Assembly (NCBI GenBank): GCA_020318295.1
Contig: GCA_020318295.1_4859.2
Length of the DNA: 25,872 nucleotides
Reading direction: 5' to 3' (one strand)
DNA from: a phage
Shown: piece after piece, positions 1 to 25,872 of the stretch
Numbering within the stretch: the stretch's first letter is position 1
How the letters are laid out: each line of letters starts with the position of its first letter
Notes under the pieces: model-generated
What the model was told of the DNA's origin: nothing
Databases searched by the model: none
Seen by the model: the letters and a program-made list of their open reading frames with translations, nothing else
Position numbers and translations under genes: made by a program

Positions 1-108
1 TTTCAGTGGGTCGATACTAATATCCCCCGCAGCCAATACTTCCGGGGCAACGCCCGATTCTAAAACGTTACGTTCCCGTTTGGTATACAGGTTCATGATA
101 ATATTCAC
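1..108 (-). CDS. Hypothetical protein, N-terminal fragment; gene continues beyond the window start
   Basis: Frame stays open from the window edge to ATG at 96 and in-frame GTG at 108; AAGGAG lies 6 nt upstream of the GTG. Too short for the ORF track. Confidence 0.3.
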   Translation of the reverse strand, partial: MNIIMNLYTKRERNVLESGVAPEVLAAGDISIDPLK

Positions 109-135
109 TTAATGCTCCTTAGGATTTAAAATAGC

Positions 136-420
136 TTACTGTTTAGCCCAGTATTCGGCCAACGTTTGGTCACCTTTACCGATGCGTGCATGAATGCCCA
201 TTTTACGCAACCGGTACAGTTCAAGGGACATGGTGTTTAGTTTGATAAGATTTACGTCCGTTGGACTCTTAAGGCAATCGTCTAATACATTAACGAATTT
301 ATCCAGCGCCTCTTGCGGAACTTTACCTTCTGGGTAGTCGTACAGTGTTATCACTTTAAAGGTGTAACCGTCGATATTCGACAACTGTTTTACAGCTTCA
401 CTGATATCACGATTTATCAT
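136..420 (-). CDS. Hypothetical protein (94 aa using internal ATG)
   Basis: ORF 136..489; start moved to ATG at 420 (MINRDISEAVKQ...), which has AGGA about 8 nt upstream and avoids overlap with the upstream gene. Confidence 0.5.
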   Translation of the reverse strand: MINRDISEAVKQLSNIDGYTFKVITLYDYPEGKVPQEALDKFVNVLDDCLKSPTDVNLIKLNTMSLELYRLRKMGIHARIGKGDQTLAEYWAKQ

Positions 421-463
421 TGGTGTCCTATTGAGACGCATTGGTCTGGCAACACCGACTACT

Positions 464-796
464 CTACTCATTGACCACCCCCAAACCACTTACAGTGGAT
501 GCTGCGGGGACATCCAGGTTATTCATCCATAACGACAGCTTGTTCATCTTCGCTGCGGTCTCTGGGCTAGGGTTATTGCGCAATTCACTTAAAGCCATCG
601 CATACTGGGTTGCCAGTATTTGACTGCCGTAGAAAGCACCACGGCTTACAGGCAACGCTTCGAAGCGTGCATCGAAATTGTTTGCTTGGTTAAGTTCTTT
701 AACAGTGCTCAGAATGGCTTCCTGCATTCGAAGTTCACCGTCACCTTCAAGGTCAGTTGCCTGACGCAATACCGCTATGTGATAGACTTTGGACAT
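464..796 (-). CDS. Hypothetical protein (110 aa)
   Basis: ATG at 796 with AAGGAG 9 nt upstream; lies downstream of promoter-like motif P1. Confidence 0.6.
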   Translation of the reverse strand: MSKVYHIAVLRQATDLEGDGELRMQEAILSTVKELNQANNFDARFEALPVSRGAFYGSQILATQYAMALSELRNNPSPETAAKMNKLSLWMNNLDVPAASTVSGLGVVNE

Positions 797-850
797 TTTA
801 ATTGCTCCTTAATACATGACATAAGTTCTGATTGAAACGTAAATTTCAGA

Positions 851-878
851 GGTTCACTGAGATAACATCTATCTGAAA
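851..878 (-). promoter_or_regulatory. Conserved promoter-like motif P1 (minus strand TTTCAGATAGATGTTATCTCAGTGAACC)
   Basis: One of four near-identical copies of the core TTTCAGATAGATGTTAT; sits just after a terminator and about 80 nt upstream of the ATG at 796. Confidence 0.45.
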
Positions 879-918
879 TAAAATAAAGCGTACCAGCCAC
901 CCCGAAGGATAGCTGGTA
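879..918 (-). terminator. Intrinsic terminator (hairpin plus U-run)
   Basis: Stem taccagc/gctggta around a loop containing CCTTCGG on the minus strand, followed by a T-rich run; downstream of the 1005-aa gene. Confidence 0.55.
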
Positions 919-923
919 TACAC

Positions 924-3900
924 TTAGTTAGTTTCGAGTGGATCGTCTGGAATAGTAAACGTTATATCAAGTGAAGCTGTTGTGTGGTCGGGGATTGCCA
1001 AGTCGTGATAGATATCATGCCCTGCACCATGTTCTTTATAGAGGAGATACAAGCCGATTGCACGCATCGCTTCCCCGGTATAAAACCCAAAGGCTTGACC
1101 GTTATCCGTAGTAGGGTTTGCCCACGGAGACCAGGCACCGTTAATGGCTTTTCCTGGAATGTCTGTGACGGTGAAGTTGTCACCCATCTCTTTCATCCCC
1201 ATATCCATAATACGGCTCAACCCTTCCACTGTACAGCCAGCCATTGCTGCATAAGCGCTGCCTGCTATCCAGAGCGCACACATATGTGCTGTGAAATCGT
1301 TCTCTACCCACACCGGTTTATTTGGTGCCGTAGGGAATTCATTCGGCGTGTGGTTGTCAAAGCGGTCTAAGAACCCTACGAGCCACTTAGCCCAATTTTC
1401 AACGTACACTACTAGCTCAGGTGGAACCTCTTTACCACGCACAACTAATTCGTACCAACAACGCGCAGCGGCGTTATACGCGCGCGGCTGATAACCTGCC
1501 CACGGATGTCCATCGCCCCAATGGAACGTTGTCCACGTATCTGCCGGGCCGTAAGAGTAGTTATCCCAACGGTTCCAAATATACGCCGCACAACCTGGAC
1601 CTAACTCACCTATCTGCTTTTGGTAGTTGGTTTGTGAATCGTGCATAAACCGAATCTGATTTAAGAGCCAGTCTTTGTAGCGATCATCGGTGTGTATGGT
1701 GTACATAAACGGATACTGATAGCCAGGATACGGCATCCCGTGCCATGCACCTAGCTGATACGTTCCTTCCGAATAAATGTTCGAGAACGGTATCGTTCCT
1801 GGGCAATACGCGAGCAAGTCAAGACGGTAATCTTTTATCGTACAATCGCCCACTTTACCCGTAAATGCAGAACCTCCCCGAATTACAATACGGAACGTTA
1901 ATGTCCAGCCGTCGTCTGCATTAAACAGTGGCGGAACATCGTTTACGCAATACCAGCTAAAGTGCGCATTCTCCACAGCCGAATCGGGCAGTATGGTTAC
2001 CTGATCGATAGTTGTATAGTTTGGCGCAGCCGGTTTTGGTTCGACGTCGGTATCGTGGTCAGGTTGATAGCCCGAGAGTGTTGCGTCTTCAGGGCGAATA
2101 ATAACCTGTTTCCATTCCCCGTTAGTCGCGGGCAACATCCACCACCAACGCCACTTGTCGGTATCTTCGAAACGGAAGTTGAAATCAGCATCGGCACGAT
2201 AGACAATTGACTGTGGGGGTGCAACACCGGCATCGGTTAACCAGAAACCGATAATGAAACCCGCATCGTCGTTCGGGAATAACGCTTCTACGATTGTGCC
2301 TGAACGACCATCGTAAATGTTGTTCTCAAACTTCTCCTGCCATGTACACCCACCGTAGTCCGAACATGCTCGCGCATCGGCAATGATGTAATCTTCGCCG
2401 TTGGCCGGATTGGTCATTCTGGCCAGATGCCCTAAATCGATGTCATGCTGTTCTACTTCCATCGATGTTGATCCCGGAAGCGTACAGCCGTACCAGTTTA
2501 CTTCTTCAGTATCCGCTTTGACGGGGTTAATATCCACCATCACTTTACACGCAAGTGCATCACCGTTGTCGCAAACACCGCCATACGTCACACGTAACTT
2601 CGATTGACTGTTTATCCTGAAACGCACGGCTTGCTGTTCCATAAAGTTCTGCACAGCTTCCTCAGAACGGAACACAATATCACCATTTTCATCACGACTG
2701 TAAGCGACCTCAACGGTGCTGGGGTATTTATAGTCGTACGAGATACCATCTGTAAATGGTGTTTCGGCTAGCTTAGAACGTCGGAAAAACTTGTCCTTCG
2801 CATCGATATACGTGTATTCGTGCGCTGTATAGAACACAGAGTCTAGTGCGGCTTTATAGCGCGCTTCACCTGTGATACGCCAGAGCAGATAGCAGGCATC
2901 AATAAACCACACTTCCGCATCTGCCGCGTTACCCATCTGGTTAACAGACCCTTTTAACGGGGTATGAACCGGGCGGTTGTGCCACGGCTCATTGCGGTCA
3001 AACAAATACCCGCCGTGCTCTACAGGTACCTGGGAAGCGTAGTTAATCAAATATACACCGTTAATACTGGTGTCCTTTAATTGTACGGTTCCTTTCTGGG
3101 CATCAGGTAAACCGGATTCGATGACATCGCCGTCTTTAACCTTCTCACCCGTCCACACAACAAACCAGTCAGGTTCGTACCGCGGACCTTTCGAGGTAGA
3201 ACCGCCCCACATTGGTGTATATCCGGTTGGGTCGTTTAACATCCTGTTCCAGTCCACCCACGCTTTTACATCGTAAGGTTTCTCTGGATTGGTGATTAAG
3301 TAATCAGGGACTTTAGACCAGTCAATTAACCCGTTTTCCGATTCCTTAATTTTCTGTACGTCAGCATTAACCGCACCCCAGGTAGGATGGCCACGGTGCG
3401 CAGAAAAGAAATTGTTCAGATACTCACCAAAGAATGGTGCGCCTTGGGGTATCTGGCAACGCCCGTTCGTAAACGTTACCGGTACACACTTGTAACCACC
3501 GTGGGTTGGCTCGGTCGGATGCACTGGATAGTCTGCCAGCACCGGTTCTTTACCGTTAACTAGCCAGTTACAAATCCATCGTTGCGGTGAATCGGGAATG
3601 GCCTGACCTGCGTAATAGTAGGTAGCGTACGCTTCCCATGCATGAATCGCCGCATCTAACCACATCTGGTTTTTGGTAGCAATGTACATGTGACAGTAGC
3701 CAATAATCAGCAACGATTGACCTTCTGTGGTGGCGTCACCATTAGGTTGATACACTGCCATGGAGTCAGCAATGAAATGCCGGTTATTAGATAGCACCCC
3801 TTCTGGGTTAATCAGATAATGGTCATTGTGGGCGTCGTTAGTTAAGCCGGTGTTTCGACGAACAAAGTCCTGATGTCCGTAAGCCAGCGACATCGCGTAG

Positions 3901-3941
3901 TTCAGCGCATGTCGTTTAGCAGAGATTTTAAATTTGCGCAT
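924..3941 (-). CDS. Large Trp/Tyr/Gly-rich protein (1005 aa); putative tail fibre, tailspike or carbohydrate-active virion protein
   Basis: Uninterrupted 3 kb ORF, ATG at 3941 with AGGA upstream, 3-nt gap to the upstream gene. Function is inferred from composition and gene order only. Confidence 0.7.
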   Translation of the reverse strand: MRKFKISAKRHALNYAMSLAYGHQDFVRRNTGLTNDAHNDHYLINPEGVLSNNRHFIADSMAVYQPNGDATTEGQSLLIIGYCHMYIATKNQMWLDAAIHAWEAYATYYYAGQAIPDSPQRWICNWLVNGKEPVLADYPVHPTEPTHGGYKCVPVTFTNGRCQIPQGAPFFGEYLNNFFSAHRGHPTWGAVNADVQKIKESENGLIDWSKVPDYLITNPEKPYDVKAWVDWNRMLNDPTGYTPMWGGSTSKGPRYEPDWFVVWTGEKVKDGDVIESGLPDAQKGTVQLKDTSINGVYLINYASQVPVEHGGYLFDRNEPWHNRPVHTPLKGSVNQMGNAADAEVWFIDACYLLWRITGEARYKAALDSVFYTAHEYTYIDAKDKFFRRSKLAETPFTDGISYDYKYPSTVEVAYSRDENGDIVFRSEEAVQNFMEQQAVRFRINSQSKLRVTYGGVCDNGDALACKVMVDINPVKADTEEVNWYGCTLPGSTSMEVEQHDIDLGHLARMTNPANGEDYIIADARACSDYGGCTWQEKFENNIYDGRSGTIVEALFPNDDAGFIIGFWLTDAGVAPPQSIVYRADADFNFRFEDTDKWRWWWMLPATNGEWKQVIIRPEDATLSGYQPDHDTDVEPKPAAPNYTTIDQVTILPDSAVENAHFSWYCVNDVPPLFNADDGWTLTFRIVIRGGSAFTGKVGDCTIKDYRLDLLAYCPGTIPFSNIYSEGTYQLGAWHGMPYPGYQYPFMYTIHTDDRYKDWLLNQIRFMHDSQTNYQKQIGELGPGCAAYIWNRWDNYSYGPADTWTTFHWGDGHPWAGYQPRAYNAAARCWYELVVRGKEVPPELVVYVENWAKWLVGFLDRFDNHTPNEFPTAPNKPVWVENDFTAHMCALWIAGSAYAAMAGCTVEGLSRIMDMGMKEMGDNFTVTDIPGKAINGAWSPWANPTTDNGQAFGFYTGEAMRAIGLYLLYKEHGAGHDIYHDLAIPDHTTASLDITFTIPDDPLETN

Positions 3942-3944
3942 GGC

Positions 3945-4418
3945 CTAGTATCCTGTTCCGCAAATGGCCCCTTTCCAGGTTGTACCGCCATCCGTAGATG
4001 ACAAAGACAACACATCCTCGGCGTCTAGCGTGTACGATAACGGAGGTTCTGCACCGTTAGGCCATTTAACCGAAGTCGGCCAGGTGATTTTGTTTGCACC
4101 GGTACCCTGACGTAGCGTCAGTAATAACTCATATCGCGTACCAGGAACCGGGTCGGTAATAGGCGTGATAGAAAGCGCAGTGGTGGGGTCACCTAAACGG
4201 ATGATGAAGTCGTCCGCAACATTGGGATCTATTTCAACGATACCGTCAGCACCGGATAAGTTTTGGATAGGGTTTGCATCTGCCCCACCACCGCCGATTT
4301 CACTGAGAGGAAGTTTGTACTCCTTTTCATCAACGCTGATAAGCGCTACTGCGCTCGACTTATCGCCGTTGTAAGAATCGAGTTCATGCAAACGTTTCTT
4401 TTTGACTACAGTTGCCAT
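3945..4418 (-). CDS. Hypothetical protein (157 aa), possibly tail-fibre associated
   Basis: Start overlaps the upstream stop as TAATG at 4416-4420; Gly-rich GGGGADANP segment. Structural role is an inference. Confidence 0.55.
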   Translation of the reverse strand: MATVVKKKRLHELDSYNGDKSSAVALISVDEKEYKLPLSEIGGGGADANPIQNLSGADGIVEIDPNVADDFIIRLGDPTTALSITPITDPVPGTRYELLLTLRQGTGANKITWPTSVKWPNGAEPPLSYTLDAEDVLSLSSTDGGTTWKGAICGTGY

Positions 4419-4951
4419 TATGCATCGTCTCCGTAGGTTAACACTGCATCATCACCGATGCATAAAACAGTTTCTTCATCCAGACTTGCCACAGCTTCTT
4501 TTTCATTAAACGCCGTGAATGTAAAGGTAGCCGTCCAAGCCGGCGAATCGTCACTCATCGGTGCAATCAACGGCTCGTTTGTTGGTGTAATAACCCCTGT
4601 CGAGATGTCTTCACGTGACAAGTTTAAACCGCACAACTGGTTTACAACTGTCGCTAAATCGGCATAGGTGTCGCCGGGAGCTACAGTAACCAGTATCGGT
4701 CCTTGCGGGTCGATAATCTTATTAGCAGCTAGACGGTCGTAATAGACGGTAATCTTCTTACCGTTAGGTTTACGTGCTTTCGCAATGAACGCTTGCGAGG
4801 TACGGGCACTTTCAACACCTAAGTCGATAGGCCCTACCCCGCTTATCACAATCTCGTCAGGCGATAATGACAAGCCGTTATCGTGATTAATCAACGCCAC
4901 GACAAGCGCTTTCGACGAGAGTGTTAGGTCGGGCTGATAGCGGTCTGCCAT
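4418..4951 (-). CDS. Hypothetical protein (177 aa using ATG at 4951)
   Basis: ORF 4418..4990 trimmed to MADRYQPDL..., which has GGAGG 6 nt upstream; the longer N-terminus would run into the terminator A-tract. Confidence 0.55.
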   Translation of the reverse strand: MADRYQPDLTLSSKALVVALINHDNGLSLSPDEIVISGVGPIDLGVESARTSQAFIAKARKPNGKKITVYYDRLAANKIIDPQGPILVTVAPGDTYADLATVVNQLCGLNLSREDISTGVITPTNEPLIAPMSDDSPAWTATFTFTAFNEKEAVASLDEETVLCIGDDAVLTYGDDA

Positions 4952-4965
4952 TAACGCCTCCAGAA

Positions 4966-5006
4966 ACAAAAAAAATAAGCTACCACACATATGATCGTGT
5001 GGTAGC
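4966..5006 (-). terminator. Intrinsic terminator
   Basis: Perfect 10-bp stem gctaccacac/gtgtggtagc (4979-4988 and 4997-5006) followed on the minus strand by a T8 run (plus-strand A-run 4966-4975). Confidence 0.7.
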
Positions 5007-5020
5007 CTACTCGTACGATG

Positions 5021-5416
5021 TTAGTGCAGTGTAGCGCTGTGCACTACAGTTAACCCGCGACGTCCGATTTCATCCGCGATGGATTGCAACAGCTTATCGT
5101 AACCCACCTTTACAAATTCAGGTAAGCCGCGGTCAACCATCTCCATCTCGGTGATTTCTTCACGGAAAACTTGACAACAGCCTTCTAAATAACGTTTAGC
5201 TTCTGTCACGTCATCGACATACCGCGCATAACTCAGGGCGATCGCGTAACCTTCTGCAATAAACGCATACTTCATGAAAACCCCTGGGTCGAGTTCTTCA
5301 ACCGCTACGTCTAGACGTGAAGCGGTCTGACGTACAGAGTTACGTAATGATTCAGAAAACAGTGTAGTCGTAACCATATCCTGATTAGGAACGGTTTTAG
5401 GCATAATCAATTTCAC
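5021..5416 (-). CDS. Hypothetical protein (131 aa)
   Basis: ATG at 5416 with AAGGAG 9 nt upstream; last gene before the terminator at 4966-5006. Confidence 0.6.
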   Translation of the reverse strand: MKLIMPKTVPNQDMVTTTLFSESLRNSVRQTASRLDVAVEELDPGVFMKYAFIAEGYAIALSYARYVDDVTEAKRYLEGCCQVFREEITEMEMVDRGLPEFVKVGYDKLLQSIADEIGRRGLTVVHSATLH

Positions 5417-5427
5417 GAGGACTCTCC

Positions 5428-5811
5428 TTACGATAACTCGCCCATGTAAATTACTTCATAACCGAACCACTCACCGATTTCAATAAGGTAAGAAACTAGC
5501 AAGTGGCGATGACAGAATTTCCCCGGTGGGCAATAGCACATTAGTACGACCTCGCCCTGGCGGAGAATCTCTATCAACTTATCAGTGTCTTCATCAAACA
5601 ACTGACTAAGTTTCTGCAGGTAGCGTTTGGTATACGCAGCTTCTGCGTCGGGGCCTTTGTCAGACTTCTTGTAGTCCATCAGAAAGTCCCAGTCGGGTGC
5701 CAAATATTTCAGCCCCGACTTAACCGTTATATCCAGCTTTGGCAAATTCCGTTTTTCAGCTATCCGCCACTTCGCCAGTTGGAGCGTCCACAGCTTTACT
5801 TGCTTTGGCAT
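5428..5811 (-). CDS. DUF488-family protein (about 127 aa)
   Basis: C-terminal VVLMCYCPPGKFCHRHLLVSYL resembles the conserved Cys...CHR segment of DUF488 as I remember it. Start is ambiguous (ATG 5811 or 5862); either overlaps the upstream gene in another frame. Confidence 0.55.
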   Translation of the reverse strand: MPKQVKLWTLQLAKWRIAEKRNLPKLDITVKSGLKYLAPDWDFLMDYKKSDKGPDAEAAYTKRYLQKLSQLFDEDTDKLIEILRQGEVVLMCYCPPGKFCHRHLLVSYLIEIGEWFGYEVIYMGELS

Positions 5812-6763
5812 TTTTCGCTCTCTCTTTTTCTTTCTCCTGAAGCGCTTTAAAATGCGGTGCATATTCGCACCACTCTTCTGCTGTAAATGACGTGATAAAC
5901 AGTCTTTCGGTATCTTCAGTTACCGTAAAGGTTGTGTGATTTCTTTTCGGGTCCTTAAAGTTAGCAAAAGTCGGTACGTCCAAACCCATAGCAGAAATAG
6001 CACTACCGAGAGCAGAACACCATACCCGTCTGTAAGCATCGTTAATTTTAATCTCCCATCCCACAGACGGTGTAATACCAAGACTACGATAATTCTGCGA
6101 CTTTGCCGACGGATGGGCATAAACGATGAGCATGTTATTCTCACGGTCTATCGCGAATTCGTAGTTGTTGTAGTTACTGACCTGCACCAATCTACGAATG
6201 TCTTCCGGCAACTCCTGCCACATTTCCAGTTTCTCTTTATCCCACGCAGGTGTTAGAAGCGGTGGAACGCGGCCGGCATGATCTTGGAAATACATCAGTT
6301 CGCTATAAAGGTTCTTTAAGCGAGCGTACTCGTCTAATGTCCAATCTCCCAGCTCTAGACTATTCTCCAACGCATCTAACTTATTCCAGCCAACAACTGC
6401 ATAGGCGTGGTGCTGTTTGCGTGTAATGTCGCACATCAGTTTAGCGAGGCCGTTAACAACATTGCCTTGCTGAACCAGAGGCGACCAGCCGTTAGCGTAG
6501 CCGGCGCTAACGACAGGCGGAAAGTTCTCTTCCCCGAGCACCGCCCATGTAACACGATCGGTTTGTGCGTGGTATCTGTCCATTAACCGTTCAACAATGG
6601 CCACACTACAAAGAATTTCCATGAAGTTCGCGTTACCTCCATTCCACATGGAGAAATATGCAGGACGGACATGTCGTGCTTCATTGGCCGGTGCTTTGCA
6701 CAACAGCTGATACATTATCCAGGTGGAATCCAACCCTGCTGAAAACGAAACGAGCTTCGTCAT
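5756..6763 (-). CDS. PP-loop (SGGxDS-type) ATP pyrophosphatase-like protein (335 aa)
   Basis: N-terminal LVSFSAGLDST resembles the PP-loop of adenine-nucleotide alpha-hydrolases (QueC/MnmA/TilS class). ATG at 6763 with GAGG upstream. Substrate unknown. Confidence 0.6.
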   Translation of the reverse strand: MTKLVSFSAGLDSTWIMYQLLCKAPANEARHVRPAYFSMWNGGNANFMEILCSVAIVERLMDRYHAQTDRVTWAVLGEENFPPVVSAGYANGWSPLVQQGNVVNGLAKLMCDITRKQHHAYAVVGWNKLDALENSLELGDWTLDEYARLKNLYSELMYFQDHAGRVPPLLTPAWDKEKLEMWQELPEDIRRLVQVSNYNNYEFAIDRENNMLIVYAHPSAKSQNYRSLGITPSVGWEIKINDAYRRVWCSALGSAISAMGLDVPTFANFKDPKRNHTTFTVTEDTERLFITSFTAEEWCEYAPHFKALQEKEKERAKNAKASKAVDAPTGEVADS

Positions 6764-6771
6764 CCTTTACC

Positions 6772-7104
6772 TCACTTATGTTTCTGTTTTTCTTCACGCA
6801 TCAACTTAGCGTTCAGGTCGACCATGTAACCCGGTTTTTCCATCACCTGCACTTCTTCCCAGTTGCTTCCCACCGCCATTTTGAGGGTTCCTTGACGTAC
6901 CGCGATTTCTTTTGCAGTGTCACGGCAGACCTCTAACGCTTCGTCCAAATCGTTAAAGGTTGTCTTCTGTGGTCCGTTAAAGGTTTTAGCGCATTCCAGG
7001 AATACACGTTCGTAAACATCCTGGTCGAGTAAGAGTGGTTTGTCCGCAGCGTGGACAACCATAGGCGCAACGAGTGCGCCTAACAGAACTAAAACTTTCT
7101 TCAT
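6772..7104 (-). CDS. Small secreted or periplasmic protein (110 aa) with N-terminal signal peptide
   Basis: MKKVLVLLGALVAPMVVHA-ADKP is a typical signal peptide with an AxA cleavage site; start overlaps the upstream stop as TAATG. Confidence 0.6.
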   Translation of the reverse strand: MKKVLVLLGALVAPMVVHAADKPLLLDQDVYERVFLECAKTFNGPQKTTFNDLDEALEVCRDTAKEIAVRQGTLKMAVGSNWEEVQVMEKPGYMVDLNAKLMREEKQKHK

Positions 7105-7586
7105 TATTTCACCATGTGTATAAGTTGATAACGTGGGGTTTCTTCTACCACAACATCAAAGGATGGAATACATGATATCTTTCCATTCAGGTCGAGATGT
7201 ATACGTGGTGAAATCATAATGGTTCCCGCACGCATCAGTTCAACCGCCTGGGCTTTGAGTGGGCCATGCGGAGTAAAATCTCCGCGAAGTTGAAAATGTC
7301 CTTCAACGATTCCGTAGCAAATATTTGACACGTACCCACAAACGCGATCAAGGTCGATGTCACGCACACGACGGTTGGCGTCTTCTAATTCCTTAAAAGA
7401 CCGGCACGGCTTAATAACCGGCGCATCGTATTCACAAAAGACGTGACCGCGGCGTAACGCCAGTGAGACAGCTTCATCCGGATGGTGCGGATCTTTGAAG
7501 TCCTCACAGGGTATTGAGAAAATTAAACCGCTGGCCGTCGCAACTGTTTGAGCAGGTATTTCCTTAACCTCAGTTTGTAGTTTCAT
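7104..7586 (-). CDS. Hypothetical protein (160 aa)
   Basis: ORF directly downstream of the HslU-like gene after an 80-nt gap; no recognisable motif and no HslV-like N-terminal Thr signature. Confidence 0.55.
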   Translation of the reverse strand: MKLQTEVKEIPAQTVATASGLIFSIPCEDFKDPHHPDEAVSLALRRGHVFCEYDAPVIKPCRSFKELEDANRRVRDIDLDRVCGYVSNICYGIVEGHFQLRGDFTPHGPLKAQAVELMRAGTIMISPRIHLDLNGKISCIPSFDVVVEETPRYQLIHMVK

Positions 7587-7666
7587 AAACTCGCTCGATG
7601 ATTAATGGGGTTAAAATCAAATCCATGTAACCTAGGGTCAATAACGCACATGCGGCGCTATTAGCA

Positions 7667-9427
7667 TTACGCGTTCTCTGTCCAAGCGTGACCACGCAGC
7701 GTTTCACCGCGTATGTCGTATTGCTTATATTTCGAAGAGTCGTAAGACGCAGGTAAGAAGATCTGATGAACAATATCCGCCAGTCGACGAGCGCCAAGGT
7801 TCTCTACAGCATTGGCTTCCATTGTTTTCTCAGCGATGAACGTATAGGTGTCCATGTCGTACTGCGTTTCCACCCCTTCGGTTTTCAACAACTTAATCAT
7901 GCCGTGGAACTCACTGTTATCCAACTTACAGATAGCAATCAGTGCCTCGGTATCCAGCGAAGACATTTTCGCTCTTAACGGAAAACGTCCCTGGAGTTCT
8001 GCCATGAGTTTAGAAACAGGCGCTTGAGCAAACGACCCAGCAGCGACAAAAAGCACATTGGTTGTGTCAACGCCATGATAAATACCCCCTTCAACCATTT
8101 TCAACAAGCTACGCTGCACACCACTACGGGATACACGTGCAGTGTGTTGCGTGTCAACCTCGATAAGTTTGTCAAACTCATCCAAGAACACCACCGCAAA
8201 GTTCTCAACGAAATCATGTCCATTACAGTTGGGTAGTTTCTTGAGGTCTTTGCGGCTGACTGTTTCTTTTTCTGGCACAACTGTTTCAGGTATCTCGTAA
8301 TGCCAAAGCCGTTCATCGGCGTATTTGGTAAATTCTGGAGAACCTTCGAACACGTCATCCCACCAACGACACCACTTCTCAGGATCTTCCAAACGAGACA
8401 ACATGCGAATAGTAAACGCTGCAGCGTCGATCGGGAGCCAATTAATGCCCGCCGGCTCGACGTCCTCGTCGTCGCCGTTAAACGTGTCGAACAAATCGTA
8501 GAAATCTGAGCCATCGGCACACGAGAGTGGCAGGTTATTTGACATCAGCGCTTGACCGGCATCAACGTATAAGTCAATCTGTTCGCCTAAAGCCATCAGC
8601 GACATAAACTCACCCATATACCCAATCGTGCCCGGTATATCACCATCCATTAACTTATCGACTTGACTTTCAAGTTCTTCACTATTCAACAGTTCAGAAA
8701 TTGACGAGACACCGAGCAGACTCCTTGCGATTTCCGAAATCTTATCTATCCATTCCTGCACAGTACGGCCACCGAGCGTAACAGAATAGATATCGAAGTC
8801 TTCGTAGGTTAAATTGTGTTGACGGCAATAGCCAACCATAAACGCGCGAAGACAATAGATGTCTTGGTATTCTTCGTACAACTCCTTCGGATCGAGTATA
8901 CCCTGACGCCGTAATAGTTCGGTGTGGTCACGTTTAGCCTGATACCGCAGCTGGCGCTCAGCTGCGCGCTCGTCTAGTTCGCGCTCAACTTCCTTACGGG
9001 ATTCACGCTCCCACTCTTCACGAGTAAGACGATTACCGTCTACTTCCGTCTCGACACGTCGTTTGGTACGCAGTTCGATATACCAGTCGGGCAATTCGAC
9101 AGAACGCGCTAAGTCGGCTAAGTCCTTGCCGATTGATGTAACTTCCCGGCCTACGTAGCCTGATTCTGTAAACGCGGTCATGTCGAGTTCCAGCACAGGT
9201 AAACCGAATTTAGTTTTCAGTACCCGCATCAACGCCGTTTTACCCGTGCCTGTTGGACCTTCTATTAAAAGGTTCTGTTTGTGGACCGACATACGGTCCA
9301 CTACGTTAAGTTTATTGGCACGGTATCGATTACGTAGCGCAATCGCCAGCATTTTCTTTGCCTGCGTTTGTCCATATACGTAACGATCGAATAGCGCCAC
9401 TATCTCAACCGGCGTGAGGTTTTCCAT
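7667..9427 (-). CDS. HslU-like AAA+ ATPase (ClpY-type unfoldase) with a greatly expanded insertion domain (586 aa)
   Basis: N-terminus TPVEIVALFDRYVYGQTQAKKMLAIALRNRYR and Walker A GPTGTGKT, TESGYVGREV, Walker B VVFLDEFDK, SRSGVQRSLLKMVEGG and sensor-2 ENLGARRL all follow the HslU pattern from memory. About 340 aa separate Walker A and B. Confidence 0.85.
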   Translation of the reverse strand: MENLTPVEIVALFDRYVYGQTQAKKMLAIALRNRYRANKLNVVDRMSVHKQNLLIEGPTGTGKTALMRVLKTKFGLPVLELDMTAFTESGYVGREVTSIGKDLADLARSVELPDWYIELRTKRRVETEVDGNRLTREEWERESRKEVERELDERAAERQLRYQAKRDHTELLRRQGILDPKELYEEYQDIYCLRAFMVGYCRQHNLTYEDFDIYSVTLGGRTVQEWIDKISEIARSLLGVSSISELLNSEELESQVDKLMDGDIPGTIGYMGEFMSLMALGEQIDLYVDAGQALMSNNLPLSCADGSDFYDLFDTFNGDDEDVEPAGINWLPIDAAAFTIRMLSRLEDPEKWCRWWDDVFEGSPEFTKYADERLWHYEIPETVVPEKETVSRKDLKKLPNCNGHDFVENFAVVFLDEFDKLIEVDTQHTARVSRSGVQRSLLKMVEGGIYHGVDTTNVLFVAAGSFAQAPVSKLMAELQGRFPLRAKMSSLDTEALIAICKLDNSEFHGMIKLLKTEGVETQYDMDTYTFIAEKTMEANAVENLGARRLADIVHQIFLPASYDSSKYKQYDIRGETLRGHAWTENA

Positions 9428-9636
9428 TAATTTTCCTCTTTCAATATCTCAGCAACTGCTTTACGGCACGCATTCACCGCGTCAGGATAAGTGGTGCTGT
9501 TCGGGTCTACGCGGTCAATGCACATTCTGAACGTACTGGTTGCGGTCTCGCGACGTTCTGCAGTGCGGGTACTGGTGCTGATGGCGATATAAATACAAAA
9601 CAACACAGCAGCCACGATCGGCCAACGTAGATTCAT
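9427..9636 (-). CDS. Small membrane protein (69 aa)
   Basis: N-terminal hydrophobic helix WPIVAAVLFCIYIAIS; coupled by ATGA at its start and TAATG at its stop to the flanking genes. Confidence 0.5.
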   Translation of the reverse strand: MNLRWPIVAAVLFCIYIAISTSTRTAERRETATSTFRMCIDRVDPNSTTYPDAVNACRKAVAEILKEEN

Positions 9637-10334
9637 CAGTAATCCCCCGTTGCTCCTATCGCAGTCGCTACTTTACCGACAACCTCGTCAACCGGAAGCA
9701 CCACCTCGTCTTTCTTGCTCACAATCTCTGGCACTTCTTTGACATGTTCAACGGTCACGTCAAATTTCCGAGTATAACCAACAAGTAACTTTGCCATATC
9801 TGCACGACTAACGAACTGTCGTTCTTCTGACAGATGCAACGACGTATCAAGTAGTCCGGAATGCATGAAGTTTTCAATGAGTTGGTCTTCTTCTGCTTTG
9901 AAGTCGTACCGCTCGTTCGGTGCAGCCACAAATGCATAACCGAAATACTTCCCCTCTTCCTGTTCAGGGCGTAACGATTTAACTAACTCCTCAGCGTGTT
10001 CACAGAAGTCCGCCAAAGTATAATCGTCAAGTGTGGCAACTGCGGTTTCTGTTACAATTTCACCGCTGTCGAGTTCGGTGAGGTGCATCACCCACAGGTG
10101 CCATGGGCGCGGTTGGTCGAACAATCCGCCGACTAACATGTCTGTGGCGATAGCACGAATACGTGGACTTGCTGTAAAGTGAAAACCGCGGCCCGCGTAC
10201 GGGCCGAGACGGCGAATGGAGCTGCCAATAAAGGTGATGCGGTTCAGCGCGTTTTCAGCGATGGTGTGCGCTGTACGCTCTGTAGCAGCTTTTGGGTTAT
10301 ACTTTTTGTTACGGGGTTTCTTTTGCTTAGCCAT
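9636..10334 (-). CDS. Hypothetical protein (232 aa)
   Basis: Start overlaps the upstream stop as TAATG; basic N-terminus MAKQKKPRNKKYNPK. Confidence 0.6.
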   Translation of the reverse strand: MAKQKKPRNKKYNPKAATERTAHTIAENALNRITFIGSSIRRLGPYAGRGFHFTASPRIRAIATDMLVGGLFDQPRPWHLWVMHLTELDSGEIVTETAVATLDDYTLADFCEHAEELVKSLRPEQEEGKYFGYAFVAAPNERYDFKAEEDQLIENFMHSGLLDTSLHLSEERQFVSRADMAKLLVGYTRKFDVTVEHVKEVPEIVSKKDEVVLPVDEVVGKVATAIGATGDY

Positions 10335-10804
10335 TACTTAAAAACCTTTTTACAGACAGTGTGGAATACTTTACGAATTTCGCGAAGAGTTTGTTCGGTA
10401 TGCAGATGCCGATACGTTATTTTCCATGCGTTATACGTGTTCTTCAGGGTGATCTCGCTGAGGTCGTAGACGAAATCCTCATCAGGGTACAAGAGTCTCG
10501 CCATGCACAAATCCCACAGTGGCGGAATATCCGCTTTCATTAACTCAGCGACAAGCTCATGTGCTTTGTGTTCAAAGCCGATGCCAAGAACGAACACCAC
10601 ATGAAATTCCCCCGGTGTGTTCTTTTTAGAATATGGTCCGTGTCCATGACACGACCACATTGTCGTGGCACCAGGATAACTACAAATGACCTCACACGCA
10701 TCCCGTACGCCTTTCTCAACCCAACCGTTTACGAGCGCCTTAGACGTTCGTAGTTTAAACCGACCCAGAACATCCAGGTCCACGCCACCGTATAAAACTG
10801 GCAT
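10334..10804 (-). CDS. Hypothetical protein (156 aa)
   Basis: ATG at 10804 with AAGGAG 8 nt upstream; contains an SCHGHG motif of unknown meaning. Confidence 0.6.
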   Translation of the reverse strand: MPVLYGGVDLDVLGRFKLRTSKALVNGWVEKGVRDACEVICSYPGATTMWSCHGHGPYSKKNTPGEFHVVFVLGIGFEHKAHELVAELMKADIPPLWDLCMARLLYPDEDFVYDLSEITLKNTYNAWKITYRHLHTEQTLREIRKVFHTVCKKVFK

Positions 10805-10832
10805 CTTTAATTCTCCTTAAGGGTGTCTTCAT

Positions 10833-11285
10833 TTAATGGTTATGTTCTGTAAAAATTGCGAGTGCGAGCCAGTGCTCCATCACTCTTTCCATCACATCCG
10901 GGTCAGGTCGATAGTTGAGTCTAAACGTCCAGCTTGGATAACAGAGATTCGCGTTGCCTTCTTGACGCAGCCAAGTAAAGTTTAACTGAAAACGTTTCCC
11001 GTATTCGTGCGGCTGCCATCCTTCTAATAAATGATTAATGTCTTTAAGACCCGCCTCGGTTGCCACAAATGTTAAGCTGTGGTGTCTACGTGTACGAAGC
11101 TTGTCTCCGTCTTTGCGAACTTCTCCCGTGAATGCCCAAACGGTTGCGATATTCGGCCATTCGCTAAATGCCCTAATGATTGCACGCGTTTTAACATCGA
11201 CTGGTTTTTCAGCATCCAGCGCCCGGATTGTGCGCTGCTTGTACGCGGCCAATTCCGCATCATTGACGACTGAACATTGAAACAT
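10833..11285 (-). CDS. Hypothetical protein (150 aa)
   Basis: ATG at 11285; first gene after the terminator at 11305-11345. Confidence 0.55.
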   Translation of the reverse strand: MFQCSVVNDAELAAYKQRTIRALDAEKPVDVKTRAIIRAFSEWPNIATVWAFTGEVRKDGDKLRTRRHHSLTFVATEAGLKDINHLLEGWQPHEYGKRFQLNFTWLRQEGNANLCYPSWTFRLNYRPDPDVMERVMEHWLALAIFTEHNH

Positions 11286-11304
11286 GGTATACCCCCCAAA
11301 GGGT

Positions 11305-11345
11305 TAAAAATAAAAAGAACCCTACCTAACCGAAGTTAGGTAGGG
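11305..11345 (-). terminator. Intrinsic terminator
   Basis: 10-bp stem ccctacctaa/ttaggtaggg with a CTTCGG loop on the minus strand, followed by TTCTTTTTATTTTT. Confidence 0.7.
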
Positions 11346-11351
11346 GACTAT

Positions 11352-11657
11352 TTAAGCGACAACGCGTTTGCGTTTATCGACGACTTTCTTGGTTGCTTTC
11401 GCTACCTTCTTAGTGGCAGGGATGGTATCAACCGGGGTGTCGGCTACCAAGGCACGTTCTACGCCGTCTGCGCGGAGAACACGCAGATTCTTCGCCTGTG
11501 GTAAACCTTTGAAAGTGATGGTCAAACCCGCGCGGAGACCTTGATACAGAAACCCTTGCAGGTTCAGTTTCTTGGCGGTTGCAGTGCTCTCACAACCTTT
11601 CTCCACGTACAGCAGAGTCGTACCTGCACGTTTGACAATTGTGTATTGTTTAGCCAT
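11352..11657 (-). CDS. Small basic protein with Lys-rich C-terminal tail (101 aa); possible DNA-binding protein
   Basis: Monocistronic between promoter motif P2 and its own terminator; C-terminus KKVAKATKKVVDKRKRVVA. Product is an inference. Confidence 0.6.
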   Translation of the reverse strand: MAKQYTIVKRAGTTLLYVEKGCESTATAKKLNLQGFLYQGLRAGLTITFKGLPQAKNLRVLRADGVERALVADTPVDTIPATKKVAKATKKVVDKRKRVVA

Positions 11658-11682
11658 CTACTTTTTCCTTTCTTTACAGTTA

Positions 11683-11710
11683 GGTTCAGTAAAATAACAT
11701 CTATCTGAAA
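11683..11710 (-). promoter_or_regulatory. Conserved promoter-like motif P2 (minus strand TTTCAGATAGATGTTATTTTACTGAACC)
   Basis: Core identical to P1; 53 nt upstream of the ATG at 11657. Confidence 0.45.
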
Positions 11711-11719
11711 AGTCGTGCG

Positions 11720-12052
11720 TTAAACCACCATCTCTAAGCGCACATACTCCTTACGGCTAGGATGTACCTGCGCCCTAATCCGATGATGCACACGGTCGAT
11801 GAGCAGCGTTTCGTTTACGCGCGGAATAAACCGAAATACGTTTAACGGTAACGTGAACTCAACACCCGTCACAATATTAGACAGTGTCATTAGTTCTTCG
11901 CCGATACCTTTAACTTCTGCAACCACGGAACGATCGTGTACCTCACCACCTAACGGGGGTGTGAACGCCCGAATAAAACGGACGTGCAGTTCCTGGTGCG
12001 TCAGTGTGGGCTCAATGGGGTTTAGGTTCGACATGAAGCTGTCCTGGGGCAT
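11720..12052 (-). CDS. Hypothetical protein (about 110 aa; start ambiguous)
   Basis: ORF 11720..12271 trimmed, because its first 67 codons lie antisense-like across the better ORF 12012..12329. Candidate ATGs at 12070, 12052 and 12034; the last two have AGGA/AAGG upstream. Confidence 0.4.
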   Translation of the reverse strand: MPQDSFMSNLNPIEPTLTHQELHVRFIRAFTPPLGGEVHDRSVVAEVKGIGEELMTLSNIVTGVEFTLPLNVFRFIPRVNETLLIDRVHHRIRAQVHPSRKEYVRLEMVV

Positions 12053-12329
12053 ACGCGGTACCTTTTTCATTGGTTGTGTTAGCAACGCACCACATCCACT
12101 GTTTAGTTTCTTTGTCTTGCCAAGAAAACAAGATAGAACCCTCGCGGATTTCAGACGCATCAACTTCGGGATGGAATAACATGAATTCGTTTTCATCGTT
12201 GTCCACCACGACATACTGCCCTTCTTCCATACGGTCGAAGTTAGCGACACCAACGGTAATCGGTTCCGCATCGACAGAAAGGGTCACTTCACGTTTTGGC
12301 AGGTCACGATGAATAGCACTTAACCACAT
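12012..12329 (-). CDS. Hypothetical protein (105 aa)
   Basis: ATG at 12329; protein-like composition; first gene after the terminator at 12384-12425. Confidence 0.5.
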   Translation of the reverse strand: MWLSAIHRDLPKREVTLSVDAEPITVGVANFDRMEEGQYVVVDNDENEFMLFHPEVDASEIREGSILFSWQDKETKQWMWCVANTTNEKGTAYAPGQLHVEPKPH

Positions 12330-12383
12330 TCTCTTAATTCCTCTTTACGTGGGTTGTTTCACATAAGTTAGTGGACTGATGTA

Positions 12384-12425
12384 AATAAAAAGGGACCTCC
12401 TCACCCGTGGGCAAGGAGGCGGGCC
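12384..12425 (-). terminator. Intrinsic terminator
   Basis: GC-rich stem cctcct/aggagg with extensions, followed by CCCTTTTTATTT on the minus strand; abuts the stop at 12426. Confidence 0.55.
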
Positions 12426-12908
12426 TTACAGTTGGTTTTCTTCACGGTCGTCTGTCAGGACGGCAGCACAGATAAAGCGTGCGAGTTTCAATTTCGCAGC
12501 TGCAGTCTCCTCTGCAGACGGATTCGGGTCAACCGGCGCAGCCAAATCGACATCTGCCAGCTCTTCCGCGTATTTCTCAGCAGCTTCATCGAAGCCTGCA
12601 CGGATACCTGCCAGAAGGTCTTGTACTTCATCACTTGGCACAGGACCATCGATAAGAATCTTCTGAGCATCTGATGGCTCTACATCGGCAAAGTTCATTT
12701 CGTTCAACATGCCAATGCGTTCTGCGTTAGAGGTGATGAGTTGTGCCAACAGTTTTTCAAAACGGTTGATATGTTCATCGTCCAACGGTTGACCGGTCAG
12801 TAGCTCGTAGTAGCGGGCCATAAGTGTGTTCGCGTCGGCCCCTTCCTCATGACGCACGCCTAAATCAAAATCGTGCTGAGGGAGCTGACCTAATTCGATC
12901 ATATCCAT
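12426..12908 (-). CDS. Acidic hypothetical protein (about 160 aa)
   Basis: The track ORF begins with TTG at 12920; ATG at 12908 (MDMIELG...) has GAGG 7 nt upstream. Confidence 0.55.
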   Translation of the reverse strand: MDMIELGQLPQHDFDLGVRHEEGADANTLMARYYELLTGQPLDDEHINRFEKLLAQLITSNAERIGMLNEMNFADVEPSDAQKILIDGPVPSDEVQDLLAGIRAGFDEAAEKYAEELADVDLAAPVDPNPSAEETAAAKLKLARFICAAVLTDDREENQL

Positions 12909-12948
12909 AGTTAACCTCAACGGTATTTAAGGGTCATACAATGGCGAA

Positions 12949-13209
12949 TTACGCCGTTACCGGAACAGGGGTGATTAACAGCTCCCCTTCCACCTCACGT
13001 AACTGATAACCGTACATGACGTTGTAGGATTTAATACCGTCGCGCTGTTTGGCTTTCGCGACGAGTTTTTCTAACACGCGACTATGTGCACGAGTCATTT
13101 CTTCTTTCGAATAAACGACTTGGAGTACGTGCTGTTCGTCAATGACGGCACGAAACTGCATTACATCACCGTCTTCAACGTTGTAAACGACTTCTTTAGA
13201 CTTCGACAC
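12949..13209 (-). CDS. Hypothetical protein (86 aa, GTG start)
   Basis: GTG at 13209 lies 6 nt after the upstream stop, so translational coupling is plausible; no SD. Confidence 0.45.
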   Translation of the reverse strand: MSKSKEVVYNVEDGDVMQFRAVIDEQHVLQVVYSKEEMTRAHSRVLEKLVAKAKQRDGIKSYNVMYGYQLREVEGELLITPVPVTA

Positions 13210-13215
13210 TGTACG

Positions 13216-14028
13216 TTAATTTGCATTATCTTCTCCATTACTAGTTTTCAGAGTACGTCCGTACACATAACTTTCGGGCAGCCAACCGTTTTCTAATAAC
13301 CACATTGCGGCAGGCCCCCCAGTATATTGGTGGTAGGTGTAAATCAGTTCATCCCCCACCGGTAATTCAGACTGGATACAGTGCATCAACAGTCCGAACT
13401 CCTCCCGAGTTAGAGTAACCACCCCTTCTGCGGTAAACCATCCACCAATAACCCAGCGTTGTCCACGATGTGTGAGCACTGTCAGTTTGTAACTATCACT
13501 GTTCCGCCACGACATCATCCTCCCGCCCGTAACGAGCGTTGAGTAGATAGAGCTTTTACCGTAAAGCATTCTAACCCAATCCAAGAACGCTTTCTTACTA
13601 TCGAACAACGAACTGACATCCCCACAGAAATCCTCATCGTGGCTAGGCACCGATGAATTAATTTTGCGGTAGTTTATCGTTTCGCAACAAAAGCCCATGC
13701 GAGCATATTCGTCCCCTTCCGAACGAGTAAAATGCATCGCATAGTTACACTCCGCTGAGCGGAGTAAAGCATCCGCAAGCGAGGTTAACTGGGCGTCTAA
13801 AGCACGAACCATGTTGATAACTTCTAACATGTATCCGTGGTCCAGACAGAGCACGATCGCGTCAGGCGCAACCGTGTCCCGACTGAATACTTCAAAGATT
13901 CGGTAGTAAAGACGGCGTTCATCTTGTAACGTGGAAGGATCGATATCATTTAACAACGATAACGCTTTACGGTCTTCCAACCACGTTCGGTCCAGAATCC
14001 TCTCCGTGCGTTCGATAACTCTCAGCAT
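13216..14028 (-). CDS. Hypothetical protein (270 aa)
   Basis: ATG at 14028 with AAGGAG 5 nt upstream. Confidence 0.6.
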   Translation of the reverse strand: MLRVIERTERILDRTWLEDRKALSLLNDIDPSTLQDERRLYYRIFEVFSRDTVAPDAIVLCLDHGYMLEVINMVRALDAQLTSLADALLRSAECNYAMHFTRSEGDEYARMGFCCETINYRKINSSVPSHDEDFCGDVSSLFDSKKAFLDWVRMLYGKSSIYSTLVTGGRMMSWRNSDSYKLTVLTHRGQRWVIGGWFTAEGVVTLTREEFGLLMHCIQSELPVGDELIYTYHQYTGGPAAMWLLENGWLPESYVYGRTLKTSNGEDNAN

Positions 14029-14037
14029 ATTCTCTCC

Positions 14038-14841
14038 TTACGCAAGGGTGTAGTGATGCGTGATTACACGATACTCCAACCCTTCGATAGAAGGAAACTC
14101 GTGCTCTATCGCAACGCCCATGTTGACCTTTTTACCTTTCTGTCCCGCCAAATGCAAAATAGCGTGGTAGTGTTTTAGAAACTCTACCGAGTAAGCAACC
14201 GGGTCAAAAGTTTGGCAGCAGAATTGCTCAGTAATGATGCTCTTCGGGAATTCCTTATAAAGCATTAATGAAAACGGTTTCTGGCCGTGCAACCCCACGA
14301 ACGCAGAGACAAAACCATTTGCTAATTCACCCAACATCTCACGCGTTCCTGCGTCTTTTAGCGTAGGTCGCATTAGATAGCAAACATCCTGGGTTTGTTC
14401 TAATGACAATGTCTCCAACGGGACAACCGATGGGTCTGACGTAAAACCGTATTTCGGACTGACAGTAATCTCCACACGCTTCGTTACAGCTTCGAACCCC
14501 AGGCGCTGGTATAGTGCTGCGTGCTCAGTGTCGTGCGGAAAGCAGGTAATATCGAGCATCTGCACTTCCAGGAGTCGCGTTAAACGCTTCCACTCGTGGA
14601 ACAGGGGCTCGGAGAGCACGTGAAGCTCGTAGATGTAGTAAACAATACCTGAACGACATCCACGAAAATACATTTGCGCACGACCGCTATTGCTCAACAC
14701 TAACCAATGATCGTCTTCTTGGTCTGCGACGGGTCGCAAATCTTGAATCCGTTCGCGGAGTTGCCCCAAGGTGGTCAACCGACCACTAAACTCTACGGTC
14801 AGGTCGTTTTTGTCCATACCGTATAGATTAAATAGTTGCAT
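14038..14841 (-). CDS. Hypothetical protein (267 aa); possibly a degenerate GNAT-like fold
   Basis: ATG at 14841. The segment HDTEHAALYQRLGFEAV weakly resembles the GNAT C-terminal (Y-x-[KR]-x-GF) region; low confidence. Confidence 0.55.
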   Translation of the reverse strand: MQLFNLYGMDKNDLTVEFSGRLTTLGQLRERIQDLRPVADQEDDHWLVLSNSGRAQMYFRGCRSGIVYYIYELHVLSEPLFHEWKRLTRLLEVQMLDITCFPHDTEHAALYQRLGFEAVTKRVEITVSPKYGFTSDPSVVPLETLSLEQTQDVCYLMRPTLKDAGTREMLGELANGFVSAFVGLHGQKPFSLMLYKEFPKSIITEQFCCQTFDPVAYSVEFLKHYHAILHLAGQKGKKVNMGVAIEHEFPSIEGLEYRVITHHYTLA

Positions 14842-14850
14842 GTTGGTACC

Positions 14851-15669
14851 TTATAAGGTGCCGATTAGCTCCGTCACCGCTTTACGCTTATTCGCATCCG
14901 CAGACATATATCGACCTACTTGAACTTCGCGCCAAGTAAAGCCGTAATAAATATCGCGTGTGAGTAACGTATCTGCGTTTGACAGAACGACCTTATTGCC
15001 ATCGGCAGCTTGTTGTTTTAAAAGTTTCGCTAACTCGCGGTGGTCAGCTTGTGAAAATTCTTTGCTGTGATACTGCGCGTGTTTAGCCGTATCCGAAAGT
15101 GGGATGTAGGGCGGGTCGGCGTATATCACAGCGTTAGATGGGCACTTATTTAGGATGTCGCGGAAGTCCGCGCAGAGCAGCTCGACGTTGGTTTCCGAAC
15201 AACGTTTTGCCCACGCCAGAATTTCCTCTTCAGGGAAATAGACACCGTTCGGGTGTTGACCATAGGGCACGTTAAACCCACCCGACTGATTGTATCTGCA
15301 CAAACCATTGTAACCATGACGTGTAAGATACAGGAACATCGCGGCGCGCTGGAGATTAGGTTTCCCCGTGGTTGCTTCGCTGTTAAATCCCTCGCGTCGT
15401 TCCATGTAGAGACCGCGGTCCGTCCCATTTGCAAAGAGCGCCTTTGCTTCCAGAATCAGCGCTTCCGGACGATCGCGCGCCATGGTCAGTAACTCGATTA
15501 AGTCCGGGTTCGTGTCGCCGAGAATATAGTTCGGGTATTTAGTGTTTAAAAACACTGACCCTGCGCCCACAAAAGGTTCAACGAAATACTCAGCATCCGG
15601 AAACACCTGTAGCAGCTCGGGCAGTACACGACTCTTACCACCCATCCATTTTAAAATTGGTTTTATCAC
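14851..15669 (-). CDS. dam: DNA adenine methyltransferase (Dam-like, N6-adenine, GATC-type family)
   Basis: LKWMGGKSRVLPEL, FVEPFVGAGSVFLN (AdoMet-binding) and catalytic YADPPYIPLS (DPPY) match E. coli Dam from memory. Start is GTG at 15669, supported by the conserved LKW-GGK N-terminus. Confidence 0.9.
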   Translation of the reverse strand: MIKPILKWMGGKSRVLPELLQVFPDAEYFVEPFVGAGSVFLNTKYPNYILGDTNPDLIELLTMARDRPEALILEAKALFANGTDRGLYMERREGFNSEATTGKPNLQRAAMFLYLTRHGYNGLCRYNQSGGFNVPYGQHPNGVYFPEEEILAWAKRCSETNVELLCADFRDILNKCPSNAVIYADPPYIPLSDTAKHAQYHSKEFSQADHRELAKLLKQQAADGNKVVLSNADTLLTRDIYYGFTWREVQVGRYMSADANKRKAVTELIGTL

Positions 15670-15672
15670 CCG

Positions 15673-16674
15673 TTAACATCCTCTCATGCCAGATTGAAAC
15701 ATATCACTGATAGTCAGCCTGGTTGTAGTCTCCACCGGAATGCTAGGTTCTTCTTTCAGCACTCGATCGGCGCGGTTCCCATTCACCCGTTTCCAGCTAA
15801 TAAGTTCAGGATCGCGTTTCAACGTTAGTGTACGCAGTACCTGCTTGCAACGTAAGATGTTGCCGTACAGGTGATTTGCTGGATTATTATCAGCAGCTGT
15901 TTCAATATAGACTTGGTCGGAATGACGTTGTGCGAAATCGAATAGCGCGCCCATTAGCCGGCGGCCAATGCCACGTTTACGGTGTGTGGGTGCAACGGTT
16001 AAACCAGAAAGTTCAACGACGCCTGGTGTAACCAAGCGCATCTGGGCAATACCGACGATATCATGGCCGTCTCGCCAAATTGCAGTCTCCACATTAGCGT
16101 GCTGAATTCTTGCTATTACTGTTTCTGCTAACGGACCAATGTGTGTATAGTAGCCACGCATATCGTATTCTAGCTCTTCGCAAATTGCACCGCTAATCAA
16201 ATTCAGGATAACGTCTTTATCTTCCTTGGTAAGTTCTGCGTATGCATCACCAGAAATAATCTTGATTTCTGATGCGGTGATTACTTTGTCAAACAGTTTA
16301 GAATGACATGCCCAAACGATATCTGAAAGAACAAACCCTTTTTCGACCAGTTTTTGTTCAACATCGTCAGTAGGTGCTGGGCACGACATATATTCGAATC
16401 CGGTATGGTCGAGCACAAGGGCCAAACCAACTTTATCGAATGCCCCAGGTACAAACTCCTCAAAATAGTGACAGGTTAGTGTAGGGTCACCGTGTCGATA
16501 GGTGGCCACTAAATAACCCTCCCAGGTTTCTTTATTCTTCACCACGTAAACAGAATAAGTCTCGTCCTTTAGAAACTCTTTTAGGCGGCGTGCTCGTACA
16601 GTATCGCTGCCGACGTTATTTCGGAACTCGGCAGTGCGGATGCTGGTGCGAAACAATTTAGCCACAGTTTTCAT
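15673..16674 (-). CDS. Two-domain protein with C-terminal GNAT acetyltransferase domain (334 aa)
   Basis: Canonical acetyl-CoA motif LTVAPTHRKRGIGRRLMGALFDFAQ in the C-terminal half. The track ORF starts with TTG at 16797 and overlaps the upstream gene and terminator; ATG at 16674 (MKTVAKLF...) was chosen. Confidence 0.7.
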   Translation of the reverse strand: MKTVAKLFRTSIRTAEFRNNVGSDTVRARRLKEFLKDETYSVYVVKNKETWEGYLVATYRHGDPTLTCHYFEEFVPGAFDKVGLALVLDHTGFEYMSCPAPTDDVEQKLVEKGFVLSDIVWACHSKLFDKVITASEIKIISGDAYAELTKEDKDVILNLISGAICEELEYDMRGYYTHIGPLAETVIARIQHANVETAIWRDGHDIVGIAQMRLVTPGVVELSGLTVAPTHRKRGIGRRLMGALFDFAQRHSDQVYIETAADNNPANHLYGNILRCKQVLRTLTLKRDPELISWKRVNGNRADRVLKEEPSIPVETTTRLTISDMFQSGMRGC

Positions 16675-16730
16675 TGTAATGCCCTCAAAAGGTATTGCTG
16701 TCACAACATGAGGATAATGCGTAAAAAGAC

Positions 16731-16758
16731 AAAAAATTAAGGGGTCCGAAGACCCCTT
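16731..16758 (-). terminator. Intrinsic terminator
   Basis: Perfect stem aaggggtc/gacccctt with a 4-nt loop (TTCG on the minus strand), followed by TTTTTT. Confidence 0.75.
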
Positions 16759-16763
16759 AATGA

Positions 16764-17420
16764 TTACAGTTCCGGTTTGGAGACAAGCGTCGTCCAAGTT
16801 TCGGAATGTTTGACACTAACGTGTGCTAGGCGATTCACCATGAAGGCAAATTTGTCCATATGTTTCTGCACTTCGTTATCAGTCAGATTGCCAGCGATAA
16901 CTTTACCGTCTTTGGTCAGCACGATATAGCCGTGGTTGTTGTCTACCGTAGTGAACGCCACATCAATCGTAACCGGGTAAAGTTTCACCAGCGTCGGCAG
17001 AATGTGGCCAACACGATCGGCCATACCCGCAAGCTGGCCACAAAGGTCGGCTTTATCCTGCATGAACAAACGCAACATCGCTACTGCAAACACCGGATAG
17101 ATGTTTTCGATTTGCGTGTCGTAACGAGACAGGCCGATAACTTCATCACCGCGGGTTAGCACCATGTTGTTCAGATGCGCGCCTTTATAGATGGTAAAGC
17201 GTACGTCGCTACCAAGGTTAACCGAAACGATTTCCTGACCAAGGTCAATCGGAAATTCACGTTCGATGTGAATCGTTTTCAGACGCTCACTGATCGGTAC
17301 AATCACATCCGGCTTCGGAATGCTAGATGTACGCGTGGATTCAGTGGTACGCGTTTTTGTGGATTTAACCGCACTGCTTGCCATTGAATCTTTTGCTACA
17401 GTTTTAGGGGCCTTCGCCAT
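16764..17420 (-). CDS. Hypothetical protein (218 aa), basic Ser/Thr-rich N-terminus
   Basis: ATG at 17420 with AAGGAG 6 nt upstream. Confidence 0.6.
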   Translation of the reverse strand: MAKAPKTVAKDSMASSAVKSTKTRTTESTRTSSIPKPDVIVPISERLKTIHIEREFPIDLGQEIVSVNLGSDVRFTIYKGAHLNNMVLTRGDEVIGLSRYDTQIENIYPVFAVAMLRLFMQDKADLCGQLAGMADRVGHILPTLVKLYPVTIDVAFTTVDNNHGYIVLTKDGKVIAGNLTDNEVQKHMDKFAFMVNRLAHVSVKHSETWTTLVSKPEL

Positions 17421-17446
17421 GGTATACTCCTTAAGGTTTACACTAG

Positions 17447-17833
17447 TTAATCCCAGAAAGCTGCTTCTGGAAAGTCGTGTTCAAATGCCCGACGGTCATT
17501 CTCTACACGGTTTAAATGTGTCGGTAAAGACACGCAGTTATTACAGATACAAAGTTCTTTATCCCCTTGACTGGGGTCAAAGTCGTACCATTTCCATTCA
17601 ACGGTATCTCGTTTCGGGAAGGTACCTTTGCAGTCGTCGCAGACCACTTCTTCAGCTGCAATTTCAGCCTGCAGTTTTTCCCAGCAGTTCTCGCACATGT
17701 AGTACGTTTCGCGGCCCCATGGGTCGCACTCTGCCGTATAGCGCGGGGCTATAGAGCCCACTTTAAGATGTTTACATCGATCATCCTCTTCCGTCATCAC
17801 GCGACGGGTGATACCATTTACAAACCAATTCAT
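17447..17833 (-). CDS. Cys-rich putative zinc-binding protein (128 aa)
   Basis: Several CxxC pairs (CENC, CDDC, CICNNC); ATG at 17833 with GGGAG upstream. Confidence 0.6.
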   Translation of the reverse strand: MNWFVNGITRRVMTEEDDRCKHLKVGSIAPRYTAECDPWGRETYYMCENCWEKLQAEIAAEEVVCDDCKGTFPKRDTVEWKWYDFDPSQGDKELCICNNCVSLPTHLNRVENDRRAFEHDFPEAAFWD

Positions 17834-17844
17834 ACGTTTGCTCC

Positions 17845-18210
17845 CTACATTACTGCAGAAGGTTTACGTGCCATGACTTTAAGTCCTGTTTCTCGTACCC
17901 GGATAGGACAGTTGTTCATGTAATCGATGCATGATTCAATTTTAAAGCTATGACGACATTTACCGTTGATAGAACGGTAGACGATTTCGTAATTCAGGCG
18001 CAGTGTATCAGCAACCCGCATCAATGTTTCGATAGTCACGGCCTTCTCACGTTCATTTTTAATCGCAGATATTTGTGACGGTGAGCAGCCTACTAATAAC
18101 GCAATGTCTTTCTGCGTAACGTCCTTCGCAGTGACACGAGTAATAATGTAAGAAAGACGAACCAAAAACGCTTTCTTTGCCAACACAACGGTTTGATGTT
18201 TAAAACGCAT
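17845..18210 (-). CDS. XRE-type helix-turn-helix transcriptional regulator (121 aa)
   Basis: TQKDIALLVGCSPSQISAIKNE fits the HTH_XRE pattern; AAGGAG 8 nt upstream; first gene downstream of promoter motif P3. Confidence 0.6.
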   Translation of the reverse strand: MRFKHQTVVLAKKAFLVRLSYIITRVTAKDVTQKDIALLVGCSPSQISAIKNEREKAVTIETLMRVADTLRLNYEIVYRSINGKCRHSFKIESCIDYMNNCPIRVRETGLKVMARKPSAVM

Positions 18211-18260
18211 TAGAATACTCCTTTAGATTAATAGTCGATTAGAGAGTTTAGTAGTAACTC

Positions 18261-18285
18261 TCACCTAAGTAATATATATCTGAAA
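18261..18285 (-). promoter_or_regulatory. Conserved promoter-like motif P3 (minus strand TTTCAGATATATATTACTTAGGTGAG)
   Basis: Variant of the P1/P2 core; sits between a terminator and the HTH regulator gene, 75 nt upstream of its ATG. Confidence 0.4.
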
Positions 18286-18329
18286 TTTAGTGGACTGGAA
18301 GCAAAAAGCATAAGACTGTTCCGATCTGT

Positions 18330-18366
18330 AAAAAAGACAATACCCTCTTACCCGAAGGTAAGAGGG
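18330..18366 (-). terminator. Intrinsic terminator
   Basis: Perfect 10-bp stem ccctcttacc/ggtaagaggg (18343-18352 and 18357-18366) with a 4-nt loop (TTCG on the minus strand), followed by a T-run. Confidence 0.75.
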
Positions 18367-18372
18367 GTACAA

Positions 18373-18996
18373 CTAACCTGCCAGAATACGTTCAACGATA
18401 CGCGCGGCTTGTAACGCTATATCGTCGTCAGCCGTAACACGCATCAGCGGGAACTTATCGCCGCCATCTGTGGTGATGTGGAAAGCAAAACGGTAGTGGT
18501 CGCGTAACGCGTCCCAATCAGTCTGTGAGCGCAGATACTTCGCTGTCAGTACCTCATCATCCCAGTTCTTGCCCTGGGCCTCTGCGCGCTTCTTAAAGCG
18601 TTCTGTGGCGGTTTCGTAGGATACATCGGTTGCCACGTAAAGTTTCGGTGCGTTAATGTGGTCTAATACCCGTGAACGGAAAACTTCCCCTTTACCATCG
18701 ACGCCCTGGTAGACAATAGTCGATTGACAAAAACGGTCAAAAATAACGACATCGTGCTCTGGTACAACGAAATCCATCGTGTATTGGAAATCCAGACACA
18801 TCGCTTTAGCAATGCGTTCGTTAGAAGCGTGCTGGATAACCAGAGAACGTGCACTAATACCGGCTTCAGTGGTATTCGTCGGGTGATTGACGATGATGAC
18901 ATTAACGCCAGCGGAGCGCAACATCGCTTGAATCATTTTCGCGAGTGTTGATTTGCCAGAAAAGTCCGGACCATCCAGCGCCACTGAGTTTAACAT
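18373..18996 (-). CDS. Thymidylate-kinase-like P-loop nucleotide kinase (207 aa)
   Basis: VALDGPDFSGKST P-loop and FDRFCQSTIVYQG (the DR-x and STxxYQG region of dTMP kinases) near the N-terminus. Start moved from 19098 to ATG 18996, because the longer N-terminus would be encoded by the terminator A-tract. Confidence 0.65.
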   Translation of the reverse strand: MLNSVALDGPDFSGKSTLAKMIQAMLRSAGVNVIIVNHPTNTTEAGISARSLVIQHASNERIAKAMCLDFQYTMDFVVPEHDVVIFDRFCQSTIVYQGVDGKGEVFRSRVLDHINAPKLYVATDVSYETATERFKKRAEAQGKNWDDEVLTAKYLRSQTDWDALRDHYRFAFHITTDGGDKFPLMRVTADDDIALQAARIVERILAG

Positions 18997-19058
18997 TTTA
19001 TTCTTCCCCAAAAGTTTAATTAATTGTAGTGGTGTCACAATATAGCGACCAAACGTAA

Positions 19059-19094
19059 AGAAAAAAATAAAACAGGCACCCCGAAGGATGCCTG
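19059..19094 (-). terminator. Intrinsic terminator
   Basis: Stem caggca/tgcctg around a loop containing CCTTCGG on the minus strand, followed by TTTTATTTTTTTC. Confidence 0.6.
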
Positions 19095-19107
19095 ACATTA
19101 GATGTTA

Positions 19108-19866
19108 TTACTCGATAGCCTTGCGGTTCTTCATTTCTGGTGTCCAGGTGTGCTCAATCCATGCTTCGATGACCGGCTTGATGCCCGGACTTTTGAAGAA
19201 TGCATTTAATGACGGCCATTCCCCTAACGCGTACTTGTTAGTGAAATTGAGCGACATTACACTGAAGCCTTCGCGTTTGTTAAACAACGCAGAAGGGGCC
19301 AAGGAATAAGACAACATGGCCTGCGGTGTATCTGATTCAGGACGCAGCAGTGTCATGCGGCGGGTGACACGCAGTTCAATATCGTTGAAGTTAGCCCGGA
19401 GGTCTTCTTTAAATTTGACACTGCGGAAGAAACGATTTCCTGTTTCGGATGCTTTATTTACCAATCGCTCGGTTTGCATCACGTCTTTAAAATACGCATT
19501 GATGCATTCTTCAATGAAGACATAGCGTGGTGCAGCTTCACGCAGTGCTTCTAAGTCGAACTCTTTCCACGCGGGGATGAGTTCAGGCTTACGGGCGATG
19601 TGTTTAAAGAACATCCTGGCTGAGACTTCACGCAGTGCTTTCAGCAACCCGCGAATAACATCTTCCCGCGTTGCGTTAGTTGCGAAGAACTCAGTCGTGC
19701 CATGTACAACGGTACCGCCTGTTTTAGCGCTGATGAGCTTATGCTCTATCATAATCGGCATCCCGCCCTTACCGATCATCTCTTCGTTATACAAAAATAC
19801 ATAACGATATTCGCCACAGGCAGTGGGGACGGACAGGAACTCTTTCTTCGTAGTATTAACAGTCAT
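19108..19866 (-). CDS. Hypothetical protein (252 aa)
   Basis: Monocistronic unit with promoter motif P4, a long structured leader and its own terminator. Confidence 0.6.
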   Translation of the reverse strand: MTVNTTKKEFLSVPTACGEYRYVFLYNEEMIGKGGMPIMIEHKLISAKTGGTVVHGTTEFFATNATREDVIRGLLKALREVSARMFFKHIARKPELIPAWKEFDLEALREAAPRYVFIEECINAYFKDVMQTERLVNKASETGNRFFRSVKFKEDLRANFNDIELRVTRRMTLLRPESDTPQAMLSYSLAPSALFNKREGFSVMSLNFTNKYALGEWPSLNAFFKSPGIKPVIEAWIEHTWTPEMKNRKAIE

Positions 19867-19957
19867 GGTATTTCTCTCTTAGTTTAAGTTGGTGAGTTTT
19901 AACCGACTCACAACGGCTTCTAGCATATGCTAAGGATGAAACGTAAATTTTGTACGT

Positions 19958-19984
19958 CTCCCTAAAATAATATCTATCCGAAAA
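19958..19984 (-). promoter_or_regulatory. Conserved promoter-like motif P4 (minus strand TTTTCGGATAGATATTATTTTAGGGAGACG)
   Basis: Variant core; the downstream TTTTAGGGAGA resembles the initiation region of single-subunit phage RNAP promoters (from memory). Confidence 0.4.
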
Positions 19985-20017
19985 ACAATAGAGTCGACCC
20001 ACTCCCGAAGGAGTGGG
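19981..20017 (-). terminator. Putative intrinsic terminator (weak U-run)
   Basis: Stem cccactcc/ggagtggg with a 4-nt loop (TTCG on the minus strand); the T-run is separated from the stem by 7 nt. Confidence 0.4.
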
Positions 20018-20023
20018 TATAAC

Positions 20024-20620
20024 TCACTGATGATCAACTTTCGGTTCAGACCACTCGGGGACTGGCGGAAGTTTAATATCAGTTGCGTATTCTGATGGCA
20101 CCGCGAGTGTGGTAAAGCCACGACACGCCAAATAGTGCTGCATTCGTGCTGCCTGATTCGGCGTGTCGGTGATCACCAAATGGGTCTTACGCATAAGTGC
20201 GAGTACCGCCTGTCCTTCTTGCGGCGTAGGTGTGCGTGGATGCTTACTGATAATGCTCATTAACCAGTCACGCGCAATACCACCTACATTACAACTGGCC
20301 TCACGCAAATCAACCACGCCTTCACCTTCACCCACCACCTGTTTGGTGGAGTTAGGATAAAAGCGATACGGTGCACGACGACGCTTACGACGTACTTCCG
20401 AAATAGCACGTCCGAGTATCATCTGTGCATGTTTAACGCTACAGCCTTCCACCGGTCTACGCATGTTCGTTACTAAACAGGCAATCTCTAGTACCTTACC
20501 GATTTGATAACGACGCTTAAAGCCATGACGACTTATGTCTACGTATTCTGGAAGATTGCCGTTTTTATTGATGTTTGCAACCGTAATCAAAAACAGCGAA
20601 TCGAGAATCATCTCAGACAT
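20024..20620 (-). CDS. Hypothetical protein (198 aa), Arg-rich central region
   Basis: The track start is GTG at 20623; the adjacent ATG at 20620 has GGGGAG 6-7 nt upstream. Confidence 0.6.
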   Translation of the reverse strand: MSEMILDSLFLITVANINKNGNLPEYVDISRHGFKRRYQIGKVLEIACLVTNMRRPVEGCSVKHAQMILGRAISEVRRKRRRAPYRFYPNSTKQVVGEGEGVVDLREASCNVGGIARDWLMSIISKHPRTPTPQEGQAVLALMRKTHLVITDTPNQAARMQHYLACRGFTTLAVPSEYATDIKLPPVPEWSEPKVDHQ

Positions 20621-20632
20621 CACAGTCTCCCC

Positions 20633-21004
20633 TTAAAACCCCGCAACGACTGCAGCCATAAAGTCATGTACGACTTTACGTTGTTCTGCAAGCGGGTAGC
20701 CAAATTTAGTAATGTCGTGCATCCACCGAACCCGGTGAGTCCGACCATCGTGACTGAATGTGGAGCGCAGTACCAGGAAATAATCCGCACTGACTCGAAA
20801 ATGTAACGAGCAGCTGCCATGTTTGGCTCGCACGGTCAACTGAATACGCTTTACGCCGTCGCCTAAATATTTAGCGTCGATGTCGACCTGGTCAACCTCC
20901 GGCACAGCCCGTAAGGCTTGCGCGACGTCTTCCAGGTCCCCGTTCTTGCTCACATTAGCGCCATGGAGCGCTGCGGTACAGAGTTGAAGCTCTCGATAGA
21001 ACAT
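20633..21004 (-). CDS. Hypothetical protein (123 aa)
   Basis: ATG at 21004 with AGGAG 9 nt upstream, lying inside the 3' end of the upstream gene (55-nt out-of-frame overlap). Alternative GTG at 20953 would overlap the upstream TGA. Confidence 0.45.
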   Translation of the reverse strand: MFYRELQLCTAALHGANVSKNGDLEDVAQALRAVPEVDQVDIDAKYLGDGVKRIQLTVRAKHGSCSLHFRVSADYFLVLRSTFSHDGRTHRVRWMHDITKFGYPLAEQRKVVHDFMAAVVAGF

Positions 21005-21558
21005 CCTTCTAGTCTCCTGTCCCTCCCATAGTTCAAGGGATTTTTATAATACCAATCTTCATGCACAGGAGTCACGCGGATATACCGGCTGTAAAACAAC
21101 AAGTATTTGTAGAAGGTATCAATACTGACGTCTTTGTCTACCGATAAAAAGTAGTTTAAAGACGGGTCGTCTGGGAACGACACAAAGATACCGGTGAAGT
21201 ACGCATCGGCATAGGGGCCATTAAACGGCGTCACTTCACACTTCAGGCAAGGTAAGCCAACCTGAAACGCGTTCTGTCCTGTCCAGTAAATTCCACGTGT
21301 GGTTGCATCGCGTGTTTTCCCATCGGGACGACAAACAACCCCTGCCATAAAACTGGACCGTTGACTTGGGTCAGCCGCATTTAAGAACTGGGCTATTCTG
21401 TCTACTGAAAAATATTTTAACGTGCCGGGCGGTAATTGCCAGAACTGTCCCATCGCACGTACCACCTTCCAACCAGGGCGATTTCTTGCCCCAAAACGCT
21501 TTACACAAAAAGTATATCGCGAGCCAGTCTGATGCGGCACGCTGCGGACAGCTACCAT
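20950..21558 (-). CDS. Hypothetical protein (202 aa)
   Basis: ATG at 21558 with AAGGAG 7 nt upstream. Confidence 0.55.
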   Translation of the reverse strand: MVAVRSVPHQTGSRYTFCVKRFGARNRPGWKVVRAMGQFWQLPPGTLKYFSVDRIAQFLNAADPSQRSSFMAGVVCRPDGKTRDATTRGIYWTGQNAFQVGLPCLKCEVTPFNGPYADAYFTGIFVSFPDDPSLNYFLSVDKDVSIDTFYKYLLFYSRYIRVTPVHEDWYYKNPLNYGRDRRLEGCSIESFNSVPQRSMALM

Positions 21559-21559
21559 G

Positions 21560-22027
21560 TTAAAGCTCCTTTACCATATCCTGGTATTCAGTTCGAAAAC
21601 CGAAACGTTCATAAAACGCAATAGCACGGTCATTATTACCGAGCACGTTAAGCTGCATCCATGCGCAGCCTTTTGATTTGCCATAGTTCTCTACGGCTTC
21701 GATCAGTTCATGGCCAACGCCTTGTGAACGAACCGATTCATCTACAAAAAAGTTATATACCCAGAGGAAACGTTGTCCCTTTTTGGTGTAGCCAAAGGTG
21801 ATGAAGCCAACAGCCACACCACGGTCATCAACGGCGCAAGCGCACAGCGTACCTTCACCCCAAACCTCCTCCAGTTTTGAGATTTGATTAAACCCTTCAC
21901 GACCGTTTAAGTCAGCAAGTTTTATTTTCTGATCGTCGTATAACTTGTTGTGTAGTCCTAACAAGTCCGCGTAGTATTTCTTTCCATACGGAGAGTTGGG
22001 CTTGGTGACAAAAACAATTTTCATCAT
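21560..22027 (-). CDS. GNAT-family N-acetyltransferase (155 aa)
   Basis: VDESVRSQGVGHELIEAV...AIAFYERFGF is a canonical GNAT acetyl-CoA-binding motif; start overlaps the upstream stop (ATGATGA). Confidence 0.8.
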   Translation of the reverse strand: MMKIVFVTKPNSPYGKKYYADLLGLHNKLYDDQKIKLADLNGREGFNQISKLEEVWGEGTLCACAVDDRGVAVGFITFGYTKKGQRFLWVYNFFVDESVRSQGVGHELIEAVENYGKSKGCAWMQLNVLGNNDRAIAFYERFGFRTEYQDMVKEL

Positions 22028-23157
22028 TTCACCTCAGCCAGCGATTGCTTCGTCCACTCCATTAGACCCTCTGCCACGCGTACCAACGCCGTGGTGAATG
22101 CGTCTTCCATCGCCATTGCATTACGGTAACGTAACGTGGCCTCCTTCAGCTCATCCCCTTCTAGGTTCTTAAGCTCGGACTTCATCGCTTCCACTTCTTC
22201 GTAAATGCCGGTGTAGCCCACAACACGGTTCTTTGTTCCACGTGCAGCAATAGATTTGATAAGTGCTTCCACAGCCTCTATTGCTTTCCCACACTGATGC
22301 ATATCCAGCGATTTAATGGTTTCACCATACTCACCGTCACGCGCAATTGCCCAACTGACCTTACCACTATGGTGCTCAACCACAACGATATTTCCAGGGA
22401 CAGGAAAAGCTTCCACCTTTTTAAAGGGATCGATGATGCCAAGCAACCCAGCAGCACGCCTAACTGCCCAGTTCGTGGACTTGCTGATTTGTTTTAAGCC
22501 TGGCCCTTCGAATGCTTTGCTTTTCTTCAGAGCGGTGCGTGTGTAAACCGTGTACTTTTGCACGACGCCTTCGTACGCATTTGTTTGTTTAGAAAACTTA
22601 ACACACGCTTCAAAATCGGGTCGATCTTCAAAGCAAACTTTAGACGTCCAGCTACTCGTGTGAACGTCGACCGCAGCGAGTGTTTTGTGGTCATCCAATA
22701 ACGACATTCGTGCTTTGAGCTTATTGAGCTTACGCTCCATGAATGCGGCTTTCGAAGTTATTTCTTTCAAACGGTCGGCTTGTTCTTTCGCTAGCGCTTC
22801 CGCGAAATCGTAAAAGCGTAATGCGAGCTTTTTCGAAAGTTTACCCGCGCCCTTTGCGGTTGCACCTAGTCCAGCACCCACTAACTTTCCAGCGCCTTTA
22901 ACAGCCTTCGCAGTAATGCGCCCTGCTGCGCGATGGATACCAGCTCGCGGGTCGGTATCAGTCATAAACTGAGCACGCTCCATCGCTTCACGCGATTCAC
23001 GAGCAACCAACATATCTTCACCGTCGTCGGTTAAGCACCAACGCTGACGAATCGCGCAAACCGCAGGGAAGTCGGGCTTAACTCCCAGACCTTCGAGTGC
23101 GACCAGGCGATCGTAGTCGTCAGTCAGGACTTCTAAATCTAAATCGAGCGTCGACAT
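22024..23157 (-). CDS. Hypothetical protein (377 aa) with Gly/Lys-rich repeat
   Basis: ATG at 23157 with AAGGAG 6 nt upstream; internal repeat KGAGKLVGAGLGATAKGAGKL. Confidence 0.6.
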   Translation of the reverse strand: MSTLDLDLEVLTDDYDRLVALEGLGVKPDFPAVCAIRQRWCLTDDGEDMLVARESREAMERAQFMTDTDPRAGIHRAAGRITAKAVKGAGKLVGAGLGATAKGAGKLSKKLALRFYDFAEALAKEQADRLKEITSKAAFMERKLNKLKARMSLLDDHKTLAAVDVHTSSWTSKVCFEDRPDFEACVKFSKQTNAYEGVVQKYTVYTRTALKKSKAFEGPGLKQISKSTNWAVRRAAGLLGIIDPFKKVEAFPVPGNIVVVEHHSGKVSWAIARDGEYGETIKSLDMHQCGKAIEAVEALIKSIAARGTKNRVVGYTGIYEEVEAMKSELKNLEGDELKEATLRYRNAMAMEDAFTTALVRVAEGLMEWTKQSLAEVK

Positions 23158-23167
23158 CCCCTGCTCC

Positions 23168-23440
23168 TTATATCTGCGTCACAGTGTAGTAATAATTACG
23201 ATGTGGCCAGCGAACACACAAAGCAAATATTTCACCCGTATCCGGTGTAGTGTAGACTGTCTGAATTGGGTCATTTTCCTGCGGTGCAACTTTCGAATCA
23301 AAACCGTGACGTTCCAGGTAATCAAAGAACTCATCTTCAGTGCCTGGGAACAGACGAAGGCTGGTCACCTTCTTAATCGGTTTTGACGGCGTAGGGAAGA
23401 ATGCTTCCCACAAACGACGAGCTAAACTGGTAGTTTGCAT
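23168..23440 (-). CDS. Hypothetical protein (90 aa)
   Basis: ATG at 23440 with AGAGG upstream. Confidence 0.5.
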   Translation of the reverse strand: MQTTSLARRLWEAFFPTPSKPIKKVTSLRLFPGTEDEFFDYLERHGFDSKVAPQENDPIQTVYTTPDTGEIFALCVRWPHRNYYYTVTQI

Positions 23441-23470
23441 AATAGCGACCTCTGATTAAAGGCAACGTGG

Positions 23471-24070
23471 TCATAATAAGCACAAGCTCTCAAGCCACAG
23501 ATGTCCTTCAAGCGCATGGTGGTAACAAGGAATACCACACTGCTTAGCGTATTTTACGCCCATTGCAGTACCGCCGGTCGGATTACCTTGTTTATCTAAA
23601 GGCGCAGAGTAATAGACTGCGTCTACAGGCGTTGCTAAATCATCGCCCATAATTATATTCAGATTACGCCCGTGAAGCGCCCAGGCGAACTCCTGGAGCT
23701 TTTCTGGCGCGGGATGAAGCTTACCTACTATCTCACGATAGCGGTCATCCTGAGGGATTACACGGAACTCTACGTTGGGATTCTGTTTCTTGAGCCAGAG
23801 CTTTTTCTCATCGGGTAGGTAACAAATGAACTCATCATCCCACACCACTTTCTTGCCGGTATCTTGGTCGATTGTATTCGCCCACTGTCGGGCAAATCGG
23901 AATTGCAATTGGTCTGGACCACACCAGCAGCCGCCAGAGGAAAAATGAATCGTGTAATCTTTGGCGTGCAGCGCATTAAACCCACGTAACAATCGCATGT
24001 ACATTTCAGACATGGTATCTTCATCAGTCTTCCGAGAACCGATTACCGCAATTTTATAAATCTTTTTCAT
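23471..24070 (-). CDS. DprA/SLOG-like Rossmann-fold protein (199 aa)
   Basis: N-terminal YKIAVIGSR followed by FSSGGCWCGPD and a C-terminal GGTAMG resemble the DprA/Smf-LOG (SLOG) pattern from memory. AGGAGG 7 nt upstream. Confidence 0.6.
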   Translation of the reverse strand: MKKIYKIAVIGSRKTDEDTMSEMYMRLLRGFNALHAKDYTIHFSSGGCWCGPDQLQFRFARQWANTIDQDTGKKVVWDDEFICYLPDEKKLWLKKQNPNVEFRVIPQDDRYREIVGKLHPAPEKLQEFAWALHGRNLNIIMGDDLATPVDAVYYSAPLDKQGNPTGGTAMGVKYAKQCGIPCYHHALEGHLWLESLCLL

Positions 24071-24104
24071 GGACTTACCTCCTATACGGAGTGGACGATT
24101 CGTA

Positions 24105-24147
24105 AGAAAAAAATAAATACCTACCCTCGCTAAACGGGCGAGGGTAG
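24105..24147 (-). terminator. Intrinsic terminator
   Basis: Perfect 10-bp stem ctaccctcgc/gcgagggtag with a 7-nt loop, followed by TATTTATTTTTTTC on the minus strand. Confidence 0.75.
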
Positions 24148-24151
24148 TGTC

Positions 24152-24769
24152 TTAAACAAACACACGATAACGAAAACCGTTAAGCTTCGTGATAGTCACT
24201 TCTTCTAACAGCTTACGCCCCCAGAAACCAGCCAAGTCGTATTCCAGACCAGGCAGCGTTGTCTTGGTTAAGTCTTGGCCGATATGGTACGGTAGCGTAA
24301 TACGTGTGCGTGATTCGTAAACAAACGATTCACATTCATAGACGAGGATGTATCGATCGGTCAGGATGTCGTACTCTACGTGGCATTGCGCAGGGTTTTC
24401 CCACGCCTTACTTACGATGATACCACGTTCTGCACAGGCTGATTCAAAACTGGCCATCGCGGCTTCGGACCATACACGCAAATCGGCCGGTTTACCTTTC
24501 GACAAATCAAACCACGTGAGATGTTCAGGCTTCAACGTGATTATATCATTGAGGCTCAATTTGCGGTAGCGTACAACCACATAGTCATCAGGCTTACTCT
24601 TATTAGTCAGCAAAGCACTTACACGACCGTCCGGTTCCGGTGGACCATAACTCTCCACTCGGATACGTTCTGTGGTCAGGGGCGTATAAACGGTTTCAGC
24701 ATTAAAAGCATTGACTAAATCGAGCAAGGTTTGACTATGATGGTGGTTAAAGTCAATAACAAAAGACAT
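24152..24769 (-). CDS. Hypothetical protein (about 205 aa)
   Basis: ORF 24152..24814 trimmed to ATG 24769 (MSFVIDF...), which has AGGAG 6 nt upstream; the longer start has no SD and abuts the terminator. Confidence 0.6.
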   Translation of the reverse strand: MSFVIDFNHHHSQTLLDLVNAFNAETVYTPLTTERIRVESYGPPEPDGRVSALLTNKSKPDDYVVVRYRKLSLNDIITLKPEHLTWFDLSKGKPADLRVWSEAAMASFESACAERGIIVSKAWENPAQCHVEYDILTDRYILVYECESFVYESRTRITLPYHIGQDLTKTTLPGLEYDLAGFWGRKLLEEVTITKLNGFRYRVFV

Positions 24770-24816
24770 GCCTCGCTCCTGGTATTTGATTAAGGGGGGG
24801 TCATAATACTTCACAG

Positions 24817-24853
24817 GAAAATAATAAACAGTATAGGGGCCGAAGCCCCTATA
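24817..24853 (-). terminator. Intrinsic terminator
   Basis: Stem tataggggc/gcccctata with a 4-nt loop (TTCG on the minus strand), followed by a T-rich run. Confidence 0.7.
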
Positions 24854-24861
24854 CGCTGTGT

Positions 24862-25251
24862 TTAATAATCGTACAAAGGATACCGTGCGGAAATTTCTTT
24901 ACCTACCCAAAAAGTTAACCGTAGGTTATTAACTCTGCAGTGTGTTCGTACTGACGGGGCAATTGTCGCTTTAACTTTCGACGAACACGTACCCGCATCT
25001 ATTGGCTGGTACGTCTTGCGCTTTGTGTTAACGAGATAAAAGCCACCGCCTGGACACAGTTCAGAACGTCCGTAGTTAACCACGGCAAACTCACCATTTT
25101 CCACCGTCACGACTGGTTCATCTTTGTCGCTGAATTTCACAGGTGCGTCAGTTTCCCACATTGGTTTGTATTGCGGGAAGTCCTGAACAGTAAACGCGTA
25201 TACTGACGTAGTAACGCAAATTATAAACACAGCTAATACAGCACGCATCAT
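24862..25251 (-). CDS. Small secreted protein (129 aa) with signal peptide
   Basis: MMRAVLAVFIICVTTSVYA-FT is a signal-peptide-like N-terminus; GAGGA 7 nt upstream. Confidence 0.6.
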   Translation of the reverse strand: MMRAVLAVFIICVTTSVYAFTVQDFPQYKPMWETDAPVKFSDKDEPVVTVENGEFAVVNYGRSELCPGGGFYLVNTKRKTYQPIDAGTCSSKVKATIAPSVRTHCRVNNLRLTFWVGKEISARYPLYDY

Positions 25252-25253
25252 AT

Positions 25254-25730
25254 CTAGTCCTCTTCCAGATAGGGTAGAAGCCAGTCCATTTTCTCCAAAC
25301 GGTGAATCATGTTGCGAGTGTTTGGCGATACCTGTAAGGCATCGTGGAACTGTTTTTTGAAGTGATGCCAGTGATAAGAGAAAGGTTTAGTTGGATAGCC
25401 CGCTTCCTTGAGAACCTCTTCCCATTCCAACTTCTGGATAAGGTGTTCGTCGACCAAAACCTCAACTAAAGCCTTCCAGGCACTCCGACGAAAATGCCGG
25501 GACAACCGACGTTTTAAATCGGCATAACTTTTTCTTTTACTGGACCGTATTGCTGGTGATGTCTTACTGTGATGAAAAGAACATCTCGTAAGATTCAGAA
25601 TCTTAACAGGAGTGCCCCTAAGCGAACTGTCTGCAATATTCAGTTCATGCTGAGGAACAAGCTCCACACGGCGGATGACGTTTATACGGGTTCCATCCGT
25701 ATCTCGTGTTTCGTAAGCAACACGTATCAT
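25254..25730 (-). CDS. Hypothetical basic protein (158 aa)
   Basis: ATG at 25730; the next gene follows after a 2-nt gap. Confidence 0.55.
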   Translation of the reverse strand: MIRVAYETRDTDGTRINVIRRVELVPQHELNIADSSLRGTPVKILNLTRCSFHHSKTSPAIRSSKRKSYADLKRRLSRHFRRSAWKALVEVLVDEHLIQKLEWEEVLKEAGYPTKPFSYHWHHFKKQFHDALQVSPNTRNMIHRLEKMDWLLPYLEED

Positions 25731-25747
25731 TATACACTCTCGCTCGT

Positions 25748-25872
25748 TTAGACGAAATGACCTTCTGCCATCGAAAGAAAAATGGGAACGCTTTCAGCGT
25801 AATGAGTTAAAAGCTTTTCCTCCGGCGGCGTGTGTGACGAAATAACATTGTAGTTCGTCATACGAAAATACC
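25748..25872 (-). CDS. Hypothetical protein, C-terminal fragment or small ORF; frame open to the window end
   Basis: Frame is open from the window edge to TAA at 25748-25750, with an internal ATG at 25861. Cannot be resolved without flanking sequence. Confidence 0.25.
   Translation of the reverse strand, partial: YFRMTNYNVISSHTPPEEKLLTHYAESVPIFLSMAEGHFV

Follow-up and report, generated by a model that had tools for sequence, protein, structure and literature searches.

A conserved family of early-type promoter motifs in SPN3US-like jumbo phages, most likely read by the virion RNA polymerase

The window analyzed here, a 25,872-nucleotide stretch of phage DNA (GenBank assembly GCA_020318295.1, contig GCA_020318295.1_4859.2), carries four copies of a conserved motif on its minus strand. 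Our analysis leads us to regard these motifs, with good confidence, as early promoters of an SPN3US-like jumbo phage; the enzyme most likely to read them is the multisubunit virion RNA polymerase (vRNAP), which enters the cell together with the DNA. The motif class itself is already known, namely the vRNAP early promoters of phiKZ-like jumbo phages, and no new kind of system is involved. In the proposed mechanism, vRNAP injected with the DNA would initiate at the four motifs and, on the window's minus strand, transcribe small non-structural genes that include one for a helix-turn-helix (HTH) regulator, and three of the four sites would be insulated from upstream units by hairpin terminators. 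We infer the enzyme, the start site and the early timing from the better studied phages AR9 and phiKZ.

The four near-identical copies described in the initial annotation are confirmed by the search results. The 17-mer TTTCAGATAGATGTTAT, allowing up to 3 mismatches, has four matches in the window, all on the minus strand: two are exact (862-878 and 11694-11710), one has 3 mismatches (18269-18285) and one has 2 (19967-19983). Only 0.08 matches are expected by chance, and four were reached in none of 100 dinucleotide-preserving shuffles. A 50-nt weight matrix derived from the whole SPN3US genome returned the same four window sites with scores of 36.5-51.6 and no other site scoring 6 or more, consistent with the earlier remark that units such as the thymidylate kinase gene lack the motif. 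In all four copies a G stands exactly 7 nt past the ...TTAT/C block, and the spacer and G read ctcagtG (855), tttactG (11687), ttaggtG (18262) and tttaggG (19960). The G within GATGTTAT is a minority variant, the genome-wide consensus being AGATAGATATTAT or AGATATATATTAC. The predicted promoters and the first gene behind each are as follows.

Predicted early-type promoter 1: 855..884, minus strand; in order, an A/T-rich upstream part, TTTC, core AGATAGATGTTAT (862-874), 6 nt and the predicted +1 G at 855; score 38.5.
First gene of promoter 1: 464..796, minus strand; 110 aa, phrog_17751, orthologue of gp125; predicted 5' UTR of 59 nt.
Predicted early-type promoter 2: 11687..11716, minus strand; core 11694-11706, predicted +1 G at 11687; score 36.5.
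First gene of promoter 2: 11352..11657, minus strand; Lys-rich, 101 aa, phrog_12339, orthologue of gp112.
Predicted early-type promoter 3: 18262..18291, minus strand; core AGATATATATTAC (18269-18281), predicted +1 G at 18262; score 51.6.
First gene of promoter 3: 17845..18210, minus strand; 121-aa HTH_3 / Cro-C1-type DNA-binding protein (PF01381, E=2e-7), orthologue of gp101.
Predicted early-type promoter 4: 19960..19989, minus strand; core GGATAGATATTAT (19967-19979), predicted +1 G at 19960; score 41.7.
First gene of promoter 4: 19108..19866, minus strand; 252 aa, phrog_6820, orthologue of gp99; followed by a terminator at 19094-19073.

The 17-mer lies 65, 36, 58 and 100 nt from the start codons of the 110-aa, 101-aa, 121-aa HTH and 252-aa genes, respectively, so that the 50-120 nt given initially was roughly right. 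The 101-aa gene is monocistronic, because a terminator (11345-11320) comes right after it, and promoter 3 heads an operon whose first gene is the Cro/C1-type regulator. It had also been claimed that a terminator hairpin precedes every copy. This holds for three copies, listed below, but no terminator was detected ahead of the 11694 copy, which begins 10 nt past the upstream stop codon.

Terminator hairpin: 891..918, minus strand; TTCG loop followed by a T-run; ends the tail-protein unit, upstream of promoter 1.
Terminator hairpin: 18343..18366, minus strand; after the thymidylate kinase gene, upstream of promoter 3; conserved in Erwinia phage Asesino.
Terminator-like hairpin: 19997..20018, minus strand; ACCCACTCC-TTCG-GGAGTGGGT with a T-rich tail, upstream of promoter 4; read by eye, outside the range of the terminator scan.

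The terminators of the window (891-918, 11320-11345, 12395-12420, 16736-16761, 18343-18366, 19073-19094 and 19997-20018, all on the minus strand) are strikingly uniform, with G+C-rich stems, a T-run after the stem and a cTTCGg tetraloop in all except 12395-12420, which has a CACG loop.

By megablast the window is 95-98% identical, over its full length, to Seoulvirus Salmonella jumbo phages including SPLA3, phage 1252 and SPN3US. It corresponds to about 85-110.7 kb of SPN3US in reverse complement, genes gp87-gp126, and all of its long open reading frames are on the minus strand; the four motif copies are those preceding the gp125, gp112, gp101 and gp99 orthologues. The complete SPN3US genome (240,413 bp, 264 CDS, 93.6% coding) served as the reference. 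SPN3US is a phiKZ-like phage (Chimalliviridae) with two multisubunit beta/beta'-like RNA polymerases, which the literature treats as the hallmark of this phage group. Its vRNAP consists of gps 241, 218, 240, 42 and 244, was detected in virions, and travels in the head, from which it is ejected along with the DNA (PMC5694885). A packaged polymerase, as expected for the vRNAP early promoter class, is thus present in this phage, and all five of its genes lie outside the window. The earlier statement that the window holds no RNA polymerase gene agrees with the annotation.

The genome-wide search that had been suggested initially was carried out on SPN3US. The 13-mer AGATAGATATTAT with up to 2 mismatches has 31 matches in the genome, 27 of them on the plus strand. 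The 50-nt weight matrix, iterated on the genome until it converged and compared with first-order Markov genomes as the null, identified exactly 24 sites with scores of 22.8-52.2; the next best scores were 14.1 and 8.8, both from the reverse strands of two genuine sites, and the maximum in the Markov null was 10.9. All 24 sites are on the plus strand, the main coding strand of SPN3US, and 22 fall between genes even though coding DNA makes up 93.6% of the genome, so the motif is far from being equally frequent in coding regions, the outcome that would have spoken against a promoter. The motif family and its distribution are direct observations, and the picture of tens of intergenic copies co-oriented with non-virion operons is the one expected of vRNAP early promoters.

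The short consensus is AAaa-TtTc-AGATAGATATTAT-(6N)-G, and the full matrix consensus reads ..Tc.AAaa.aTtTcAGATAGATATTATcTa.gtGAg. A G is found 7 bases past the block at 23 of the 24 sites. Taking that G as +1, the nearly invariant AGATAGATATTAT block spans -19 to -7, TTTC occupies -23 to -20 and an invariant A stands at -29. The promoter element would then consist of an A-rich patch at about -29, TTTC, the AGATAGATATTAT block with a -10-like TATTAT at -12 to -7 within it, 6 nt, and the G as +1.

The two copies that are not intergenic score highly and lie within coding 3' ends, at SPN3US 25226-25238 (gp30, a PHIKZ068 homologue) and 174954-174966 (gp196). The next genes follow 267 and 91 nt further on, and the two copies may be internal promoters. 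The two weak reverse-strand matches, at SPN3US 15614-15632 (gp21/gp22, 8.8) and 191602-191620 (gp220/gp221, 14.1), are in divergent intergenic regions and face the minus-strand gene; they are probably a by-product of the partial dyad symmetry of the motif. Searches outside this phage group added little: an exact-match scan of IMG/VR with AGATAGATATTATCT gave, among the matches listed, mostly single chance ones in unrelated contigs, and a full-text literature search for TATATTAC returned irrelevant papers only.

The motif was compared with the promoters of the CHARACTERISED relatives AR9 and phiKZ. The Bacillus jumbo phage AR9 has 41 early promoters of the form AAATATATATTAT-(6N)-G(+1), mapped by dRNA-seq and primer extension, which are active without protein synthesis and were attributed to the virion RNA polymerase (PMC5312081). 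The early promoters of phiKZ and phiR1-37 likewise start 6 nt past an extended AT-rich element (PMC5312081). Between the SPN3US block (AGATAGATATTAT or AGATATATATTAC) and that of AR9, 11 of 13 core bases are the same, and the spacer to the G is identical at 6 nt. The SPN3US sequence thus has the AT-rich block near -10 that defines the vRNAP class, with a predicted start 6 nt further on. In both phages tens of copies precede non-structural operons, including those with non-virion RNA polymerase genes. The SPN3US-type motif differs from that of AR9 in having G instead of A or T at two core positions, and in adding an upstream TTTC with the A-rich patch and a downstream CT...GTGA. Furthermore, AR9 has a uracil-containing genome and a Gram-positive host, and its starts are mapped, whereas those of the SPN3US group are predicted from sequence.

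For phiKZ, PMC8244752 and PMC7598289, citing Ceyssens 2014, describe 28-32 early promoters that are AT-rich, combine an extended -10 with a T-rich stretch ahead of -19, and are read by vRNAP. phiKZ and SPN3US share the family, the two-polymerase strategy, a similar copy number and the presence of non-virion polymerase genes among the targets. The layouts, a -10-centred block with a T-rich upstream part, are alike when compared by description rather than base by base. According to PMC7598289, early-promoter motifs were predicted bioinformatically for all RNAP-encoding jumbo phages by Lavysh et al. (2016, Virology 495:185). From that account, the SPN3US motif is what such an approach would return, and it has probably been predicted before.

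The likeness to AR9 also bears on the possibility that Salmonella RNA polymerase, right after injection, uses the motifs as host sigma-70 promoters with a -10 only or with an extended -10. We consider this unlikely. TATTAT at -12 to -7 shares 5 of 6 bases with TATAAT, its distance to the conserved G is typical of sigma-70 starts, and the host sigma-70 holoenzyme could in principle also touch this block. Against this, the -35 region holds no conserved TTGACA-like hexamer (its consensus is '.a.Tc.'), and a sigma-70 consensus scan matched none of the four sites, with 16 matches in the whole window against 26.5 expected from shuffles. The missing -35 element and the negative scan led us to reject the sigma-70 reading. 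Additionally, conservation reaches much further than a -10 hexamer, taking in AGATAGA, TTTC and the invariant A at -29, the extended -10 position lacks TG, and the consensus is nearly that of the AR9 vRNAP promoter. Related phages develop without the host polymerase; the demonstrations of rifampicin independence concern phiKZ and AR9. Of the extended -10 option raised in the initial annotation, the -10-like geometry stands, but neither a -35 element nor a match to sigma-70 goes with it. The preference expressed there for promoters of a phage polymerase over ordinary sigma-70 promoters appears justified, given a consensus close to that of AR9 vRNAP and no -35.

A slightly less probable alternative is that the repeat acts mainly as the operator of a DNA-binding phage protein, such as an early Cro/C1-type HTH protein, or as operator and promoter at once. 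The core contains the dyad AGATA-N5-TATCT (5 bp), whose half-sites are spaced by one helical turn, like those of classical operators for HTH dimers, the HTH gene at 17845-18210 belongs to the regulon, and early transcription needs some form of shut-off. However, a symmetric operator needs no particular orientation, and every one of the 24 copies is oriented in the same way to its downstream genes. The dyad is broken in about 8 copies of the TTAC type, conservation is asymmetric, with an A/T-rich part upstream and a G at fixed distance downstream, and the consensus is shared with AR9. Two points nevertheless count against the vRNAP promoter reading, namely the 2 of 24 copies in coding DNA and the core dyad, which is superfluous for a mere promoter. 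The dyad (for instance at window 860-874, minus strand) may double as an early-shut-off operator for the HTH protein.

The identity of the downstream genes, likewise a direct observation, provides further support for vRNAP as the reader. The first genes behind the SPN3US copies (n=22) are gp5, 9, 22, 30, 31, 34, 55, 66, 76, 99, 101, 112, 125, 135, 175, 180, 184, 198, 209, 221, 249 and 263. Mass spectrometry has shown 86 proteins in the virion (PMC5694885, Supplementary Table 1). None of the 22 is among them (Fisher p=1.8e-4), and only 1 of 61 is when the first three genes are considered (p=5e-11). The 22 non-virion products include gp125, the orthologue of the 110-aa gene. The earlier proposal that the motif marks one temporal class fits this absence of virion genes among the first genes, and the class would be the early one.

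A sequence search against the PDB found a homologue in SPN3US for each of the five subunits that make up the phiKZ non-virion RNA polymerase (nvRNAP; 7OGP): gp23 = PHIKZ055 (5e-39), gp30 = PHIKZ068 (2e-6), gp34 = PHIKZ071 (2e-29), gp35 = PHIKZ074 (9e-39) and gp77 = PHIKZ123 (3e-20). A Pfam search of gp22, 30, 31, 76, 77 and 78 gave no family. Each of gp23, 30, 34, 35 and 77 is the first or second gene past a motif copy (sites 15614/15707, 23810, 28969 and 72486/72684), so that nvRNAP genes belong to the regulon as in other vRNAP early promoter sets; in phiKZ and AR9, too, the nvRNAP genes are early genes. The whole-genome weight matrix found no early motif ahead of the five SPN3US vRNAP genes. 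Since an enzyme cannot first transcribe its own genes, the polymerase that reads the motif must be present at injection, and in phiKZ and AR9 the polymerase present at injection is the virion RNA polymerase.

The same arrangement makes it improbable that the motifs are middle or late promoters for nvRNAP. The window also contains structural genes, and sequence by itself gives no timing, so such a role could be imagined. Yet the genes for all five subunits of that enzyme sit directly behind motif copies, no virion gene is the first downstream gene, and the nvRNAP promoters known elsewhere differ, with TATG in phiKZ and AACA-N6-TA/G in AR9. A separate TATG-bearing motif, described below, suits that role better. 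Least probable of all are promoters for a single-subunit (T7/N4-like) polymerase, or for a phage sigma factor redirecting the host core enzyme, as favored in the initial annotation: the motif is long and its copies are highly identical, like T7-type promoters, but the literature gives exactly two multisubunit polymerases for this group and, when the full genome was checked as had been advised, both annotated records of complete SPN3US listed split beta/beta' homologues as its only RNA polymerase genes, with no T7/SP6/N4-type enzyme and no sigma factor among the annotated products.

The vRNAP reading is also in keeping with the conservation of the motif, which was observed directly by aligning the region upstream of the gp125 orthologue in Salmonella phage SPAsTU and the Erwinia phages pEa_SNUABM_29 and Asesino (genus Erskinevirus). 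The coding flanks are about 71-73% identical, while AGATAGATnTTATCTnnGTGAA is invariant and the adjoining bases vary; the core of promoter 1 and the GTGAA are unchanged in all three relatives. The loop of the 891-918 terminator hairpin is kept in the same alignment. Across a syntenic stretch of 29 kb in Asesino, the motif precedes the HTH regulator gene (gp118) and the orthologues of gp112 and gp125. The copy upstream of Asesino gp127, the gp112 orthologue, retains the GATGTTAT variant, and for the gp99 orthologue there is a weaker copy one gene further upstream.

Additional support for the start site comes from the predicted transcripts. A stable stem-loop begins at -1 to +2 in about 8-10 of the 24, with the count peaking sharply at that offset, compared with a mean of 1.9 and a maximum of 7 in random sets of 24 positions (200 trials). 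The position of the stem-loop suggests, indirectly, that the predicted +1 G is correct, and the structure may serve as a 5'-end stabilizer. In the gp101-type leader it reads GAGAGTT-ACTACTA-AACTCTC (window 18242-18262, minus strand), starting from the predicted +1 G. The stem sequences at +1 differ among about 10 other SPN3US early leaders, and in Asesino the stem is kept and the loop has diverged. An Rfam search of the window at the gathering threshold found no known structured RNA.

A second motif was found in the leaders and elsewhere. The leaders of the gp99 and gp125 orthologues have an exact 14-mer, AAATTTACGTTTCA, in common, which in the gp99 leader is also the 3' arm of the +1 hairpin. 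We considered this 14-mer as a private repeat of the two leaders and rejected the idea, as it belongs to a second motif class. In SPN3US intergenic DNA, TAC-N15-TATG occurs 18 times; the other spacings from N12 to N21 occur 0-3 times each, apart from N13 with 7. A matrix for this motif has the consensus tttTTACGt-N13-T(A/G)TG and gives 62 matches against 14.7 in the null. About 35 of the SPN3US copies lie between genes. Their final G mostly stands 20-40 nt ahead of a start codon, and they precede the genes for DNA polymerase gp18, thymidylate kinase gp100, and gp87, 92, 104, 110, 186, 206, 215, 227 and 235. TTAC-N15-TRTG occurs 8 times in the window, always on the minus strand (1.9 expected), and 6 of these copies are intergenic, as follows.

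Second motif, TTACG-N14-TATG: 820..842, minus strand; in the leader of the gene of promoter 1, in tandem with that promoter; candidate start at the final G.
Second motif, TTAC-N15-TATG: 18309..18331, minus strand; between the kinase terminator and promoter 3, in a stretch absent from Asesino.
Second motif, TTACG-N14-TATG: 19924..19946, minus strand; downstream of promoter 4; present before the Asesino orthologue gp116.
Second motif, further copies: 12362-12384, 16702-16724 and 19036-19058, minus strand; one window copy precedes the thymidylate kinase gene.

A weaker copy lies at about 24083 of the window, and the T-run of a terminator is often continuous with the T-rich stretch at the upstream end of the second motif. 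In Asesino, 5 of 6 copies are intergenic and at orthologous places, and in the promoter 1 alignment the TTACG and TATGT of the 820-842 copy are invariant.

The middle promoters of phiKZ have an A-rich part and a TACT centered at -22, and its late promoters consist of TATG with the G as +1. The second motif resembles both, with TAC about 21-19 nt upstream of a TATG or TGTG at the putative start. Its upstream part is T-rich where that of the phiKZ middle promoter is A-rich, and its start is predicted from the sequence. We tentatively suggest that tttTTACG-N14-T(A/G)TG is a second, computable promoter class in Seoulvirus and Erskinevirus, perhaps the nvRNAP middle-promoter consensus, although we give this assignment slightly less than an even chance. 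The motif would account for the units that had been noted earlier as lacking the early motif. It stands in tandem with an early promoter in at least 5 units and, if the assignment is correct, such pairs would give continuous expression. Reviews regard the middle and late promoters of these phages as not predictable bioinformatically; a clean middle-promoter consensus would, if true, be new.

Among the SPN3US upstream gaps of at least 35 nt (n=114), 20 have the early motif, none of them heading a virion gene, and 27 have the second motif. Ahead of virion genes, 29 of 33 gaps have neither. TATG is present in 19 of these 33 gaps, a 5.5-fold enrichment, and resembles the phiKZ late promoter T(-3)ATG(+1). 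Its density is 0.011 per nt in virion-gene gaps vs 0.002 genome-wide, and it lies mostly 11-40 nt before the start codon. Often in the form GTATGA, it is found ahead of gp25, 41, 109, 170, 171, 173, 256 and 262, among others.

If the vRNAP reading is correct, four transcription units in the window and 24 genome-wide can be placed in the early class of a giant Salmonella phage that serves as a model. Members of this class would include the HTH regulator and several small uncharacterized proteins, which are candidates for host take-over functions. vRNAP would have nearly the same promoter specificity in a Salmonella phage as in the Bacillus phage AR9. For annotation the consensus should be useful, as it should for reporters and early-expression cassettes in genetic work on SPN3US and for in vitro studies of the virion RNA polymerase, which is still poorly characterized.

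Finally, several leaders share a box downstream of the predicted start. AATCGACTATTA is found at window 18229-18240 (minus strand) and at SPN3US 65455, 94280, 167592 and 223318, along with variants. At least 9 leaders, most of them belonging to early units, have it 11-19 nt before the start codon with AAGGAG directly after it. A 28-nt block, TAATCGACTATTAATCTAAAGGAGTATT, is 100% conserved in the leader of the Asesino regulator gene, where the surroundings have diverged. The AATCGACTATTA/TAATCGACTATTAATCTAAAGGAGTATT box may be a signal for translation, or else a site of processing or binding.

Follow-up and report, generated by a model that had tools for sequence, protein, structure and literature searches.

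What does the largest gene in this stretch of phage DNA encode, and could its product take part in recognizing the host surface? The window (the whole stretch analysed, 25,872 nucleotides) comes from a Seoulvirus, an SPN3US-like jumbo phage. The longest open reading frame in it, at 924..3941, is the gene that an earlier note, made from the sequence alone, had singled out as the largest and as encoding a possible receptor-binding or depolymerase protein attached through a separate adaptor. The gene itself has already been catalogued and annotated in dozens of genomes. It is the last of a compact group of three on the minus strand:

4973..5012, minus strand: terminator-like hairpin (17 bp stem, then a T-run), upstream of the three-gene unit
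4957..4961, minus strand: Shine-Dalgarno-like GGAGG, 5 nt 5' of the ATG of the 177-aa gene at 4951 (direct sequence reading)
4418..4951, minus strand: 177-aa gene with a DUF7941 N-terminal module and an acidic C-terminal tail; orthologue of SPN3US gp122
3945..4418, minus strand: 157-aa adaptor gene; orthologue of SPN3US gp123
924..3941, minus strand: 1005-aa gene for a tail-associated glycosidase-like protein (113.8 kDa, pI 4.9); orthologue of SPN3US gp124 (SPN3US_0124)
891..918, minus strand: terminator-like hairpin (12 bp stem), 6 nt 3' of the stop codon of the 1005-aa gene

The 1005-aa frame starts with ATG and is separated from the stop codon of the 157-aa gene by only 3 nt (GCC). Further upstream, the TAATG junction described earlier is indeed present: the TAA stop of the 177-aa gene overlaps the ATG of the adaptor gene at 4420..4416, an arrangement from which translational coupling of the two can be read. 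The mechanical open reading frame of the 177-aa gene extends to 4990, and we set the start of the gene at the ATG at 4951. Bracketed as they are by terminator-like hairpins (5012..4973 and 918..891, minus strand), the three genes would form one transcription unit.

All three genes have orthologues in SPN3US, namely gp124, gp123 and gp122 (SPN3US_0124, SPN3US_0123 and SPN3US_0122; phrog_2871, phrog_9017 and phrog_2935), and gene order, TAATG-type packing and flanking genes agree between the two phages. Over 100% of its length, the large protein shares 97.4% identity with gp124 (tblastn), which amounts to 26 amino-acid differences, and the adaptor linkers differ by one additional Gly. Moreover, the large protein matches phrog_2871, annotated as "tail protein", over aa 1-993 (E=0, 1502.7 bits). 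Published proteomics of SPN3US virions recorded 79, 72 and 64 spectra of gp124 in tailed preparations and none in tailless particles, so that the proposed attachment of the large protein to the virion gains support from a 97%-identical orthologue. SPN3US gp123 was also detected in virions by mass spectrometry; gp122 was undetected in wild-type virions. Published work on SPN3US gave gp124 no function, and we found no functional study of the gp124 family in the literature searched on gp124 and on six-hairpin phage depolymerases, nor a solved structure or reported substrate for any family member in the PDB or that literature.

The sequence of the large protein bears out its earlier description as rich in Trp and Tyr (3.8% and 6.0%; for 18 further proteins encoded on the minus strand of the window, the values are 1.6% and 4.0%), and both aromatic-rich peptides quoted at that time are found in it, at aa 81 and aa 792. 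Its assignment to a fold comes from the predicted structure, which divides the protein as follows:

2745..3941, minus strand: aa 1-399, N-terminal helix, first two barrel helix pairs and a beta-rich insertion (secondary structure from the model)
1827..2744, minus strand: aa 400-705, two beta-sandwich domains resembling carbohydrate-binding modules (CBM), between the barrel halves
927..1826, minus strand: aa 706-1005, C-terminal half of the (alpha/alpha)6 barrel, then a tail of ~30 aa

In the model, a helix at aa 2-29 precedes barrel helix pairs at aa 72-109 and 340-375, with the beta-rich insertion of ~215 aa occupying about aa 120-335, and the C-terminal barrel helices lie at aa 756-777, 817-834, 841-860, 885-901, 908-921 and 952-971. 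The predicted structure thus has the six hairpins of an (alpha/alpha)6 barrel. The structure comparison that the earlier note had proposed returned a fold of carbohydrate-active type, with a GH48 cellulase as the best match and several GH8 BcsZ-type endoglucanases matching as well. Hence the suggestion of an alpha/alpha-toroid glycoside hydrolase with carbohydrate-binding parts agrees well with the model, a predicted (alpha/alpha)6 barrel with two CBM-like beta-sandwiches. The predicted six-hairpin barrel is shared with the GH48, GH8, GH105 and GH88 hydrolases, at sequence identities of 8-12%; unlike theirs, however, it is interrupted in two places, by the beta insertion of ~215 aa and by the CBM-like domains, which take up ~300 aa. 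No sequence link to any CAZy family was found (Pfam gave nothing at E<=1), and PDB searches in both single-sequence and profile mode returned nothing for the large protein and no meaningful match for any of the three proteins.

Homologues spanning 28-62% identity, including those at 28%, all keep D69, E73, D341, E343, D383, R387, D398, D593, W597, W599, R791, R820 and E957 unchanged, as well as W789 in the C-terminal half of the barrel. Six of these residues (D69, E73, D341, E343, D383 and D398) are acids within aa 1-399, and W789, R791, R820 and E957 fall within aa 706-1005. In the model, barrel helices begin at D69/E73 and at D341/E343, and the last helix has E957 close to its start. Since these are the helix-start positions at which (alpha/alpha)6 glycosidases carry their catalytic residues, the invariant acids are candidates for that role.

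By contrast, nothing in the large protein points to a trimeric tailspike or fibre: neither a beta-helix or fibrous trimer with an N-terminal anchor nor an evident trimerization element was found, and the Pfam search gave no domain, consistent with the earlier remark that an obvious fibre anchor is lacking. According to the model, the protein is a globular head, neither a fibre nor a beta-helix spike. Its enzymatic activity, substrate, oligomeric state and role in host range are stated here as expectations.

How might such a head be attached? The principle of an adaptor combined with an enzymatic tail protein is well known, examples being the SP6/K1-5-type adaptors and the branched G7C gp66/gp63.1 assemblies. 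The 157-aa protein consists of an N-terminal segment (aa 1-49, of low model confidence) with a basic MATVVKKKRL motif and a GGGG linker, and of a conserved docking domain, a beta-sandwich (aa ~50-157) with an Asp-box-like SSTDGGTTW at its end. It had been called Gly-rich, and although the GGGG linker is there, a content of 10.8% Gly makes it only moderately so. At seven loci in different phage types, the conserved C-terminal ~100 aa (E 5e-23 to 1e-12) are encoded just ahead of a large-protein homologue. Outside the window, the pair is present in Rosemountvirus, Vequintavirus, podovirus 7-11, 121Q, phiR8-01 and a Spongiibacter siphovirus-type prophage. It therefore spans myo-, podo- and sipho-type phages, and the N-terminus of the adaptor varies with the virion type. 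In Yersinia phage phiR8-01 the adaptor carries the T7 tail-fibre N-domain (Pfam Phage_T7_tail, E 5.6e-9), and the pair lies in the gp17 tail-fibre slot, in place of the one canonical fibre present there in the relative Ahp1; in rV5-like phages the adaptor carries Tail_spike_N (E 2e-10 in DrSchubert). No Pfam anchor domain was found in the 157-aa protein of the window, the modelled fold of which resembles fibre and spike attachment domains. These comparisons support the idea of a separate adaptor, modular in build, with the 157-aa protein as one of its forms. Relative to two-component tailspike systems (T7 gp17 N-domain anchors, CBA120 TSP), the differences are that the adaptor here has no recognizable anchor domain and that the head is a predicted (alpha/alpha)6 barrel with CBM-like domains rather than a trimeric beta-helix.

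Two other readings of adaptor sequences found no support. Adaptors of rV5-like phages have been annotated as sialidases, but the model of the 157-aa protein shows a small beta-sandwich and no propeller, and the only sialidase/BNR-type feature in this protein is the single Asp-box-like SSTDGGTTW (12.6 bits against a cut-off of 27). At an eighth locus, in PCH45, we detected no separate adaptor gene or adaptor domain, and a fused adaptor domain in the 266-aa N-terminal extension of the large-protein homologue is not supported either (hhalign probability 1.3%).

A functional annotation exists for the Vequintavirus protein bas50_0026/bas54_0026, "lateral tail fiber protein with glycosidase domains", a full-length homologue of the large protein (26% identity, E 2e-96). 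It follows the "sialidase domain protein" bas50_0025, so that the order of adaptor and head is the same as in the window, and the two lie inside the baseplate and fibre locus. However, the Vequintavirus head has 865 aa compared with 1005 aa here, its adaptor has Tail_spike_N and the locus encodes many other fibres. On E. coli K-12, bas54_0026 tolerates transposon insertions and is thus dispensable there. In the BASEL paper, a poly-GlcNAc deacetylase domain with homology to N4 gp64 is ascribed to a conserved fibre component of Vequintavirus. Going by its location, this component might have been the counterpart of the large protein; with N4 gp64 as the query, however, BLASTP gave nothing against either bas50_0026 or the window protein (E 0.5-0.8), and the component is a different protein.

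The 177-aa protein matches phrog_2935 and Pfam DUF7941 (PF25613) above the gathering threshold (E 8.7e-18, 65.2 bits, cut-off 27). Of the 276 profile positions, only 3-162 are matched, which correspond to the N-module and linker. We considered whether gp122 and gp123 might be a split full-length DUF7941 protein and rejected the idea, because the match of the concatenated sequence did not extend across the junction and the adaptor does not resemble the C-terminal half of DUF7941. Three chimallivirus-type genomes (the window, PCH45 and a 180-kb contig) have a DUF7941 gene in the same position ahead of the large gene, which in the window is directly 5' of the adaptor gene. DUF7941 has been described as a chimallivirus-specific filament and baseplate module that forms filaments, sits at the peripheral baseplate of PhiKZ and is fused to CBM or GH domains in Goslar. 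DUF7941 proteins of the Chimalliviridae include Goslar gp22/gp23 and PhiKZ gp126/gp127. Goslar gp23 likewise lacks the C-terminal domain, having an N-terminal globular module and linker as does the 177-aa protein. The Goslar fusions are functionally analogous to the gene trio of the window, except that here the DUF7941 module, adaptor and glycosidase-like head are three separate polypeptides. Moreover, Goslar gp22/gp23 are present in hundreds to thousands of copies, whereas gp122 is very low or absent in SPN3US virions. SPN3US DUF7941 paralogues ("paralog family B") remain with tailless heads, which argues against a simple role of DUF7941 as a baseplate anchor.

Taken together, we consider it reasonably probable that the three-gene unit encodes an accessory tail appendage of the jumbo phage that targets a host surface glycan by means of an adaptor and a glycosidase-like head. 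The head would have a cleft, in a GH-like (alpha/alpha)6 barrel with two inserted CBM-like beta-sandwiches, lined by invariant Asp/Glu, Arg and Trp, and would bind a bacterial surface polysaccharide and probably cleave it; where Seoulviruses infect Salmonella, the LPS O-antigen would be the likeliest target. The C-terminal beta-sandwich of the adaptor would hold the large protein and its N-terminus would fix the pair to the virion, so that adaptor and head could pass as a cassette from one phage to another, unrelated one, the N-terminus of the adaptor being replaced by a version that suits the new virion. In nucleus-forming jumbo phages, this N-terminus would have shrunk to a short basic peptide, with a DUF7941 N-module protein encoded directly upstream; the gp122 orthologue probably provides the link to the peripheral baseplate or the DUF7941 network, or helps to make it. 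The data show the gene structure, the orthology, the association of the orthologue with the tail, the predicted folds and the recurrence of the cassette with different anchors; the adaptor-head contact, catalysis, substrate, copy number and the part played by the DUF7941 protein are what we infer. Neither the fold assignment nor the swappable-anchor architecture was found in the literature searched, where both are apparently unreported.

Data on receptors bear on this reading in several ways. In its favour, the Seoulviruses SPLA1a and SPLA5c require O-antigen, and the ~10-kb divergent block proposed to explain their different sensitivity to gtrB contains the adaptor-head cassette. Against it, the reported receptor for SPN3US is flagella. 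Also against it, Seoulvirus copies of the large protein show 97-99% conservation and their substitutions are scattered, a behaviour unlike that of a hypervariable receptor-binding tip. The transposon insertions tolerated by bas54_0026 and the failure to detect gp122 in wild-type SPN3US virions count on the same side. Such conservation within genera would fit an enzyme that degrades a biofilm matrix or exopolysaccharide, for example cellulose or another conserved glycan, and aids access to the cell rather than choosing the strain. The GH48 and GH8 matches and the dispensability of the homologue on K-12 point the same way, as does the dependence of the Rosemountvirus SPLA2, whose homologue is 47% identical, on host cellulose-synthesis genes. 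Yet the Rosemountvirus SPLA11 depends on LPS, not cellulose, with a copy 96.9% identical to that of SPLA2, structural likeness at 12% identity is uninformative about substrate, and in phiR8-01 the cassette, as the sole candidate fibre in the gp17 slot, would have a primary receptor role; we regard this explanation as unlikely. Between the SPLA2 and SPLA11 proteins there are 31 differences, with a cluster of 11 at aa 200-249. The cellulose-versus-LPS difference between the two phages cannot be assigned to the cassette, another tail protein being far more divergent (83%).

Similarly doubtful is the reading of the large protein as a lectin-like receptor binder without catalysis, in which the barrel and CBM-like domains bind glycan and the invariant acids, placed here as catalytic candidates, serve binding or folding. 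Least probable of all, and in our view very unlikely, is a purely structural tail or baseplate part that derives its fold from a glycosidase but takes no part in recognizing the host, its neighbours being there only through operon packing. High conservation within Seoulviruses would suit such a part, as would the absence of an assigned function for gp124 and the finding that S144 ORF17 resembled neither fibre nor spike by Phyre2. However, movement of the cassette among myo-, podo- and sipho-type virions with different anchors is unexpected of a core component, the homologue is dispensable for virion formation in Bas54 and in podoviruses the cassette occupies the fibre slot.

The preferred reading of an accessory glycan-targeting appendage can be taken further, to a bolder version that we hold to be rather improbable as it stands. 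The (alpha/alpha)6 protein would found a new phage-specific GH family on a universal docking domain with swapped anchors (T7-type, tailspike N-domain, neck-module and sipho-tail). The DUF7941 protein would have taken over anchoring in nucleus-forming jumbo phages, and its acidic C-terminus would capture the basic KKKRL N-terminus of the adaptor and so tether the enzyme to the filament/baseplate network. If true, this tether would be the first defined mechanism of cargo attachment for the DUF7941 network.

Independently of that version, the gene trio offers a test case for the link between DUF7941 and host-recognition domains, and the cassette is a concrete, apparently low-copy and genetically tractable candidate for the O-antigen dependence of Seoulviruses. 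The family occurs in phages used for biocontrol of Salmonella, E. coli and Erwinia (Seoulvirus, Rosemountvirus and Vequintavirinae). The docking domain with its exchangeable anchors suggests a natural portable interface for moving receptor-binding heads between virions, which could serve host-range engineering. Finally, should the large protein prove to be active as a glycosidase, it would represent a class of virion-borne depolymerases without a beta-helix.

The window belongs to a Seoulvirus, that is, an SPN3US-like, nucleus-forming jumbo phage, and its minus strand carries all long ORFs. Three of them form a compact unit with terminator-like hairpins on both sides:

918..891, coding strand, terminator-like hairpin
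924..3941, minus strand, gene for the 1005-aa large protein, the longest ORF of the window
3945..4418, minus strand, gene for a 157-aa protein (the adaptor), directly upstream of the large gene
4418..4951, minus strand, gene for a 177-aa protein, its TAA overlapping the next ATG as TAATG
5012..4973, coding strand, terminator-like hairpin

The layout proposed in the earlier note, in which two small genes joined by TAATG precede the largest ORF, is thus read directly from the sequence. The adaptor TAG is followed by GCC and then by the ATG of the large gene. The 177-aa gene has GGAGG 5 nt ahead of its ATG; a mechanical ORF extends to an upstream ATG at 4990, which lacks a GGAGG-type site. Both peptides quoted earlier are found in the large protein, at aa 81 and aa 792, and its richness in Trp and Tyr is confirmed (3.8% and 6.0% vs 1.6% and 4.0% in 18 other window proteins). 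The adaptor, described as Gly-rich, is so only moderately (10.8% Gly, with a GGGG linker). Seoulviruses vary in the length of this Gly run (window 4281..4292, adaptor aa 43-46): the 157-aa adaptors of the window and SPLA1a have GGGG, and the 156-aa adaptors of SPN3US and SPLA5c have GGG. The Proteus phage 7 adaptor likewise has 156 aa.

Across 23 records of the collection searched, proteins match the large protein at 96-99% identity; its identity to the SPN3US protein is 97.4%. Judged by sequence and position, the three genes are SPN3US_0124, SPN3US_0123 and SPN3US_0122 (gp124, gp123 and gp122), so the large gene is already catalogued as an orthologue. Its database labels range from 'hypothetical' through 'tail-associated protein' up to 'glycosyl hydrolase'. 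A Pfam search detected no domain in it; in PHROGs it matches phrog_2871 ('tail protein', E=0), the adaptor matches phrog_9017 ('tail fiber protein') and the 177-aa protein matches phrog_2935 as well as Pfam DUF7941 (E 8.7e-18, over positions 3-162 of the 276 in the profile). What seems to be new is the assigned fold, the design of an adaptor whose anchor can be swapped and the repeated linkage to DUF7941.

Upstream of the three-gene unit, whose adaptor and large-protein genes make up the cassette, the genes are non-structural; their products are an AAA+ ATPase, a DUF488 protein, a GNAT protein and a Dam-type methylase. The DUF488-family ORF (5428..5862, minus strand; 144 aa from the first ATG) has 107 nt in common with the 3' end of the 335-aa ORF before it (5756..6763, minus strand); since this overlap is annotated as 56 nt in SPN3US, the true start is probably further downstream. 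The 586-aa AAA+ ATPase gene (window 7648..9389; ORF 7667..9427, minus strand) encodes Pfam AAA and AAA_2 halves with a long insert between them and has no counterpart at that position in SPN3US, SPLA1a or SPLA5c. SPLA1a also lacks window 6806..9224. The region, which lies about 3.7 kb upstream of the cassette, is a hot spot for indels. Two further genes are tightly packed, the first lying immediately downstream, on the minus strand, of the second:

14851..15669, minus strand, D12-class N6-adenine DNA methyltransferase (E 1.3e-53)
15673..16797, minus strand, 374-aa protein with a C-terminal GNAT acetyltransferase domain

Published proteomics of SPN3US associates gp124, the orthologue of the large protein, with the tail. 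In CsCl-purified wild-type virions, gp124 (113.7 kDa) was represented by 39 unique peptides and 73 spectra (48% coverage) and carried no head-protein flag, and gp123 (16.5 kDa) by 5 peptides (PMC5694885, Supplementary Table 1). The spectral count per mass of gp124 was 0.64, compared with 0.93 for the portal, present in 12 copies (PMC5694885). Spectral counts are also available for four preparations (PMC5105663, Table S4): gp124 had 79 spectra in am11 sup+, 72 in am11 sup-, 64 in am27 sup+ and none in the tailless am27 sup-, and gp123 had 5 in am27 sup+ and none in the other three. From these counts and the loss in tailless particles it follows that gp124 is a low-copy, tail-associated virion protein. 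The earlier note would have given up its receptor-binding or depolymerase proposal had the protein been absent from virions and its predicted structure shown no carbohydrate-active or fibre-like fold; the published detection of the orthologue removes the former objection.

The AlphaFold2 model of the large protein, built along with an alignment of 56 homologues, is confident (mean pLDDT 89.5, pTM 0.85). It opens with a long N-terminal helix (aa 2-29). A beta-rich insertion (aa ~120-335) separates the helix pairs at aa 72-109 and 340-375; an all-beta block follows at aa ~400-705, and six more long helices lie between aa 756 and 971. The top structural match was the GH48 cellobiohydrolase 5bv9 (score 19.8; 406 residues aligned at 12% identity), followed by GH105 (16.6-16.7), GH8 (16.3) and GH88 (15.7-16.0), with GH76, GH47, GH9 and AGE-type epimerases scoring lower; CBM11 (12.7), a laminarin-binding CBM (11.5) and CBM70 (11.0) were matched as well. 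The model combines a GH-like barrel with CBM-like domains. The residues that stay invariant in an alignment spanning 28-62% identity (rV5-like, Rosemountvirus, 7-11, PCH45, 121Q, phiR8-01 and metagenomic members) include D69, E73, D341, E343, D383, R387, D398, D593, W597, W599, W789, R791, R820 and E957. In the model, D69/E73 and D341/E343 are at the N-termini of barrel helices, and the last of these helices has E957 close to its start. Six-hairpin glycosidases have their catalytic residues at such helix N-terminal positions, to which we infer that these five residues may correspond. Catalysis by the large protein is plausible. When 1.84 billion cluster representatives were searched exhaustively with HMMER (E<=1e-3), only 376 family members emerged, many inside longer proteins, and there was no bridge to cellular GH families.

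An adaptor homologue is encoded immediately upstream of a large-protein homologue in seven loci of very different phages: the neck module of Rosemountvirus UPF_BP2 and SPLA2, the baseplate and fibre locus of Vequintavirus DrSchubert and MaxBurger, podovirus 7-11, jumbo phage 121Q, Autographiviridae phage phiR8-01, a Spongiibacter prophage, where the pair are the last tail genes, past the tape measure, and a 180-kb jumbo-phage contig. Adaptor conservation is confined to the C-terminal ~100 aa (48% identity and E 5e-23 with phiR8-01 g043; E 2e-24 to 1e-12 with other adaptors), and the N-termini vary in keeping with the host virion. In g043, Pfam recognizes an N-terminal T7 tail-fibre domain (E 5.6e-9, exceeding the curated cut-off), and in the DrSchubert adaptor it recognizes Tail_spike_N (E 2e-10). 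The phiR8-01 pair lies between a gp16-like transglycosylase gene on one side and holin and terminase genes on the other, and in exactly the same slot its relative Ahp1 encodes just one protein, a canonical fibre that bears this T7-type anchor. The phiR8-01 cassette is effectively a split tail fibre, consisting of an anchor-adaptor and a head. The 'sialidase domain' label of the rV5-like adaptor depends on one Asp-box-like motif, which in the window adaptor reads SSTDGGTTW and falls below the Pfam threshold.

The Rosemountvirus cassette (L016 11265..15372 in SPLA2; L004 3800..7907 in UPF_BP2) has a neck-terminator gene (Pfam Phage_tail_terminator_9) on one side and 'structural protein with Ig domain' and 'major tail protein' genes on the other. 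This position, distant from the baseplate and fibre genes, suggests that the appendage is mounted on the neck or collar in these phages. About 20 public records (MG0656xx) labelled as Campylobacter jejuni phages (C2, A147, D1 and others) carry a gene ~98% DNA-identical to the E. coli rV5-like homologue, and their genome sizes are rV5-like as well. Probably these are Vequintaviruses, either mislabelled or present as contaminants.

How the adaptor is anchored in chimallivirus-type phages is hinted at by the third gene. A DUF7941 gene precedes the large gene in Seoulviruses, the 180-kb contig (large protein 67% identical) and PCH45, with the adaptor gene in between in the first two. In both of these, the adaptor N-terminus is cut to a short basic peptide, MAxxxKKKRLxxL, and the DUF7941 partners, that of PCH45 included, have an acidic C-terminal tail, whose hLC..D motif is common to the Seoulvirus and 180-kb-contig proteins and only loosely present in PCH45. 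In Serratia phage PCH45, the large-protein homologue (L008 3203..7201; 1332 aa) has a 266-aa N-terminal extension with neither an adaptor domain nor DUF7941 detectable; the gene directly upstream is for a 283-aa DUF7941 protein, and a separate adaptor gene was not seen. According to a 2026 Goslar preprint, DUF7941 is limited to chimalliviruses, has a copy number in the thousands per virion, assembles head to tail into filaments in vitro and fits the peripheral baseplate density of PhiKZ; three Goslar proteins carry it fused to CBM, GH or LRR domains. Of DUF7941, the 177-aa protein has only the N-module and linker. We hypothesize that a DUF7941 protein might supply or assist the anchor function. 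The model is weakest at this point, because gp122 is barely detectable in SPN3US virions (undetected in the wild type; only 3 peptides in one of three preparations in the second study's Supplementary Table 3) and because the SPN3US DUF7941 paralogues, gp138-154, starting ~5 kb downstream of the cassette, stay with tailless heads. The finding of family B members gp138-143 in tailless heads by SPN3US proteomics disagrees with the peripheral-baseplate placing in the Goslar preprint. In SPLA1a, at least eight 'virion structural protein' genes lie ~5 kb downstream of the large gene, outside the window (L014 22241..29778). All five scanned proteins of this array have full-length or N-terminal DUF7941 (E 1e-31 to 1e-85); it is the SPN3US 'paralog family B'.

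As for host range and the target, the evidence is indirect throughout. TraDIS and deletion mutants showed that SPLA1a and SPLA5c need LPS O-antigen, that rfaL deletion confers complete SPLA1a resistance and that O-antigen glucosylation by gtrB shields against SPLA5c, but not SPLA1a (PMC10949491). The authors highlighted a ~10-kb, 17-gene block of higher divergence with 'a putative tail fiber protein' (PMC10949491). This block (L014 10001-21000; 93-97% identity vs 98-100% in much of the flanks) includes the three-gene cassette, and its annotated 'tail fiber protein' is the gp123 orthologue. The SPLA1a and SPLA5c large proteins have 23 scattered differences, none at invariant sites. Rosemountvirus SPLA11, also shielded against by gtrB, shares the cassette with Seoulviruses; its sibling SPLA2 depends on cellulose-synthesis genes. 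Their large proteins (L016 12415..15372 in SPLA2, L018 4474..7431 in SPLA11) have 31 differences, 11 of them, W221A included, clustered at aa 200-249 in the barrel beta insertion, with W620S and Y591C in the CBM-like region. We do not assign the cellulose versus LPS dependence to the cassette, because another tail protein is far more divergent. A primary receptor role is counted against by the report of flagella as the SPN3US receptor and by the tolerance of transposon insertions in the Vequintavirus homologue bas54_0026 on E. coli K-12; in the same phage, some fibre genes are conditionally essential on clinical isolates. O-antigen is the leading candidate for the glycan target in Salmonella Seoulviruses.

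Overall, the best-supported reading is that the large protein would be a glycan-targeting head associated with the tail, made up of a GH-like barrel and CBM-like domains and mounted via a dedicated adaptor that combines a conserved docking domain with an exchangeable anchor. The pair resembles a known kind of structure, the adaptor-mounted enzymatic tail protein. By horizontal spread, the cassette has come to occur in Gammaproteobacteria phages of myo-, podo- and sipho-type.

Follow-up and report, generated by a model that had tools for sequence, protein, structure and literature searches.

A conserved out-of-frame overlap between genes for a predicted QueC-like PP-loop enzyme and a DUF488-N3a protein in Seoulvirus, Machinavirus and Erskinevirus phages

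Introduction

Characterised PP-loop enzymes use ATP to adenylate an oxygen of their substrate. ThiI, TtuA/NcsA, MnmA and LarE transfer sulfur with the help of a cysteine persulfide or an Fe-S cluster, a rhodanese domain serving ThiI as persulfide carrier. QueC (7-cyano-7-deazaguanine synthase) carries a zinc-binding cysteine cluster, and type IV CBASS has the QueC-like Cap9. DUF488-N3a proteins are reportedly cysteine-dependent enzymes of the rhodanese-phosphatase superfamily. Long out-of-frame gene overlaps that hold an internal ribosome-binding site, with overprinting and translational coupling, are familiar from compact phages; the usual overlap measures 1, 4 or 8 nt.

Here we analyse a locus at which these subjects meet. 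In a 25,872-nt stretch of DNA from a giant Salmonella phage (the window), a gene for a predicted QueC-like PP-loop enzyme (g1; homologue of SPN3US gp119, phrog_8825) runs out of frame into a gene for a DUF488-N3a protein (g2; homologue of SPN3US gp120). The overlap itself can already be read from the RefSeq annotation; the novelty lies in the identity assigned to g1, whose family has been listed as “hypothetical” or, loosely, as “QueC”. The features of the locus are as follows.

5756..6763, (-) strand: g1, 335 aa, stop codon included; predicted QueC-like PP-loop ATPase
6194..6763, (-) strand: g1 N-terminal PP-loop ATP-pyrophosphatase domain (predicted), approximately residues 1-190
6722..6748, (-) strand: PP-loop (SGGxDS-type) motif SFSAGLDST, g1 residues 6-14
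5786..6193, (-) strand: g1 C-terminal domain (predicted), approximately residues 191-326; beta-strands, then a long terminal helix
5428..5862, (-) strand: g2-frame open reading frame, 144 aa, containing CYCPPGKFCHRH
5428..5811, (-) strand: g2, 127-aa DUF488-N3a protein, ATG at 5811, stop codon included
5506..5538, (-) strand: putative active-site loop of g2, CYCPPGKFCHR, with C92, C94, C100, H101 and R102
5756..5811, (-) strand: dual-coding overlap, 56 nt; g1 residues 317-335 plus stop, g2 residues 1-19 (MPKQVKLWTLQLAKWRIAE)
5818..5824, (-) strand: Shine-Dalgarno-like GAGAGAG, purine-rich, 6 nt upstream of the g2 ATG, within the EKER codons of g1
5812..5862, (-) strand: K/R-rich +1-frame reading of the K/E-rich helix of g1 (MHRILKRFRRKKKRERK); not g2 coding

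Results

Gene boundaries and the dual-coding stretch

The open reading frame listing of the window places g1 and the g2-frame ORF on the minus strand, at the coordinates given beforehand, with g2 in the +1 frame relative to g1. The g1 product opens with MTKLVSFSAGLDST and closes with ...QEKEKERAKNAKASKAVDAPTGEVADS*, and its start methionine is invariant in family alignments. Measured from an ATG at 5862 the overlap would be 107 nt, and from the ATG at 5811 it is 56 nt. In SPN3US, RefSeq lists both CDSs with the 56-nt overlap and already gives g2 the name “DUF488 family protein”. The original prediction of an overlap of at least 56 nt read in two frames is borne out. It is uncommon for genes on the same strand to overlap by 50 nt or more: the SPN3US RefSeq table has about 5 such cases among about 264 gene junctions, and some of these may be mis-called starts.

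Homology supports the start of g2 at 5811, as members across the DUF488-N3a family keep the N-terminal WTxQLAKWR. The upstream ATG at 5862 is absent from SPAsTU and pEa_SNUABM_29, and the g2 frame of SPLA3 meets a stop only two codons before the g2 ATG; the basic N-terminal extension once claimed for g2 (KRFRRKKKRERK) is thus a frame artefact. The GAGAGAG at 5818..5824 probably acts as the ribosome-binding site of g2, and the EKER-equivalent codons in SPAsTU and pEa_SNUABM_29 read AAGGAG.

A predicted PP-loop enzyme of the QueC type

The motif of g1 reads S-A-G-L-D-S-T in the window, one G to A change from SGGxDS(T). Close relatives have TGGLDST, with G10, L11, D12, S13 and T14 invariant, and the wider family has the consensus AFSGGLDSTY, with G10 and S13 invariant among 46 members. 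The motif aligns with the PP-loops of TilS, Cap9 and QueC, and the N-terminal domain holds further conserved motifs (QQ, GWxKxDxxE and TPAWDKxKxEMW). Searched against the PDB, a wide family profile matches Cap9 (E = 5.3e-5), QueC (0.003) and TilS (0.003), and all 13 matches with E < 1 are PP-loop proteins. The AF2 model (pLDDT 82, pTM 0.86) predicts a Rossmann-like alpha/beta fold that can be superimposed on PP-loop enzymes of solved structure, with the sulfur-transferring ThiI, TtuA, NcsA and LarE among the best structural matches. A Pfam and NCBIfam scan of the single g1 sequence returned nothing above threshold, which leaves fold, motif and profile (E of 5e-5) as the basis of the PP-loop call; distant family members likewise give sub-threshold matches only, nearly all of them to PP-loop families (QueC, TilS, LarE, Dph6, ArgG). 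The N-terminal PP-loop motif of the original prediction is upheld by these results, and the profile search proposed with it for subfamily assignment places g1 as QueC-like. The zinc-cysteine cluster of QueC has been lost.

Two features set the family apart. Its 46 members have no invariant or nearly invariant cysteine, and the C-terminal domain of g1, some 135 residues, matches no solved structure; neither a THUMP nor any other RNA-binding domain was found in g1, and PADLOC returned no match for it. The 46 representatives of this small family, drawn from 1.84 billion proteins, come so far from phages and metagenomic contigs only, mostly jumbo phages, and PHROGs gives the family no functional label. 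By analogy with characterised PP-loop enzymes, the most likely activity of g1 is the ATP-dependent adenylation of a carbonyl or carboxyl oxygen, which a nucleophile then replaces, and the substrate is probably nucleobase-like.

A DUF488-N3a protein with an invariant cysteine loop

The DUF488 assignment of g2 stands, as both Pfam thresholds are exceeded: PF22751 scores 46.9 bits against a cut-off of 27 (E=4e-12) and PF04343 scores 28.9 bits against 22.2. Across 20 diverse DUF488-N3a sequences, C92, C94, C100, H101 and R102 of the CYCPPGKFCHR loop are invariant and Q11, W15 and R16 nearly so, a pattern which suggests that the loop is catalytic. DUF488-N3a has no solved structure detectable by sequence and no tested function in the searchable literature, and PADLOC yields for g2 only weak matches to uncharacterised candidates (PDC-M45C and PDC-M19A).

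The overlap is conserved and leaves an imprint on the g1 tail

More than 30 independently sequenced Seoulvirus genomes share this arrangement, as do three further genera, and it is therefore not a sequencing artefact. Protein identity between genera sharing it is 32-68%, the g1 proteins having diverged to about 32-35%. The overlap measures 56 nt in Seoulvirus, at least 53 nt in Machinavirus (at least 53 nt in ChrisDB and at least 59 nt in Machina) and 176 nt in Erskinevirus, and g2 lies at +1 in every overlapping genome. Erskinevirus has an ATG at the position equivalent to the g2 start. Independent initiation is less clear in Machinavirus, because no ATG, GTG or TTG lies immediately upstream of the first beta-strand of g2; the start there may be a GTG some 21 codons upstream, which has a Shine-Dalgarno-like AAGGTGG, or a CTG, or it may be truncated.

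The tail of g1 is poorly modelled (pLDDT <50 at residues 327-335), and its conserved bits can be read from the other frame. EKER is encoded by GAA AAG GAG CG, that is, by the Shine-Dalgarno-like sequence of g2, and GEVA is the out-of-frame reading of the AKWR codons of g2; the g1 tail of Kwan, which has no overlap with a DUF488 gene, is without GEVA. Variation in the tail (G/C/S/R, E/K, V/M) is confined to what the L/I/M-A-K-W-R codons permit, and GCG-AAG is invariant in 9/9 overlapping genomes and variable where no g1-family gene overlaps. For g2, synonymous codon identity falls from 62% within the overlap to 43% beyond it, in a comparison of few independent lineages and non-independent pairs. 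EKER and GEVA thus appear, from their codons, to be by-products of the signals of g2. The locus offers a clean worked case in which apparent tail conservation would be the shadow of a neighbour's ribosome-binding site and N-terminus.

Of the three options in the original prediction, the genuine overlap is the correct one, and we consider it likely that g1 and g2, a QueC-like PP-loop enzyme and a DUF488-N3a protein, are separately translated genes with an inherited out-of-frame overlap. The overlap would exist because the low-complexity C-terminal tail of g1 reads through the ribosome-binding site and first 19 codons of g2 before its stop, a TGA that is itself embedded in Ala-Glu codons of g2 (GCT GAA). 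The g2 protein would initiate on its own at ATG 5811, and its expression is probably coupled to g1 translation, because ribosomes translating g1 would pass over the g2 start site. Judged by the sequences compared, the overlap is to be read as inherited, ordinary tight gene packing or genome compaction.

Linkage of the two genes and the case for a shared pathway

The DUF488-N3a family is found in about 290 phage records, including phiKZ, PhiPA3, 201phi2-1 and Goslar. It is common among nucleus-forming jumbo phages, mostly at a distance from any g1 homologue, and the DUF488 gene adjoins unrelated genes in most of them. The expectation that homologues would always be two separate, non-overlapping genes, named at the outset as evidence against an unusual junction, holds in part: the two genes are 2.5 kb apart in Wellingtonvirus, and most other nucleus-forming phages have unrelated genes beside the DUF488 gene, but the overlap is kept in Seoulvirus, Machinavirus and Erskinevirus. 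CR5_128, a protein of 346 aa in Cronobacter phage CR5 whose gene overlaps the DUF488 gene, was considered as a divergent g1 and is unrelated (hhalign probability 0.07%). Around the locus itself, the window holds a protease paralogue, an HslU-like ATPase and tail genes, which give no pathway clue; the protease-like neighbour is gp117, a diverged paralogue of SPN3US gp245 (Ali et al. 2017, PMC5694885). Neither gp119 nor gp120 is mentioned in the searchable SPN3US essential-gene or virion-proteome papers.

It is conceivable, if rather unlikely, that g1 and g2 act together in a single modification pathway of two steps, with the overlap fixing their stoichiometry. On that doubtful scheme g1 would adenylate a base carbonyl or carboxyl in DNA, tRNA or a nucleotide, and g2 would deliver or process the incoming group, perhaps, and with as little likelihood, as a persulfide carrier comparable to the rhodanese domain for ThiI or in handling phosphate ends. 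Such a partnership is compatible with the gene anatomy that we favour and differs only in claiming a functional link. It would account for genes that stay adjacent and overlapping in at least three genera despite the divergence of g1, and for the pairing of a g1 that lacks conserved cysteines and has sulfur-transferring enzymes among its best structural matches with a g2 that has three invariant cysteines; other family members also adjoin genes of nucleotide or nucleic-acid metabolism (thymidylate kinase in EL, DNA ligase and RNase HI in AerS_266).

The adjacency is, however, limited to one related phage group with conserved gene order and may therefore be simple inheritance. Besides the separation in Wellingtonvirus, the DUF488 gene lies about 66 kb (PS119XW) and about 128 kb (Noxifer) from a QueC-like PP-loop gene; no DUF488 gene occurs in the regions around the EL and AerS_266 g1 homologues; phiKZ, Goslar and PCH45 have DUF488-N3a with no g1 homologue by tblastn, and no g1-family gene lies near the DUF488 gene of phiKZ or Goslar. 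In CR5 and one metagenomic phage the gene that overlaps the DUF488 gene from upstream is an unrelated one. That no RNA-binding domain was found in g1 also argues against the partnership, as does the searchable literature, which reports no modified base for SPN3US.

A more specific version, which we regard as quite unlikely, has each protein supply one half of a hitherto undescribed system by which nucleus-forming jumbo phages would modify bases or ends. In it a QueC-derived g1, its zinc site lost and a new substrate-binding domain gained, would activate a carbonyl or carboxyl group of DNA, tRNA or a nucleotide, and g2 would complete the transfer (for example by thiolation or amidation). If it were true, the conserved overlap would enforce co-expression.

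Frameshifting and fusion

Programmed +1 (or -2) frameshifting near the end of g1, giving a g1-g2 fusion besides or instead of free g2, would fit the constant +1 position of g2, a g2 frame that in several genomes is already open 28-66 codons before its start, and the want of a canonical start directly before the first beta-strand in Machinavirus. Nevertheless, we judge it very improbable. A fused g1-DUF488 homologue, for which the original prediction had proposed comparing homologous loci, was found neither among 17 matches in 5.8 billion clusters nor among 46 representatives in 1.84 billion proteins. The DUF488 domain is absent from the two longest g1-family members (454 and 470 aa) and from eight others scanned; the long members P0025 (470 aa), P0026 (454 aa) and P0060 (438 aa), considered as candidate fusions, have no such domain. 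Neither a slippery X XXY YYZ heptamer nor a homopolymer of 6 or more occurs between 5750 and 5930, and +1 motifs of the prfB or Ty kind (CUU-UGA / CUU-AGG type) are likewise absent; the slippery heptamer that was to be sought between 5756 and 5862 accordingly does not exist, and would be irrelevant in any case because g2 lies in the +1 frame. The -1 frame is full of stops, and a -1 shift cannot reach g2. Predicted RNA structure across 5740-5880, which includes the g2 start and the g1 stop, is not significant (z = -1.65, 13/200 shuffles as stable), nor does it lend weight to a structured element for coupling the two genes. In SPLA3 a stop shuts the g2 frame two codons before its ATG, g2 has a start codon and a Shine-Dalgarno-like sequence ahead of it in Seoulvirus, Erskinevirus has its ATG at the same position, and the g1 and g2 genes work apart in Wellingtonvirus and other phages.

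The case for a true QueC

A true QueC feeding 7-deazaguanine DNA modification is likewise a remote prospect for g1. Cap9 and QueC are the best profile matches, a QueC-like TPLxxxxKxExW stretch aligns with the family below threshold, and relatives carry the labels QueC, QueC-like or queuosine biosynthesis protein (JGI, AerS_266, PA1C, PS119XW). Against this, g1 matches neither PF06508 (E<=1) nor TIGR00364, for which distant family members reach 16-17 bits against a cut-off of 150; the zinc-binding cluster (CxxCxxC type) is absent family-wide, whereas the QueC-like protein of PA1C keeps CGKCKPC; and the extra C-terminal domain is not found in QueC. At the level of annotation, which leaves room for complementation by host enzymes, FolE, QueD, QueE, DpdA and TGT are annotated neither in SPN3US RefSeq nor in the window. 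The two radical-SAM genes of SPN3US resemble those for SPASM peptide maturases, and the “transglycosylase” annotated there is of the SLT lytic type.

Finally, that a single PP-loop-DUF488 fusion gene was split by a sequencing error or a recent frameshift mutation draws on both frames being open over 5756-5862 in the window and is refuted for practical purposes by the comparative data: the identical arrangement in the many independent genomes and divergent genera, an overlap length that varies from 56 to 176 nt with the frame offset unchanged, the want of any fused relative, and the complete, family-typical termini of g1 and g2.

Discussion

SPN3US has an amber-mutant genetic system, and both genes are therefore directly testable there. 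Such tests could assign a first function to DUF488, and could reveal whether nucleobase modification or the processing of nucleic-acid ends takes place in these phages.

Among described PP-loop proteins, g1 is closest to QueC and to the Cap9 of type IV CBASS, from which it differs in having no zinc-binding cysteine cluster, in its additional C-terminal domain with no structural match, and in scores that fall below the curated QueC thresholds; nor are deazaguanine pathway partners annotated in the SPN3US genome. From ThiI, TtuA/NcsA, MnmA and LarE it is distinguished by the lack of conserved Cys or Fe-S ligands and of a detected THUMP or other RNA-binding domain. Compared with a ThiI-type pairing of PP-loop enzyme and rhodanese, g2 is a DUF488 protein and not a canonical rhodanese, and the two genes are not obligatorily linked, as Wellingtonvirus, PS119XW, Noxifer, phiKZ and Goslar illustrate. 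With other DUF488-N3a members g2 shares the invariant CxC..CHR loop and the family N-terminus, and only the sharing of its first 19 codons with g1 sets it apart from them.

The junction itself resembles the out-of-frame overlaps of compact phages, in that the 3' end of g1 covers the Shine-Dalgarno-like sequence, start and first codons of g2, the arrangement is kept in relatives, and synonymous variation is reduced in the shared stretch. It is longer than the usual overlap of a few nucleotides, and its extent changes between genera while the part encoding AKWR stays fixed.

Genomic placement

Megablast places the region among the Seoulvirus jumbo phages of Salmonella: of 37 matching records, 33 cover 80% or more of the query, at 95-99% identity. 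SPN3US is 95.6% identical to the window across 13 kb. In RefSeq the two genes of interest in SPN3US (GenBank SPN3US_0119 and SPN3US_0120, gp119 and gp120) carry the names 'hypothetical protein' and 'DUF488 family protein', and their overlap is likewise 56 nt. The features discussed are:

5428..5811, minus strand: g2, DUF488-N3a gene
5756..6763, minus strand: g1, QueC-like PP-loop gene
6772..7104 and 7104..7586, minus strand: labelled 'head maturation protease'; homologue of SPN3US gp117, a diverged gp245 paralogue
7667..9427, minus strand: 586-aa HslU-like AAA+ ATPase (PF07724/PF00004; phrog_4339)
14851..15669, minus strand: Dam-type N6-adenine DNA methyltransferase (PF02086, E=1e-53)
15673..16797, minus strand: 374-aa protein with a GNAT acetyltransferase domain at its C-terminal end
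18373..19098, minus strand: thymidylate kinase

The ATPase gene is an insertion/deletion difference from SPN3US (NC_027402), which lacks a counterpart of window 7648-9389 and has just a 70-aa ORF there; SPLA3, SPAsTU, ChrisDB, CR5 and Kwan carry the gene, and SPN3US encodes an HslV-family peptidase separately. We rejected the gene adjoining g1 as the prohead protease itself, which is gp245; gp117 and gp118 together equal gp245 in length (Ali et al. 2017, PMC5694885). Records LR535903-LR535917 (Salmonella phages SPFM1, 5-10, 12, 14, 15, 20) align to the region only in 30-34 short stretches and give fragmented g1 and g2 proteins (P0006-P0011, P0073-P0083), suggesting assemblies rich in indels and not genes that are truly disrupted.

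The overlap is conserved within one clade

The 335-aa g1 ORF starts MTKLVSFSAGLDST and ends QEKEKERAKNAKASKAVDAPTGEVADS; the 144-aa ORF in the g2 frame (5428..5862, including CYCPPGKFCHRH) lies in the +1 frame of g1, and the remaining third frame is dense with stops. The original prediction had left three explanations for this arrangement, of which genuine overlap is borne out. The overlap measures 56 nt in both SPAsTU and pEa_SNUABM_29 (g1 68% and 64% identical), at least 53 nt in ChrisDB, at least 59 nt in Machina, and 176 nt in phiEaH2 and Asesino once their truncated g2 starts are reset to MAKKVKIW/MVKKVKIW, with one frame offset in all overlapping genomes. Elsewhere the genes are separate: in Wellingtonvirus (Kwan) they lie 2.5 kb apart with an HslU-like ATPase gene between them, the DUF488 gene is flanked by unrelated genes in KTN4 (phiKZ), Noxifer, Goslar and three metagenomic phages, and g1-family or QueC-like genes occupy different contexts in EL, AerS_266, Miami, PA1C and Noxifer. 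By tblastn, phiKZ, Goslar and PCH45 gave no g1 homologue. Conservation in related phages together with separation elsewhere indicates, on sequence comparison, that the overlap was inherited within one clade and is neither the remnant of a fusion gene nor proof of obligatory partnership.

Programmed frameshifting is rejected, as no slippery site, homopolymer, +1 motif or significant RNA structure was found at the overlap and no fused homologue exists in the collections searched. A fusion disrupted by frameshift or sequencing error is dismissed by the retention of the overlap across genera and by the absence of any g1-DUF488 fusion from collections of 5.8 billion protein clusters and 1.84 billion proteins; nor was a DUF488 domain found in the longest g1 family members.

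Start site and expression of g2

When 20 diverse DUF488-N3a proteins are aligned, their N-termini fall a few residues ahead of a conserved WTxQLAKWR, with Q11, W15 and R16 nearly invariant, which agrees with a g2 start at ATG 5811 (MPKQVKLWTLQLAKWR). The K/R-rich 'basic N-terminal extension' proposed originally does not hold: SPAsTU and pEa_SNUABM_29 have no start at the site of ATG 5862, and SPLA3 (about 97% identical) has a stop in the g2 frame two codons upstream of the ATG, so the 'extension' is no more than the +1 reading of purine-rich K/E codons of g1. ATG 5811 has a Shine-Dalgarno-like GAGAGAG 6 nt ahead of it, and in SPAsTU and pEa_SNUABM_29 the g1 EKER codons supply AAGGAG at the equivalent site. 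The most economical mechanism would be independent initiation at 5811 from g2's own putative ribosome-binding site, with some translational coupling as ribosomes translating g1 cross that site.

Public annotations of this gene disagree. Starts are called 29-45 codons late, cutting off the conserved N-terminus, in phiEaH2 (L006 3573-3821), Asesino (L019 1888-2184) and pEa_SNUABM_42 (L020 1933-2184); the records of Kwan (L017 4565-4915) and Wellington call its product a 'putative GIY-YIG catalytic domain protein'. In Machinavirus (Machina, L018, and pEa_SNUABM_42, L020; 1750-1830) no ATG, GTG or TTG stands just ahead of the first beta-strand (KLKVRTVQIAKWR); the candidates for a start are a GTG that follows AAGGTGG and lies 21 codons upstream, a CTG, and the annotated GTG, which truncates that strand.

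The tail of g1 as a probable shadow of g2

The g1 GEVA codons (GGC GAA GTG GCG) are, out of frame, (CT)G GCG AAG TGG CG(G), encoding L-A-K-W-R of g2, and the g1 stop TGA sits inside g2 GCT GAA. Substitutions in the tail (G/C/S/R, E/K, V/M) are precisely those that synonymous g2 changes permit, and Kwan g1, which does not overlap the DUF488 gene, is without GEVA. The final g1 residues are poorly modelled (pLDDT <50 at 327-335) and tail length differs among genera. We infer that g2 accounts for the conserved motifs of the g1 tail.

Some evidence points to constraint from both genes. GCG-AAG is invariant in nine of nine overlapping genomes; in genomes without g1-family overlap the codons vary (GCT/GCA/GCC and AAA/AAG), and the GCT-AAR of three of these would put a stop in the g1 frame. 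Across the conserved WTxQLAKWR codons, a stop in the overlapping frame is possible solely at the Ala-Lys junction. For g2, synonymous codon identity reaches 62% (82/133) within the overlap versus 43% (349/809) outside it, an excess that is only suggestive of dual coding constraint because the pairs are non-independent.

The start of the DUF488-N3a gene seems to be recurrently overprinted. Its 5' end is overlapped by 35 nt by the 346-aa CR5_128 (L015, Cronobacter phage CR5, 2995-4387) and by 44 nt by a 190-aa ORF of a metagenomic contig (L010 4472-5366), neither related to g1 (CR5_128 was rejected as a relative, hhalign probability 0.07%), and both share g1's frame relation to it. Separately, Kwan g1 (gp146) has an annotated 65-nt overlap with the unrelated next gene, gp147 (L017 1037-2459), so that its tail would again enter a neighbouring gene.

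Identity and predicted function

The DUF488 assignment of g2 stands, with matches over threshold to PF22751 (DUF488-N3a, 'active' subclade; E=4e-12) and PF04343 (2e-6), and C92, C94, C100, H101 and R102 are invariant among the 20 aligned proteins. Sequence search returned no solved structure, and the searchable literature no functional study of DUF488-N3a. About 290 phage records match by tblastn, including phiKZ-like phages, PhiPA3, 201phi2-1, Phabio, Noxifer, Goslar, PCH45, Ea35-70 and CR5; the gene is thus widespread among nucleus-forming jumbo phages. In PADLOC, g2 weakly matches PDC-M45C (E=3e-5) and PDC-M19A (E=9e-4), two uncharacterised components classed as 'phage defence candidate', so DUF488-like proteins are also present at candidate defence loci of bacteria. 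The Pfam name of g2 and its clade, as reportedly described by Burroughs and Aravind in 2023, suggest cysteine-dependent transfer of phosphate or thiol groups, with sugars, nucleotides or the ends of nucleic acids as targets.

Searched as a single sequence, g1 has no Pfam or NCBIfam match, and in PHROGs it finds only phrog_8825, a family of unknown function. Its relatives number 17 in the 5.8 billion clusters and 46 representatives in the 1.84 billion proteins, the named ones all from phages and the others unnamed metagenomic sequences. The wider family carries the canonical AFSGGLDSTY, and all 13 matches of its profile in the PDB are PP-loop proteins (Cap9 E=5e-5, QueC 0.003, TilS 0.003), which confirms the predicted PP-loop assignment and makes g1 a QueC-like member; in sub-threshold second domains, the family TPAWDKxKxEMW aligns with QueC TPLMWLNKAETW. 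Adenylation of a carbonyl or carboxyl oxygen is the reaction known from every characterised PP-loop enzyme and hence the most likely chemistry of g1, whose QueC-like signature points to a substrate that is purine-like or carboxylated. That g1 adenylates while g2 serves as cysteine carrier, a division of labour like that of ThiI, is attractive but improbable given the loose phyletic and positional linkage of the two genes.

We rejected g1 as a true QueC: the family alignment has no conserved cysteine, whereas the 'QueC-like' protein of phage PA1C retains CGKCKPC, and none of FolE, QueD, QueE, DpdA or TGT is annotated in SPN3US. The two radical-SAM genes of SPN3US resemble SPASM peptide maturases, and its 'transglycosylase' is of the SLT kind. 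That adjacent radical-SAM pair, unusual jumbo-phage cargo, lies outside the window (NC_027402 140024-142139; L026 28525-30640); for one of the two, the best SPASM peptide-maturase-like matches, to CXXX-repeat and PapB families, fall below cut-off. The g1 family is new as an unannotated QueC-like PP-loop clade whose C-terminal domain is without structural match.

Follow-up and report, generated by a model that had tools for sequence, protein, structure and literature searches.

What would a phage do with HslU? This ATPase is the textbook example of a protease cap, and its I domain is the element through which substrates are recognized. The DNA analysed here is a phage stretch of 25,872 nucleotides (contig GCA_020318295.1_4859.2 of NCBI GenBank assembly GCA_020318295.1), referred to below as the window. 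It carries a gene for an HslU-like AAA+ protein, and an original prediction, made from the letters alone, described that protein as having an insertion of about 340 aa, no HslV-docking tail and no HslV partner, and proposed that it might be an unfoldase directed to new substrates. The locus raises the question of what an HslU does when the parts that connect it to its substrates and to its peptidase are altered.

We compared the protein with cellular and phage homologues, modelled its structure and followed the gene through related genomes. Our preferred answer, to which we assign a probability of roughly 55%, is that the product would be an HslU-derived, hexameric and ATP-driven unfoldase or remodeller, independent of a peptidase and retargeted by a new domain.

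Results

The gene and its motor core

All strings quoted by the original prediction, the acidic patch and the charged stretch among them, are present in a complete minus-strand open reading frame, including the C-terminus RGHAWTENA at its end (Table 1). The TAA stop codon of a 69-aa ORF lying upstream overlaps the ATG of the HslU-like gene (TAATG), so that the two are probably translationally coupled. Scans for sigma-70 promoters and for terminators gave matches at chance level only, and the PADLOC defence models returned only generic P-loop matches.

Table 1. Coordinates of the HslU-like gene, its parts and related features. Positions refer to the window except where a genome is named; res, residues of the HslU-like protein.
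Feature	Position	Strand	Basis or remark
HslU-clade AAA+ ATPase, complete ATG-to-stop ORF, 586 aa, phrog_4339	7667..9427	(-)	ORF list and profile matches
Shine-Dalgarno-like AGAGGA, 6 nt 5' of the ATG	9434..9439	(-)	sequence read over 9460..9400
N-terminal part of AAA+ large subdomain, res 1-109, collinear with E. coli HslU 1-109	9101..9427	(-)	phmmer alignment
Walker A / P-loop GPTGTGKT, res 57-64	9236..9259	(-)	invariance in alignments
Pore-1 loop GYVG, res 90-93, substrate-gripping aromatic loop	9149..9160	(-)	same motif in cellular HslU
Inserted domain, 292 aa, res 110-401, at topological site of HslU I domain	8225..9100	(-)	
Highly charged single helix, 39 residues, res 136-174	8906..9022	(-)	DSSP on both predicted models
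Walker B VVFLDEFDK, res 412-420 (D416, E417)	8168..8194	(-)	invariant in family and in 62-sequence alignment
ELQGR motif, res 477-481	7985..7999	(-)	block alignment
Sensor-2 GARRL, res 545-549 (ENLGARRL at 542-549)	7781..7795	(-)	62-sequence alignment
C-terminal end, res 569-586 and stop, ...YDIRGETLRGHAWTENA, without [Y/F]-I-L tail	7667..7723	(-)	motif scan of 120 homologues and family alignment
S80-like neighbour ORF, 160 aa, small paralogue of Peptidase_S80 (phiKZ-type prohead protease) domain	7104..7586	(-)	phrog_7478, PF20034
Segment missing in SPN3US, SPFM phages, SEGD1 and Proteus phage 7	7647..9390	.	blastn break points, junction sequences, SPN3US annotation
Segment missing in Lh1B, EC001, JN03 and SPLA1a	6806..9225	.	
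"Peptidase HslV family" protein, 163 aa	SPLA3 12413-12904		~103 kb from HslU-like gene, ~86 kb past window edge

Against PDB sequences, phmmer returned HslU as the best match (E 1.6e-48), with residues 1-109 aligning to E. coli HslU 1-109 and residues 402-568 to HslU 242-414 as two separate blocks; ClpX reached only E 6e-27. The profile phrog_4339, a phage HslU-like family of unknown function in PHROG, aligned with residues 1-580 over profile positions 2-529 of 552 (E 3e-149). A full-length AF2 model (pLDDT 87.9) retrieved HslU/ClpY in 50 of its 50 top Foldseek matches in the PDB. TIGR00390 (hslU) was also the top NCBIfam match, at 209.1 bits, below the 362.45 bits required of an equivalog, a score at which the phage protein differs from bacterial HslU. 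Assignment to the HslU clade, as originally proposed, is thus borne out, and placement in another AAA+ clade, the outcome that would speak against it, was not seen.

The protein resembles bacterial HslU (ClpY), with which it is collinear, in both the large and the small AAA+ subdomains, at a core identity to cellular HslUs of about 33-37%, and the two have the same Walker A and B, GYVG, ELQGR and GARRL motifs. In Walker A, G57, P58, T59, G60, G62, K63 and T64 do not vary among 24 family members, and all but P58 are also constant in a set of 62 sequences from phages and cells. The Walker B motif is unchanged in both sets, as are across the 62 sequences E477, L478, G480 and R481 of ELQGR, presumably the arginine-finger position of HslU, and G545, A546, R547 and R548 of sensor-2. 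Within the family, G90, Y91 and G93 of the pore-1 loop are invariant, and low pLDDT at residues 87-90 fits a flexible loop. Catalytic motifs are all retained between phage genera whose mutual identity is only about 42-50%. By these alignments, the product is an HslU-clade AAA+ protein in which every ATPase and pore motif is intact.

A new domain at the I-domain site and a missing tail

The extra domain of the phage protein lies exactly where bacterial HslU carries its I domain. With its bounds set by the phmmer blocks to E. coli HslU (1-109 and 402-568), it is much larger than an I domain, as had been predicted, but measures 292 aa; the figure of about 340 corresponds to the distance from Walker A to Walker B. 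In one 62-sequence alignment the same interval spans 131-188 aa in 31 cellular HslUs, 274-293 aa in the phage family of the window protein, and 237-245 aa and 391-411 aa in two other phage groups. The domain was confidently predicted to be all alpha-helical, both in a model of its own (built on 16 sequences; pTM 0.67) and in the full-length model. A highly charged stretch, originally described as coiled-coil-like, is indeed present; it was modelled as one single helix of 39 residues (H33-71 of the domain model, H136-174 of the full-length model).

Neither the sequence nor the predicted fold of this domain resembles the I domain. Relatives were found neither in Pfam nor, by sequence profile, in the PDB; an exhaustive hmmsearch of 1.84e9 representative proteins gave nothing beyond its own phage family, and Foldseek against the PDB and BFVD gave no fold relative beyond that family. 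Likewise, hhalign detected no similarity to the insertions of CR5-type, P0029-type and RAY proteins or to cellular I domains; the sole feature that the insertion shares with the CR5-type and P0029-type proteins is a short LP[D/K]W[Y/F] motif at its start. In these sequence and fold searches the domain was restricted to a small clade of jumbo phages that form a nucleus and infect enterobacteria. The suggestion of a remodelled I domain is therefore well founded in that a larger domain without detectable I-domain similarity occupies its position, and on alignments and models a helical domain of 292 aa has taken the place of the HslU I domain.

[quoted passage not shown] In a motif scan of 120 homologues, all of the cellular HslUs retrieved (86/86) end in [Y/F]-I-L, nearly all of them 48 residues past GARRL, whereas none of the phage HslU-like proteins does. 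In the window protein's family the chain ends 32-43 residues past GARRL; it has a conserved G-x-x-[LV]-R, and the short tail after this motif varies. The predicted absence of the docking tail, universally conserved in bacterial HslU, thus holds in quantitative terms.

Distribution of the gene

Only some of the nucleus-forming jumbo phages (chimalliviruses) of Enterobacterales carry the gene; phiKZ-type Pseudomonas phages were not among its tblastn matches. The genome closest to the window is that of the Salmonella phage SPLA3, a Seoulvirus, with 99.3% nucleotide identity over the gene. SPLA3, 1252 and MET_P1 have the gene, and most Seoulvirus isolates are without it. One deletion, found in SPN3US and its like, spares only the first ~38 nt and has the microhomology GCGCTATT / GCGTTATT; the other, of the Lh1B type, occurred at a 9-bp repeat, GTTGATGCG, left a stub of 75 aa and also removed two downstream ORFs. 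The gene is ancestral. The two deletions are independent and arose within Seoulvirus, and their distinct junctions show the gene to be dispensable, an accessory gene. It lies outside the Chimalliviridae core genome, being deleted in SPN3US and most Seoulvirus records. Unlike bacterial hslU, this gene is jumbo-phage encoded, dispensable and outside any hslVU operon. Recurrent loss could also mean that the gene is of marginal use.

A divergent HslV-like peptidase

The claim that there is no HslV partner is true of the window, in which tblastn found no HslV-like ORF (best E 0.11 with E. coli HslV and 0.75 with a phage HslV-like query), but the SPLA3 genome encodes a divergent HslV-like peptidase. 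The original prediction had named an HslV-like gene just outside the window as evidence against it, and this peptidase is such a gene in spirit. Among 50,697 phage records, tblastn with E. coli HslV matched no jumbo phage, and the records that it did match were bacterial contaminants or short; the same query fails to detect the SPLA3 peptidase. A conclusion from that search that the phage has no HslV was overturned by the divergent phage HslV-like family, to which the annotation of pSal-SNUABM-04 provided the lead.

Within its phage genome this peptidase is the sole HslV-like candidate for a partner, and it raises the possibility of a split, HslUV-like phage protease, in which the ATPase would cap the phrog_1040 peptidase through a tail-independent interface and substrates chosen by the new domain would be degraded. 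The protein begins MTTIAFDGK and matches phrog_1040 at E 1.4e-37; it is a member of the proteasome-beta/HslV superfamily that conserves the GSG motif and counterparts of the catalytic Thr1, Asp17 and Lys33. It is encoded by SPLA3 and by every other Seoulvirus match; an HslV-like Thr peptidase is also carried by 18 of the 22 phages that have the window protein's exact HslU-like family, and in some GenBank records the pair is annotated as HslV and HslU subunits. However, the ATPase lacks the only known HslV-docking element and the genes are unlinked. At 16 bits against the 158-bit NCBIfam cut-off, the peptidase is no HslV equivalog. Its family is also far more widespread than the HslU-like gene (720 phage records, mostly of small phages without such a gene), it is still intact wherever a Seoulvirus has lost the ATPase, and the searches gave no match to it in Kwan, Wellington, pEa_SNUABM_11 or the five CR5/Derbicus-type phages that carry the HslU-like gene (eight or nine carriers in all are without a peptidase match). 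The two genes are not co-inherited, and because of this wide spread, retention after loss of the ATPase and absence from some carriers, the peptidase is a poor candidate for an obligate partner. We consider a split protease unlikely.

A relative in the phage nucleus

Relatives have been annotated and in one case localized, so that "undescribed function", as first claimed, was an overstatement: GenBank records already read HslU-like or heat shock protein, and gp116 of Erwinia phage RAY, an HslU-family protein, localizes inside the phage nucleus (Prichard et al. 2023, PMC10299810). In that study gp116 lies outside the chimallivirus core genome and is listed as accessory (PMC10299810). We retrieved it as a tblastn match to the window protein, and in 87/100 NJ bootstraps it clusters with the remaining phage copies, separately from cellular HslUs. 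Both are chimallivirus-encoded HslU-like ATPases whose insertion is enlarged and whose C-terminus lacks [Y/F]-I-L, but their AAA+ halves are only about 26-32% identical, their insertions are unrelated by hhalign and the pore loop of gp116 reads GYYG. The nuclear localization belongs to gp116, and because of this low identity and the unrelated insertion its transfer to the window protein is weak.

The HslU-derived ring might be a pulling or remodelling motor free of a peptidase, inside the phage nucleus or at its inner face; its family-specific helical crown would dock on the chimallin shell, on import factors or on DNA-bound proteins, and the motor would then thread selected proteins in or remove them from phage DNA. 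Kokontis et al. 2024 (bioRxiv 10.1101/2024.03.27.586873) explicitly raise a possible unfoldase in protein transit into the phage nucleus; such a motor, to which we give little credence, would be a lineage-specific answer to that question. Alternatively, in line with the decoy or inhibitor of host HslUV named in the original prediction, the protein might interfere with host proteostasis, competing with or poisoning host HslU through mixed hexamers or substrate sequestration, or re-using host HslV, and thereby stabilize or destroy particular host or phage proteins. HslUV is present in the host, and an HslU-derived protein with a remodelled substrate-recognition domain would agree with such a role; but canonical activation of host HslV is not expected of a protein without the tail, mixed rings are doubtful with a core so far diverged from enterobacterial HslU, and the sole localization data, those on a relative, assign it to the interior of the phage nucleus, a site apart from cytoplasmic HslUV. 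We give interference with the host very little credence.

Selection and the neighbouring ORF

Where it is kept, the gene is under purifying selection: dN/dS is 0.12 for the whole gene, 0.15 within the I domain and 0.02 for the C-terminal AAA+ part. These values, together with the motif invariance across genera, a strong ribosome-binding site and an intact reading frame, make it highly improbable that the gene is a decaying relic with no current function, a reading otherwise suggested by at least two losses in one phage genus and the many Seoulvirus isolates without it.

The least credible reading pairs the ATPase with the adjacent Peptidase_S80-like protein as a protease partner other than HslV: that ORF lies immediately 3' on the same strand, matches phrog_7478 "head maturation protease" (E 1e-41) and PF20034 (E 0.044 directly, and precomputed on most of the distant family members), has paralogues no more than 2 kb from the HslU-like genes of SPAsTU, Parshik and Kwan and is co-deleted with it in Lh1B-type phages, but it is kept by SPN3US, the SPFM phages and SEGD1 after precise loss of the HslU-like gene, is not beside the HslU-likes of CR5 and RAY, has relatives annotated as virion structural proteins and shows no invariant His or Ser among 24 sequences (E52, C83, P106, R128 and D144 are invariant), and on its distribution and its lack of conserved catalytic residues we rejected it as a substitute protease.

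Discussion

The retargeted unfoldase of the original prediction is the best reading of these results. We infer the oligomeric state, ATPase activity, substrates and localization of the protein, and on this basis propose the following mechanism. The protein would form a ring, its six new domains making a crown round the pore entrance; the crown would select phage-specific substrates, and these would be threaded through the pore without being handed over to a docked HslV-type peptidase. Its role would be that of a chaperone, disassembly or remodelling machine and not that of a protease cap. By analogy with the distant homologue RAY gp116, its site of action may be the interior of the phage nucleus, out of reach of host HslV as this would be, and the benefit to the phage would be conditional and not essential.

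A comparable evolutionary pattern is found in ClpB/Hsp104 relative to ClpA, in that the peptidase-binding element was lost and a helical domain was inserted, and ClpB remodels proteins without a peptidase. The analogy is functional only: ClpB/Hsp104 belongs to another AAA+ clade, the phage protein would be a single ring, and the inserted domains are not homologous.

The importance of the finding is tempered by the dispensability of the gene, its existing HslU-like annotation and the distant homologue in the literature. Nevertheless, this is a motor that has no protease-docking tail and whose substrate-recognition domain has been exchanged for one with no known relatives. It is a candidate for protein remodelling in the phage nucleus. 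Natural pairs of phages with the gene (SPLA3, 1252 and MET_P1) and without it (SPN3US and Lh1B) make its phenotype directly testable. Furthermore, the jumbo-phage lineages, with mutually unrelated insertions at one site, represent a natural experiment in the retargeting of an AAA+ unfoldase.

The HslU-like gene and its relatives

The window comes from an SPN3US-like jumbo phage, a Seoulvirus within the nucleus-forming Chimalliviridae, and its HslU-like gene shares 99.3% nucleotide identity with that of Salmonella phage SPLA3, 97.1% with phage 1252 and 95.6% with MET_P1_082_240. A ribosome-binding site (AGAGGA) lies 6 nt 5' of the start codon, which is overlapped by the stop codon of an upstream 69-aa ORF (TAATG). 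All sequence strings cited in the original prediction were found in the encoded protein, and its assignment as an HslU-like AAA+ protein was borne out. Using phmmer against PDB sequences, HslU was matched collinearly over two blocks (residues 1-109 to HslU 1-109, and 402-568 to HslU 242-414) at E 1.6e-48, and ClpX far more weakly (E 6e-27). The NCBIfam hslU equivalog was the top model, at 209 bits, below its 362-bit cut-off, and the 50 top Foldseek matches in the PDB to a full-length AlphaFold2 model (62 input sequences, mean pLDDT 87.9) were all HslU/ClpY chains. The PHROGs match was phrog_4339 (E 3e-149), a family of unknown function. Five motifs show no variation among 24 family members and are conserved with cellular HslU: Walker A (GPTGTGKT), the pore-1 loop GYVG, Walker B (DE), ELQGR, which we take to be the arginine-finger motif, and sensor-2 GARRL. 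By these motifs, the AAA+ motor is intact.

Full-length homologues fall into three tiers: 73% identity (SPAsTU, STsAS and pEa_SNUABM_29), ~50% (Machinavirus and related Erwinia and Salmonella phages, including Parshik, Machina, Huxley, ChrisDB, Caitlin, pSal-SNUABM-04 and several pEa_SNUABM phages) and ~42% (Kwan, Wellington and pEa_SNUABM_11). Matches to CR5, Derbicus, EarlPhillipIV and Phobos, to several metagenomic proteins and to the RAY/Ea35-70 group were confined to the two AAA+ halves. In a neighbour-joining tree of conserved columns, built with no outgroup and open to long-branch effects, all phage copies separated from 31 cellular HslUs in 87/100 bootstraps with RAY and in 100/100 when RAY was omitted, and the family of the window gene was supported by 91/100. 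A 99%-identical 'AAA family ATPase' (P0001) is filed under Salmonella enterica serovar Saintpaul; its cluster of 135 member sequences derives from public sequencing runs, which suggests that this phage type is common in Salmonella sequencing data. In the paper on pSal-SNUABM-04 (PMC7823757), 'HslV' is assigned to both ORF1 and ORF116, and the phage is said to encode 'no HslU'. Judged by coordinates, ORF116 appears to be the HslU-like gene, so that both this statement and the GenBank 'DnaA' label appear to be mis-annotations.

Coordinates of the features discussed
Feature	Location	Strand	Remarks
HslU-like ORF	window 7667-9427	-	586 aa
Inserted domain	residues 110-401		292 aa
S80-like ORF	window 7104-7586	-	160 aa
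110-aa ORF	window 6772-7104	-	phrog_10627, family of unknown function
S80-like paralogues	L004 3504-3989 and 5977-6423; L005 5939-6412; L006 1927-2358		other phage loci
HslU-like homologue, pSal-SNUABM-04	MT710307.1 106144-107871		GenBank 'putative DnaA protein'
HslV-like peptidase, SPLA3	OR413581.1 12413-12904 (L013 3001-3492)		163 aa, starts MTTIAFDGK
HslV-like peptidase, pSal-SNUABM-04	1-474 (L012)

Inserted domain and C-terminal tail

An insertion of ~340 aa had been proposed; it is indeed larger than the same interval in 31 cellular HslUs (131-188 aa), but its size is 292 aa. Within the family its length varies from 274 to 293 aa, and other phage groups have 237-245 or 391-411 aa at this position. 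The AlphaFold2 prediction is all-alpha and includes a charged helix of 39 residues (residues 136-174); the domain scores pLDDT 80.3 and pTM 0.67 in isolation and mostly pLDDT 80-96, with dips to 67-77, within the full-length model. No similarity was detected by hhalign to the cellular I domain, or to the insertions of the CR5-type group, of a further phage group (P0029-type) and of RAY; all that it has in common with the CR5-type and P0029-type insertions is a short motif, LP[D/K]W[Y/F], at the insertion entry. By these profile comparisons the insertion is no expanded I domain, and we report it as an apparently new domain lacking detectable relatives. Purifying selection acts on it: dN/dS against MET_P1 is 0.15, where the C-terminal AAA+ part has 0.02 and the gene as a whole 0.12.

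HslU docks in grooves of HslV through its C-terminal motif (PMC7468587). Of the cellular HslUs within the top 120 homologues, 86/86 end in [Y/F]-I-L, 48 residues past GARRL in nearly all, and none of the phage proteins carries such an end, confirming that the HslV-docking tail is missing. Family members terminate 32-43 residues past GARRL, with G-x-x-[LV]-R followed by a short variable tail. Loss of the tail is thus universal among the phage HslU copies, a feature new here; interference of such a protein with host HslUV is given little probability.

A separate HslV-like peptidase

No peptidase partner was found within the window, and tblastn with E. coli HslV found no true HslV in jumbo phages. 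A GenBank note on pSal-SNUABM-04 ORF1 ('protease_HslV') led to a divergent HslV-like protein, one of a phage family of HslV/proteasome-beta-like Thr peptidases. Its SPLA3 counterpart matches phrog_1040, 'peptidase HslV family' (E 1.4e-37), has weak archaeal proteasome beta and HslV matches far under cut-offs, and keeps equivalents of Thr1, Asp17 and Lys33 and the GSG motif. An HslV-superfamily peptidase is therefore encoded in this genome, and the claim that there is no HslV partner holds for the window but is not supported for SPLA3, where ~103 kb separate the two genes. In these jumbo phages the phrog_1040 gene adjoins tRNA genes, close to where the genome conventionally starts.

Non-canonical pairing of the ATPase with this peptidase is the main rival explanation, and we consider it unlikely. 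Both genes are encoded by 18 of 22 distinct phages with the ATPase family. No hit to the peptidase was obtained in Kwan, Wellington or pEa_SNUABM_11, of the same family, or in five CR5/Derbicus-type phages. Furthermore, it occurs in all Seoulviruses, including those lacking the HslU-like gene, and most of the 720 phage records of phrog_1040, of many types, are small siphoviruses or myoviruses with no HslU-like gene. This distribution argues against an obligate pair; that the two genes are distributed independently is reported here for the first time.

Deletions and flanking genes

With a 4.7-kb query around it, the HslU-like gene was missing from most Seoulvirus records. SPN3US, the SPFM phages, SEGD1 and Proteus phage 7 have a common junction (window 9390/7647) that leaves ~38 nt at the 5' end of the gene, joined at microhomology GCGCTATT/GCGTTATT. 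A distinct junction (9225/6806), at a 9-bp repeat GTTGATGCG, is found in Lh1B, EC001, JN03 and SPLA1a, where a 75-aa stub remains and two downstream ORFs are also gone. These two microhomology deletions, described here for the first time, indicate that the gene was ancestral in the genus and lost at least twice; it is dispensable and accessory in Seoulvirus. A decaying relic, as such losses might suggest, is a minor alternative for a gene with intact motor motifs and an overall dN/dS of 0.12.

In Seoulvirus genomes the surrounding block carries nested microhomology-mediated deletions (loci L008, L002, L010 and L011). Proteus phage 7 has also lost the S80-like ORF; SEGD1 lacks the 110-aa ORF region, and its S80-like ORF is just 75% identical. 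In several SPFM records (LR5359xx, SPFM5-SPFM15-type) the region aligns as 24-33 short pieces of ~98% identity, which suggests indel-rich assemblies; odd 107-139-aa 'proteins' partially matching the S80-like ORF (P0126-P0130) are probably frameshift products of these. The 110-aa ORF has an N-terminus resembling a signal peptide (MKKVLVLLGALVAPMVVHAADKP), and its weak relative CR5_126 has a lipoprotein-like start.

The S80-like ORF matches phrog_7478, 'head maturation protease' (E 1e-41), and weakly Pfam Peptidase_S80, and PF20034 is present on most of the distant members of its family. Its family has E52, C83, P106, R128 and D144 invariant and no invariant His or Ser, and SPN3US keeps it despite precise loss of the HslU-like gene; it is therefore an unlikely partner of the ATPase, a minor alternative. 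Several jumbo phages have a cluster of small (~150-160 aa) S80-like proteins about their HslU-like gene. Annotations of these proteins range over 'head maturation protease', 'prohead core protein protease' and 'virion structural protein'; the proteins are probably non-catalytic prohead protease paralogues.

Discussion

By tblastn, the HslU-like protein has a distant match in gp116 of Erwinia phage RAY. Prichard et al. (2023, PMC10299810) list gp116 among accessory proteins, as an HslU family member found together with phage DNA within the phage nucleus. A possible unfoldase role in protein transit into the phage nucleus has been put forward (Kokontis et al. 2024, bioRxiv 10.1101/2024.03.27.586873). 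We favour, with a probability of roughly 0.55, an HslU-derived unfoldase or remodeller that would work independently of a peptidase, with its specificity set by a lineage-specific helical crown, and that would serve these phages as an accessory factor, possibly acting in the phage nucleus.

What the first reader, a model, noticed from the sequence alone, without database searches (positions are those of the whole stretch)
11352..11657. Monocistronic small basic protein with a histone-like Lys-rich tail
The 101-aa protein ends in KKVAKATKKVVDKRKRVVA and has its own promoter motif (P2, 53 nt upstream) and a strong terminator immediately downstream. That arrangement suits a highly expressed nucleic-acid-binding protein, such as a nucleoid-associated or DNA-packaging accessory protein or a mimic of host nucleoid proteins.
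Basis: inference. Interest (0 to 1): 0.4.

Follow-up and report, generated by a model that had tools for sequence, protein, structure and literature searches.

The report
Early-gene cassette for small basic barrel protein
This is a real, conserved, self-contained early gene of a giant Salmonella phage (the counterpart of SPN3US gp112) that encodes a small, very basic barrel-shaped protein with a floppy lysine-rich tail; it probably binds nucleic acid, but it is not a recognisable histone-like or DNA-packaging protein and its function has not been tested.

Summary
The window is an SPN3US-like giant Salmonella phage, and the ORF is the ortholog of SPN3US gp112, annotated "hypothetical". The "P2" motif 53 nt upstream matches the early-promoter consensus of phiKZ-like phages, which is read by the RNA polymerase carried in the virion. 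SPN3US has about 24 copies, two of them upstream of the nuclear-shell gene. The downstream hairpin is strong (-22 kcal/mol). The promoter-gene-terminator cassette recurs in four lineages whose proteins are only 26-48% identical. AlphaFold gives a confident OB-like small beta-barrel for residues 1-~75 and a disordered polycationic tail. Every family member is very basic (pI 9.8-10.4), but the Lys-rich tail is absent in CR5-like phages. In Machina-like phages the barrel is duplicated around a K/A/P-rich linker. No sequence search links the family to HU, H-NS, H1, cold-shock or any other known family. [quoted passage not shown] A packaging role or an essential replication role is therefore unlikely. 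Best reading: an early, well-expressed, accessory nucleic-acid binder whose target is unresolved. Interest is modest.

The parts
11684..11710 (-). Early-type (virion RNA polymerase) promoter motif TTTCAGATAGATGTTATTTTACTGAAC. By analogy with related phages the transcript should start about 10 nt downstream of the AT-rich core, near 11686.
   Evidence: Searches show the motif and its copies in the window. One search finds about 24 copies in SPN3US; this one scores 27.2 bits against a best of 28.7. It matches 23 of 26 positions of the published consensus TTTCARRYAKATATTATYWAAGTGWA (N1M2/OBP) and resembles phiKZ TATATTAC (PMC7058600). In related phages this motif class has been shown to be the early promoter (PMC7598289; PMC11512511). 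The transcription start site is inferred, not mapped.
11666..11670 (-). Shine-Dalgarno-like AAGGA, 8 nt before the ATG
   Evidence: Read directly from the sequence. Orthologs have GGAG or AAGGAG at similar spacing.
11352..11657 (-). CDS of 101 aa plus stop codon; ortholog of SPN3US gp112 (SPN3US_0112 / AEP83945 / YP_009153406); PHROG 12339, function unknown
   Evidence: Nine synonymous against five non-synonymous codon changes relative to SPN3US.
11427..11657 (-). Residues 1-77: conserved, basic, all-beta domain predicted as an OB-like small barrel. Strands at 4-11, 14-19, 29-32, 46-49, 58-61 and 67-69. Invariant R10, G35, F49; nearly invariant L33, G51, N57, L70; R42-K-G in most members.
11355..11417 (-). 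Residues 81-101: disordered polycationic tail ATKKVAKATKKVVDKRKRVVA
   Evidence: pLDDT below 50 for residues 82-101. Nine K/R and one D/E. In Seoulvirus/Erskinevirus-type orthologs the composition is kept but the sequence is not. CR5-like orthologs have a short, weakly basic tail instead.
11306..11345 (-). Intrinsic terminator: 11-bp stem with UUCG tetraloop (11345..11320) followed by a U-tract (11319..11306)
   Evidence: -22.1 kcal/mol, z -5.25. Identical in SPN3US. Analogous hairpins follow the orthologs in a CR5-like phage, in Machina and in an uncultured relative.

Best explanation
The locus is a self-contained early-gene cassette of an SPN3US-like, nucleus-forming giant phage.

Proposed expression (steps a and b are inferred from motifs and from experiments on related phages).
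(a) Immediately after infection, the RNA polymerase carried in the virion starts at the early-promoter motif.
(b) The short transcript, about 370 nt, stops at the UUCG hairpin terminator.

Protein.
(c) The transcript is translated into an 11-kDa protein that is not part of the virion (non-virion status is shown in the literature). It consists of an OB-like small beta-barrel of about 75 residues, with conserved Arg, Lys and aromatic positions, followed by a disordered polycationic tail of about 20 residues (predicted with good confidence).

Function.
(d) The most likely activity is non-sequence-specific binding of nucleic acid. The barrel would supply a binding face and the tail, or the K/A/P-rich linker in the duplicated forms, would supply electrostatic affinity (inferred).
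(e) In these phages the phage DNA is enclosed, and a protein reaches it only if it is imported. The default targets are therefore cytoplasmic: RNA and ribosomes, or the host nucleoid. I lean slightly to RNA or single-stranded nucleic acid, because the nearest folds are cold-shock-type and OB RNA-binding domains and because the domain can be duplicated in tandem.
(f) The protein is an accessory factor. It is not required for replication, late gene expression, head assembly or DNA packaging (shown by the phenotype of the published double amber mutant).

Rough probabilities: nucleic-acid binder of any kind 0.55. Within that, RNA or ribosome about 0.3 and DNA about 0.25.
For: Identity and reality of the gene.

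Early-promoter class:
- Motif copies in the window.
- About 24 copies in SPN3US, upstream of non-virion genes. These include two copies before gp22, the ChmA nuclear-shell gene (accession, numbering), and one before the RNA-polymerase subunit gene gp34.
- Match to published consensus sequences (PMC7058600).
- This motif class was confirmed as the early promoter wherever transcripts were profiled (PMC7598289; PMC11512511).

Terminator.

Cassette conserved in four lineages whose proteins are 26-48% identical; synteny.

Expression proxy: codon adaptation ranks 34th (E. coli weights) or 26th (phage late-gene reference) of 260 genes. The index puts the major capsid protein first and ChmA fourth or fifth.

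Charge: all family members have pI 9.8-10.4 and net charge +10 to +20. The protein is a proteome outlier.

Fold; the earlier low-confidence model gave the same kind of matches.

Not in the virion, and DNA-filled heads formed with the Q34 amber mutation: PMC5105663.
Against: - No binding or expression data could be read.
- The Lys-rich tail is missing in CR5-like orthologs, so it cannot be essential to the family's core function.
- The promoter lacks the A-rich stretch upstream that most other copies have.
- Codon adaptation is good but not among the very highest.
- The gene immediately downstream has no promoter motif of its own, so the terminator may be leaky.
Confidence: 0.55

Rival explanations
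1. Histone-like or nucleoid-associated DNA protein. The protein would be imported into the phage nucleus, or would bind the host nucleoid, and would coat or compact double-stranded DNA through its H1-like K/A/P-rich tail. Alternatively it would assist genome packaging.
For: - The tails of Seoulvirus/Erskinevirus-type orthologs and the linker of the Machina-type proteins are lysine/alanine(/proline)-rich (e.g. KKPAAKTAKAP in phiEaH2, KKPAKAAKESKKAPKA in the Machina type); from memory, this resembles linker-histone and bacterial H1-like tails.
- The protein is strongly basic.
- It has an early promoter and good codon adaptation.
Against: - No match to HU/IHF, H-NS, linker-histone or Hc1 models, and the fold is a beta-barrel.
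- The tail is absent in CR5-like orthologs.
- The protein is not in the virion, and heads fill with DNA without it (PMC5105663).
- Phage DNA in these phages is enclosed, and nothing suggests this protein is imported.
- A recent review of nucleus-forming phages does not contain the words 'histone', 'nucleoid' or 'chromatin'.
Confidence: 0.2
2. Protein-binding regulator or anti-defence factor. The small barrel would act like the enterobacterial connector proteins PmrD and IraM, or like other small phage inhibitors. It would bind and block or redirect a host protein, such as a response regulator, a protease adaptor or a defence component, early in infection. The basic tail would be incidental or would act as a degradation signal.
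For: - The gene is early, dispensable for the core cycle and confined to one clade of enterobacterial phages. This pattern is typical of host-interaction genes.
- All family members end in a basic cluster followed by 1-3 apolar residues (KRKRVVA, SRKI, LRKHF, ERRTY). From memory this resembles the MuA-type ClpX recognition motif.
Against: - A net charge of +10 to +20, conserved in every member including both copies of the duplicated forms, is more typical of polyanion binders.
- No PADLOC search was run for this protein; the neighbouring genes have no Pfam match and fall only in PHROG families of unknown function, so the context does not suggest a defence link.
Confidence: 0.15
3. Replicative single-stranded-DNA-binding protein of the phage: an OB-fold SSB comparable to filamentous-phage gene V protein or to the T4 gp32 core.
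Against: - The Q34 amber truncation still allowed production of DNA-filled heads on a non-suppressing host (PMC5105663).
- The family is absent from most nucleus-forming phages, whereas a replicative SSB should be a core gene.
- The domain is smaller than typical SSB OB domains.
Confidence: 0.05

Closest known systems
SPN3US gp112 (SPN3US_0112; PHROG 12339), hypothetical non-virion protein
   Same: 97% identical protein at the same genome position, with identical promoter and terminator. This is the same gene in a sister phage.
   Different: Nothing of substance. The literature records only its mass (10.9 kDa), its absence from virions, and an amber allele (Q34) carried in a double mutant, with essentiality 'not determined' (PMC5105663).
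OB-fold / cold-shock-type small beta-barrel nucleic-acid-binding domains (CspA/Unr cold-shock domains, S1, IF1, RPA-type)
Linker-histone-like basic tails (eukaryotic H1 C-terminal domain; bacterial Hc1, HupB and AlgP-type K/A/P repeats)
   Same: Disordered K/A/V/T(/P)-rich C-terminal segment with net charge about +8 over 21 residues. Orthologs carry KKPAAK- and AKAP-type strings.
   Different: Only about 20 residues and not repetitive. The globular part is a beta-barrel, not a winged helix or an HU fold. The tail is not conserved across the family. The resemblance is compositional and recalled from memory, not tested by any model.
PhiKZ014, the abundant early ribosome-binding protein of phage phiKZ
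   Same: Concept only: a non-virion protein made very early by a related giant phage that binds a host nucleic-acid machine through charge interactions (PMC10914614).
   Different: [quoted passage not shown] Its homologs are in Pseudomonas phages. No sequence similarity was found.
PmrD / IraM enterobacterial connector proteins
   Different: No sequence relationship. Those proteins bind response regulators, not nucleic acid. The extreme conserved positive charge here is not explained by that role.

Membership tests
SPN3US gp112 family (PHROG 12339) | Full-length sequence match to the family profile | tested here: met
   PHROG 12339, E = 4.8e-48 over residues 1-101. 97% identity to the cluster that represents SPN3US-like phages.
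SPN3US gp112 family (PHROG 12339) | Conserved genome position between the gp110/gp111 and gp113/gp114 homologs | tested here: met
Chimallivirus early (virion RNA polymerase) promoter class | Match to the conserved AT-rich motif TTTCARRYAKATATTATYWAAGTG / TATATTAC, recurring upstream of non-virion genes | tested here: met
   23 of 26 positions match the N1M2 consensus. About 24 genomic copies lie mostly in intergenic regions upstream of non-virion genes, including ChmA and an RNA-polymerase subunit.
Chimallivirus early (virion RNA polymerase) promoter class | Transcript 5' end about 10 nt downstream of the motif, appearing early and independent of host RNA polymerase | not testable with these tools
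   Needs RNA-seq, cappable-seq or primer extension on infected cells.
Bacterial histone-like / nucleoid-associated proteins (HU/IHF, H-NS, Fis, Hc1) and linker histone H1 | Sequence-profile match to the family domain | tested here: not met
   No Pfam family at E <= 10 for the protein. No relevant family for any of 25 relatives. No NCBIfam hit. No PDB sequence hit.
Bacterial histone-like / nucleoid-associated proteins (HU/IHF, H-NS, Fis, Hc1) and linker histone H1 | Characteristic fold (HU alpha/beta arms, H-NS coiled coil plus DNA-binding domain, H1 winged helix) | tested here: not met
Bacterial histone-like / nucleoid-associated proteins (HU/IHF, H-NS, Fis, Hc1) and linker histone H1 | Abundant protein that binds and compacts dsDNA | not testable with these tools
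   Needs gel-shift, compaction and localisation experiments.
Cold-shock domain / S1 / IF1-type OB-fold RNA-binding domains | Five-stranded OB-type barrel | tested here: inconclusive
Cold-shock domain / S1 / IF1-type OB-fold RNA-binding domains | Profile match to PF00313 (CSD), PF00575 (S1) or PF01176 (eIF-1a); RNP1/RNP2 motifs for cold-shock domains | tested here: not met
   No Pfam hits.
Virion / DNA-packaging accessory proteins | Presence in purified virions or heads; requirement for head filling | tested here: not met

The most novel reading that the evidence does not exclude
gp112-type proteins could be a dedicated early nucleic-acid coat of one clade of nucleus-forming phages. One version is the first chromatin-like protein of a phage nucleus, imported to coat phage DNA. 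The other is an abundant RNA- or ribosome-binding factor that shields or favours phage messages in the cytoplasm. In both versions the activity comes from an orphan OB-like barrel that evolution has used singly with an H1-like tail or as a tandem pair joined by an H1-like linker.
Probability: 0.15. Interest if true: 0.65.

Novelty: new variant of a known kind. Interest (0 to 1): 0.3.

Why it matters
Nucleus-forming giant phages separate their DNA from the cytoplasm. Almost nothing is known about the proteins that organise their DNA or handle their RNA in the first minutes of infection; the recent review searched here does not contain the words 'histone', 'nucleoid' or 'chromatin'.

This gene is a compact and easily testable candidate. 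It sits in a conserved stand-alone early cassette, encodes a tiny and very basic protein with a confident fold prediction, and an amber allele already exists. Its target could be phage DNA, the host nucleoid, messenger RNA or ribosomes. Any of these would add a new player to host takeover in the SPN3US model system.

The promoter-terminator pair is also a ready-made compact early expression unit for engineering these phages. If the protein binds nothing, it is simply one more clade-restricted accessory gene.

Tried and rejected
Searches that found nothing useful:
- Pfam, NCBIfam and PDB sequence searches with the single protein and with profiles gave only chance-level hits.
- An exhaustive HMMER search of 1.84 billion representatives found six clusters, all phage relatives.
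- Two further word-indexed profile searches added only members of the same clade. No link to phiKZ, Goslar or other genera emerged.
- The first AlphaFold run, with 9 close sequences, was poor (pLDDT 60). Its Foldseek search gave no significant match. The second run, with 25 diverse sequences, was good.
- A BFVD search returned only family members. Sub-threshold matches to small proteins of Erwinia phages Kwan, RisingSun and Ea35-70 were not followed, because their sequences could not be fetched.
- There is no paralog in the SPN3US genome or in the window.
- Neighbouring genes gave no functional clue; all fall in PHROG families of unknown function.
- Rfam and tRNA scans of the window were empty.

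Ideas rejected:
- Homolog of PhiKZ014: rejected, because that protein runs at about 50 kDa and has a different architecture.
- Essential SSB or packaging factor: rejected on the published mutant phenotype and the virion proteome.

No paper mentions the protein's accession numbers.

Limitations of my own scripts: the terminator finder produces false positives inside genes and was used only for orientation. The two rankings agree.

Full report
**What is there.** The window is 98-99% identical over the tested 1.6 kb to SPN3US-like giant Salmonella phages (Seoulvirus). The best match is phage 1252. The ORF lies on the minus strand, from the ATG at 11657 to the TAA at 11354..11352, and encodes 101 aa. 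The + strand reading of the same interval is full of stops. It is the ortholog of SPN3US gp112 (SPN3US_0112, AEP83945, YP_009153406), annotated "hypothetical protein" in every record. Its only family assignment is PHROG 12339, of unknown function.

**Check of the observation.** The C-terminus reads ...ATKKVAKATKKVVDKRKRVVA. The protein has pI 10.4 and net charge +14. The last 21 residues hold 9 K/R and 1 D/E. In a crude gene call of the SPN3US genome the median pI is 5.85, and this tail is among the five most positively charged 21-residue windows.

Closely similar copies lie in intergenic positions at 878, 18285 and 19983 on the same strand.

The terminator is an 11-bp perfect stem with a UUCG loop and a U-tract, starting 6 nt after the stop codon. 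Its energy is -22.1 kcal/mol, z = -5.25 against shuffles.

Against SPN3US the coding region differs at 14 codons, 9 synonymous and 5 non-synonymous, and 3 of the 5 fall in the tail. The promoter and terminator do not differ at all. One caveat applies: nothing terminates transcription between the upstream gene and this promoter. "Monocistronic" therefore describes only transcripts that start here.

**What the promoter is.** A position-weight scan of the whole SPN3US genome finds about 24 forward copies of the motif, with consensus AAAnnTTTCAGATAGATATTATCTnaGTGAG. Nearly all are intergenic and upstream of non-virion genes. Two copies precede gp22, and one precedes the RNA-polymerase subunit gene gp34. 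gp22 is the nuclear-shell protein ChmA: its accession YP_009153316 comes and the numbering.

The motif matches published predicted early promoters of related giant phages. These are N1M2 (TBYAWWWWWTTTCARRYAKATATTATYWAAGTGWA), OBP, 201phi2-1 and phiKZ (TATATTAC) (PMC7058600). A review states that such a motif can be found upstream of early operons in every giant phage that encodes its own RNA polymerases. It adds that the motif proved to be the early promoter, centred near -10, wherever transcripts were profiled (PMC7598289). This has since been shown again for 201phi2-1 (PMC11512511). I therefore assign the gene to the early class, transcribed by the virion RNA polymerase. This is inference by homology of the motif, not a measurement.

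**Conservation of the cassette.** I found three further groups of relatives:
- 89-aa orthologs (43-48% identical) in roughly 223-kb CR5-like phages.
- Tandem two-domain proteins of 168-194 aa (26-36% identical per domain) in Erwinia Machina/Huxley-type phages and Salmonella phage pSal-SNUABM-04.
- Similar two-domain proteins in uncultured relatives.

All sit at the same genome position. Each gene I read is preceded by the same promoter motif and followed by a clean hairpin terminator. A regulatory arrangement that survives this much protein divergence is evidently selected.

As a rough proxy for expression I computed codon adaptation. The index ranks the major capsid protein first and ChmA fourth or fifth. 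It places gp112 34th of 260 with E. coli weights and 26th with a phage late-gene reference, about one standard deviation above the median. That is good, but not extreme.

**The protein.** With nine close sequences AlphaFold was unconvincing (pLDDT 60). With 25 diverse sequences, including the split tandem domains, it gave pLDDT 83-92 over residues 1-70. The model has six strands, the five models agree, and residues 82-101 fall below 50, meaning disordered.

Invariant or nearly invariant positions are R10, L33, G35, F49, G51, N57 and L70. Most members also have an aromatic residue at 36 and R-K-G at 42-44. Every member is strongly basic, with pI 9.8-10.4 and net charge +10 to +20.

The Lys-rich tail is kept in composition, but not in sequence, in Seoulvirus/Erskinevirus-type proteins. 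In Machina-type proteins a similar K/A/P-rich stretch (GGKKPAKAAKESKKAPKAE) forms the linker between the two barrels. In CR5-like proteins it is replaced by a short, weakly basic end (...AAKTTAGRGCYGSSRKI). The barrel and its charge therefore define the family, and the histone-like tail is a lineage-specific addition.

No sequence method connects the family to anything known. The exhaustive search shows it is confined to this clade of phages. There is no paralog in the genome.

**What the literature adds.** Thomas et al. 2016 (PMC5105663) sequenced amber mutant am27, which carries gp64 Q291am and gp112 Q34am. [quoted passage not shown] On a non-suppressing host this double mutant produced tailless heads that contained packaged DNA, a phenotype the authors attribute to gp64. 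Truncation of gp112 after 33 residues therefore did not prevent replication, late expression, head assembly or packaging. This argues against a packaging accessory role and against an essential SSB role.

**Mechanism and rivals.** My best reading (about 0.55) is an early, well-expressed, accessory protein that binds nucleic acid without sequence specificity. The barrel would provide the binding face and the tail or linker the electrostatic grip. These phages enclose their DNA, and SPN3US encodes ChmA. Without import, the accessible targets are cytoplasmic RNA and ribosomes or the host nucleoid. I lean slightly to RNA or single-stranded nucleic acid, because of the fold neighbours and the tandem-domain forms.

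The rivals, with my confidence in each:
- A protein-binding regulator or inhibitor resembling PmrD or IraM (0.15).
- A replicative SSB (0.05).

PhiKZ014, the early ribosome binder of phiKZ, is a conceptual parallel only. It is about five times larger and differently built.

**Novelty and verdict.** The gene itself is already catalogued as a hypothetical protein. The following are new here:
- assignment to the early promoter class;
- conservation of the stand-alone cassette;
- the OB-like fold prediction;
- the extension of the family to tail-less and tandem forms;
- the argument from published genetics against packaging and replication roles.

It fails every membership test for named nucleic-acid-binding families, yet it looks like a new sequence family built on a familiar plan: a small basic barrel plus a cationic tail. 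A specialist would find it plausible rather than surprising, so interest is modest (0.3). It is, however, an unusually tractable candidate for an early nucleic-acid-binding factor in a genetic model of nucleus-forming phages.

Noticed in passing
window 7667..9427 (-) and 7104..7586 (-): A 586-aa AAA+ ATPase of the ClpX/HslU kind (Pfam AAA_2 1.6e-11, AAA 5.2e-11) lies next to a 160-aa protein that matches PHROG 7478 'head maturation protease'. The corresponding neighbour in an uncultured relative hits Pfam Peptidase_S80. SPN3US has only about 90 nt where the ATPase gene sits, so the ATPase is an insertion of about 1.8 kb shared with phage 1252 and the uncultured relative L013. This could be a phage-encoded ATP-dependent protease pair.
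   Followed up: partly
window 878, 18285, 19983 (-), and genome-wide in SPN3US (L007-L011): The same early-promoter motif precedes the homologs of gp125, gp101 (helix-turn-helix regulator) and gp99 in the window. SPN3US has about 24 copies, and the core is partly palindromic, so it also scores on the opposite strand.
   Followed up: yes
SPN3US 165683-165748 and 167502-167587 (L010, about 15683-15748 and 17502-17587): Two early-promoter motifs are followed within 65-85 nt by strong hairpin-plus-U terminators with no room for an ORF. They are candidate small non-coding RNAs. A conserved small RNA has been reported in giant phages (PMC11512511). Both lie outside the window.
   Followed up: no
window 10334..10804 (-) and 10833..11285 (-): The two genes immediately downstream (homologs of gp114 and gp113) are paralogs of each other; both match PHROG 7413, of unknown function. 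The first has no promoter motif of its own behind the strong terminator, so it must depend on read-through or on an unrecognised promoter.
   Followed up: no
window 12330..12395 (-): Between the terminator after the gp109 homolog (12420..12395) and the start of the gp110 homolog there is no early motif. There is a TTATGT string that resembles the phiKZ late-promoter element TATG. The two genes upstream of the finding may therefore belong to a different temporal class.
   Followed up: no
GenBank records of Salmonella phages SPFM1-SPFM20 (e.g. LR535901): The predicted 'homologs' from these records (P0010-P0015, P0054, P0055) contain the gp112 segments in scrambled order, and the DNA match breaks into up to 25 pieces. 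This looks like an assembly artefact in those records rather than biology.
   Followed up: partly
C-termini of all family members (window 11355..11375 (-) and orthologs): Every member ends in a basic cluster followed by 1-3 apolar residues (KRKRVVA, SRSRATV, SSRKI, LRKHF, LRTRY, ERRTY). From memory this resembles the MuA-type ClpX recognition signal, so the end of the tail might be a degradation signal. This was not tested.
   Followed up: no

Follow-up and report, generated by a model that had tools for sequence, protein, structure and literature searches.

A conserved six-gene unit of SPN3US-like jumbo phages in which an orphan Dam-family methyltransferase lies beside probable tandem-GNAT-fold paralogues

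The genes gp104-gp109 of SPN3US-like jumbo phages form, on the evidence of their sequence, a real and conserved six-gene transcription unit, in which an orphan Dam-family methyltransferase (gp105) probably lies within a small family of highly diverged tandem-GNAT-fold paralogues, namely gp104, gp106 and probably gp107. The gp104 GNAT and the gp105 Dam carry annotations in SPN3US and related phages already and are ordinary, phage-encoded orphan Dam enzymes and GNATs being common; the novelty is modest and consists of a narrow new GNAT-fold family beside annotated genes. What is new is that 'hypothetical' genes flanking Dam would encode extremely diverged tandem-GNAT-fold paralogues, one domain of which still looks catalytic, and that the core of the module appears to be Dam with gp106-gp109, not a GNAT head gene with Dam. 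It is also new that these phages strongly avoid GATC yet carry their own predicted GATC methylase, even though they replicate inside a protein nucleus, which raises the question of why a nucleus-forming phage should have host-like GATC methylation. The best explanation for gp104-gp109 is an accessory (non-structural) unit of nucleus-forming jumbo phages infecting Dam-positive enterobacteria; SPN3US encodes a chimallin homologue (PMC9365700). In the literature on the SPN3US-like group, we found no expression-timing, localisation or virion-DNA methylation data for the genes of the unit. An amber-mutant collection and proteomic resources exist for SPN3US, which make this phage a workable model.

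Gene layout and boundaries of the unit

The analysed stretch of 25,872 nt, hereafter the window, comes from an SPN3US-like (Seoulvirus) jumbo phage and shares 97.7% nucleotide identity with SPN3US across gp104-gp109. The six genes of the unit all lie on the minus strand: gp104 (15673-16674; 333 aa, ATG start), gp105 encoding Dam (14851-15669; 272 aa, GTG start), gp106 (14038-14841; 267 aa), gp107 (13216-14028; 270 aa), gp108 (12949-13209; 86 aa, GTG start) and gp109 (12426-12908; 160 aa), with intergenic gaps of 3, 9, 9, 6 and 40 nt in that order. A preliminary description of this DNA had proposed a single, tightly packed six-gene unit bracketed by two terminators, and the ORF coordinates, the gaps and both hairpins bear it out. 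Reading frames for all six persist in several phage genera, with amino-acid identities of 25-85%, and can therefore be taken as real genes. The GTG start of gp108 is explained by the absence from the window of one T that SPN3US and SPAsTU have, which puts the conserved SD and ATG (MQINR...) out of frame.

The hairpin that ends the upstream unit, after gp103 (16736-16761, minus strand), pairs 11 bp in its stem around a UUCG loop, and its T-tail reaches to about 16726; its folding energy is -17.2 kcal/mol (z -4.9). The one that closes the gp104-gp109 unit (12395-12420, minus strand) likewise has an 11-bp stem and a T-tail, and folds at -20.8 kcal/mol (z -3.6). None of 200 shuffles folded as well as either, and no minus-strand hairpin of comparable strength was found between the two. 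With their stable GC-rich stems, T-tracts and intergenic position on the coding strand, both are predicted to be Rho-independent terminators. A hairpin occupies the position of the gp103-end terminator in all relatives compared.

Directly downstream of this terminator, 27 nt upstream of the gp104 ATG, lies a promoter-like motif, TTTACGCATTATCCTCATGTTGTG (16702-16725, minus strand), of the form TTTACR-N13-TTRTG. The window holds five matches to this pattern against 0.09 expected, all on the minus strand and four of them directly after a terminator hairpin; besides gp104-gp109, they mark four further unit starts. The next one, TTTACR-N13-TTATG (12362-12385, minus strand), follows the closing terminator. 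The same arrangement, a terminator and then TTTAC(R)-spacer-TGTG/TATG, stands upstream of the module in SPAsTU, ChrisDB, Huxley, Kwan, phiEaH2 and Asesino. We propose that TTTACR-N13-TTRTG is a phage-type promoter, which would drive one gp104-gp109 mRNA ending at the next terminator. One GATC falls inside the promoter-like motif at 18309-18332, and another inside the ChrisDB module promoter.

The methyltransferase and its GNAT-fold neighbours

The assignment of 14851-15669 to Dam in the preliminary description is confirmed by Pfam PF02086 (1.3e-53, 182.7 bits, cut-off 22), by NCBIfam TIGR00571 'dam' (255.6 bits, cut-off 114.85) and by the E. coli Dam structure 2G1P, which aligns over the full length (4e-57). 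The E. coli-specific equivalog PRK10904 scores 242 bits, under its cut-off of 441. The motifs named at that time, LKWMGGK, FVEPFVGAGSV and DPPY, are all found in gp105. SAM motif I (FxGxG) reads EPFVGAGSVF at aa 31-40, with FVGAG at nt 15559-15573 (minus strand), and the catalytic motif IV DPPY lies at aa 185-188 (nt 15106-15117, minus strand); both are invariant in seven aligned sequences. With the E. coli Dam / DpnII M1 family, gp105 shares the K9 equivalent, FxGxG, the Y-N-G-L-C-R-Y-N recognition hairpin, the P134 equivalent and the DPPY order. Among the residues whose roles in GATC recognition are described for E. coli Dam (PMC4417163), the equivalents of K9, Y119, N120, R124 and P134 are invariant across the phage Dam family, while that of L122 is conserved in the window protein and is Met in phiEaH2. 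Aligned residue by residue to E. coli Dam, gp105 has intact contacts for the third and fourth base pairs of GATC. It has His at the position of Y138, which serves the first base pair, and Gln at that of R137, which leaves recognition of the first G uncertain. The most likely target of gp105 is the adenine of GATC. The five neighbours of gp105 yielded no cognate nuclease domain in Pfam, PHROGs or NCBIfam, and gp106 has a GNAT fold, in agreement with the orphan status first suggested. From this set of matches and motifs, gp105 is classed as an orphan Dam-family N6-adenine DNA methyltransferase.

The protein is about 40% identical to E. coli Dam, which likewise lacks a cognate endonuclease; what sets it apart from E. 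coli Dam is that its gene belongs to a virulent, nucleus-forming phage with a GATC-avoiding genome. The Dam of T4 and T2 is, like gp105 with its predicted specificity, an orphan GATC adenine methylase of a virulent enterobacterial phage. T4 Dam is nevertheless distant from gp105 in sequence (only 4e-10) and does not lie among GNAT-fold genes; T4 DNA carries glucosyl-hmC.

For gp104, announced as a two-domain GNAT protein, the C-terminal half of that description is directly supported. Residues 194-270 match the Pfam GNAT family PF00583 (2.3e-14, 54.1 bits, cut-off 20.7), PDB GNAT matches are confined to residues 183-271, and the acetyl-CoA motif RKRGIG is found at aa 232-237 (nt 15964-15981), in a less canonical form in the Erwinia-phage orthologues (e.g. 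QKRRIG). These matches identify the C-terminal domain as a canonical GNAT. Residues 1-150 gave no GNAT match in sequence searches, and it is through comparison with gp106 that this region appears GNAT-like. Over 278 columns, the gp106 model is matched by the BFVD model of the Kwan gp104 orthologue (TM 0.68, E 1.9e-14), and in hhalign gp104 and the gp106 family share 204 collinear columns at E 1.7e-4, which indirectly supports a degenerate GNAT-like N-terminal domain and a two-domain architecture shared with gp106.

The protein gp106, formerly 'unknown', had been credited with a weak GNAT-like motif at its C-terminus. Its AlphaFold model (pLDDT 86.7) shows instead that the whole protein is predicted, with confidence, to adopt a complete tandem-GNAT fold of two consecutive GNAT domains. 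Its structural neighbours are small-molecule or protein tandem GNATs and not DNA enzymes: 1OZP (MshD mycothiol synthase), 7Q3A (MAB_4324), 6WQB (VipF), 2WPW (clavulanate ORF14) and 5KF1 (glucosamine N-acetyltransferase), with all of which it shares a sequence identity of 5-15%. In contrast to these known tandem-repeat GNAT proteins, gp106 lacks the acetyl-CoA pyrophosphate-binding loop Q/R-x-x-G-x-G/A in both domains, across the 7 + 10 family members examined, and its half-proteins have no Pfam GNAT match even at E = 10. More likely, gp106 binds a partner or serves as an adaptor without catalysing a reaction, or else is an enzyme with a different donor. The family is restricted to one phage clade (11 clusters among 1.84 billion proteins), and its gene always directly follows the Dam gene in the lineages compared.

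A further, very diverged tandem-GNAT-fold paralogue is probably gp107. Among BFVD models, that of the phiEaH2 gp107 orthologue is a match to the gp106 model (E 3.9e-7, TM 0.50); it is a third-party prediction, taken as this orthologue by its organism and its unique length of 256 aa. The N-domains of gp106 and gp107 align in hhalign with E 1.1e-4 and a probability of 56%; the single-sequence AF2 model of gp107 is of low confidence (pLDDT 34). Acetyltransferase-fold proteins around Dam are thus more numerous than first thought, with gp106 and very probably gp107 added. Within this set, R-x-x-G-x-G is kept solely by the gp104 C-domain, which makes gp104 the sole putative acetyltransferase of the unit likely to be active. 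It resembles phiKMV Rac and other host-modifying phage GNAT candidates in being a phage GNAT of a non-structural region (PMC7824862, PMC7552054), and differs from Rac-type GNATs by its two-domain architecture and its linkage to Dam. The two remaining proteins are small and conserved: gp108 has an invariant K..RDG motif, and gp109 is acidic, with an invariant LAR...L.DDR C-terminus and no Pfam, PDB or NCBIfam matches.

Conservation of the block and avoidance of GATC

The block is syntenic in five lineages, represented by Seoulvirus, Machinavirus, Wellingtonvirus, Erskinevirus and a metagenomic contig of 239.5 kb. The Dam and gp106 genes are spaced by -4 to +12 nt across these lineages at amino-acid identities down to 25%, and the terminator-promoter bracket around exactly this gene set is conserved as well. 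In the Erskineviruses, gp104 is absent genome-wide while the promoter, Dam and gp106-gp109 are retained, from which we conclude that the conserved core is Dam with gp106-gp109. The GNAT gene presented at the outset as the head of the module is consequently not an obligate partner.

GATC is the most depleted of the 256 tetramers in the window, with 39 observed against 103 expected (O/E 0.38). Six related loci give ratios of 0.20-0.26, and the whole phiEaH2 genome one of 0.30. Counter-selection of GATC in enterobacteriophages, and its link to MutH, are documented (PMC5014478). The avoidance in the window and its relatives fits a conflict centred on GATC, which is a plausible reading of these counts.

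Possible roles of the unit

We favour, at slightly better than even confidence, a promoter-driven unit in which a self-methylating Dam serves protection and is accompanied by a diverged tandem-GNAT-fold family. It can be hypothesised that gp105 methylates the replicating DNA of the phage inside the protein 'nucleus', which may exclude the host Dam, so that progeny DNA would carry a host-like GATC mark. By this mark, and by the removal of 60-80% of its GATC sites, the phage would keep to a minimum the attack of MutH-type or GATC-specific nucleases on unmethylated GATC. This protective role of gp105 is inferred, as is its coupling, physical or functional, with the GNAT-fold proteins; a functional link between Dam and the latter is suggested by conserved adjacency. 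The host-takeover or anti-restriction interpretation initially offered is partly supported: gp104 alone is a candidate for acetylating a host target, since neither domain of gp106 has the acetyl-CoA motif. In this phage family, a shield around the DNA is believed to keep nucleases out in any case, and a protective methylase would accordingly be less needed.

The genes could alternatively be independent accessory genes, co-transcribed neighbours without shared function whose order has been kept by descent in one clade, with Dam acquired separately, an expanded GNAT-fold family whose host targets are unrelated, and a pair of small proteins beside them. We give this explanation real weight, well short of an even chance. 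All lineages carrying the block belong to one related jumbo-phage group with broadly collinear genomes, in which the order of the thymidylate kinase and HTH genes flanking the block is also kept, and common descent may therefore account for the synteny by itself. Loss of the GNAT head gene can leave the rest in place, ChrisDB has an additional gp107-type gene, and in Huxley and Kwan the protein encoded in the place of gp107 has diverged very strongly. Against this, no lineage separates Dam from gp106, the two genes being directly adjacent or sharing 4 nt even where identity falls to 25%, and it is exactly the genes of this unit that the conserved terminator-promoter bracket encloses.

It is unlikely, in our estimation, that Dam is a regulator or a weapon, with gp104 acetylating a protein of the host, for instance a ribosomal protein or, in the manner of phiKMV Rac, a subunit of RNA polymerase. 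As a regulator, GATC methylation would time phage processes, as in P1 pac cleavage or Mu mom control; as a weapon, it would hyper-methylate host DNA and disturb replication control and mismatch repair during takeover. For jumbo-phage GNATs, a Rac-like action on host RNA polymerase or one like that of ribosomal-protein GNATs has been put forward (PMC7824862), and RimI is the best NCBIfam match of the gp104 C-domain, well under its cut-off. The GATC sites within the motif at 18309-18332 and within the ChrisDB module promoter would also agree with a regulatory role, but one site in five motifs is compatible with chance, and only 2-3 of the 39 GATC sites in the window are intergenic by our own reading, with no obvious intergenic enrichment. 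Very improbable is DNA hypermodification, in which the GNAT-fold proteins would act on adenines like Mu Mom and the Dam-like protein would target GATC or perform a first step. Jumbo phages do have GNAT enzymes of the Mom type, whose reaction is the acylation of adenine at N6 (PMC7824862); here, three GNAT-fold proteins stand in tight linkage with an adenine-N6 enzyme, and gp106, without a normal acetyl-CoA motif, could use another donor. Among the Pfam, PHROGs and NCBIfam hits of the unit proteins, no Mom-like name appears. Against hypermodification, gp105 retains every hallmark of an ordinary SAM-dependent Dam, the structural neighbours of gp106 are not DNA enzymes, and strong GATC avoidance would be needless were GATC hypermodified. 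It is also conceivable, at a low probability, that the invariant pairing of Dam with gp106, together with gp107-gp109, amounts to a multi-protein system for DNA modification or anti-defence that has gone unrecognised in nucleus-forming phages, in which case the motif-less tandem-GNAT proteins would be partners of Dam and might retarget it, escort it into the nucleus, or add a second, acyl modification at or near GATC.

The gp104-gp109 unit and its conserved core

The 4.6-kb region shares 97.7% nucleotide identity with Salmonella phage SPN3US (genus Seoulvirus), where its six genes are numbered SPN3US_0104 to SPN3US_0109, and 94-98% with some 20 sister phages of Salmonella, E. coli and Proteus. 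A diverged chimallin encoded by SPN3US (PMC9365700) places it among the nucleus-forming jumbo phages. Both named genes are already known from annotation, the public record carrying the labels 'GCN5-related N-acetyltransferase', 'DNA adenine methylase' and four hypothetical proteins. The Dam and GNAT genes of jumbo phages have been surveyed before (PMC7824862), and our literature search found no paper discussing SPN3US gp104-gp109 or the whole operon. What the present analysis adds is, for gp106, a predicted tandem-GNAT fold from which the cofactor motif has been lost and a proposed paralogy with gp104 and gp107; for the operon, a conserved core and a promoter-like motif; and, for a nucleus-forming phage, the coexistence of its own Dam with GATC avoidance. 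In roughly half of the SPFM Salmonella phage records (LR5359xx) the match to the region is broken into dozens of short pieces, and fused or truncated proteins occur, among them a 524-aa 'protein' in SPFM8; these are signs of assemblies ridden with frameshifts, not of biology.

As the preliminary description proposed, the genes form one tightly packed unit, all on the minus strand: gp104 (15673-16674), gp105 (14851-15669), gp106 (14038-14841), gp107 (13216-14028), gp108 (12949-13209) and gp109 (12426-12908), separated by 3, 9, 9, 6 and 40 nt. The two terminators said to bracket it were also recovered, as strong T-tailed hairpins on the coding strand at 16761-16736 (-17.2 kcal/mol) and 12420-12395 (-20.8 kcal/mol), and none of 200 shuffles folded as well. 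Similar hairpins partition the whole window into units, and no terminator-type hairpin lies inside gp104-gp109. Directly past the upstream hairpin sits TTTACGCATTATCCTCATGTTGTG. The pattern TTTACR-N13-TTRTG has five matches in the window against 0.09 expected. Each match lies on the coding strand shortly before the gene that opens a unit, and in four cases a terminator hairpin immediately precedes it. The further copies (820-843, 12362-12385, 18309-18332 and 19036-19059, all minus strand) follow such a hairpin directly in three cases, and three end in TTATG. All related genera that we examined keep a terminator followed by TTTAC(R)-spacer-TGTG/TATG ahead of the module. The end of the motif in the window, T(T/A)(A/G)TG, recalls the TATG core of phiKZ late promoters (PMC7598289). 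Judged from these patterns, TTTACR-N13-TTRTG is likely to be a class of phage RNA polymerase promoter that organises the whole genome region. Sigma-70-like promoter sites were not enriched, and no Rfam family, tRNA or meaningful repeat was detected in the region. The phiKZ-style early-promoter word TATATTAC showed no enrichment either, with 16 matches against 20 expected.

The order GNAT-Dam-gp106-gp107-gp108-gp109 is kept in five lineages, the full order being present in the divergent Seoulvirus SPAsTU, in ChrisDB and Huxley (Machinavirus), in Kwan (Wellingtonvirus) and in a 239.5-kb metagenomic contig, while protein identities drop to 25%. Dam and gp106 are directly adjacent in all cases, with a spacing of -4 to +12 nt. 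In the Erskineviruses phiEaH2 and Asesino, Dam and gp106-gp109 are still preceded by the terminator and the promoter-like motif, but gp104 is missing (local tblastn gave no match for it in the whole phiEaH2 genome), as is gp103, a gene of the upstream unit. On gene content, the conserved core is thus Dam plus gp106-gp109, and the GNAT at the head of the operon is optional. Within this core, gp108 and gp109 are well conserved, with an invariant K..RDG motif and an invariant LAR...L.DDR C-terminus, respectively, and searches of Pfam, NCBIfam and PDB profiles returned no relatives of known function for either. At the gp107/gp108 junction (13209-13226), the window lacks one T found in SPN3US, EC001 and SPAsTU (TTAATCG to TTAACG). 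The conserved Shine-Dalgarno sequence and ATG start of gp108 (MQINRTVSK...) are consequently out of frame, opening a 21-codon ORF, so that the only possible start of gp108 is the GTG at 13209, which has no Shine-Dalgarno sequence. Either the start site is genuinely mutated, or the missing T is a sequencing error.

A Dam methylase and the avoidance of GATC

The identification of gp105 as Dam, initially made on motifs, is firmly upheld by its matches to Pfam PF02086 (1.3e-53), to NCBIfam TIGR00571 'dam' (255.6 bits, cut-off 114.85) and, over the full length, to the sequence of the E. coli Dam crystal structure (4e-57), T4 Dam scoring far worse (4e-10). The GTG start gives a protein of 272 aa that retains the N-terminal LKWMGGK, which the 264-aa RefSeq model of SPN3US Dam would remove. 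Asesino Dam, annotated at 243 aa, likewise lacks the conserved LKW..GGK N-terminus, and phiEaH2 AFQ96575.1 (256 aa), the gp107 orthologue, is annotated without 16 N-terminal residues that can be aligned to gp107; the public start calls of these three proteins are too far downstream. The residues with which E. coli Dam reads GATC or intercalates have been described (PMC4417163). Equivalents of K9, Y119, N120, L122, R124 and P134 are all kept in gp105 of the window, alongside FxGxG and DPPY; of these six residues, only L122 varies within the phage family (Met in phiEaH2). In gp105, His stands for Y138 and Gln for R137 of E. coli Dam. This residue pattern makes GATC the most probable target, though it does not guarantee discrimination at the first base pair. 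Searches including Pfam and NCBIfam found no nuclease domain in any of its neighbours, which makes gp105 an orphan enzyme.

GATC is the most depleted of all 256 tetranucleotides in the window (39 sites against 103 expected, O/E 0.38). The ratio is 0.20-0.26 in the corresponding loci of six relatives and 0.30 in the whole 243-kb phiEaH2 genome (351 against 1170), in which only CTAG is more depleted. Counter-selection of GATC in enterobacteriophages is established, and a link to MutH cutting of under-methylated phage DNA has been proposed (McClelland 1984; Deschavanne & Radman 1991; both summarised in PMC5014478). Together with the phage's own Dam, the depletion means that two measures are combined on the same tetranucleotide: most sites are removed and a methylase is encoded for the rest. 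CTAG itself is strongly depleted as well (O/E 0.71 in the window, 0.26 in phiEaH2). TATG/CATA ranks second in the window (0.58) and third in the phiEaH2 genome (0.57), which could reflect avoidance of spurious TATG-type promoter cores. One GATC, at 18323, lies inside the promoter-like motif at 18309-18332, and in ChrisDB another falls within the promoter that precedes the GNAT-Dam module (ChrisDB locus about 4951-4974). Given the rarity of GATC, this hints at Dam-sensitive promoters and is also compatible with chance.

Two proteins with GNAT affinities and a probable third

The preliminary description held gp104 to be a two-domain GNAT. This stands for the C-terminal part, where residues ~183-271, and only these, are a canonical GNAT by Pfam and PDB profiles and include the acetyl-CoA loop motif RKRGIG; the N-terminal part has no Pfam or PDB profile match. 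Conversely, the 267-aa gp106 had been credited with a mere weak GNAT-like motif at its C-terminus, a view replaced by its AlphaFold model, which is a complete two-domain GNAT fold. The model, built from a 10-sequence alignment, is confident (pLDDT 86.7, pTM 0.72), and its structural neighbours are tandem-repeat GNATs, with the same set returned by Foldseek against the PDB. At the sequence level, gp106 and gp107 matched nothing in the searches run, Pfam, NCBIfam and PDB profiles among them. Family profiles of gp106, gp107, gp108 and gp109 met PDB sequences by chance only, Pfam on half-proteins at E = 10 and pairwise BLASTP among gp104, gp106 and gp107 gave nothing, and a concatenated gp106-gp109 alignment retrieved one irrelevant fusion protein. 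When 1.84 billion representative proteins were searched exhaustively by profile, only 11 clusters of the gp106 family emerged, with members of 257-285 aa except one 177-aa fragment. Since the Q/R-x-x-G-x-G/A motif is absent from both domains in all members, gp106 is predicted to be non-catalytic or to use an atypical donor.

Among predicted viral structures (BFVD), the gp106 model first matches its own orthologues and then the 317-aa 'GCN5-related N-acetyltransferase' of Erwinia phage Kwan (E 1.9e-14, TM 0.68, 278 columns), which is the gp104 orthologue. It also matches an uncharacterised 256-aa phiEaH2 protein (E 3.9e-7, TM 0.50), taken as the gp107 orthologue because it is the sole protein of that length in the full phiEaH2 annotation. 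Profile-profile comparisons agree weakly: gp104 with gp106 (E 1.7e-4, 204 collinear columns), the N-domains of gp106 and gp107 (E 1.1e-4), and gp106 with the protein that Huxley and Kwan have at the gp107 position (E 7e-4, 146 columns). A single-sequence AlphaFold run on gp107, with no alignment supplied, gave an unusable model (pLDDT 34). These structural and profile matches suggest that gp104 and gp106, and probably gp107 too, are very old paralogues of tandem-GNAT architecture, in which the C-domain of gp104 looks like the sole domain still resembling an acetyl-CoA-using enzyme. Several solved tandem GNATs have one catalytic domain only. The 218-aa gp103 was considered as a further paralogue and not retained, hhalign giving no signal and BFVD only weak matches to Kwan and Huxley proteins of 213-215 aa whose identity is unverified. 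Kwan A0A1B2IE03 (215 aa), Huxley A0A1B2IDM8 (214 aa) and two other Erwinia-phage proteins of 213-214 aa show a weak resemblance to the gp106 model in BFVD (E about 1e-7, TM 0.3-0.4). More than three genes may belong to the GNAT-fold expansion in these phages. An ordinary single-domain GNAT (155 aa, PF00583 9.4e-18) is encoded at 21560-22027 on the minus strand, next to a gene annotated as internal head protein, and is also found in Huxley and phiEaH2.

Proposed role of the module, and a gene elsewhere in the window

Anatomy, family assignments, fold, synteny and composition are computed or observed features, to which we add, as what we infer, GATC specificity in vivo, a site of action, a protective role and a coupling between Dam and the GNAT-fold proteins. 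We propose that a phage RNA polymerase would transcribe gp104-gp109 from the conserved motif. On phage DNA, whose replication compartment host Dam may be unable to enter, gp105 would methylate the GATC sites that are left, giving progeny DNA the mark expected in Dam-positive hosts. It can be hypothesised that gp104 acetylates some target, and that gp106 and probably gp107 are degenerate paralogues, maybe binding partners.

This protective and coupled role must be weighed against other readings. Mere co-location of unrelated accessory genes is a possibility to be kept in mind, albeit not a probable one, and a regulatory or host-directed role for Dam seems unlikely. The least likely of the three rivals is a Mom-like hypermodification pathway, which we consider very improbable: gp105 is in every feature an ordinary SAM-dependent Dam, and GATC is avoided.

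Elsewhere in the window, a 586-aa AAA+ ATPase, HslU/ClpX-like (PF07724, PF00004), is encoded at 7667-9427 on the minus strand. RefSeq labels the adjoining 160-aa gene (7104-7586) 'head maturation protease', although Pfam gives no match for it. The AAA+ gene is intact in the window, SPLA3, 1252, MET_P1_082_240 and SPAsTU. In EC001, Lh1B, JN03 and SPLA1a the match is confined to about its last 415 nt, and no gene of such length is annotated at that place in SPN3US; most of the gene therefore appears to have been deleted in the phages that lack a full match.

What the first reader, a model, noticed from the sequence alone, without database searches (positions are those of the whole stretch)
17447..18210. 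Self-contained regulator operon: XRE-HTH protein, Cys-rich Zn-ribbon-like protein and a 218-aa unknown
The three-gene unit has its own promoter motif (P3) and is closed by strong terminators on both sides. An HTH regulator paired with a multi-CxxC protein may be a transcriptional switch or host-takeover factor. It is the only clear DNA-binding regulator in the window.
Basis: partly seen in the sequence, partly recalled or inferred. Interest (0 to 1): 0.4.

Follow-up and report, generated by a model that had tools for sequence, protein, structure and literature searches.

The report
Early regulator operon of SPN3US-like phage
This is a real three-gene early operon of a known giant, nucleus-forming Salmonella phage; it encodes an ordinary XRE-type DNA-binding protein, an uncharacterised acidic zinc-type protein found only in giant phages, and a lineage-specific orphan, and nothing shows that the first two work as a pair.

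Summary
The window is a Seoulvirus (SPN3US-like) jumbo phage of the Chimalliviridae, 97-98% identical to SPN3US. The finding covers SPN3US gp101, gp102 and gp103, all on the minus strand.

The operon anatomy is confirmed:
- It is flanked by two UUCG-loop hairpin terminators (-18.3 and -17.2 kcal/mol).
- It has its own copy of a 14-nt AT-rich motif. The window holds 4 copies against 0.04 expected. SPN3US holds 22, all co-oriented with the genes, 21 of them intergenic, and one directly upstream of the non-virion RNA polymerase genes.
- By analogy with phiKZ, this is the virion-RNA-polymerase early promoter class.

The three proteins:
- gp101 is a basic XRE helix-turn-helix protein. It is the only one Pfam finds in the window, and public records already annotate it as a putative transcriptional regulator.
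- gp102 belongs to an acidic, unnamed jumbo-phage family with invariant Cys and His positions. It has no Pfam match and no solved-fold match.
- gp103 is a fast-evolving orphan.

The idea that the HTH and the Cys-rich protein are partners is not supported. Each occurs without the other in other jumbo phages, and unrelated ORFs sit between them in relatives. The suggested palindrome target is at chance frequency and is not conserved.

The coordinates given omit the third gene. This is mostly ordinary, so interest is low to moderate.

The parts
18343..18366 (-). Intrinsic-terminator hairpin (UUCG tetraloop followed by a T-run) that ends the upstream thymidylate kinase gene and forms the upstream boundary of the unit.
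   Evidence: (-18.3 kcal/mol, z = -4.4). The hairpin is conserved in SPAsTU, pEa_SNUABM_29, Asesino-like, phiEaH2 and Caitlin.
18269..18282 (-). Core of the AT-rich promoter motif, CAGATATATATTAC (extended form TTTCAGATATATATTACTTAGGTGAG). Inferred to be a virion-RNA-polymerase early promoter.
   Evidence: 4 copies in the window against 0.04 expected; 22 copies in SPN3US, all on the coding strand, 21 intergenic, and one directly upstream of nvRNAP genes gp34-gp35. The motif class is described for jumbo phages in PMC7598289 and PMC8244752.
18242..18262 (-). Leader stem-loop (GAGAGTT-N7-AACTCTC) at or near the predicted 5' end of the mRNA.
   Evidence: (-7.8 kcal/mol, z = -3.1). The arms differ in relatives and in paralogous leaders but stay complementary.
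18230..18240 (-). AATCGACTATT leader box, just upstream of the Shine-Dalgarno sequence (AAGGAG at 18218-18223).
   Evidence: Conserved at this locus in five relatives and present in at least 8 other early-type leaders of SPN3US. Its function is unknown.
17845..18210 (-). gp101 homologue: a 121-aa basic (pI 10.0) XRE-family helix-turn-helix protein. The HTH domain spans roughly residues 20-77 (about nt 17980-18150). The C-terminal 50 aa are of unresolved structure.
   Evidence: HTH_3 E = 2e-7, HTH_37, HTH_26; phrog_7126; residues 5-72 at pLDDT about 77-89; nearest folds are HigA2, 2o38, C.Esp1396I and HipB; 100% aa identity across phages that differ by 7% in nt.
17447..17833 (-). gp102 homologue: a 128-aa acidic (pI 4.7) protein with two predicted zinc-knuckle modules. 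Invariant residues are C20, C47, C65, C68, C97, C100 and H106; H22 and C50 are nearly invariant.
16764..17420 (-). gp103 homologue: a 218-aa orphan with a basic Ser/Thr/Lys-rich N-terminal 45 residues followed by a presumably globular remainder of about 170 residues (not modelled).
   Evidence: phrog_32024, unknown function; only Seoulvirus homologues; weak similarity to the positional equivalent in Caitlin, E = 0.04.
16736..16761 (-). Intrinsic-terminator hairpin (UUCG tetraloop followed by a T-run) that closes the unit 3 nt after the gp103 stop codon.
   Evidence: -17.2 kcal/mol, z = -4.9.

Best explanation
This is an accessory early operon of a nucleus-forming jumbo phage (Seoulvirus, Chimalliviridae).

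Inferred transcription: the injected virion RNA polymerase starts transcription a few bases downstream of the AT-rich motif at 18269-18282(-). The mRNA begins with a short protective stem-loop, covers gp101, gp102 and gp103, and ends at the hairpin at 16736-16761.

gp101 is a basic XRE-type helix-turn-helix protein that binds double-stranded DNA sequence-specifically, probably as a dimer. Proteins are excluded from the phage nucleus unless specifically imported, and the only XRE protein of a chimallivirus localised so far sits on the host nucleoid. So gp101's most likely target is host DNA in the cytoplasm, where it would repress or re-tune host genes early in infection.

gp102 is an independent, acidic protein stabilised by two zinc sites. 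It more probably binds a protein than DNA, and it is not an obligate partner of gp101. gp103 is a rapidly evolving lineage-specific protein of unknown role.

Shown here: the gene structure, the motif statistics, the terminators, the HTH family assignment, the conservation patterns and the lack of conserved pairing.

Inferred: early timing, DNA binding, host target and zinc binding.
For: - Identity of the window.
- Promoter class: 4 copies against 0.04 expected in the window. SPN3US has 22 co-oriented copies, 21 of them intergenic, 46-281 nt before the next ORF, and one immediately upstream of gp34-gp35. gp35 is named as the nvRNAP beta' subunit in PMC5105663; the gp34-gp35 numbering was derived here by counting from gp42 and gp37. 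phiKZ has 28-32 AT-rich early promoters used by the virion polymerase, and these include the ones driving the nvRNAP genes (PMC7598289, PMC8244752, PMC13282480).
- Terminators.
- HTH: Pfam above the gathering score. The fold model resembles XRE antitoxin and controller proteins. pI is 10. The protein is 100% identical across phages whose DNA differs by 7%, which indicates strong purifying selection.
- It is the only HTH domain Pfam finds in the window and the only 'HTH DNA binding protein' in the RefSeq annotation of the whole SPN3US genome.
- Host-DNA precedent: RAY gp094, an XRE-superfamily accessory protein, co-localises with the host chromosome outside the phage nucleus (PMC10299810).
- Asesino, which has a 59%-identical gp101 orthologue, does not degrade host DNA (PMC11724907).
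- gp102 is independent of gp101.
Against: - No SPN3US transcriptome or transcription-start map was found, so 'early' rests on analogy with phiKZ and AR9.
- RAY gp094 is not an orthologue of gp101: the pairwise alignment is out of register. The localisation precedent therefore holds only at superfamily level.
- No operator-like palindrome was found near the operon. The only inverted repeats in the 162-nt control region are the terminator and the leader hairpin.
- The C-terminal 50 residues of gp101 are modelled with low confidence, so the dimerisation mode is unknown.
- It is unknown whether SPN3US leaves the host chromosome intact.
- Whether jumbo-phage RNA polymerases stop at these hairpins was not tested.
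Confidence: 0.4

Rival explanations
1. gp101 acts on phage DNA. It would be an early-made repressor that shuts off its own and other early promoters, or otherwise times the early-to-middle switch. It would bind in or just downstream of the early promoter cassettes, either in the early infection vesicle or after import into the phage nucleus.
For: - It is transcribed from an early-type promoter.
- XRE proteins of phages are classically repressors of phage promoters (established knowledge of the Cro/CI family).
- About half of the early motif copies contain the dyad AGATA-N5-TATCT.
- At least 8 early leaders, its own included, share an AATCGACTATT box that is conserved at this locus in relatives.
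- The mechanism of early shut-off in chimalliviruses is not known (PMC7598289).
Against: - The protein is an accessory gene restricted to some enterobacterial, Aeromonas and Klebsiella jumbo phages. It is absent from phiKZ-type phages that run the same temporal programme.
- Its own promoter belongs to the subclass that lacks the dyad.
- The AATCGACTATT box is not palindromic and could equally be a translation or RNA element.
- There is no evidence of import into the phage nucleus.
Confidence: 0.25
2. gp101 and gp102 are a functional pair: a 'split' zinc-module plus HTH regulator. This would be analogous to MqsA, where a zinc domain and an XRE HTH share one chain, or to an anti-repressor/repressor pair. 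The acidic zinc protein would bind the basic HTH protein and modulate its DNA binding.
For: - The two genes are adjacent and co-transcribed in Seoulvirus, the Asesino/phiEaH2 group and Machinavirus, down to about 33% protein identity.
- Their charges are opposite, pI 10.0 against 4.7.
- gp101 has an unstructured C-terminal 50 residues that might fold on a partner.
Against: - Each family occurs without the other in several jumbo-phage lineages.
- The one HTH found 2.6 kb from a metagenomic gp102 homologue is unrelated to gp101.
- Unrelated ORFs are inserted between the two genes in pEa_SNUABM_29 and the Asesino-like locus.
- The adjacency is explained by the conserved synteny of the whole tmk-to-Dam block.
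- There is no sequence similarity to MqsA or to anti-repressors.
Confidence: 0.12
3. gp101 is an antitoxin-like or anti-defence protein. It would be a phage copy of a HigA/HipB-type XRE antitoxin that neutralises a host toxin or represses a host defence locus triggered by infection.
For: - The nearest folds and profiles are antitoxin-type XRE proteins: HigA2 (7ewc), 2o38, HipB and HTH_37.
- Early expression fits a counter-defence role.
Against: - All these similarities are weak (Foldseek E about 0.02; NCBIfam scores far below cut-offs) and reflect the generic XRE fold.
- There is no toxin-like neighbour.
- PADLOC gives only generic HTH matches.
Confidence: 0.1

Closest known systems
Annotated orthologues: SPN3US gp101 (SPN3US_0101, 'putative transcriptional regulator' / 'HTH DNA binding protein'), gp102 and gp103 ('hypothetical protein'), and their counterparts in more than 40 Seoulvirus and Erwinia jumbo-phage records
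   Same: gp101 is 100% identical at the protein level; gp102 and gp103 are 97-98% identical. The neighbours are the same: tmk upstream, GNAT and Dam downstream.
   Different: Nothing of substance differs. The public records give only a predicted name, and no experiment on these three genes was found in the literature searched.
Erwinia phage RAY gp094, an XRE-superfamily accessory protein of a chimallivirus that localises on the host nucleoid (PMC10299810)
   Same: It is a small HTH_3 protein encoded in the accessory genome of a nucleus-forming jumbo phage. It is the only experimentally localised XRE protein of this virus family that was found.
   Different: It is not orthologous: the pairwise alignment is out of register and shows no true similarity beyond the superfamily. 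It is 96 aa and lacks the C-terminal extension. Its neighbourhood is different, with no gp102-like gene.
XRE-type antitoxins and controller proteins (M. tuberculosis HigA2 7ewc, XRE protein 2o38, HipB, C.Esp1396I)
   Same: They share the five-helix XRE fold with a long first helix. They are the best structural and profile neighbours of gp101 residues 5-75.
   Different: The similarity is weak. gp101 has no cognate toxin gene and no restriction enzyme gene or C-box nearby. It carries an extra C-terminal region of about 50 residues.
phiKZ/AR9-type virion-RNA-polymerase early promoters and early operons
   Same: A highly conserved AT-rich element of 10-14 nt, present in a few dozen co-oriented copies upstream of operons, including those for the non-virion polymerase (PMC7598289, PMC8244752, PMC13282480).
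   Different: The sequence of the element is phage-specific, and for SPN3US it has not been mapped experimentally. Here a subclass also carries a leader hairpin and an AATCGACTATT box.
Zinc ribbons and treble-clef zinc fingers (for example RPB12, DZR_2, the SprT C-terminal ribbon)
   Same: CxxC knuckles spaced as in zinc ribbons (C47xxC50-x14-C65xxC68). The only profile hits, all weak, are to such domains.

Membership tests
XRE / Cro-C1 helix-turn-helix family (Pfam HTH_3, PF01381) - gp101 | Profile match above the curated gathering score | tested here: met
   HTH_3 scores 31.4 bits against a cut-off of 23, E = 2e-7. HTH_37 (27.0 bits, cut-off 27) and HTH_26 (27 bits, cut-off 22) also reach their cut-offs.
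XRE / Cro-C1 helix-turn-helix family (Pfam HTH_3, PF01381) - gp101 | Compact helical bundle with the recognition helix-turn-helix as helices 2 and 3 | tested here: met
   The AlphaFold2 model has helices at 5-28, 33-40, 44-51 and 60-69 at pLDDT about 77-89. The top Foldseek hits are all XRE proteins (TM-score on the target 0.6-0.7), but their E-values of 0.02 or worse are not significant.
XRE / Cro-C1 helix-turn-helix family (Pfam HTH_3, PF01381) - gp101 | Sequence-specific binding of a dimer to an inverted-repeat operator | not testable with these tools
   No candidate operator was found. The only inverted repeats in the control region are the terminator and the leader hairpin. The 12-nt palindrome upstream of gp99 is at chance frequency and is not conserved.
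Type II toxin-antitoxin antitoxin (HigA / HipB / MqsA type) - gp101 | Adjacent, co-transcribed cognate toxin gene | tested here: not met
   The neighbours are thymidylate kinase and gp102. Neither these nor gp103 matches any toxin family in Pfam, NCBIfam or PADLOC.
Type II toxin-antitoxin antitoxin (HigA / HipB / MqsA type) - gp101 | For MqsA: a zinc-binding domain fused to the HTH in one polypeptide | tested here: not met
   gp101 gave no MqsA-family match among the Pfam hits listed at E <= 1. The Cys residues in its C-terminal part are not conserved in the Stratton, phiEaH2, Caitlin or Miami homologues.
Restriction-modification controller (C) protein - gp101 | Sits directly upstream of, and controls, a restriction endonuclease/methylase pair through a C-box palindrome | tested here: not met
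   No endonuclease gene is present. The only methylase, a D12-class Dam, lies four genes downstream beyond a terminator. No palindrome lies in the control region.
Zinc ribbon / zinc-finger proteins - gp102 | Four-ligand Cys/His sites built from CxxC knuckles, conserved across the family | tested here: met
   C20, C47, C65, C68, C97, C100 and H106 are invariant, and H22 and C50 are >= 90% conserved, in 59 diverse members. The predicted strands and helix starts place the knuckles as in zinc fingers. The assignment of ligands to two sites is an inference.
Zinc ribbon / zinc-finger proteins - gp102 | Significant match to a described zinc-ribbon family or solved fold | tested here: not met
Zinc ribbon / zinc-finger proteins - gp102 | Bound metal | not testable with these tools
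   This needs metal analysis of purified protein.
Jumbo-phage virion-RNA-polymerase early promoters | Over-represented, co-oriented, AT-rich element of about 10-14 nt upstream of operons | tested here: met
   22 copies against about 0.1 expected, all on the coding strand, 21 intergenic.
Jumbo-phage virion-RNA-polymerase early promoters | Drives the genes of the non-virion RNA polymerase | tested here: met
   The motif at SPN3US position 28968 lies 46 nt upstream of gp34-gp35. gp35 is the nvRNAP beta' subunit (PMC5105663).
Jumbo-phage virion-RNA-polymerase early promoters | Mapped transcription start and early, rifampicin-independent expression | not testable with these tools
   No SPN3US transcript map was found in the literature held.

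The most novel reading that the evidence does not exclude
gp102 would define a new two-zinc-module fold specific to jumbo phages. In the SPN3US/Erwinia lineage it would work with the XRE protein gp101 as a two-part regulator of the multisubunit phage RNA polymerases, for instance by shutting off virion-polymerase early promoters through the shared promoter and leader boxes. That would supply the missing factor for the early-to-middle switch of nucleus-forming phages.
Probability: 0.06. Interest if true: 0.65.

Novelty: new member of a known kind. Interest (0 to 1): 0.3.

Why it matters
How nucleus-forming jumbo phages time their gene expression, and what they do to a host chromosome they do not destroy, are open questions. 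Almost no phage-encoded DNA-binding regulators are known for them.

gp101 is the single recognisable HTH regulator of a 240-kb genome and is expressed from an early-type promoter, so it is a cheap and well-defined target for localisation, ChIP and knock-down experiments.

The gp102 family has about 230 sequence clusters, no name and no known fold. It is a small, well-predicted target for structural work.

None of this is surprising to a specialist. The gene is already annotated as a putative regulator, and the operon is non-core.

Tried and rejected
1. Palindrome TAGCATATGCTA (19921-19932) as the HTH operator. Rejected: it is single-copy, not conserved in SPAsTU, and 12-nt palindromes occur at chance frequency.
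2. Other shared intergenic words, AGTCCACTAA and AAATTTACGTTTCA. Each has only 2 copies in the genome, which is not informative.
3. Zinc site in the C-terminus of gp101 (C85, H87, C94, C101). Rejected: these residues are not conserved in the Stratton, phiEaH2, Caitlin or Miami homologues.
4. Domain fusions as a functional clue for gp102. Ten long family members have no Pfam domain. Two carry a large insertion between the two zinc modules, which shows only that the protein is modular.
6. Neighbourhoods of distant gp102 homologues contain no adjacent HTH. One HTH lies 2.6 kb away but is unrelated to gp101.
7. The search for related loci gave an error with the diverse alignment and returned only 5 loci with the narrow one.
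8. gp103 has no Pfam, NCBIfam or meaningful PADLOC match, and only near-identical homologues.
9. RNAalifold on the leader alignment failed because MAFFT misaligned the variable hairpin. The evidence for the hairpin is therefore the per-sequence folds and inspection by eye.
10. Rfam found nothing in 16500-20200 apart from one sub-threshold chance hit.
11. A sigma-70 promoter scan found fewer sites than in shuffles and none upstream of the operon. This fits a phage that uses its own polymerases.
12. The literature search found no experimental data on SPN3US gp101-gp103.
Full report
**What the window is.**
- The 1.7-kb region around the finding is 97-98% identical to Salmonella phage SPN3US and Proteus phage 7, and 92-97% identical to about 20 further Salmonella and Escherichia jumbo phages.
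- SPN3US belongs to the genus Seoulvirus, family Chimalliviridae, the nucleus-forming jumbo phages.
- All long ORFs of the window are on the minus strand.
- In the original SPN3US numbering, the three genes of the finding are gp101 ('putative transcriptional regulator'), gp102 and gp103 (both 'hypothetical protein').
- They lie between gp100 (thymidylate kinase) and gp104/gp105 (GNAT acetyltransferase, Dam methylase).

**Check of the observation.**
- The ORFs are at 17845-18210 (121 aa), 17447-17833 (128 aa, 9 Cys) and 16764-17420 (218 aa), all minus strand.
- The gaps between them are 11 and 26 nt, each with a Shine-Dalgarno sequence.
- The coordinates in the finding cover only the first two genes.
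- Two strong hairpin-plus-T-run terminators with UUCG loops bracket the unit. One is at 18343-18366 (-18.3 kcal/mol, z = -4.4). The other is at 16736-16761 (-17.2 kcal/mol, z = -4.9). No terminator-like site lies inside the unit.
- Between the upstream terminator and the first start codon lies the motif TTTCAGATATATATTACTTAGGTGAG.
- Its 14-nt core, as the pattern CAGATAKATRTTAY with at most 1 mismatch, occurs 4 times in the window, all on the minus strand and all intergenic, against 0.04 expected from dinucleotide shuffles.
- In the complete SPN3US genome, fetched, the core occurs 22 times. All copies are on the main coding strand, 21 are intergenic, and they lie 46-281 nt upstream of the next ORF. 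Simulated genomes give 0-1 copies.

**What the promoter motif is.**
- Jumbo phages with two multisubunit RNA polymerases carry a phage-specific, highly conserved AT-rich element of about 10 nt upstream of early operons. Wherever it was tested, it proved to be the early promoter used by the injected virion polymerase (PMC7598289).
- phiKZ has 28-32 such promoters, and they include those of the non-virion polymerase genes (PMC8244752, PMC13282480).
- The SPN3US motif fits this description in copy number, orientation and position.
- One copy lies 46 nt upstream of gp34-gp35. PMC5105663 names gp35 as the non-virion polymerase beta' subunit; the gp34-gp35 numbering was derived here by counting from gp42 and gp37.
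- A sigma-70 scan finds nothing upstream of the operon.
- I therefore read the operon as an early, virion-polymerase-driven unit. This is an inference by analogy, because no SPN3US transcript map was found.

The copy in front of gp101 belongs to a subclass, TATATATTACYTAGGTGAG. In this subclass the motif is followed by:
- a short leader stem-loop, here 18242-18262 (-7.8 kcal/mol), whose arms differ between paralogous copies and between relatives but remain complementary;
- an AATCGACTATT box just before the ribosome-binding site, shared by at least 8 leaders.

**gp101.**
- Pfam places residues 28-73 in HTH_3 (E = 2e-7, above the gathering score). HTH_37 and HTH_26 also reach their cut-offs.
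- PHROGs places it in phrog_7126, 'HTH DNA binding protein'.
- The AlphaFold2 model gives the N-terminal 72 residues as a helical XRE-type bundle at pLDDT about 77-89. The C-terminal 50 residues are unresolved.
- The nearest solved structures are antitoxin- and controller-type XRE proteins: HigA2, 2o38, HipB and C.Esp1396I. The scores reflect the generic fold only.
- The protein is basic, pI 10.0.
- It is 100% identical in phages whose DNA differs by about 7% in this region, which indicates strong constraint.
- Homologues occur in Seoulvirus, several Erwinia jumbo-phage genera, Klebsiella phage Miami and its relatives, and Aeromonas jumbo phages. They do not occur in phiKZ-type Pseudomonas phages. 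It is an accessory gene.
- Pfam finds no HTH or other transcription-factor domain in the other ORFs of the window. RefSeq annotates no other HTH protein in the entire SPN3US genome.

**gp102.**
- A profile search of 1.8 billion cluster representatives finds 230 family members at E <= 1e-3. All those inspected come from unnamed metagenomic contigs or jumbo phages.
- Among isolated phages, the family occurs in Seoulvirus, Erwinia jumbo phages, Ralstonia RSL2/RSF1, Vibrio pVa-21, Shewanella FishSpeaker and Bacillus AgentSmith, all with genomes of 200-250 kb.
- In 59 diverse members, C20, C47, C65, C68, C97, C100 and H106 are invariant. H22, C50 and the N-terminal MNW are nearly so.
- Two members carry a large insertion between C50 and C65. 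Together with the predicted secondary structure (mean pLDDT 84.8), this suggests two zinc-knuckle modules: C20/H22/C47/C50 and C65/C68/C97/C100. This assignment is an inference.
- The family is acidic, with a median pI of 4.7. That argues against direct DNA binding.

**gp103.**
- Homologues are confined to Seoulvirus. The closest divergent ones are about 33-39% identical, in SPAsTU and pEa_SNUABM_29.
- A protein of the same size, at the same position and with a similar MAKxP(K/R)T N-terminus exists in Erwinia phage Caitlin, but with only marginal similarity (E = 0.04).
- The first 45 residues are basic and rich in Ser, Thr and Lys. The remaining ~170 residues are presumably globular (not modelled) and match no family.

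**Is the HTH 'paired' with the Cys-rich protein?**
- The two genes are adjacent in Seoulvirus, the Asesino/phiEaH2 group and Machinavirus. There, however, the entire block from tmk to Dam is syntenic.
- Outside this clade the two families separate. RSL2, pVa-21 and two metagenomic contigs have gp102 homologues whose neighbours have no HTH domain.
- Klebsiella phage Miami has the gp101 homologue without a gp102-like neighbour, and the Aeromonas phages that carry a gp101 homologue do not appear among the gp102 hits.
- A metagenomic contig has an HTH gene 2.6 kb from its gp102 homologue, but that HTH is unrelated to gp101.
- Inside the clade the operon is plastic. An extra ORF precedes the HTH gene in SPAsTU and Caitlin. 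Another separates the HTH and Cys-rich genes in pEa_SNUABM_29 and the Asesino-like locus.

This is what shared ancestry of a gene block would give. It is not what an obligate two-component system would give.

**Where would gp101 act?**
- No operator-like palindrome is present in its control region. The only inverted repeats are the terminator and the leader hairpin.
It is also statistically unremarkable: about 65 distinct perfect 12-nt palindromes occur in the genome against about 59 expected.
- The only experimental precedent in this virus family is RAY gp094. It is an XRE-superfamily accessory protein whose GFP fusion coats the host nucleoid and stays outside the phage nucleus, which led its authors to suggest host gene regulation (PMC10299810).
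- I fetched RAY gp094. It is an HTH_3 protein but not an orthologue of gp101, so the precedent applies only at superfamily level.
- Asesino, which does carry a 59%-identical gp101 orthologue, leaves the host chromosome intact (PMC11724907).
- Because import into the phage nucleus is selective, a small non-core HTH protein most probably stays in the cytoplasm with the host DNA.
- The main rival is that gp101 represses phage early promoters or leaders. It is supported by the early promoter, by the AGATA-N5-TATCT dyad in about half of the promoter copies, and by the shared AATCGACTATT box. It is weakened by the absence of the gene from most chimalliviruses and by the lack of the dyad in its own promoter.

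**Verdict.**
The unit can now be described precisely as terminator, early-type promoter, leader hairpin, leader box, three genes and terminator.
- The regulator is a new but ordinary member of the XRE family, already annotated as such in public records.
- The Cys-rich protein belongs to an unnamed jumbo-phage family with conserved zinc-type ligands and no known fold. That is the least ordinary element, but nothing links it functionally to the HTH.
- Interest is low to moderate (0.3).

Noticed in passing
window 862-875, 11694-11707, 18269-18282, 19967-19980 (all minus strand); SPN3US genome (L008-L012), 22 sites: A genome-wide promoter cassette. The core is CAGATAKATRTTAY, usually preceded by an A-rich then T-rich stretch and often placed just after a UUCG-loop terminator. 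One copy sits directly upstream of the non-virion RNA polymerase genes gp34-gp35. About half of the copies contain the dyad AGATA-N5-TATCT. The rest form a TATATATTACYTAGGTGAG subclass.
   Followed up: yes
window 18230-18262 (-); SPN3US 57148, 65455, 94280, 114030, 167592, 223318, 224197 and others: The early-type leaders of the second subclass start with a stem-loop whose arms vary but stay complementary between copies and between related phages. They also share an AATCGACTATT(AAT) box about 5-10 nt (4-11 nt in the copies inspected) before the ribosome-binding site. This could be an mRNA-stability or translation element, or a protein-binding site. The repeated 'terminator-promoter-hairpin' cassettes recall the promoter-early stem-loops of T4-type phages (from memory, not tested).
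   Followed up: partly
window 7667-9427 (-): An intact 586-aa HslU/ClpB-like AAA+ ATPase gene (Pfam AAA_2 and AAA). It is present in SPLA3, phage 1252, MET_P1_082_240 and, more distantly, SPAsTU. In SPN3US, JN03, SPLA1a and the Escherichia phages EC001 and Lh1B (the listed part of the remaining hits) only about 20% of this region is left. The window is thus not collinear with SPN3US here; it is about 1.75 kb longer. The RAY homologue gp116 was reported to enter the phage nucleus (PMC10299810).
   Followed up: partly
window 19921-19932: The perfect 12-nt palindrome TAGCATATGCTA lies in the leader of the gp99 homologue, downstream of another early-type promoter copy. It is single-copy in the genome, is found only in SPN3US-type sequences, and is at chance frequency for a palindrome of this length.
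   Followed up: yes
L021 2139-2591 (SPAsTU), L006 1763-2065 (Caitlin), L022 2545-3000 (pEa_SNUABM_29), L013 about 2560-3000: Relatives carry extra small ORFs, with no Pfam match in the three that were scanned (the L013 ORF was not scanned), inserted either before the HTH gene or between the HTH and Cys-rich genes. In SPAsTU the AATCGAC-type box plus Shine-Dalgarno sequence is duplicated in front of both the inserted ORF and the HTH gene. This suggests that the leader module mediates gene insertion.
   Followed up: partly
L023 13992-14807 (Erwinia phage RAY gp93-gp95): RAY gp094, the host-nucleoid-binding XRE protein, is annotated 'plasmid antitoxin with HTH domain'. It starts 4 nt after a 100-aa ORF (gp93) that has no Pfam match. 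This layout resembles HigB-HigA modules. Whether gp93 is a toxin was not examined.
   Followed up: no
window 18997-19107 and 16672-16763 (-): The thymidylate kinase gene and the GNAT/Dam block downstream of the operon have no early-type motif in their upstream regions. They presumably depend on read-through or on a different (middle or late) promoter class that could not be recognised by sequence.
   Followed up: no
P0053, P0082 (metagenomic gp102-family members): Two family members have an insertion of about 170 residues between the first and second zinc modules. One member (P0052, 929 aa) carries the domain at its C-terminus after a long unannotated region. Many members have long acidic C-terminal tails.
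   Followed up: partly

Follow-up and report, generated by a model that had tools for sequence, protein, structure and literature searches.

A putative second promoter, similar to the middle promoters of phiKZ, nested in the early leaders of gp167 and gp141 of an SPN3US-like jumbo phage

Genetic organization of the gp167 and gp141 leaders

The DNA analysed (25,872 nt, hereafter the window) carries all of its long ORFs on the minus strand, and its positions 18000–21000 are ca. 99.6 % identical to the Salmonella jumbo phage SPN3US (Seoulvirus, related to phiKZ). The leader under study belongs to a 252-aa gene, gp167, and shares sequence with that of gp141, the gene of the P1 leader in an earlier, sequence-only reading; both leaders were examined on the coding strand. 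The products of gp167 and gp141 are unrelated, so that duplication of a gene together with its leader was rejected. Genome-wide counts refer to the complete genome of SPN3US (240 kb), whose non-coding share amounts to 15,281 bases (6.4 %). The two leaders contain the following features:

20026-20024, minus strand: stop codon of gp168
19997-20018, minus strand: terminator-like hairpin ACCCACTCC-TTCG-GGAGTGGGT, directly 3′ of the gp168 stop codon, recognized from the sequence
19996-19981, minus strand: T-rich tail after the gp168 terminator hairpin
19967-19983, minus strand: conserved core TTTCGGATAGATATTAT, putative early promoter of gp167 for the virion RNA polymerase (RNAP)
19960, minus strand: putative early start of gp167, a G 6 nt past the core, placed by analogy
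19938-19960, minus strand: predicted hairpin at the 5′ end of the early RNA, GAGACGUA-CAAAAUU-UACGUUUC
19937-19950, minus strand: box in the gp167 leader, AAATTTACGTTTCA on the coding strand
19892-19911, minus strand: leader hairpin GTGAGT-CGGTTAAA-ACTCAC
19880-19874, minus strand: Shine-Dalgarno-like AAGAGAG of gp167
19108-19866, minus strand: gp167 (RefSeq ACQ60_gp167), hypothetical protein of 252 aa, no Pfam family
917-892, minus strand: terminator hairpin of the gp141 leader
862-878, minus strand: early core TTTCAGATAGATGTTAT of the gp141 leader, with G855 as putative +1
833-846, minus strand: second copy of the box, in the gp141 leader, with TTTACG at 843-838
796-464, minus strand: gp141

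The stem of the gp168 terminator keeps its pairing with altered bases in the Machinavirus orthologs (CCCACCC-TTCG-GGGTGGG). Downstream of it, the conserved core has the organization of a virion-RNAP early promoter, which in phages AR9, phiKZ and phiR1-37 consists of a conserved AT-rich element followed by 6 nt and G(+1) (PMC5312081, PMC7598289). An AT-rich element of ca. 10–13 nt, with a G 6 nt downstream, is likewise repeated here upstream of putative early operons: the window has four copies of the core TTTCRGATAGAT, all of them intergenic and with GA at the putative start, and a relaxed version of it, GA[TC][AT][GT]AT[AGT]T[TCA]A[TC]-N6-G/A (GATAGATRTTAY-N6-G/A), has 20 non-coding sites in SPN3US. 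By analogy with those phages, we infer that early transcription starts at G19960 for gp167 and at G855 for gp141. Counted from these putative starts, the box would extend approximately from +10 to +24. In the numbering of SPN3US, the putative early starts are G92559 and G109912.

The shared box is part of a recurrent bipartite motif

The sequence-only reading had singled out the 14-mer TGAAACGTAAATTT (plus strand) as an exact box shared by both leaders at a conserved distance from the core. Its two copies, at 833-846 and 19937-19950, are indeed exact, and the distance from the end of the core, taken as GATAGATRTTAT, is nearly constant, with 16 nt for gp167 and 15 nt for gp141. The window contains nine repeated 14-mer words, against 1.8 in shuffled sequences; four of the nine are overlapping words from the repeat of the early-promoter core and two others overlap in another repeat. 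Since repeated words overlap in this way within a few repeats, a lone 14-mer repeat is weak evidence; what makes the box a non-chance, functional-looking element, as had been proposed, is that both leaders have it at almost the same distance from the core. The complete SPN3US genome has only these two copies of the 14-mer. Near-matches are at chance level genome-wide (4 sites with up to two mismatches versus 3.4 expected, and 27 with up to three versus 33.7), so the box was rejected as a regulon motif.

When we aligned the gp141-type leaders of SPN3US and of the Erwinia phages pEa_SNUABM_29 and phiEaH2 together with that of gp167, only two elements were common to all of them: the hexamer TTTACG, contained in the box, and the tetranucleotide TATG situated 14 nt downstream. 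These elements, together with the related sites that precede other genes of the window, are as follows:

19942-19947, minus strand: TTTACG, upstream hexamer of the putative second promoter of gp167
19928-19941, minus strand: 14-nt spacer of this promoter, of fixed length and free sequence
19924-19927, minus strand: TATG initiator of this promoter, with G19924 as putative +1
19921-19932, minus strand: TAGCATATGCTA, the palindrome with the TATG initiator at its centre
820-823, minus strand: TATG initiator of the putative second promoter of gp141, with G820 as putative +1, leaving a leader of 24 nt from G820 to the ATG at 796
19036-19059, minus strand: TTTACG-N14-TGTG upstream of the thymidylate kinase gene (tmk)
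18309-18332, minus strand: TTTACA-N14-TATG upstream of the helix-turn-helix (HTH) gene
16702-16725, minus strand: TTTACG-N14-TGTG upstream of the GNAT gene (gp162)
12362-12385, minus strand: TTTACA-N14-TATG upstream of gp156

In SPN3US, TTTACG-N14-TATG is found at 11 sites, versus a mean of 0.59 (maximum of 4) in 100 Markov shuffles, and its spacing is strict, with no sites at N9 to N13 and a single one at N15. Nine of the 11 sites lie within the small non-coding fraction of the genome. Allowing one mismatch in the hexamer raises the number of sites to 27, against 9.1 expected; 18 of these are at least partly non-coding, and all 18 are in sense orientation with respect to the next gene. The distance to the start codon is mostly 44–130 nt, and intergenic sites are often placed directly past a terminator.

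The initiator is not restricted to TATG, because TATG stands 14 nt past nine of the 28 non-coding copies of TTTACG, and TGTG past six of them, whereas the 209 coding copies do not favour any word at this place. The combined motif TTTACG-N14-T[AG]TG has 18 sites at N14, compared with 0–2 at each of the other spacings from 8 to 20 and with 1.4 in shuffles; 15 of the 18 are intergenic, every one of them in sense orientation to the next gene. When intergenic TATG in sense orientation are taken as anchors, the profile is enriched in T-T-T-T-A-C at −24 to −19, and nothing is conserved downstream of the initiator; 12 of the 61 sites (counted by hand) have ACG at −20 to −18. Further members of the class in SPN3US precede gp080, gp051 and gp039. 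Once T-runs, Shine-Dalgarno sequences, terminator loops and early cores are set aside, TTTACG is the top hexamer of upstream regions (19 sense and 7 antisense occurrences), and TATG is enriched there 1.5-fold on the sense strand and not at all on the antisense strand. At one exact site, SPN3US 173074, the ATG is the annotated start codon, and the match could be fortuitous.

Nine of the 14 bases of the box (AAATTTACG) are the consensus of this class of sites, and the remaining five are TTTCA. Most of the shared 14-mer would thus be accounted for because both leaders carry the putative second promoter. AAATTTAC(G/A) is also present upstream of gp001 and gp201. The consensus does not account for TTTCA, which is common to the two leaders only; its identity would be due to chance, T-bias or shared ancestry. 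Two broader readings of the box were rejected. It is not a leader-specific signature of the early core, because the motif formed by AAATTTACG and TATG is also found without a core, and the fixed distance between core and box is not a general rule, since the motif lacks an early core upstream of tmk, gp162 and gp156 and is placed upstream of the core in the cases of gp190 and of the HTH gene, where the core lies at 18285-18269.

Conservation of the motif in related phages

Comparison of 11 orthologous gp167 leaders from Seoulvirus, Machinavirus and Erskinevirus revealed that TTAC(G/A) and TATG are kept while the 14-nt spacer between them is variable; in MET_P1 and EC001 the upstream 9-mer is AAAATTACG. 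A query of IMG/VR for further orthologs returned SPN3US alone. In phages ChrisDB, pEa_SNUABM_4 and phiEaH2 the gp167 ortholog is separated from the early promoter by an extra gene, and in the three of them TTTACG-N14-TATG remains directly upstream of the ortholog. The motif is therefore independent of the early core, because it is kept next to gp167 despite the inserted gene.

In phiEaH2, gp024 and gp045 are the orthologs of gp167 (27 % protein identity) and gp141 (26 %), respectively, and both keep the motif, which for the gp141 ortholog reads GAAATTTACG-N14-TATG. A scan of 50 kb of this genome with TTAC[GA]-N14-TATG identified four sites at N14 and none at spacings 8–13 and 15–20. The phiEaH2 site orthologous to that of tmk, TATACG-N14-TGTG, is situated 56 nt upstream of this gene; in addition, a TTTACA-N14-TGTG site resembles that of gp162, with the same 10 nt upstream, and a site upstream of gp033 resembles that of gp156, the likeness being in both cases by sequence only. 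For the tmk site and the two neighbouring ones, spacing and the choice between TATG and TGTG equal those of their SPN3US counterparts.

Part of the likeness between the gp167 and gp141 leaders could come from descent. According to this alternative, both would be copies of a single terminator-promoter cassette dispersed by recombination and the 14-mer a functionless remnant of their former identity, which would agree with a likeness that begins at the terminator, includes the core and reaches TATG in front of genes for unrelated proteins. Boundaries of mosaicism do fall at such cassettes, as seen in the deletion of the SPFM phages, in an allele swap at the Shine-Dalgarno sequence of EC001 and in the inserted genes of the three phages above. 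Shared ancestry might also account for the extra TTTCA, and it is compatible with a promoter. On its own, however, we deem it an improbable explanation, because it leaves unexplained both the same hexamer, spacing and initiator at ca. 15–25 unrelated intergenic sites and their persistence at 26–27 % protein identity despite the decay of the spacer. Cassette exchange may nevertheless have contributed, because the leaders are alike from terminator to TATG and the TATG of gp167 in Seoulvirus is 7–8 nt farther from the leader hairpin than in Machinavirus, as if a segment had been replaced.

RNA structure of the leaders

The inverted repeat gtgagt/actcac noted in the sequence-only reading exists, with ACTCAC at 19906-19911 as described and GTGAGT at 19892-19897, one nucleotide off the position assigned to it (19893-19898). 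Numbered from the putative second start, the resulting hairpin spans +14 to +33, and from the putative early start, +50 to +69. Across seven distinct orthologous sequences 100 % of its cells are paired, compared with 24–57 % for slid controls, with compensatory changes (pair types AU/CG/UA and UA/CG), and it stays with gp167 when another gene is inserted upstream. Judging from these substitutions, it is a real, covarying leader hairpin that would be present in both transcripts.

The 94-nt early leader of gp167 is predicted to fold into three hairpins (MFE −20.6 kcal/mol, z = −3.0), and that of gp141 did not yield a significant fold (z = +0.64). In gp167, the box contains the 3′ arm and a portion of the loop of the predicted 5′-terminal hairpin. 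Hairpins at the 5′ end were found in 11 of the 20 early leaders of SPN3US, versus 10 of 60 controls, and the Machinavirus orthologs have at the same place an 8-bp hairpin with different stem bases (GAGATAAC...GTTATCTT).

It could then be argued that the box is kept for a role in the transcript, be it as the 3′ arm of this 5′-terminal hairpin, which has 8 bp in the gp167 early leader, or as a binding site for a protein or a small RNA. The compensatory changes that keep the hairpin in Machinavirus, and how common such hairpins are in early leaders, would fit with this possibility. Nevertheless, we regard it as unlikely. The gp141 leader, with an identical box, cannot form the same hairpin; the Machinavirus hairpin has another sequence, and TTTAC-N14-TATG is kept separately just past it; and in ChrisDB, SNUABM_4 and phiEaH2 the element has no early start closely preceding it. 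Likewise, no Rfam family was matched, the search returning nothing for the gp141 leader and, for that of gp167, a single chance match below threshold (24.8 bits, with a gathering score of 43), which lay on the wrong strand. Of the RNA-level structure that had been suggested for the region, it therefore holds that the gp167 leader is structured, with two hairpins that look genuine, but structure cannot account for the shared box because the gp141 leader lacks a significant fold.

The palindrome at the second start

TAGCATATGCTA is, as had been reported, a perfect 12-bp palindrome, and its location, past the early promoter and ahead of the start codon, had led to its interpretation as an operator. 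A repressor would bind the palindrome, with or without the box, and control gp167; a candidate for this role is gp165, encoded ca. 1.7 kb from the gp167 leader, which is a genuine HTH_3/Cro-C1 type protein, present in many enterobacterial and Aeromonas jumbo phages. Such a position and the dyad symmetry would fit an operator. However, the number of perfect 12-bp palindromes in the window is that of chance (six versus 6.6 in shuffles), this one has a single occurrence in the SPN3US genome, and the box has no further near-copies. Conservation in relatives, which the operator would call for, was not observed either: the orthologs from Machinavirus and Erskinevirus have a non-palindromic sequence at this place although they keep the HTH gene. 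Conversely, the HTH protein is 100 % identical in six SPFM phages among the matches listed, and SPFM4, whose sequence was examined, lacks gp167 and its leader, with blastn coverage suggesting the same for the other SPFM phages. Dyad symmetry at the start is no commoner in the promoter class than elsewhere, since arms of at least 5 around the initiator are found in two of 26 class members (7.7 %), compared with 5.5–7.8 % in controls. The site is thus neither conserved with the regulator nor repeated at regulated promoters. The operator idea is left unsupported because the palindrome is not conserved, the dyad is at control level and the HTH protein is unchanged where the leader is absent, and we consider it very unlikely. 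The palindrome is probably a lineage-specific, incidental feature with no role apart from the TATG that it contains.

Comparison with known promoters

Middle promoters of phiKZ carry the element 5′-AAanTTACc-3′ centred at ca. −24, according to Yakunina (2015; PMC4666361), citing Ceyssens (2014). Two of them, P62M and P78M, also have a suitably placed TATG, with the start at its G as per the authors (PMC4666361). Direct inspection of P78M yielded AAAATTACC-N14-TATG; for P62M, upstream of gene 62, the upstream element was not found by eye. The sites described here resemble these promoters in several respects. AAATTTACG in both leaders and AAAATTACG in MET_P1 and EC001 match all the upper-case positions of AAanTTACc, and, assuming that the G of TATG is +1, the hexamer extends from −23 to −18; the 14-nt gap equals that of P78M. 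They also form a recurrent, sense-oriented class upstream of many genes, and precede non-structural genes and possibly an RNA gene, annotated as tRNA-OTHER and ca. 90 nt downstream of one member in SPN3US; middle motifs are conserved across genera, phage 201phi2-1 included, where a middle promoter drives a Leu-tRNA (PMC11512511). There are also differences, because the phiKZ motif was called weak and has TATG in two middle promoters only, whereas in SPN3US the coupling of hexamer, spacer and initiator is strict and TGTG is frequent, and the last base of the 9-mer is G or A in SPN3US and C in phiKZ. In 50 kb of phiKZ, TTAC[CG]-N13-16-TATG was not enriched (5 sites versus 4.4).

Late promoters of phiKZ consist of T(−3)ATG(+1), with the start at the G, and tolerate no substitution of this TATG in vitro (PMC4666361). 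They share the initiator with the SPN3US class but lack a conserved upstream element, whereas in the SPN3US sites no part is more conserved than the hexamer 14 nt upstream (−23 to −18), and TGTG is, moreover, frequent. The purified non-virion RNAP (nvRNAP) of phiKZ reads late TATG promoters, and not middle ones, in vitro (PMC4666361, PMC7598289), and transcription fell 3-fold when the middle element was put into a late promoter (PMC4666361). In the structure of this enzyme with promoter DNA, GP123, the beta-like subunit, binds the TATG, and GP68, the sigma-like one, makes backbone contacts from −17 to −24 (PMC12809450). By analogy, the SPN3US hexamer would coincide with the contact zone of GP68, which offers a lead to its reader.

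Genes of phage AR9 with early and late promoters in tandem are expressed continuously (PMC5312081, PMC7598289). As in our case, two classes of promoters for phage polymerases precede a single gene, and the early one has the form conserved element-(6N)-G+1; the late motif of AR9, AACA-(6N)-TA/G, requires uracil in the template strand and is unrelated in sequence to the SPN3US motifs. The arrangement is also reminiscent of the middle promoters of phage T4, in which a MotA box at −30 replaces the −35 element and the host RNAP acts with AsiA and MotA. These are bipartite as well, with an upstream box at a fixed distance from a start-proximal element, and are often located downstream of early promoters; unlike T4, phages of the SPN3US type encode multisubunit polymerases of their own, and +1 falls within the start-proximal element of their motif.

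Spacers of sigma-70 promoters range from 15 to 19 bp. A host promoter with TTTACG as a −35 variant and TATG opening the −10 hexamer was rejected as extremely improbable: TTTACG and TATGCT do have 4/6 matches to TTGACA and TATAAT, respectively, and TTTACG reportedly appears as a −35 variant in papers on synthetic sigma-70 promoters, but the 14-bp spacer is outside the range, the TGTG variants lack the essential A2, no hexamer is conserved at or past the initiator, a consensus scan showed no sigma-70-like site here, and the development of phiKZ-type phages is independent of the host RNAP (PMC7598289).

A tandem early and middle promoter unit

From the sequence comparisons above, the box and the palindrome are probably the two halves of a middle promoter of the phiKZ type, with putative starts, nested in the early leader. 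Under this interpretation, the early promoter (core at 19983-19967, start around G19960) would come after the gp168 terminator, and transcription from the second promoter would begin 36 nt past the early start, which makes two start sites. AAATTTACG (−26 to −18) would be its upstream element, and the palindrome would have at its centre the TATG, exactly 14 nt past the hexamer and with the start at G19924. The leader of gp141 would be arranged likewise; in the numbering of SPN3US, the putative second starts are G92595 and G109947. The injected polymerase would transcribe gp167 early, and an enzyme synthesized in the course of infection would do so again at a later stage; with these tandem promoters the gene could be expressed continuously, in the manner of the AR9 genes with early and late promoters. 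The later polymerase would be the nvRNAP, reading TATG, with the hexamer read by its sigma-like subunit or by an added factor. Promoters of this type are known from phiKZ and, as far as we could find, none has been described for SPN3US; a literature search for a transcriptome, a promoter map, 5′ ends or time-course data of this phage found none.

How phiKZ-like jumbo phages pass from early transcription to the middle and late stages is understood only in part. The strict, genome-wide and conserved signal found in SPN3US and its relatives among Erwinia phages provides a list of candidate middle promoters and of tandem early-plus-middle units in a phage for which amber-mutant genetics is already at hand. 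For annotation, boxes and palindromes in leaders of this kind should first be read as nested promoters.

As for what reads middle promoters, we tentatively propose, as one possibility, that the middle promoter of enterobacterial phiKZ-like phages is a sharply bipartite TTTACG-N14-T(A/G)TG that shares with late promoters the reader of the start site, the beta-like subunit of the nvRNAP, which would recognize TRTG. The hexamer, lying at the sigma-like contact (−17 to −24), would be read by that sigma-like subunit or by a stage-specific factor. If this is true, the bipartite signal would be a defined and mutable consensus, in a genetically tractable Salmonella phage, with which to address the reading of middle promoters. 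The choice between A and G at −2 appears to be conserved gene by gene between the SPN3US and phiEaH2 sequences, and might set the timing or the strength of these promoters.

Terminator–promoter cassettes

Besides the leaders of gp167 (the 252-aa gene) and gp141, the window contains four more intergenic TTTAC(G/A)-N14-T(A/G)TG sites, which correspond to the second promoter (a putative phiKZ-type middle promoter) and are each immediately preceded by a terminator hairpin and a T-run:

19036-19059, minus strand, upstream of tmk (thymidylate kinase gene)
18309-18332, minus strand, upstream of the HTH gene (gp165)
16702-16725, minus strand, upstream of gp162
12362-12385, minus strand, upstream of gp156

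At the HTH gene the order is reversed, the second-promoter motif lying 5′, not 3′, of the early core (the putative virion-RNAP early promoter element).

Terminator–promoter cassettes are the positions of mosaic boundaries in phages SPFM4, EC001, ChrisDB, pEa_SNUABM_4 and phiEaH2. In SPFM4, which has no gp167, the tmk promoter is joined to the gp168 terminator. The gp167 allele of EC001 is 50% identical and the leader ahead of it 96% identical, with the break falling at the Shine-Dalgarno sequence, and an extra gene is situated between the early and second promoters in three phages, ChrisDB, pEa_SNUABM_4 and phiEaH2 (region with the inserted gene, L023:19600-20500).

Two forms of the initiator

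Among the non-coding class sites of the SPN3US genome, the initiator is TATG at nine and TGTG, frequently extended to TGTGAC, at six. TGTG is found in the window at:

19036-19039, minus strand, tmk site
16702-16705, minus strand, gp162 site

The choice between both forms was identical in SPN3US and phiEaH2 at the sites compared. In phiKZ, late transcription in vitro was reportedly lost upon any substitution in TATG (PMC4666361), whereas the SPN3US class has TGTG as a second form.

Leader hairpins

The gp167 leader contains a hairpin with a covarying stem, which accompanies this gene in three genera:

19892-19911, minus strand, leader hairpin

Its loop, CGGUUAAA (CGGGCAAA in phiEaH2), is nearly invariant. 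Read on the opposite strand, the gp167 hairpin is TTTTAACCGACTCAC and is similar to TTTTAACCGACTATCAC from the gp211 leader.

A stable hairpin, often GAGAGUUA...UAACUCUC, starts right at +1/+2 in 11 of 20 putative early transcripts of SPN3US, against 10 of 60 control segments; examples in the window are:

18262-18242, HTH leader
19960-19938, gp167 leader

Seven to eight leaders, mostly those with a GATATATATTAC-type early core, carry a box, (T)AATCGAC(T/C)AT(TA), ca. 10 nt 5′ of the Shine-Dalgarno sequence:

18231-18239 of the window, minus strand
SPN3US 23832, 65456, 94281, 114031, 167593, 223319, 224198 and 56336

Other sites in SPN3US

An exact TTTACG-N14-TATG site, its TATG within an inverted repeat with 10-bp arms, heads a 541-nt stretch without annotated genes (143745-144285), and another site (L002:2817-2840) is followed, ca. 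90 nt downstream, by an RNA gene that carries the annotation tRNA-OTHER. Upstream of a MazG-like gene, the TATG of an AATACG-N14-TATG site is the centre of a 20-bp palindrome, GGGTGTCCATATGGACACCC (about 200919-200938; L006:919-938); such dyad symmetry at the initiator is not general among class sites. Overlapping TATG motifs on opposite strands occur at 158704/158712 (L005:8690-8725), between divergent genes, one of them annotated as a virion structural protein. Both motifs lack the TTTACG element and each is 27-33 nt upstream of its own gene, and the pair may represent back-to-back late-type promoters.
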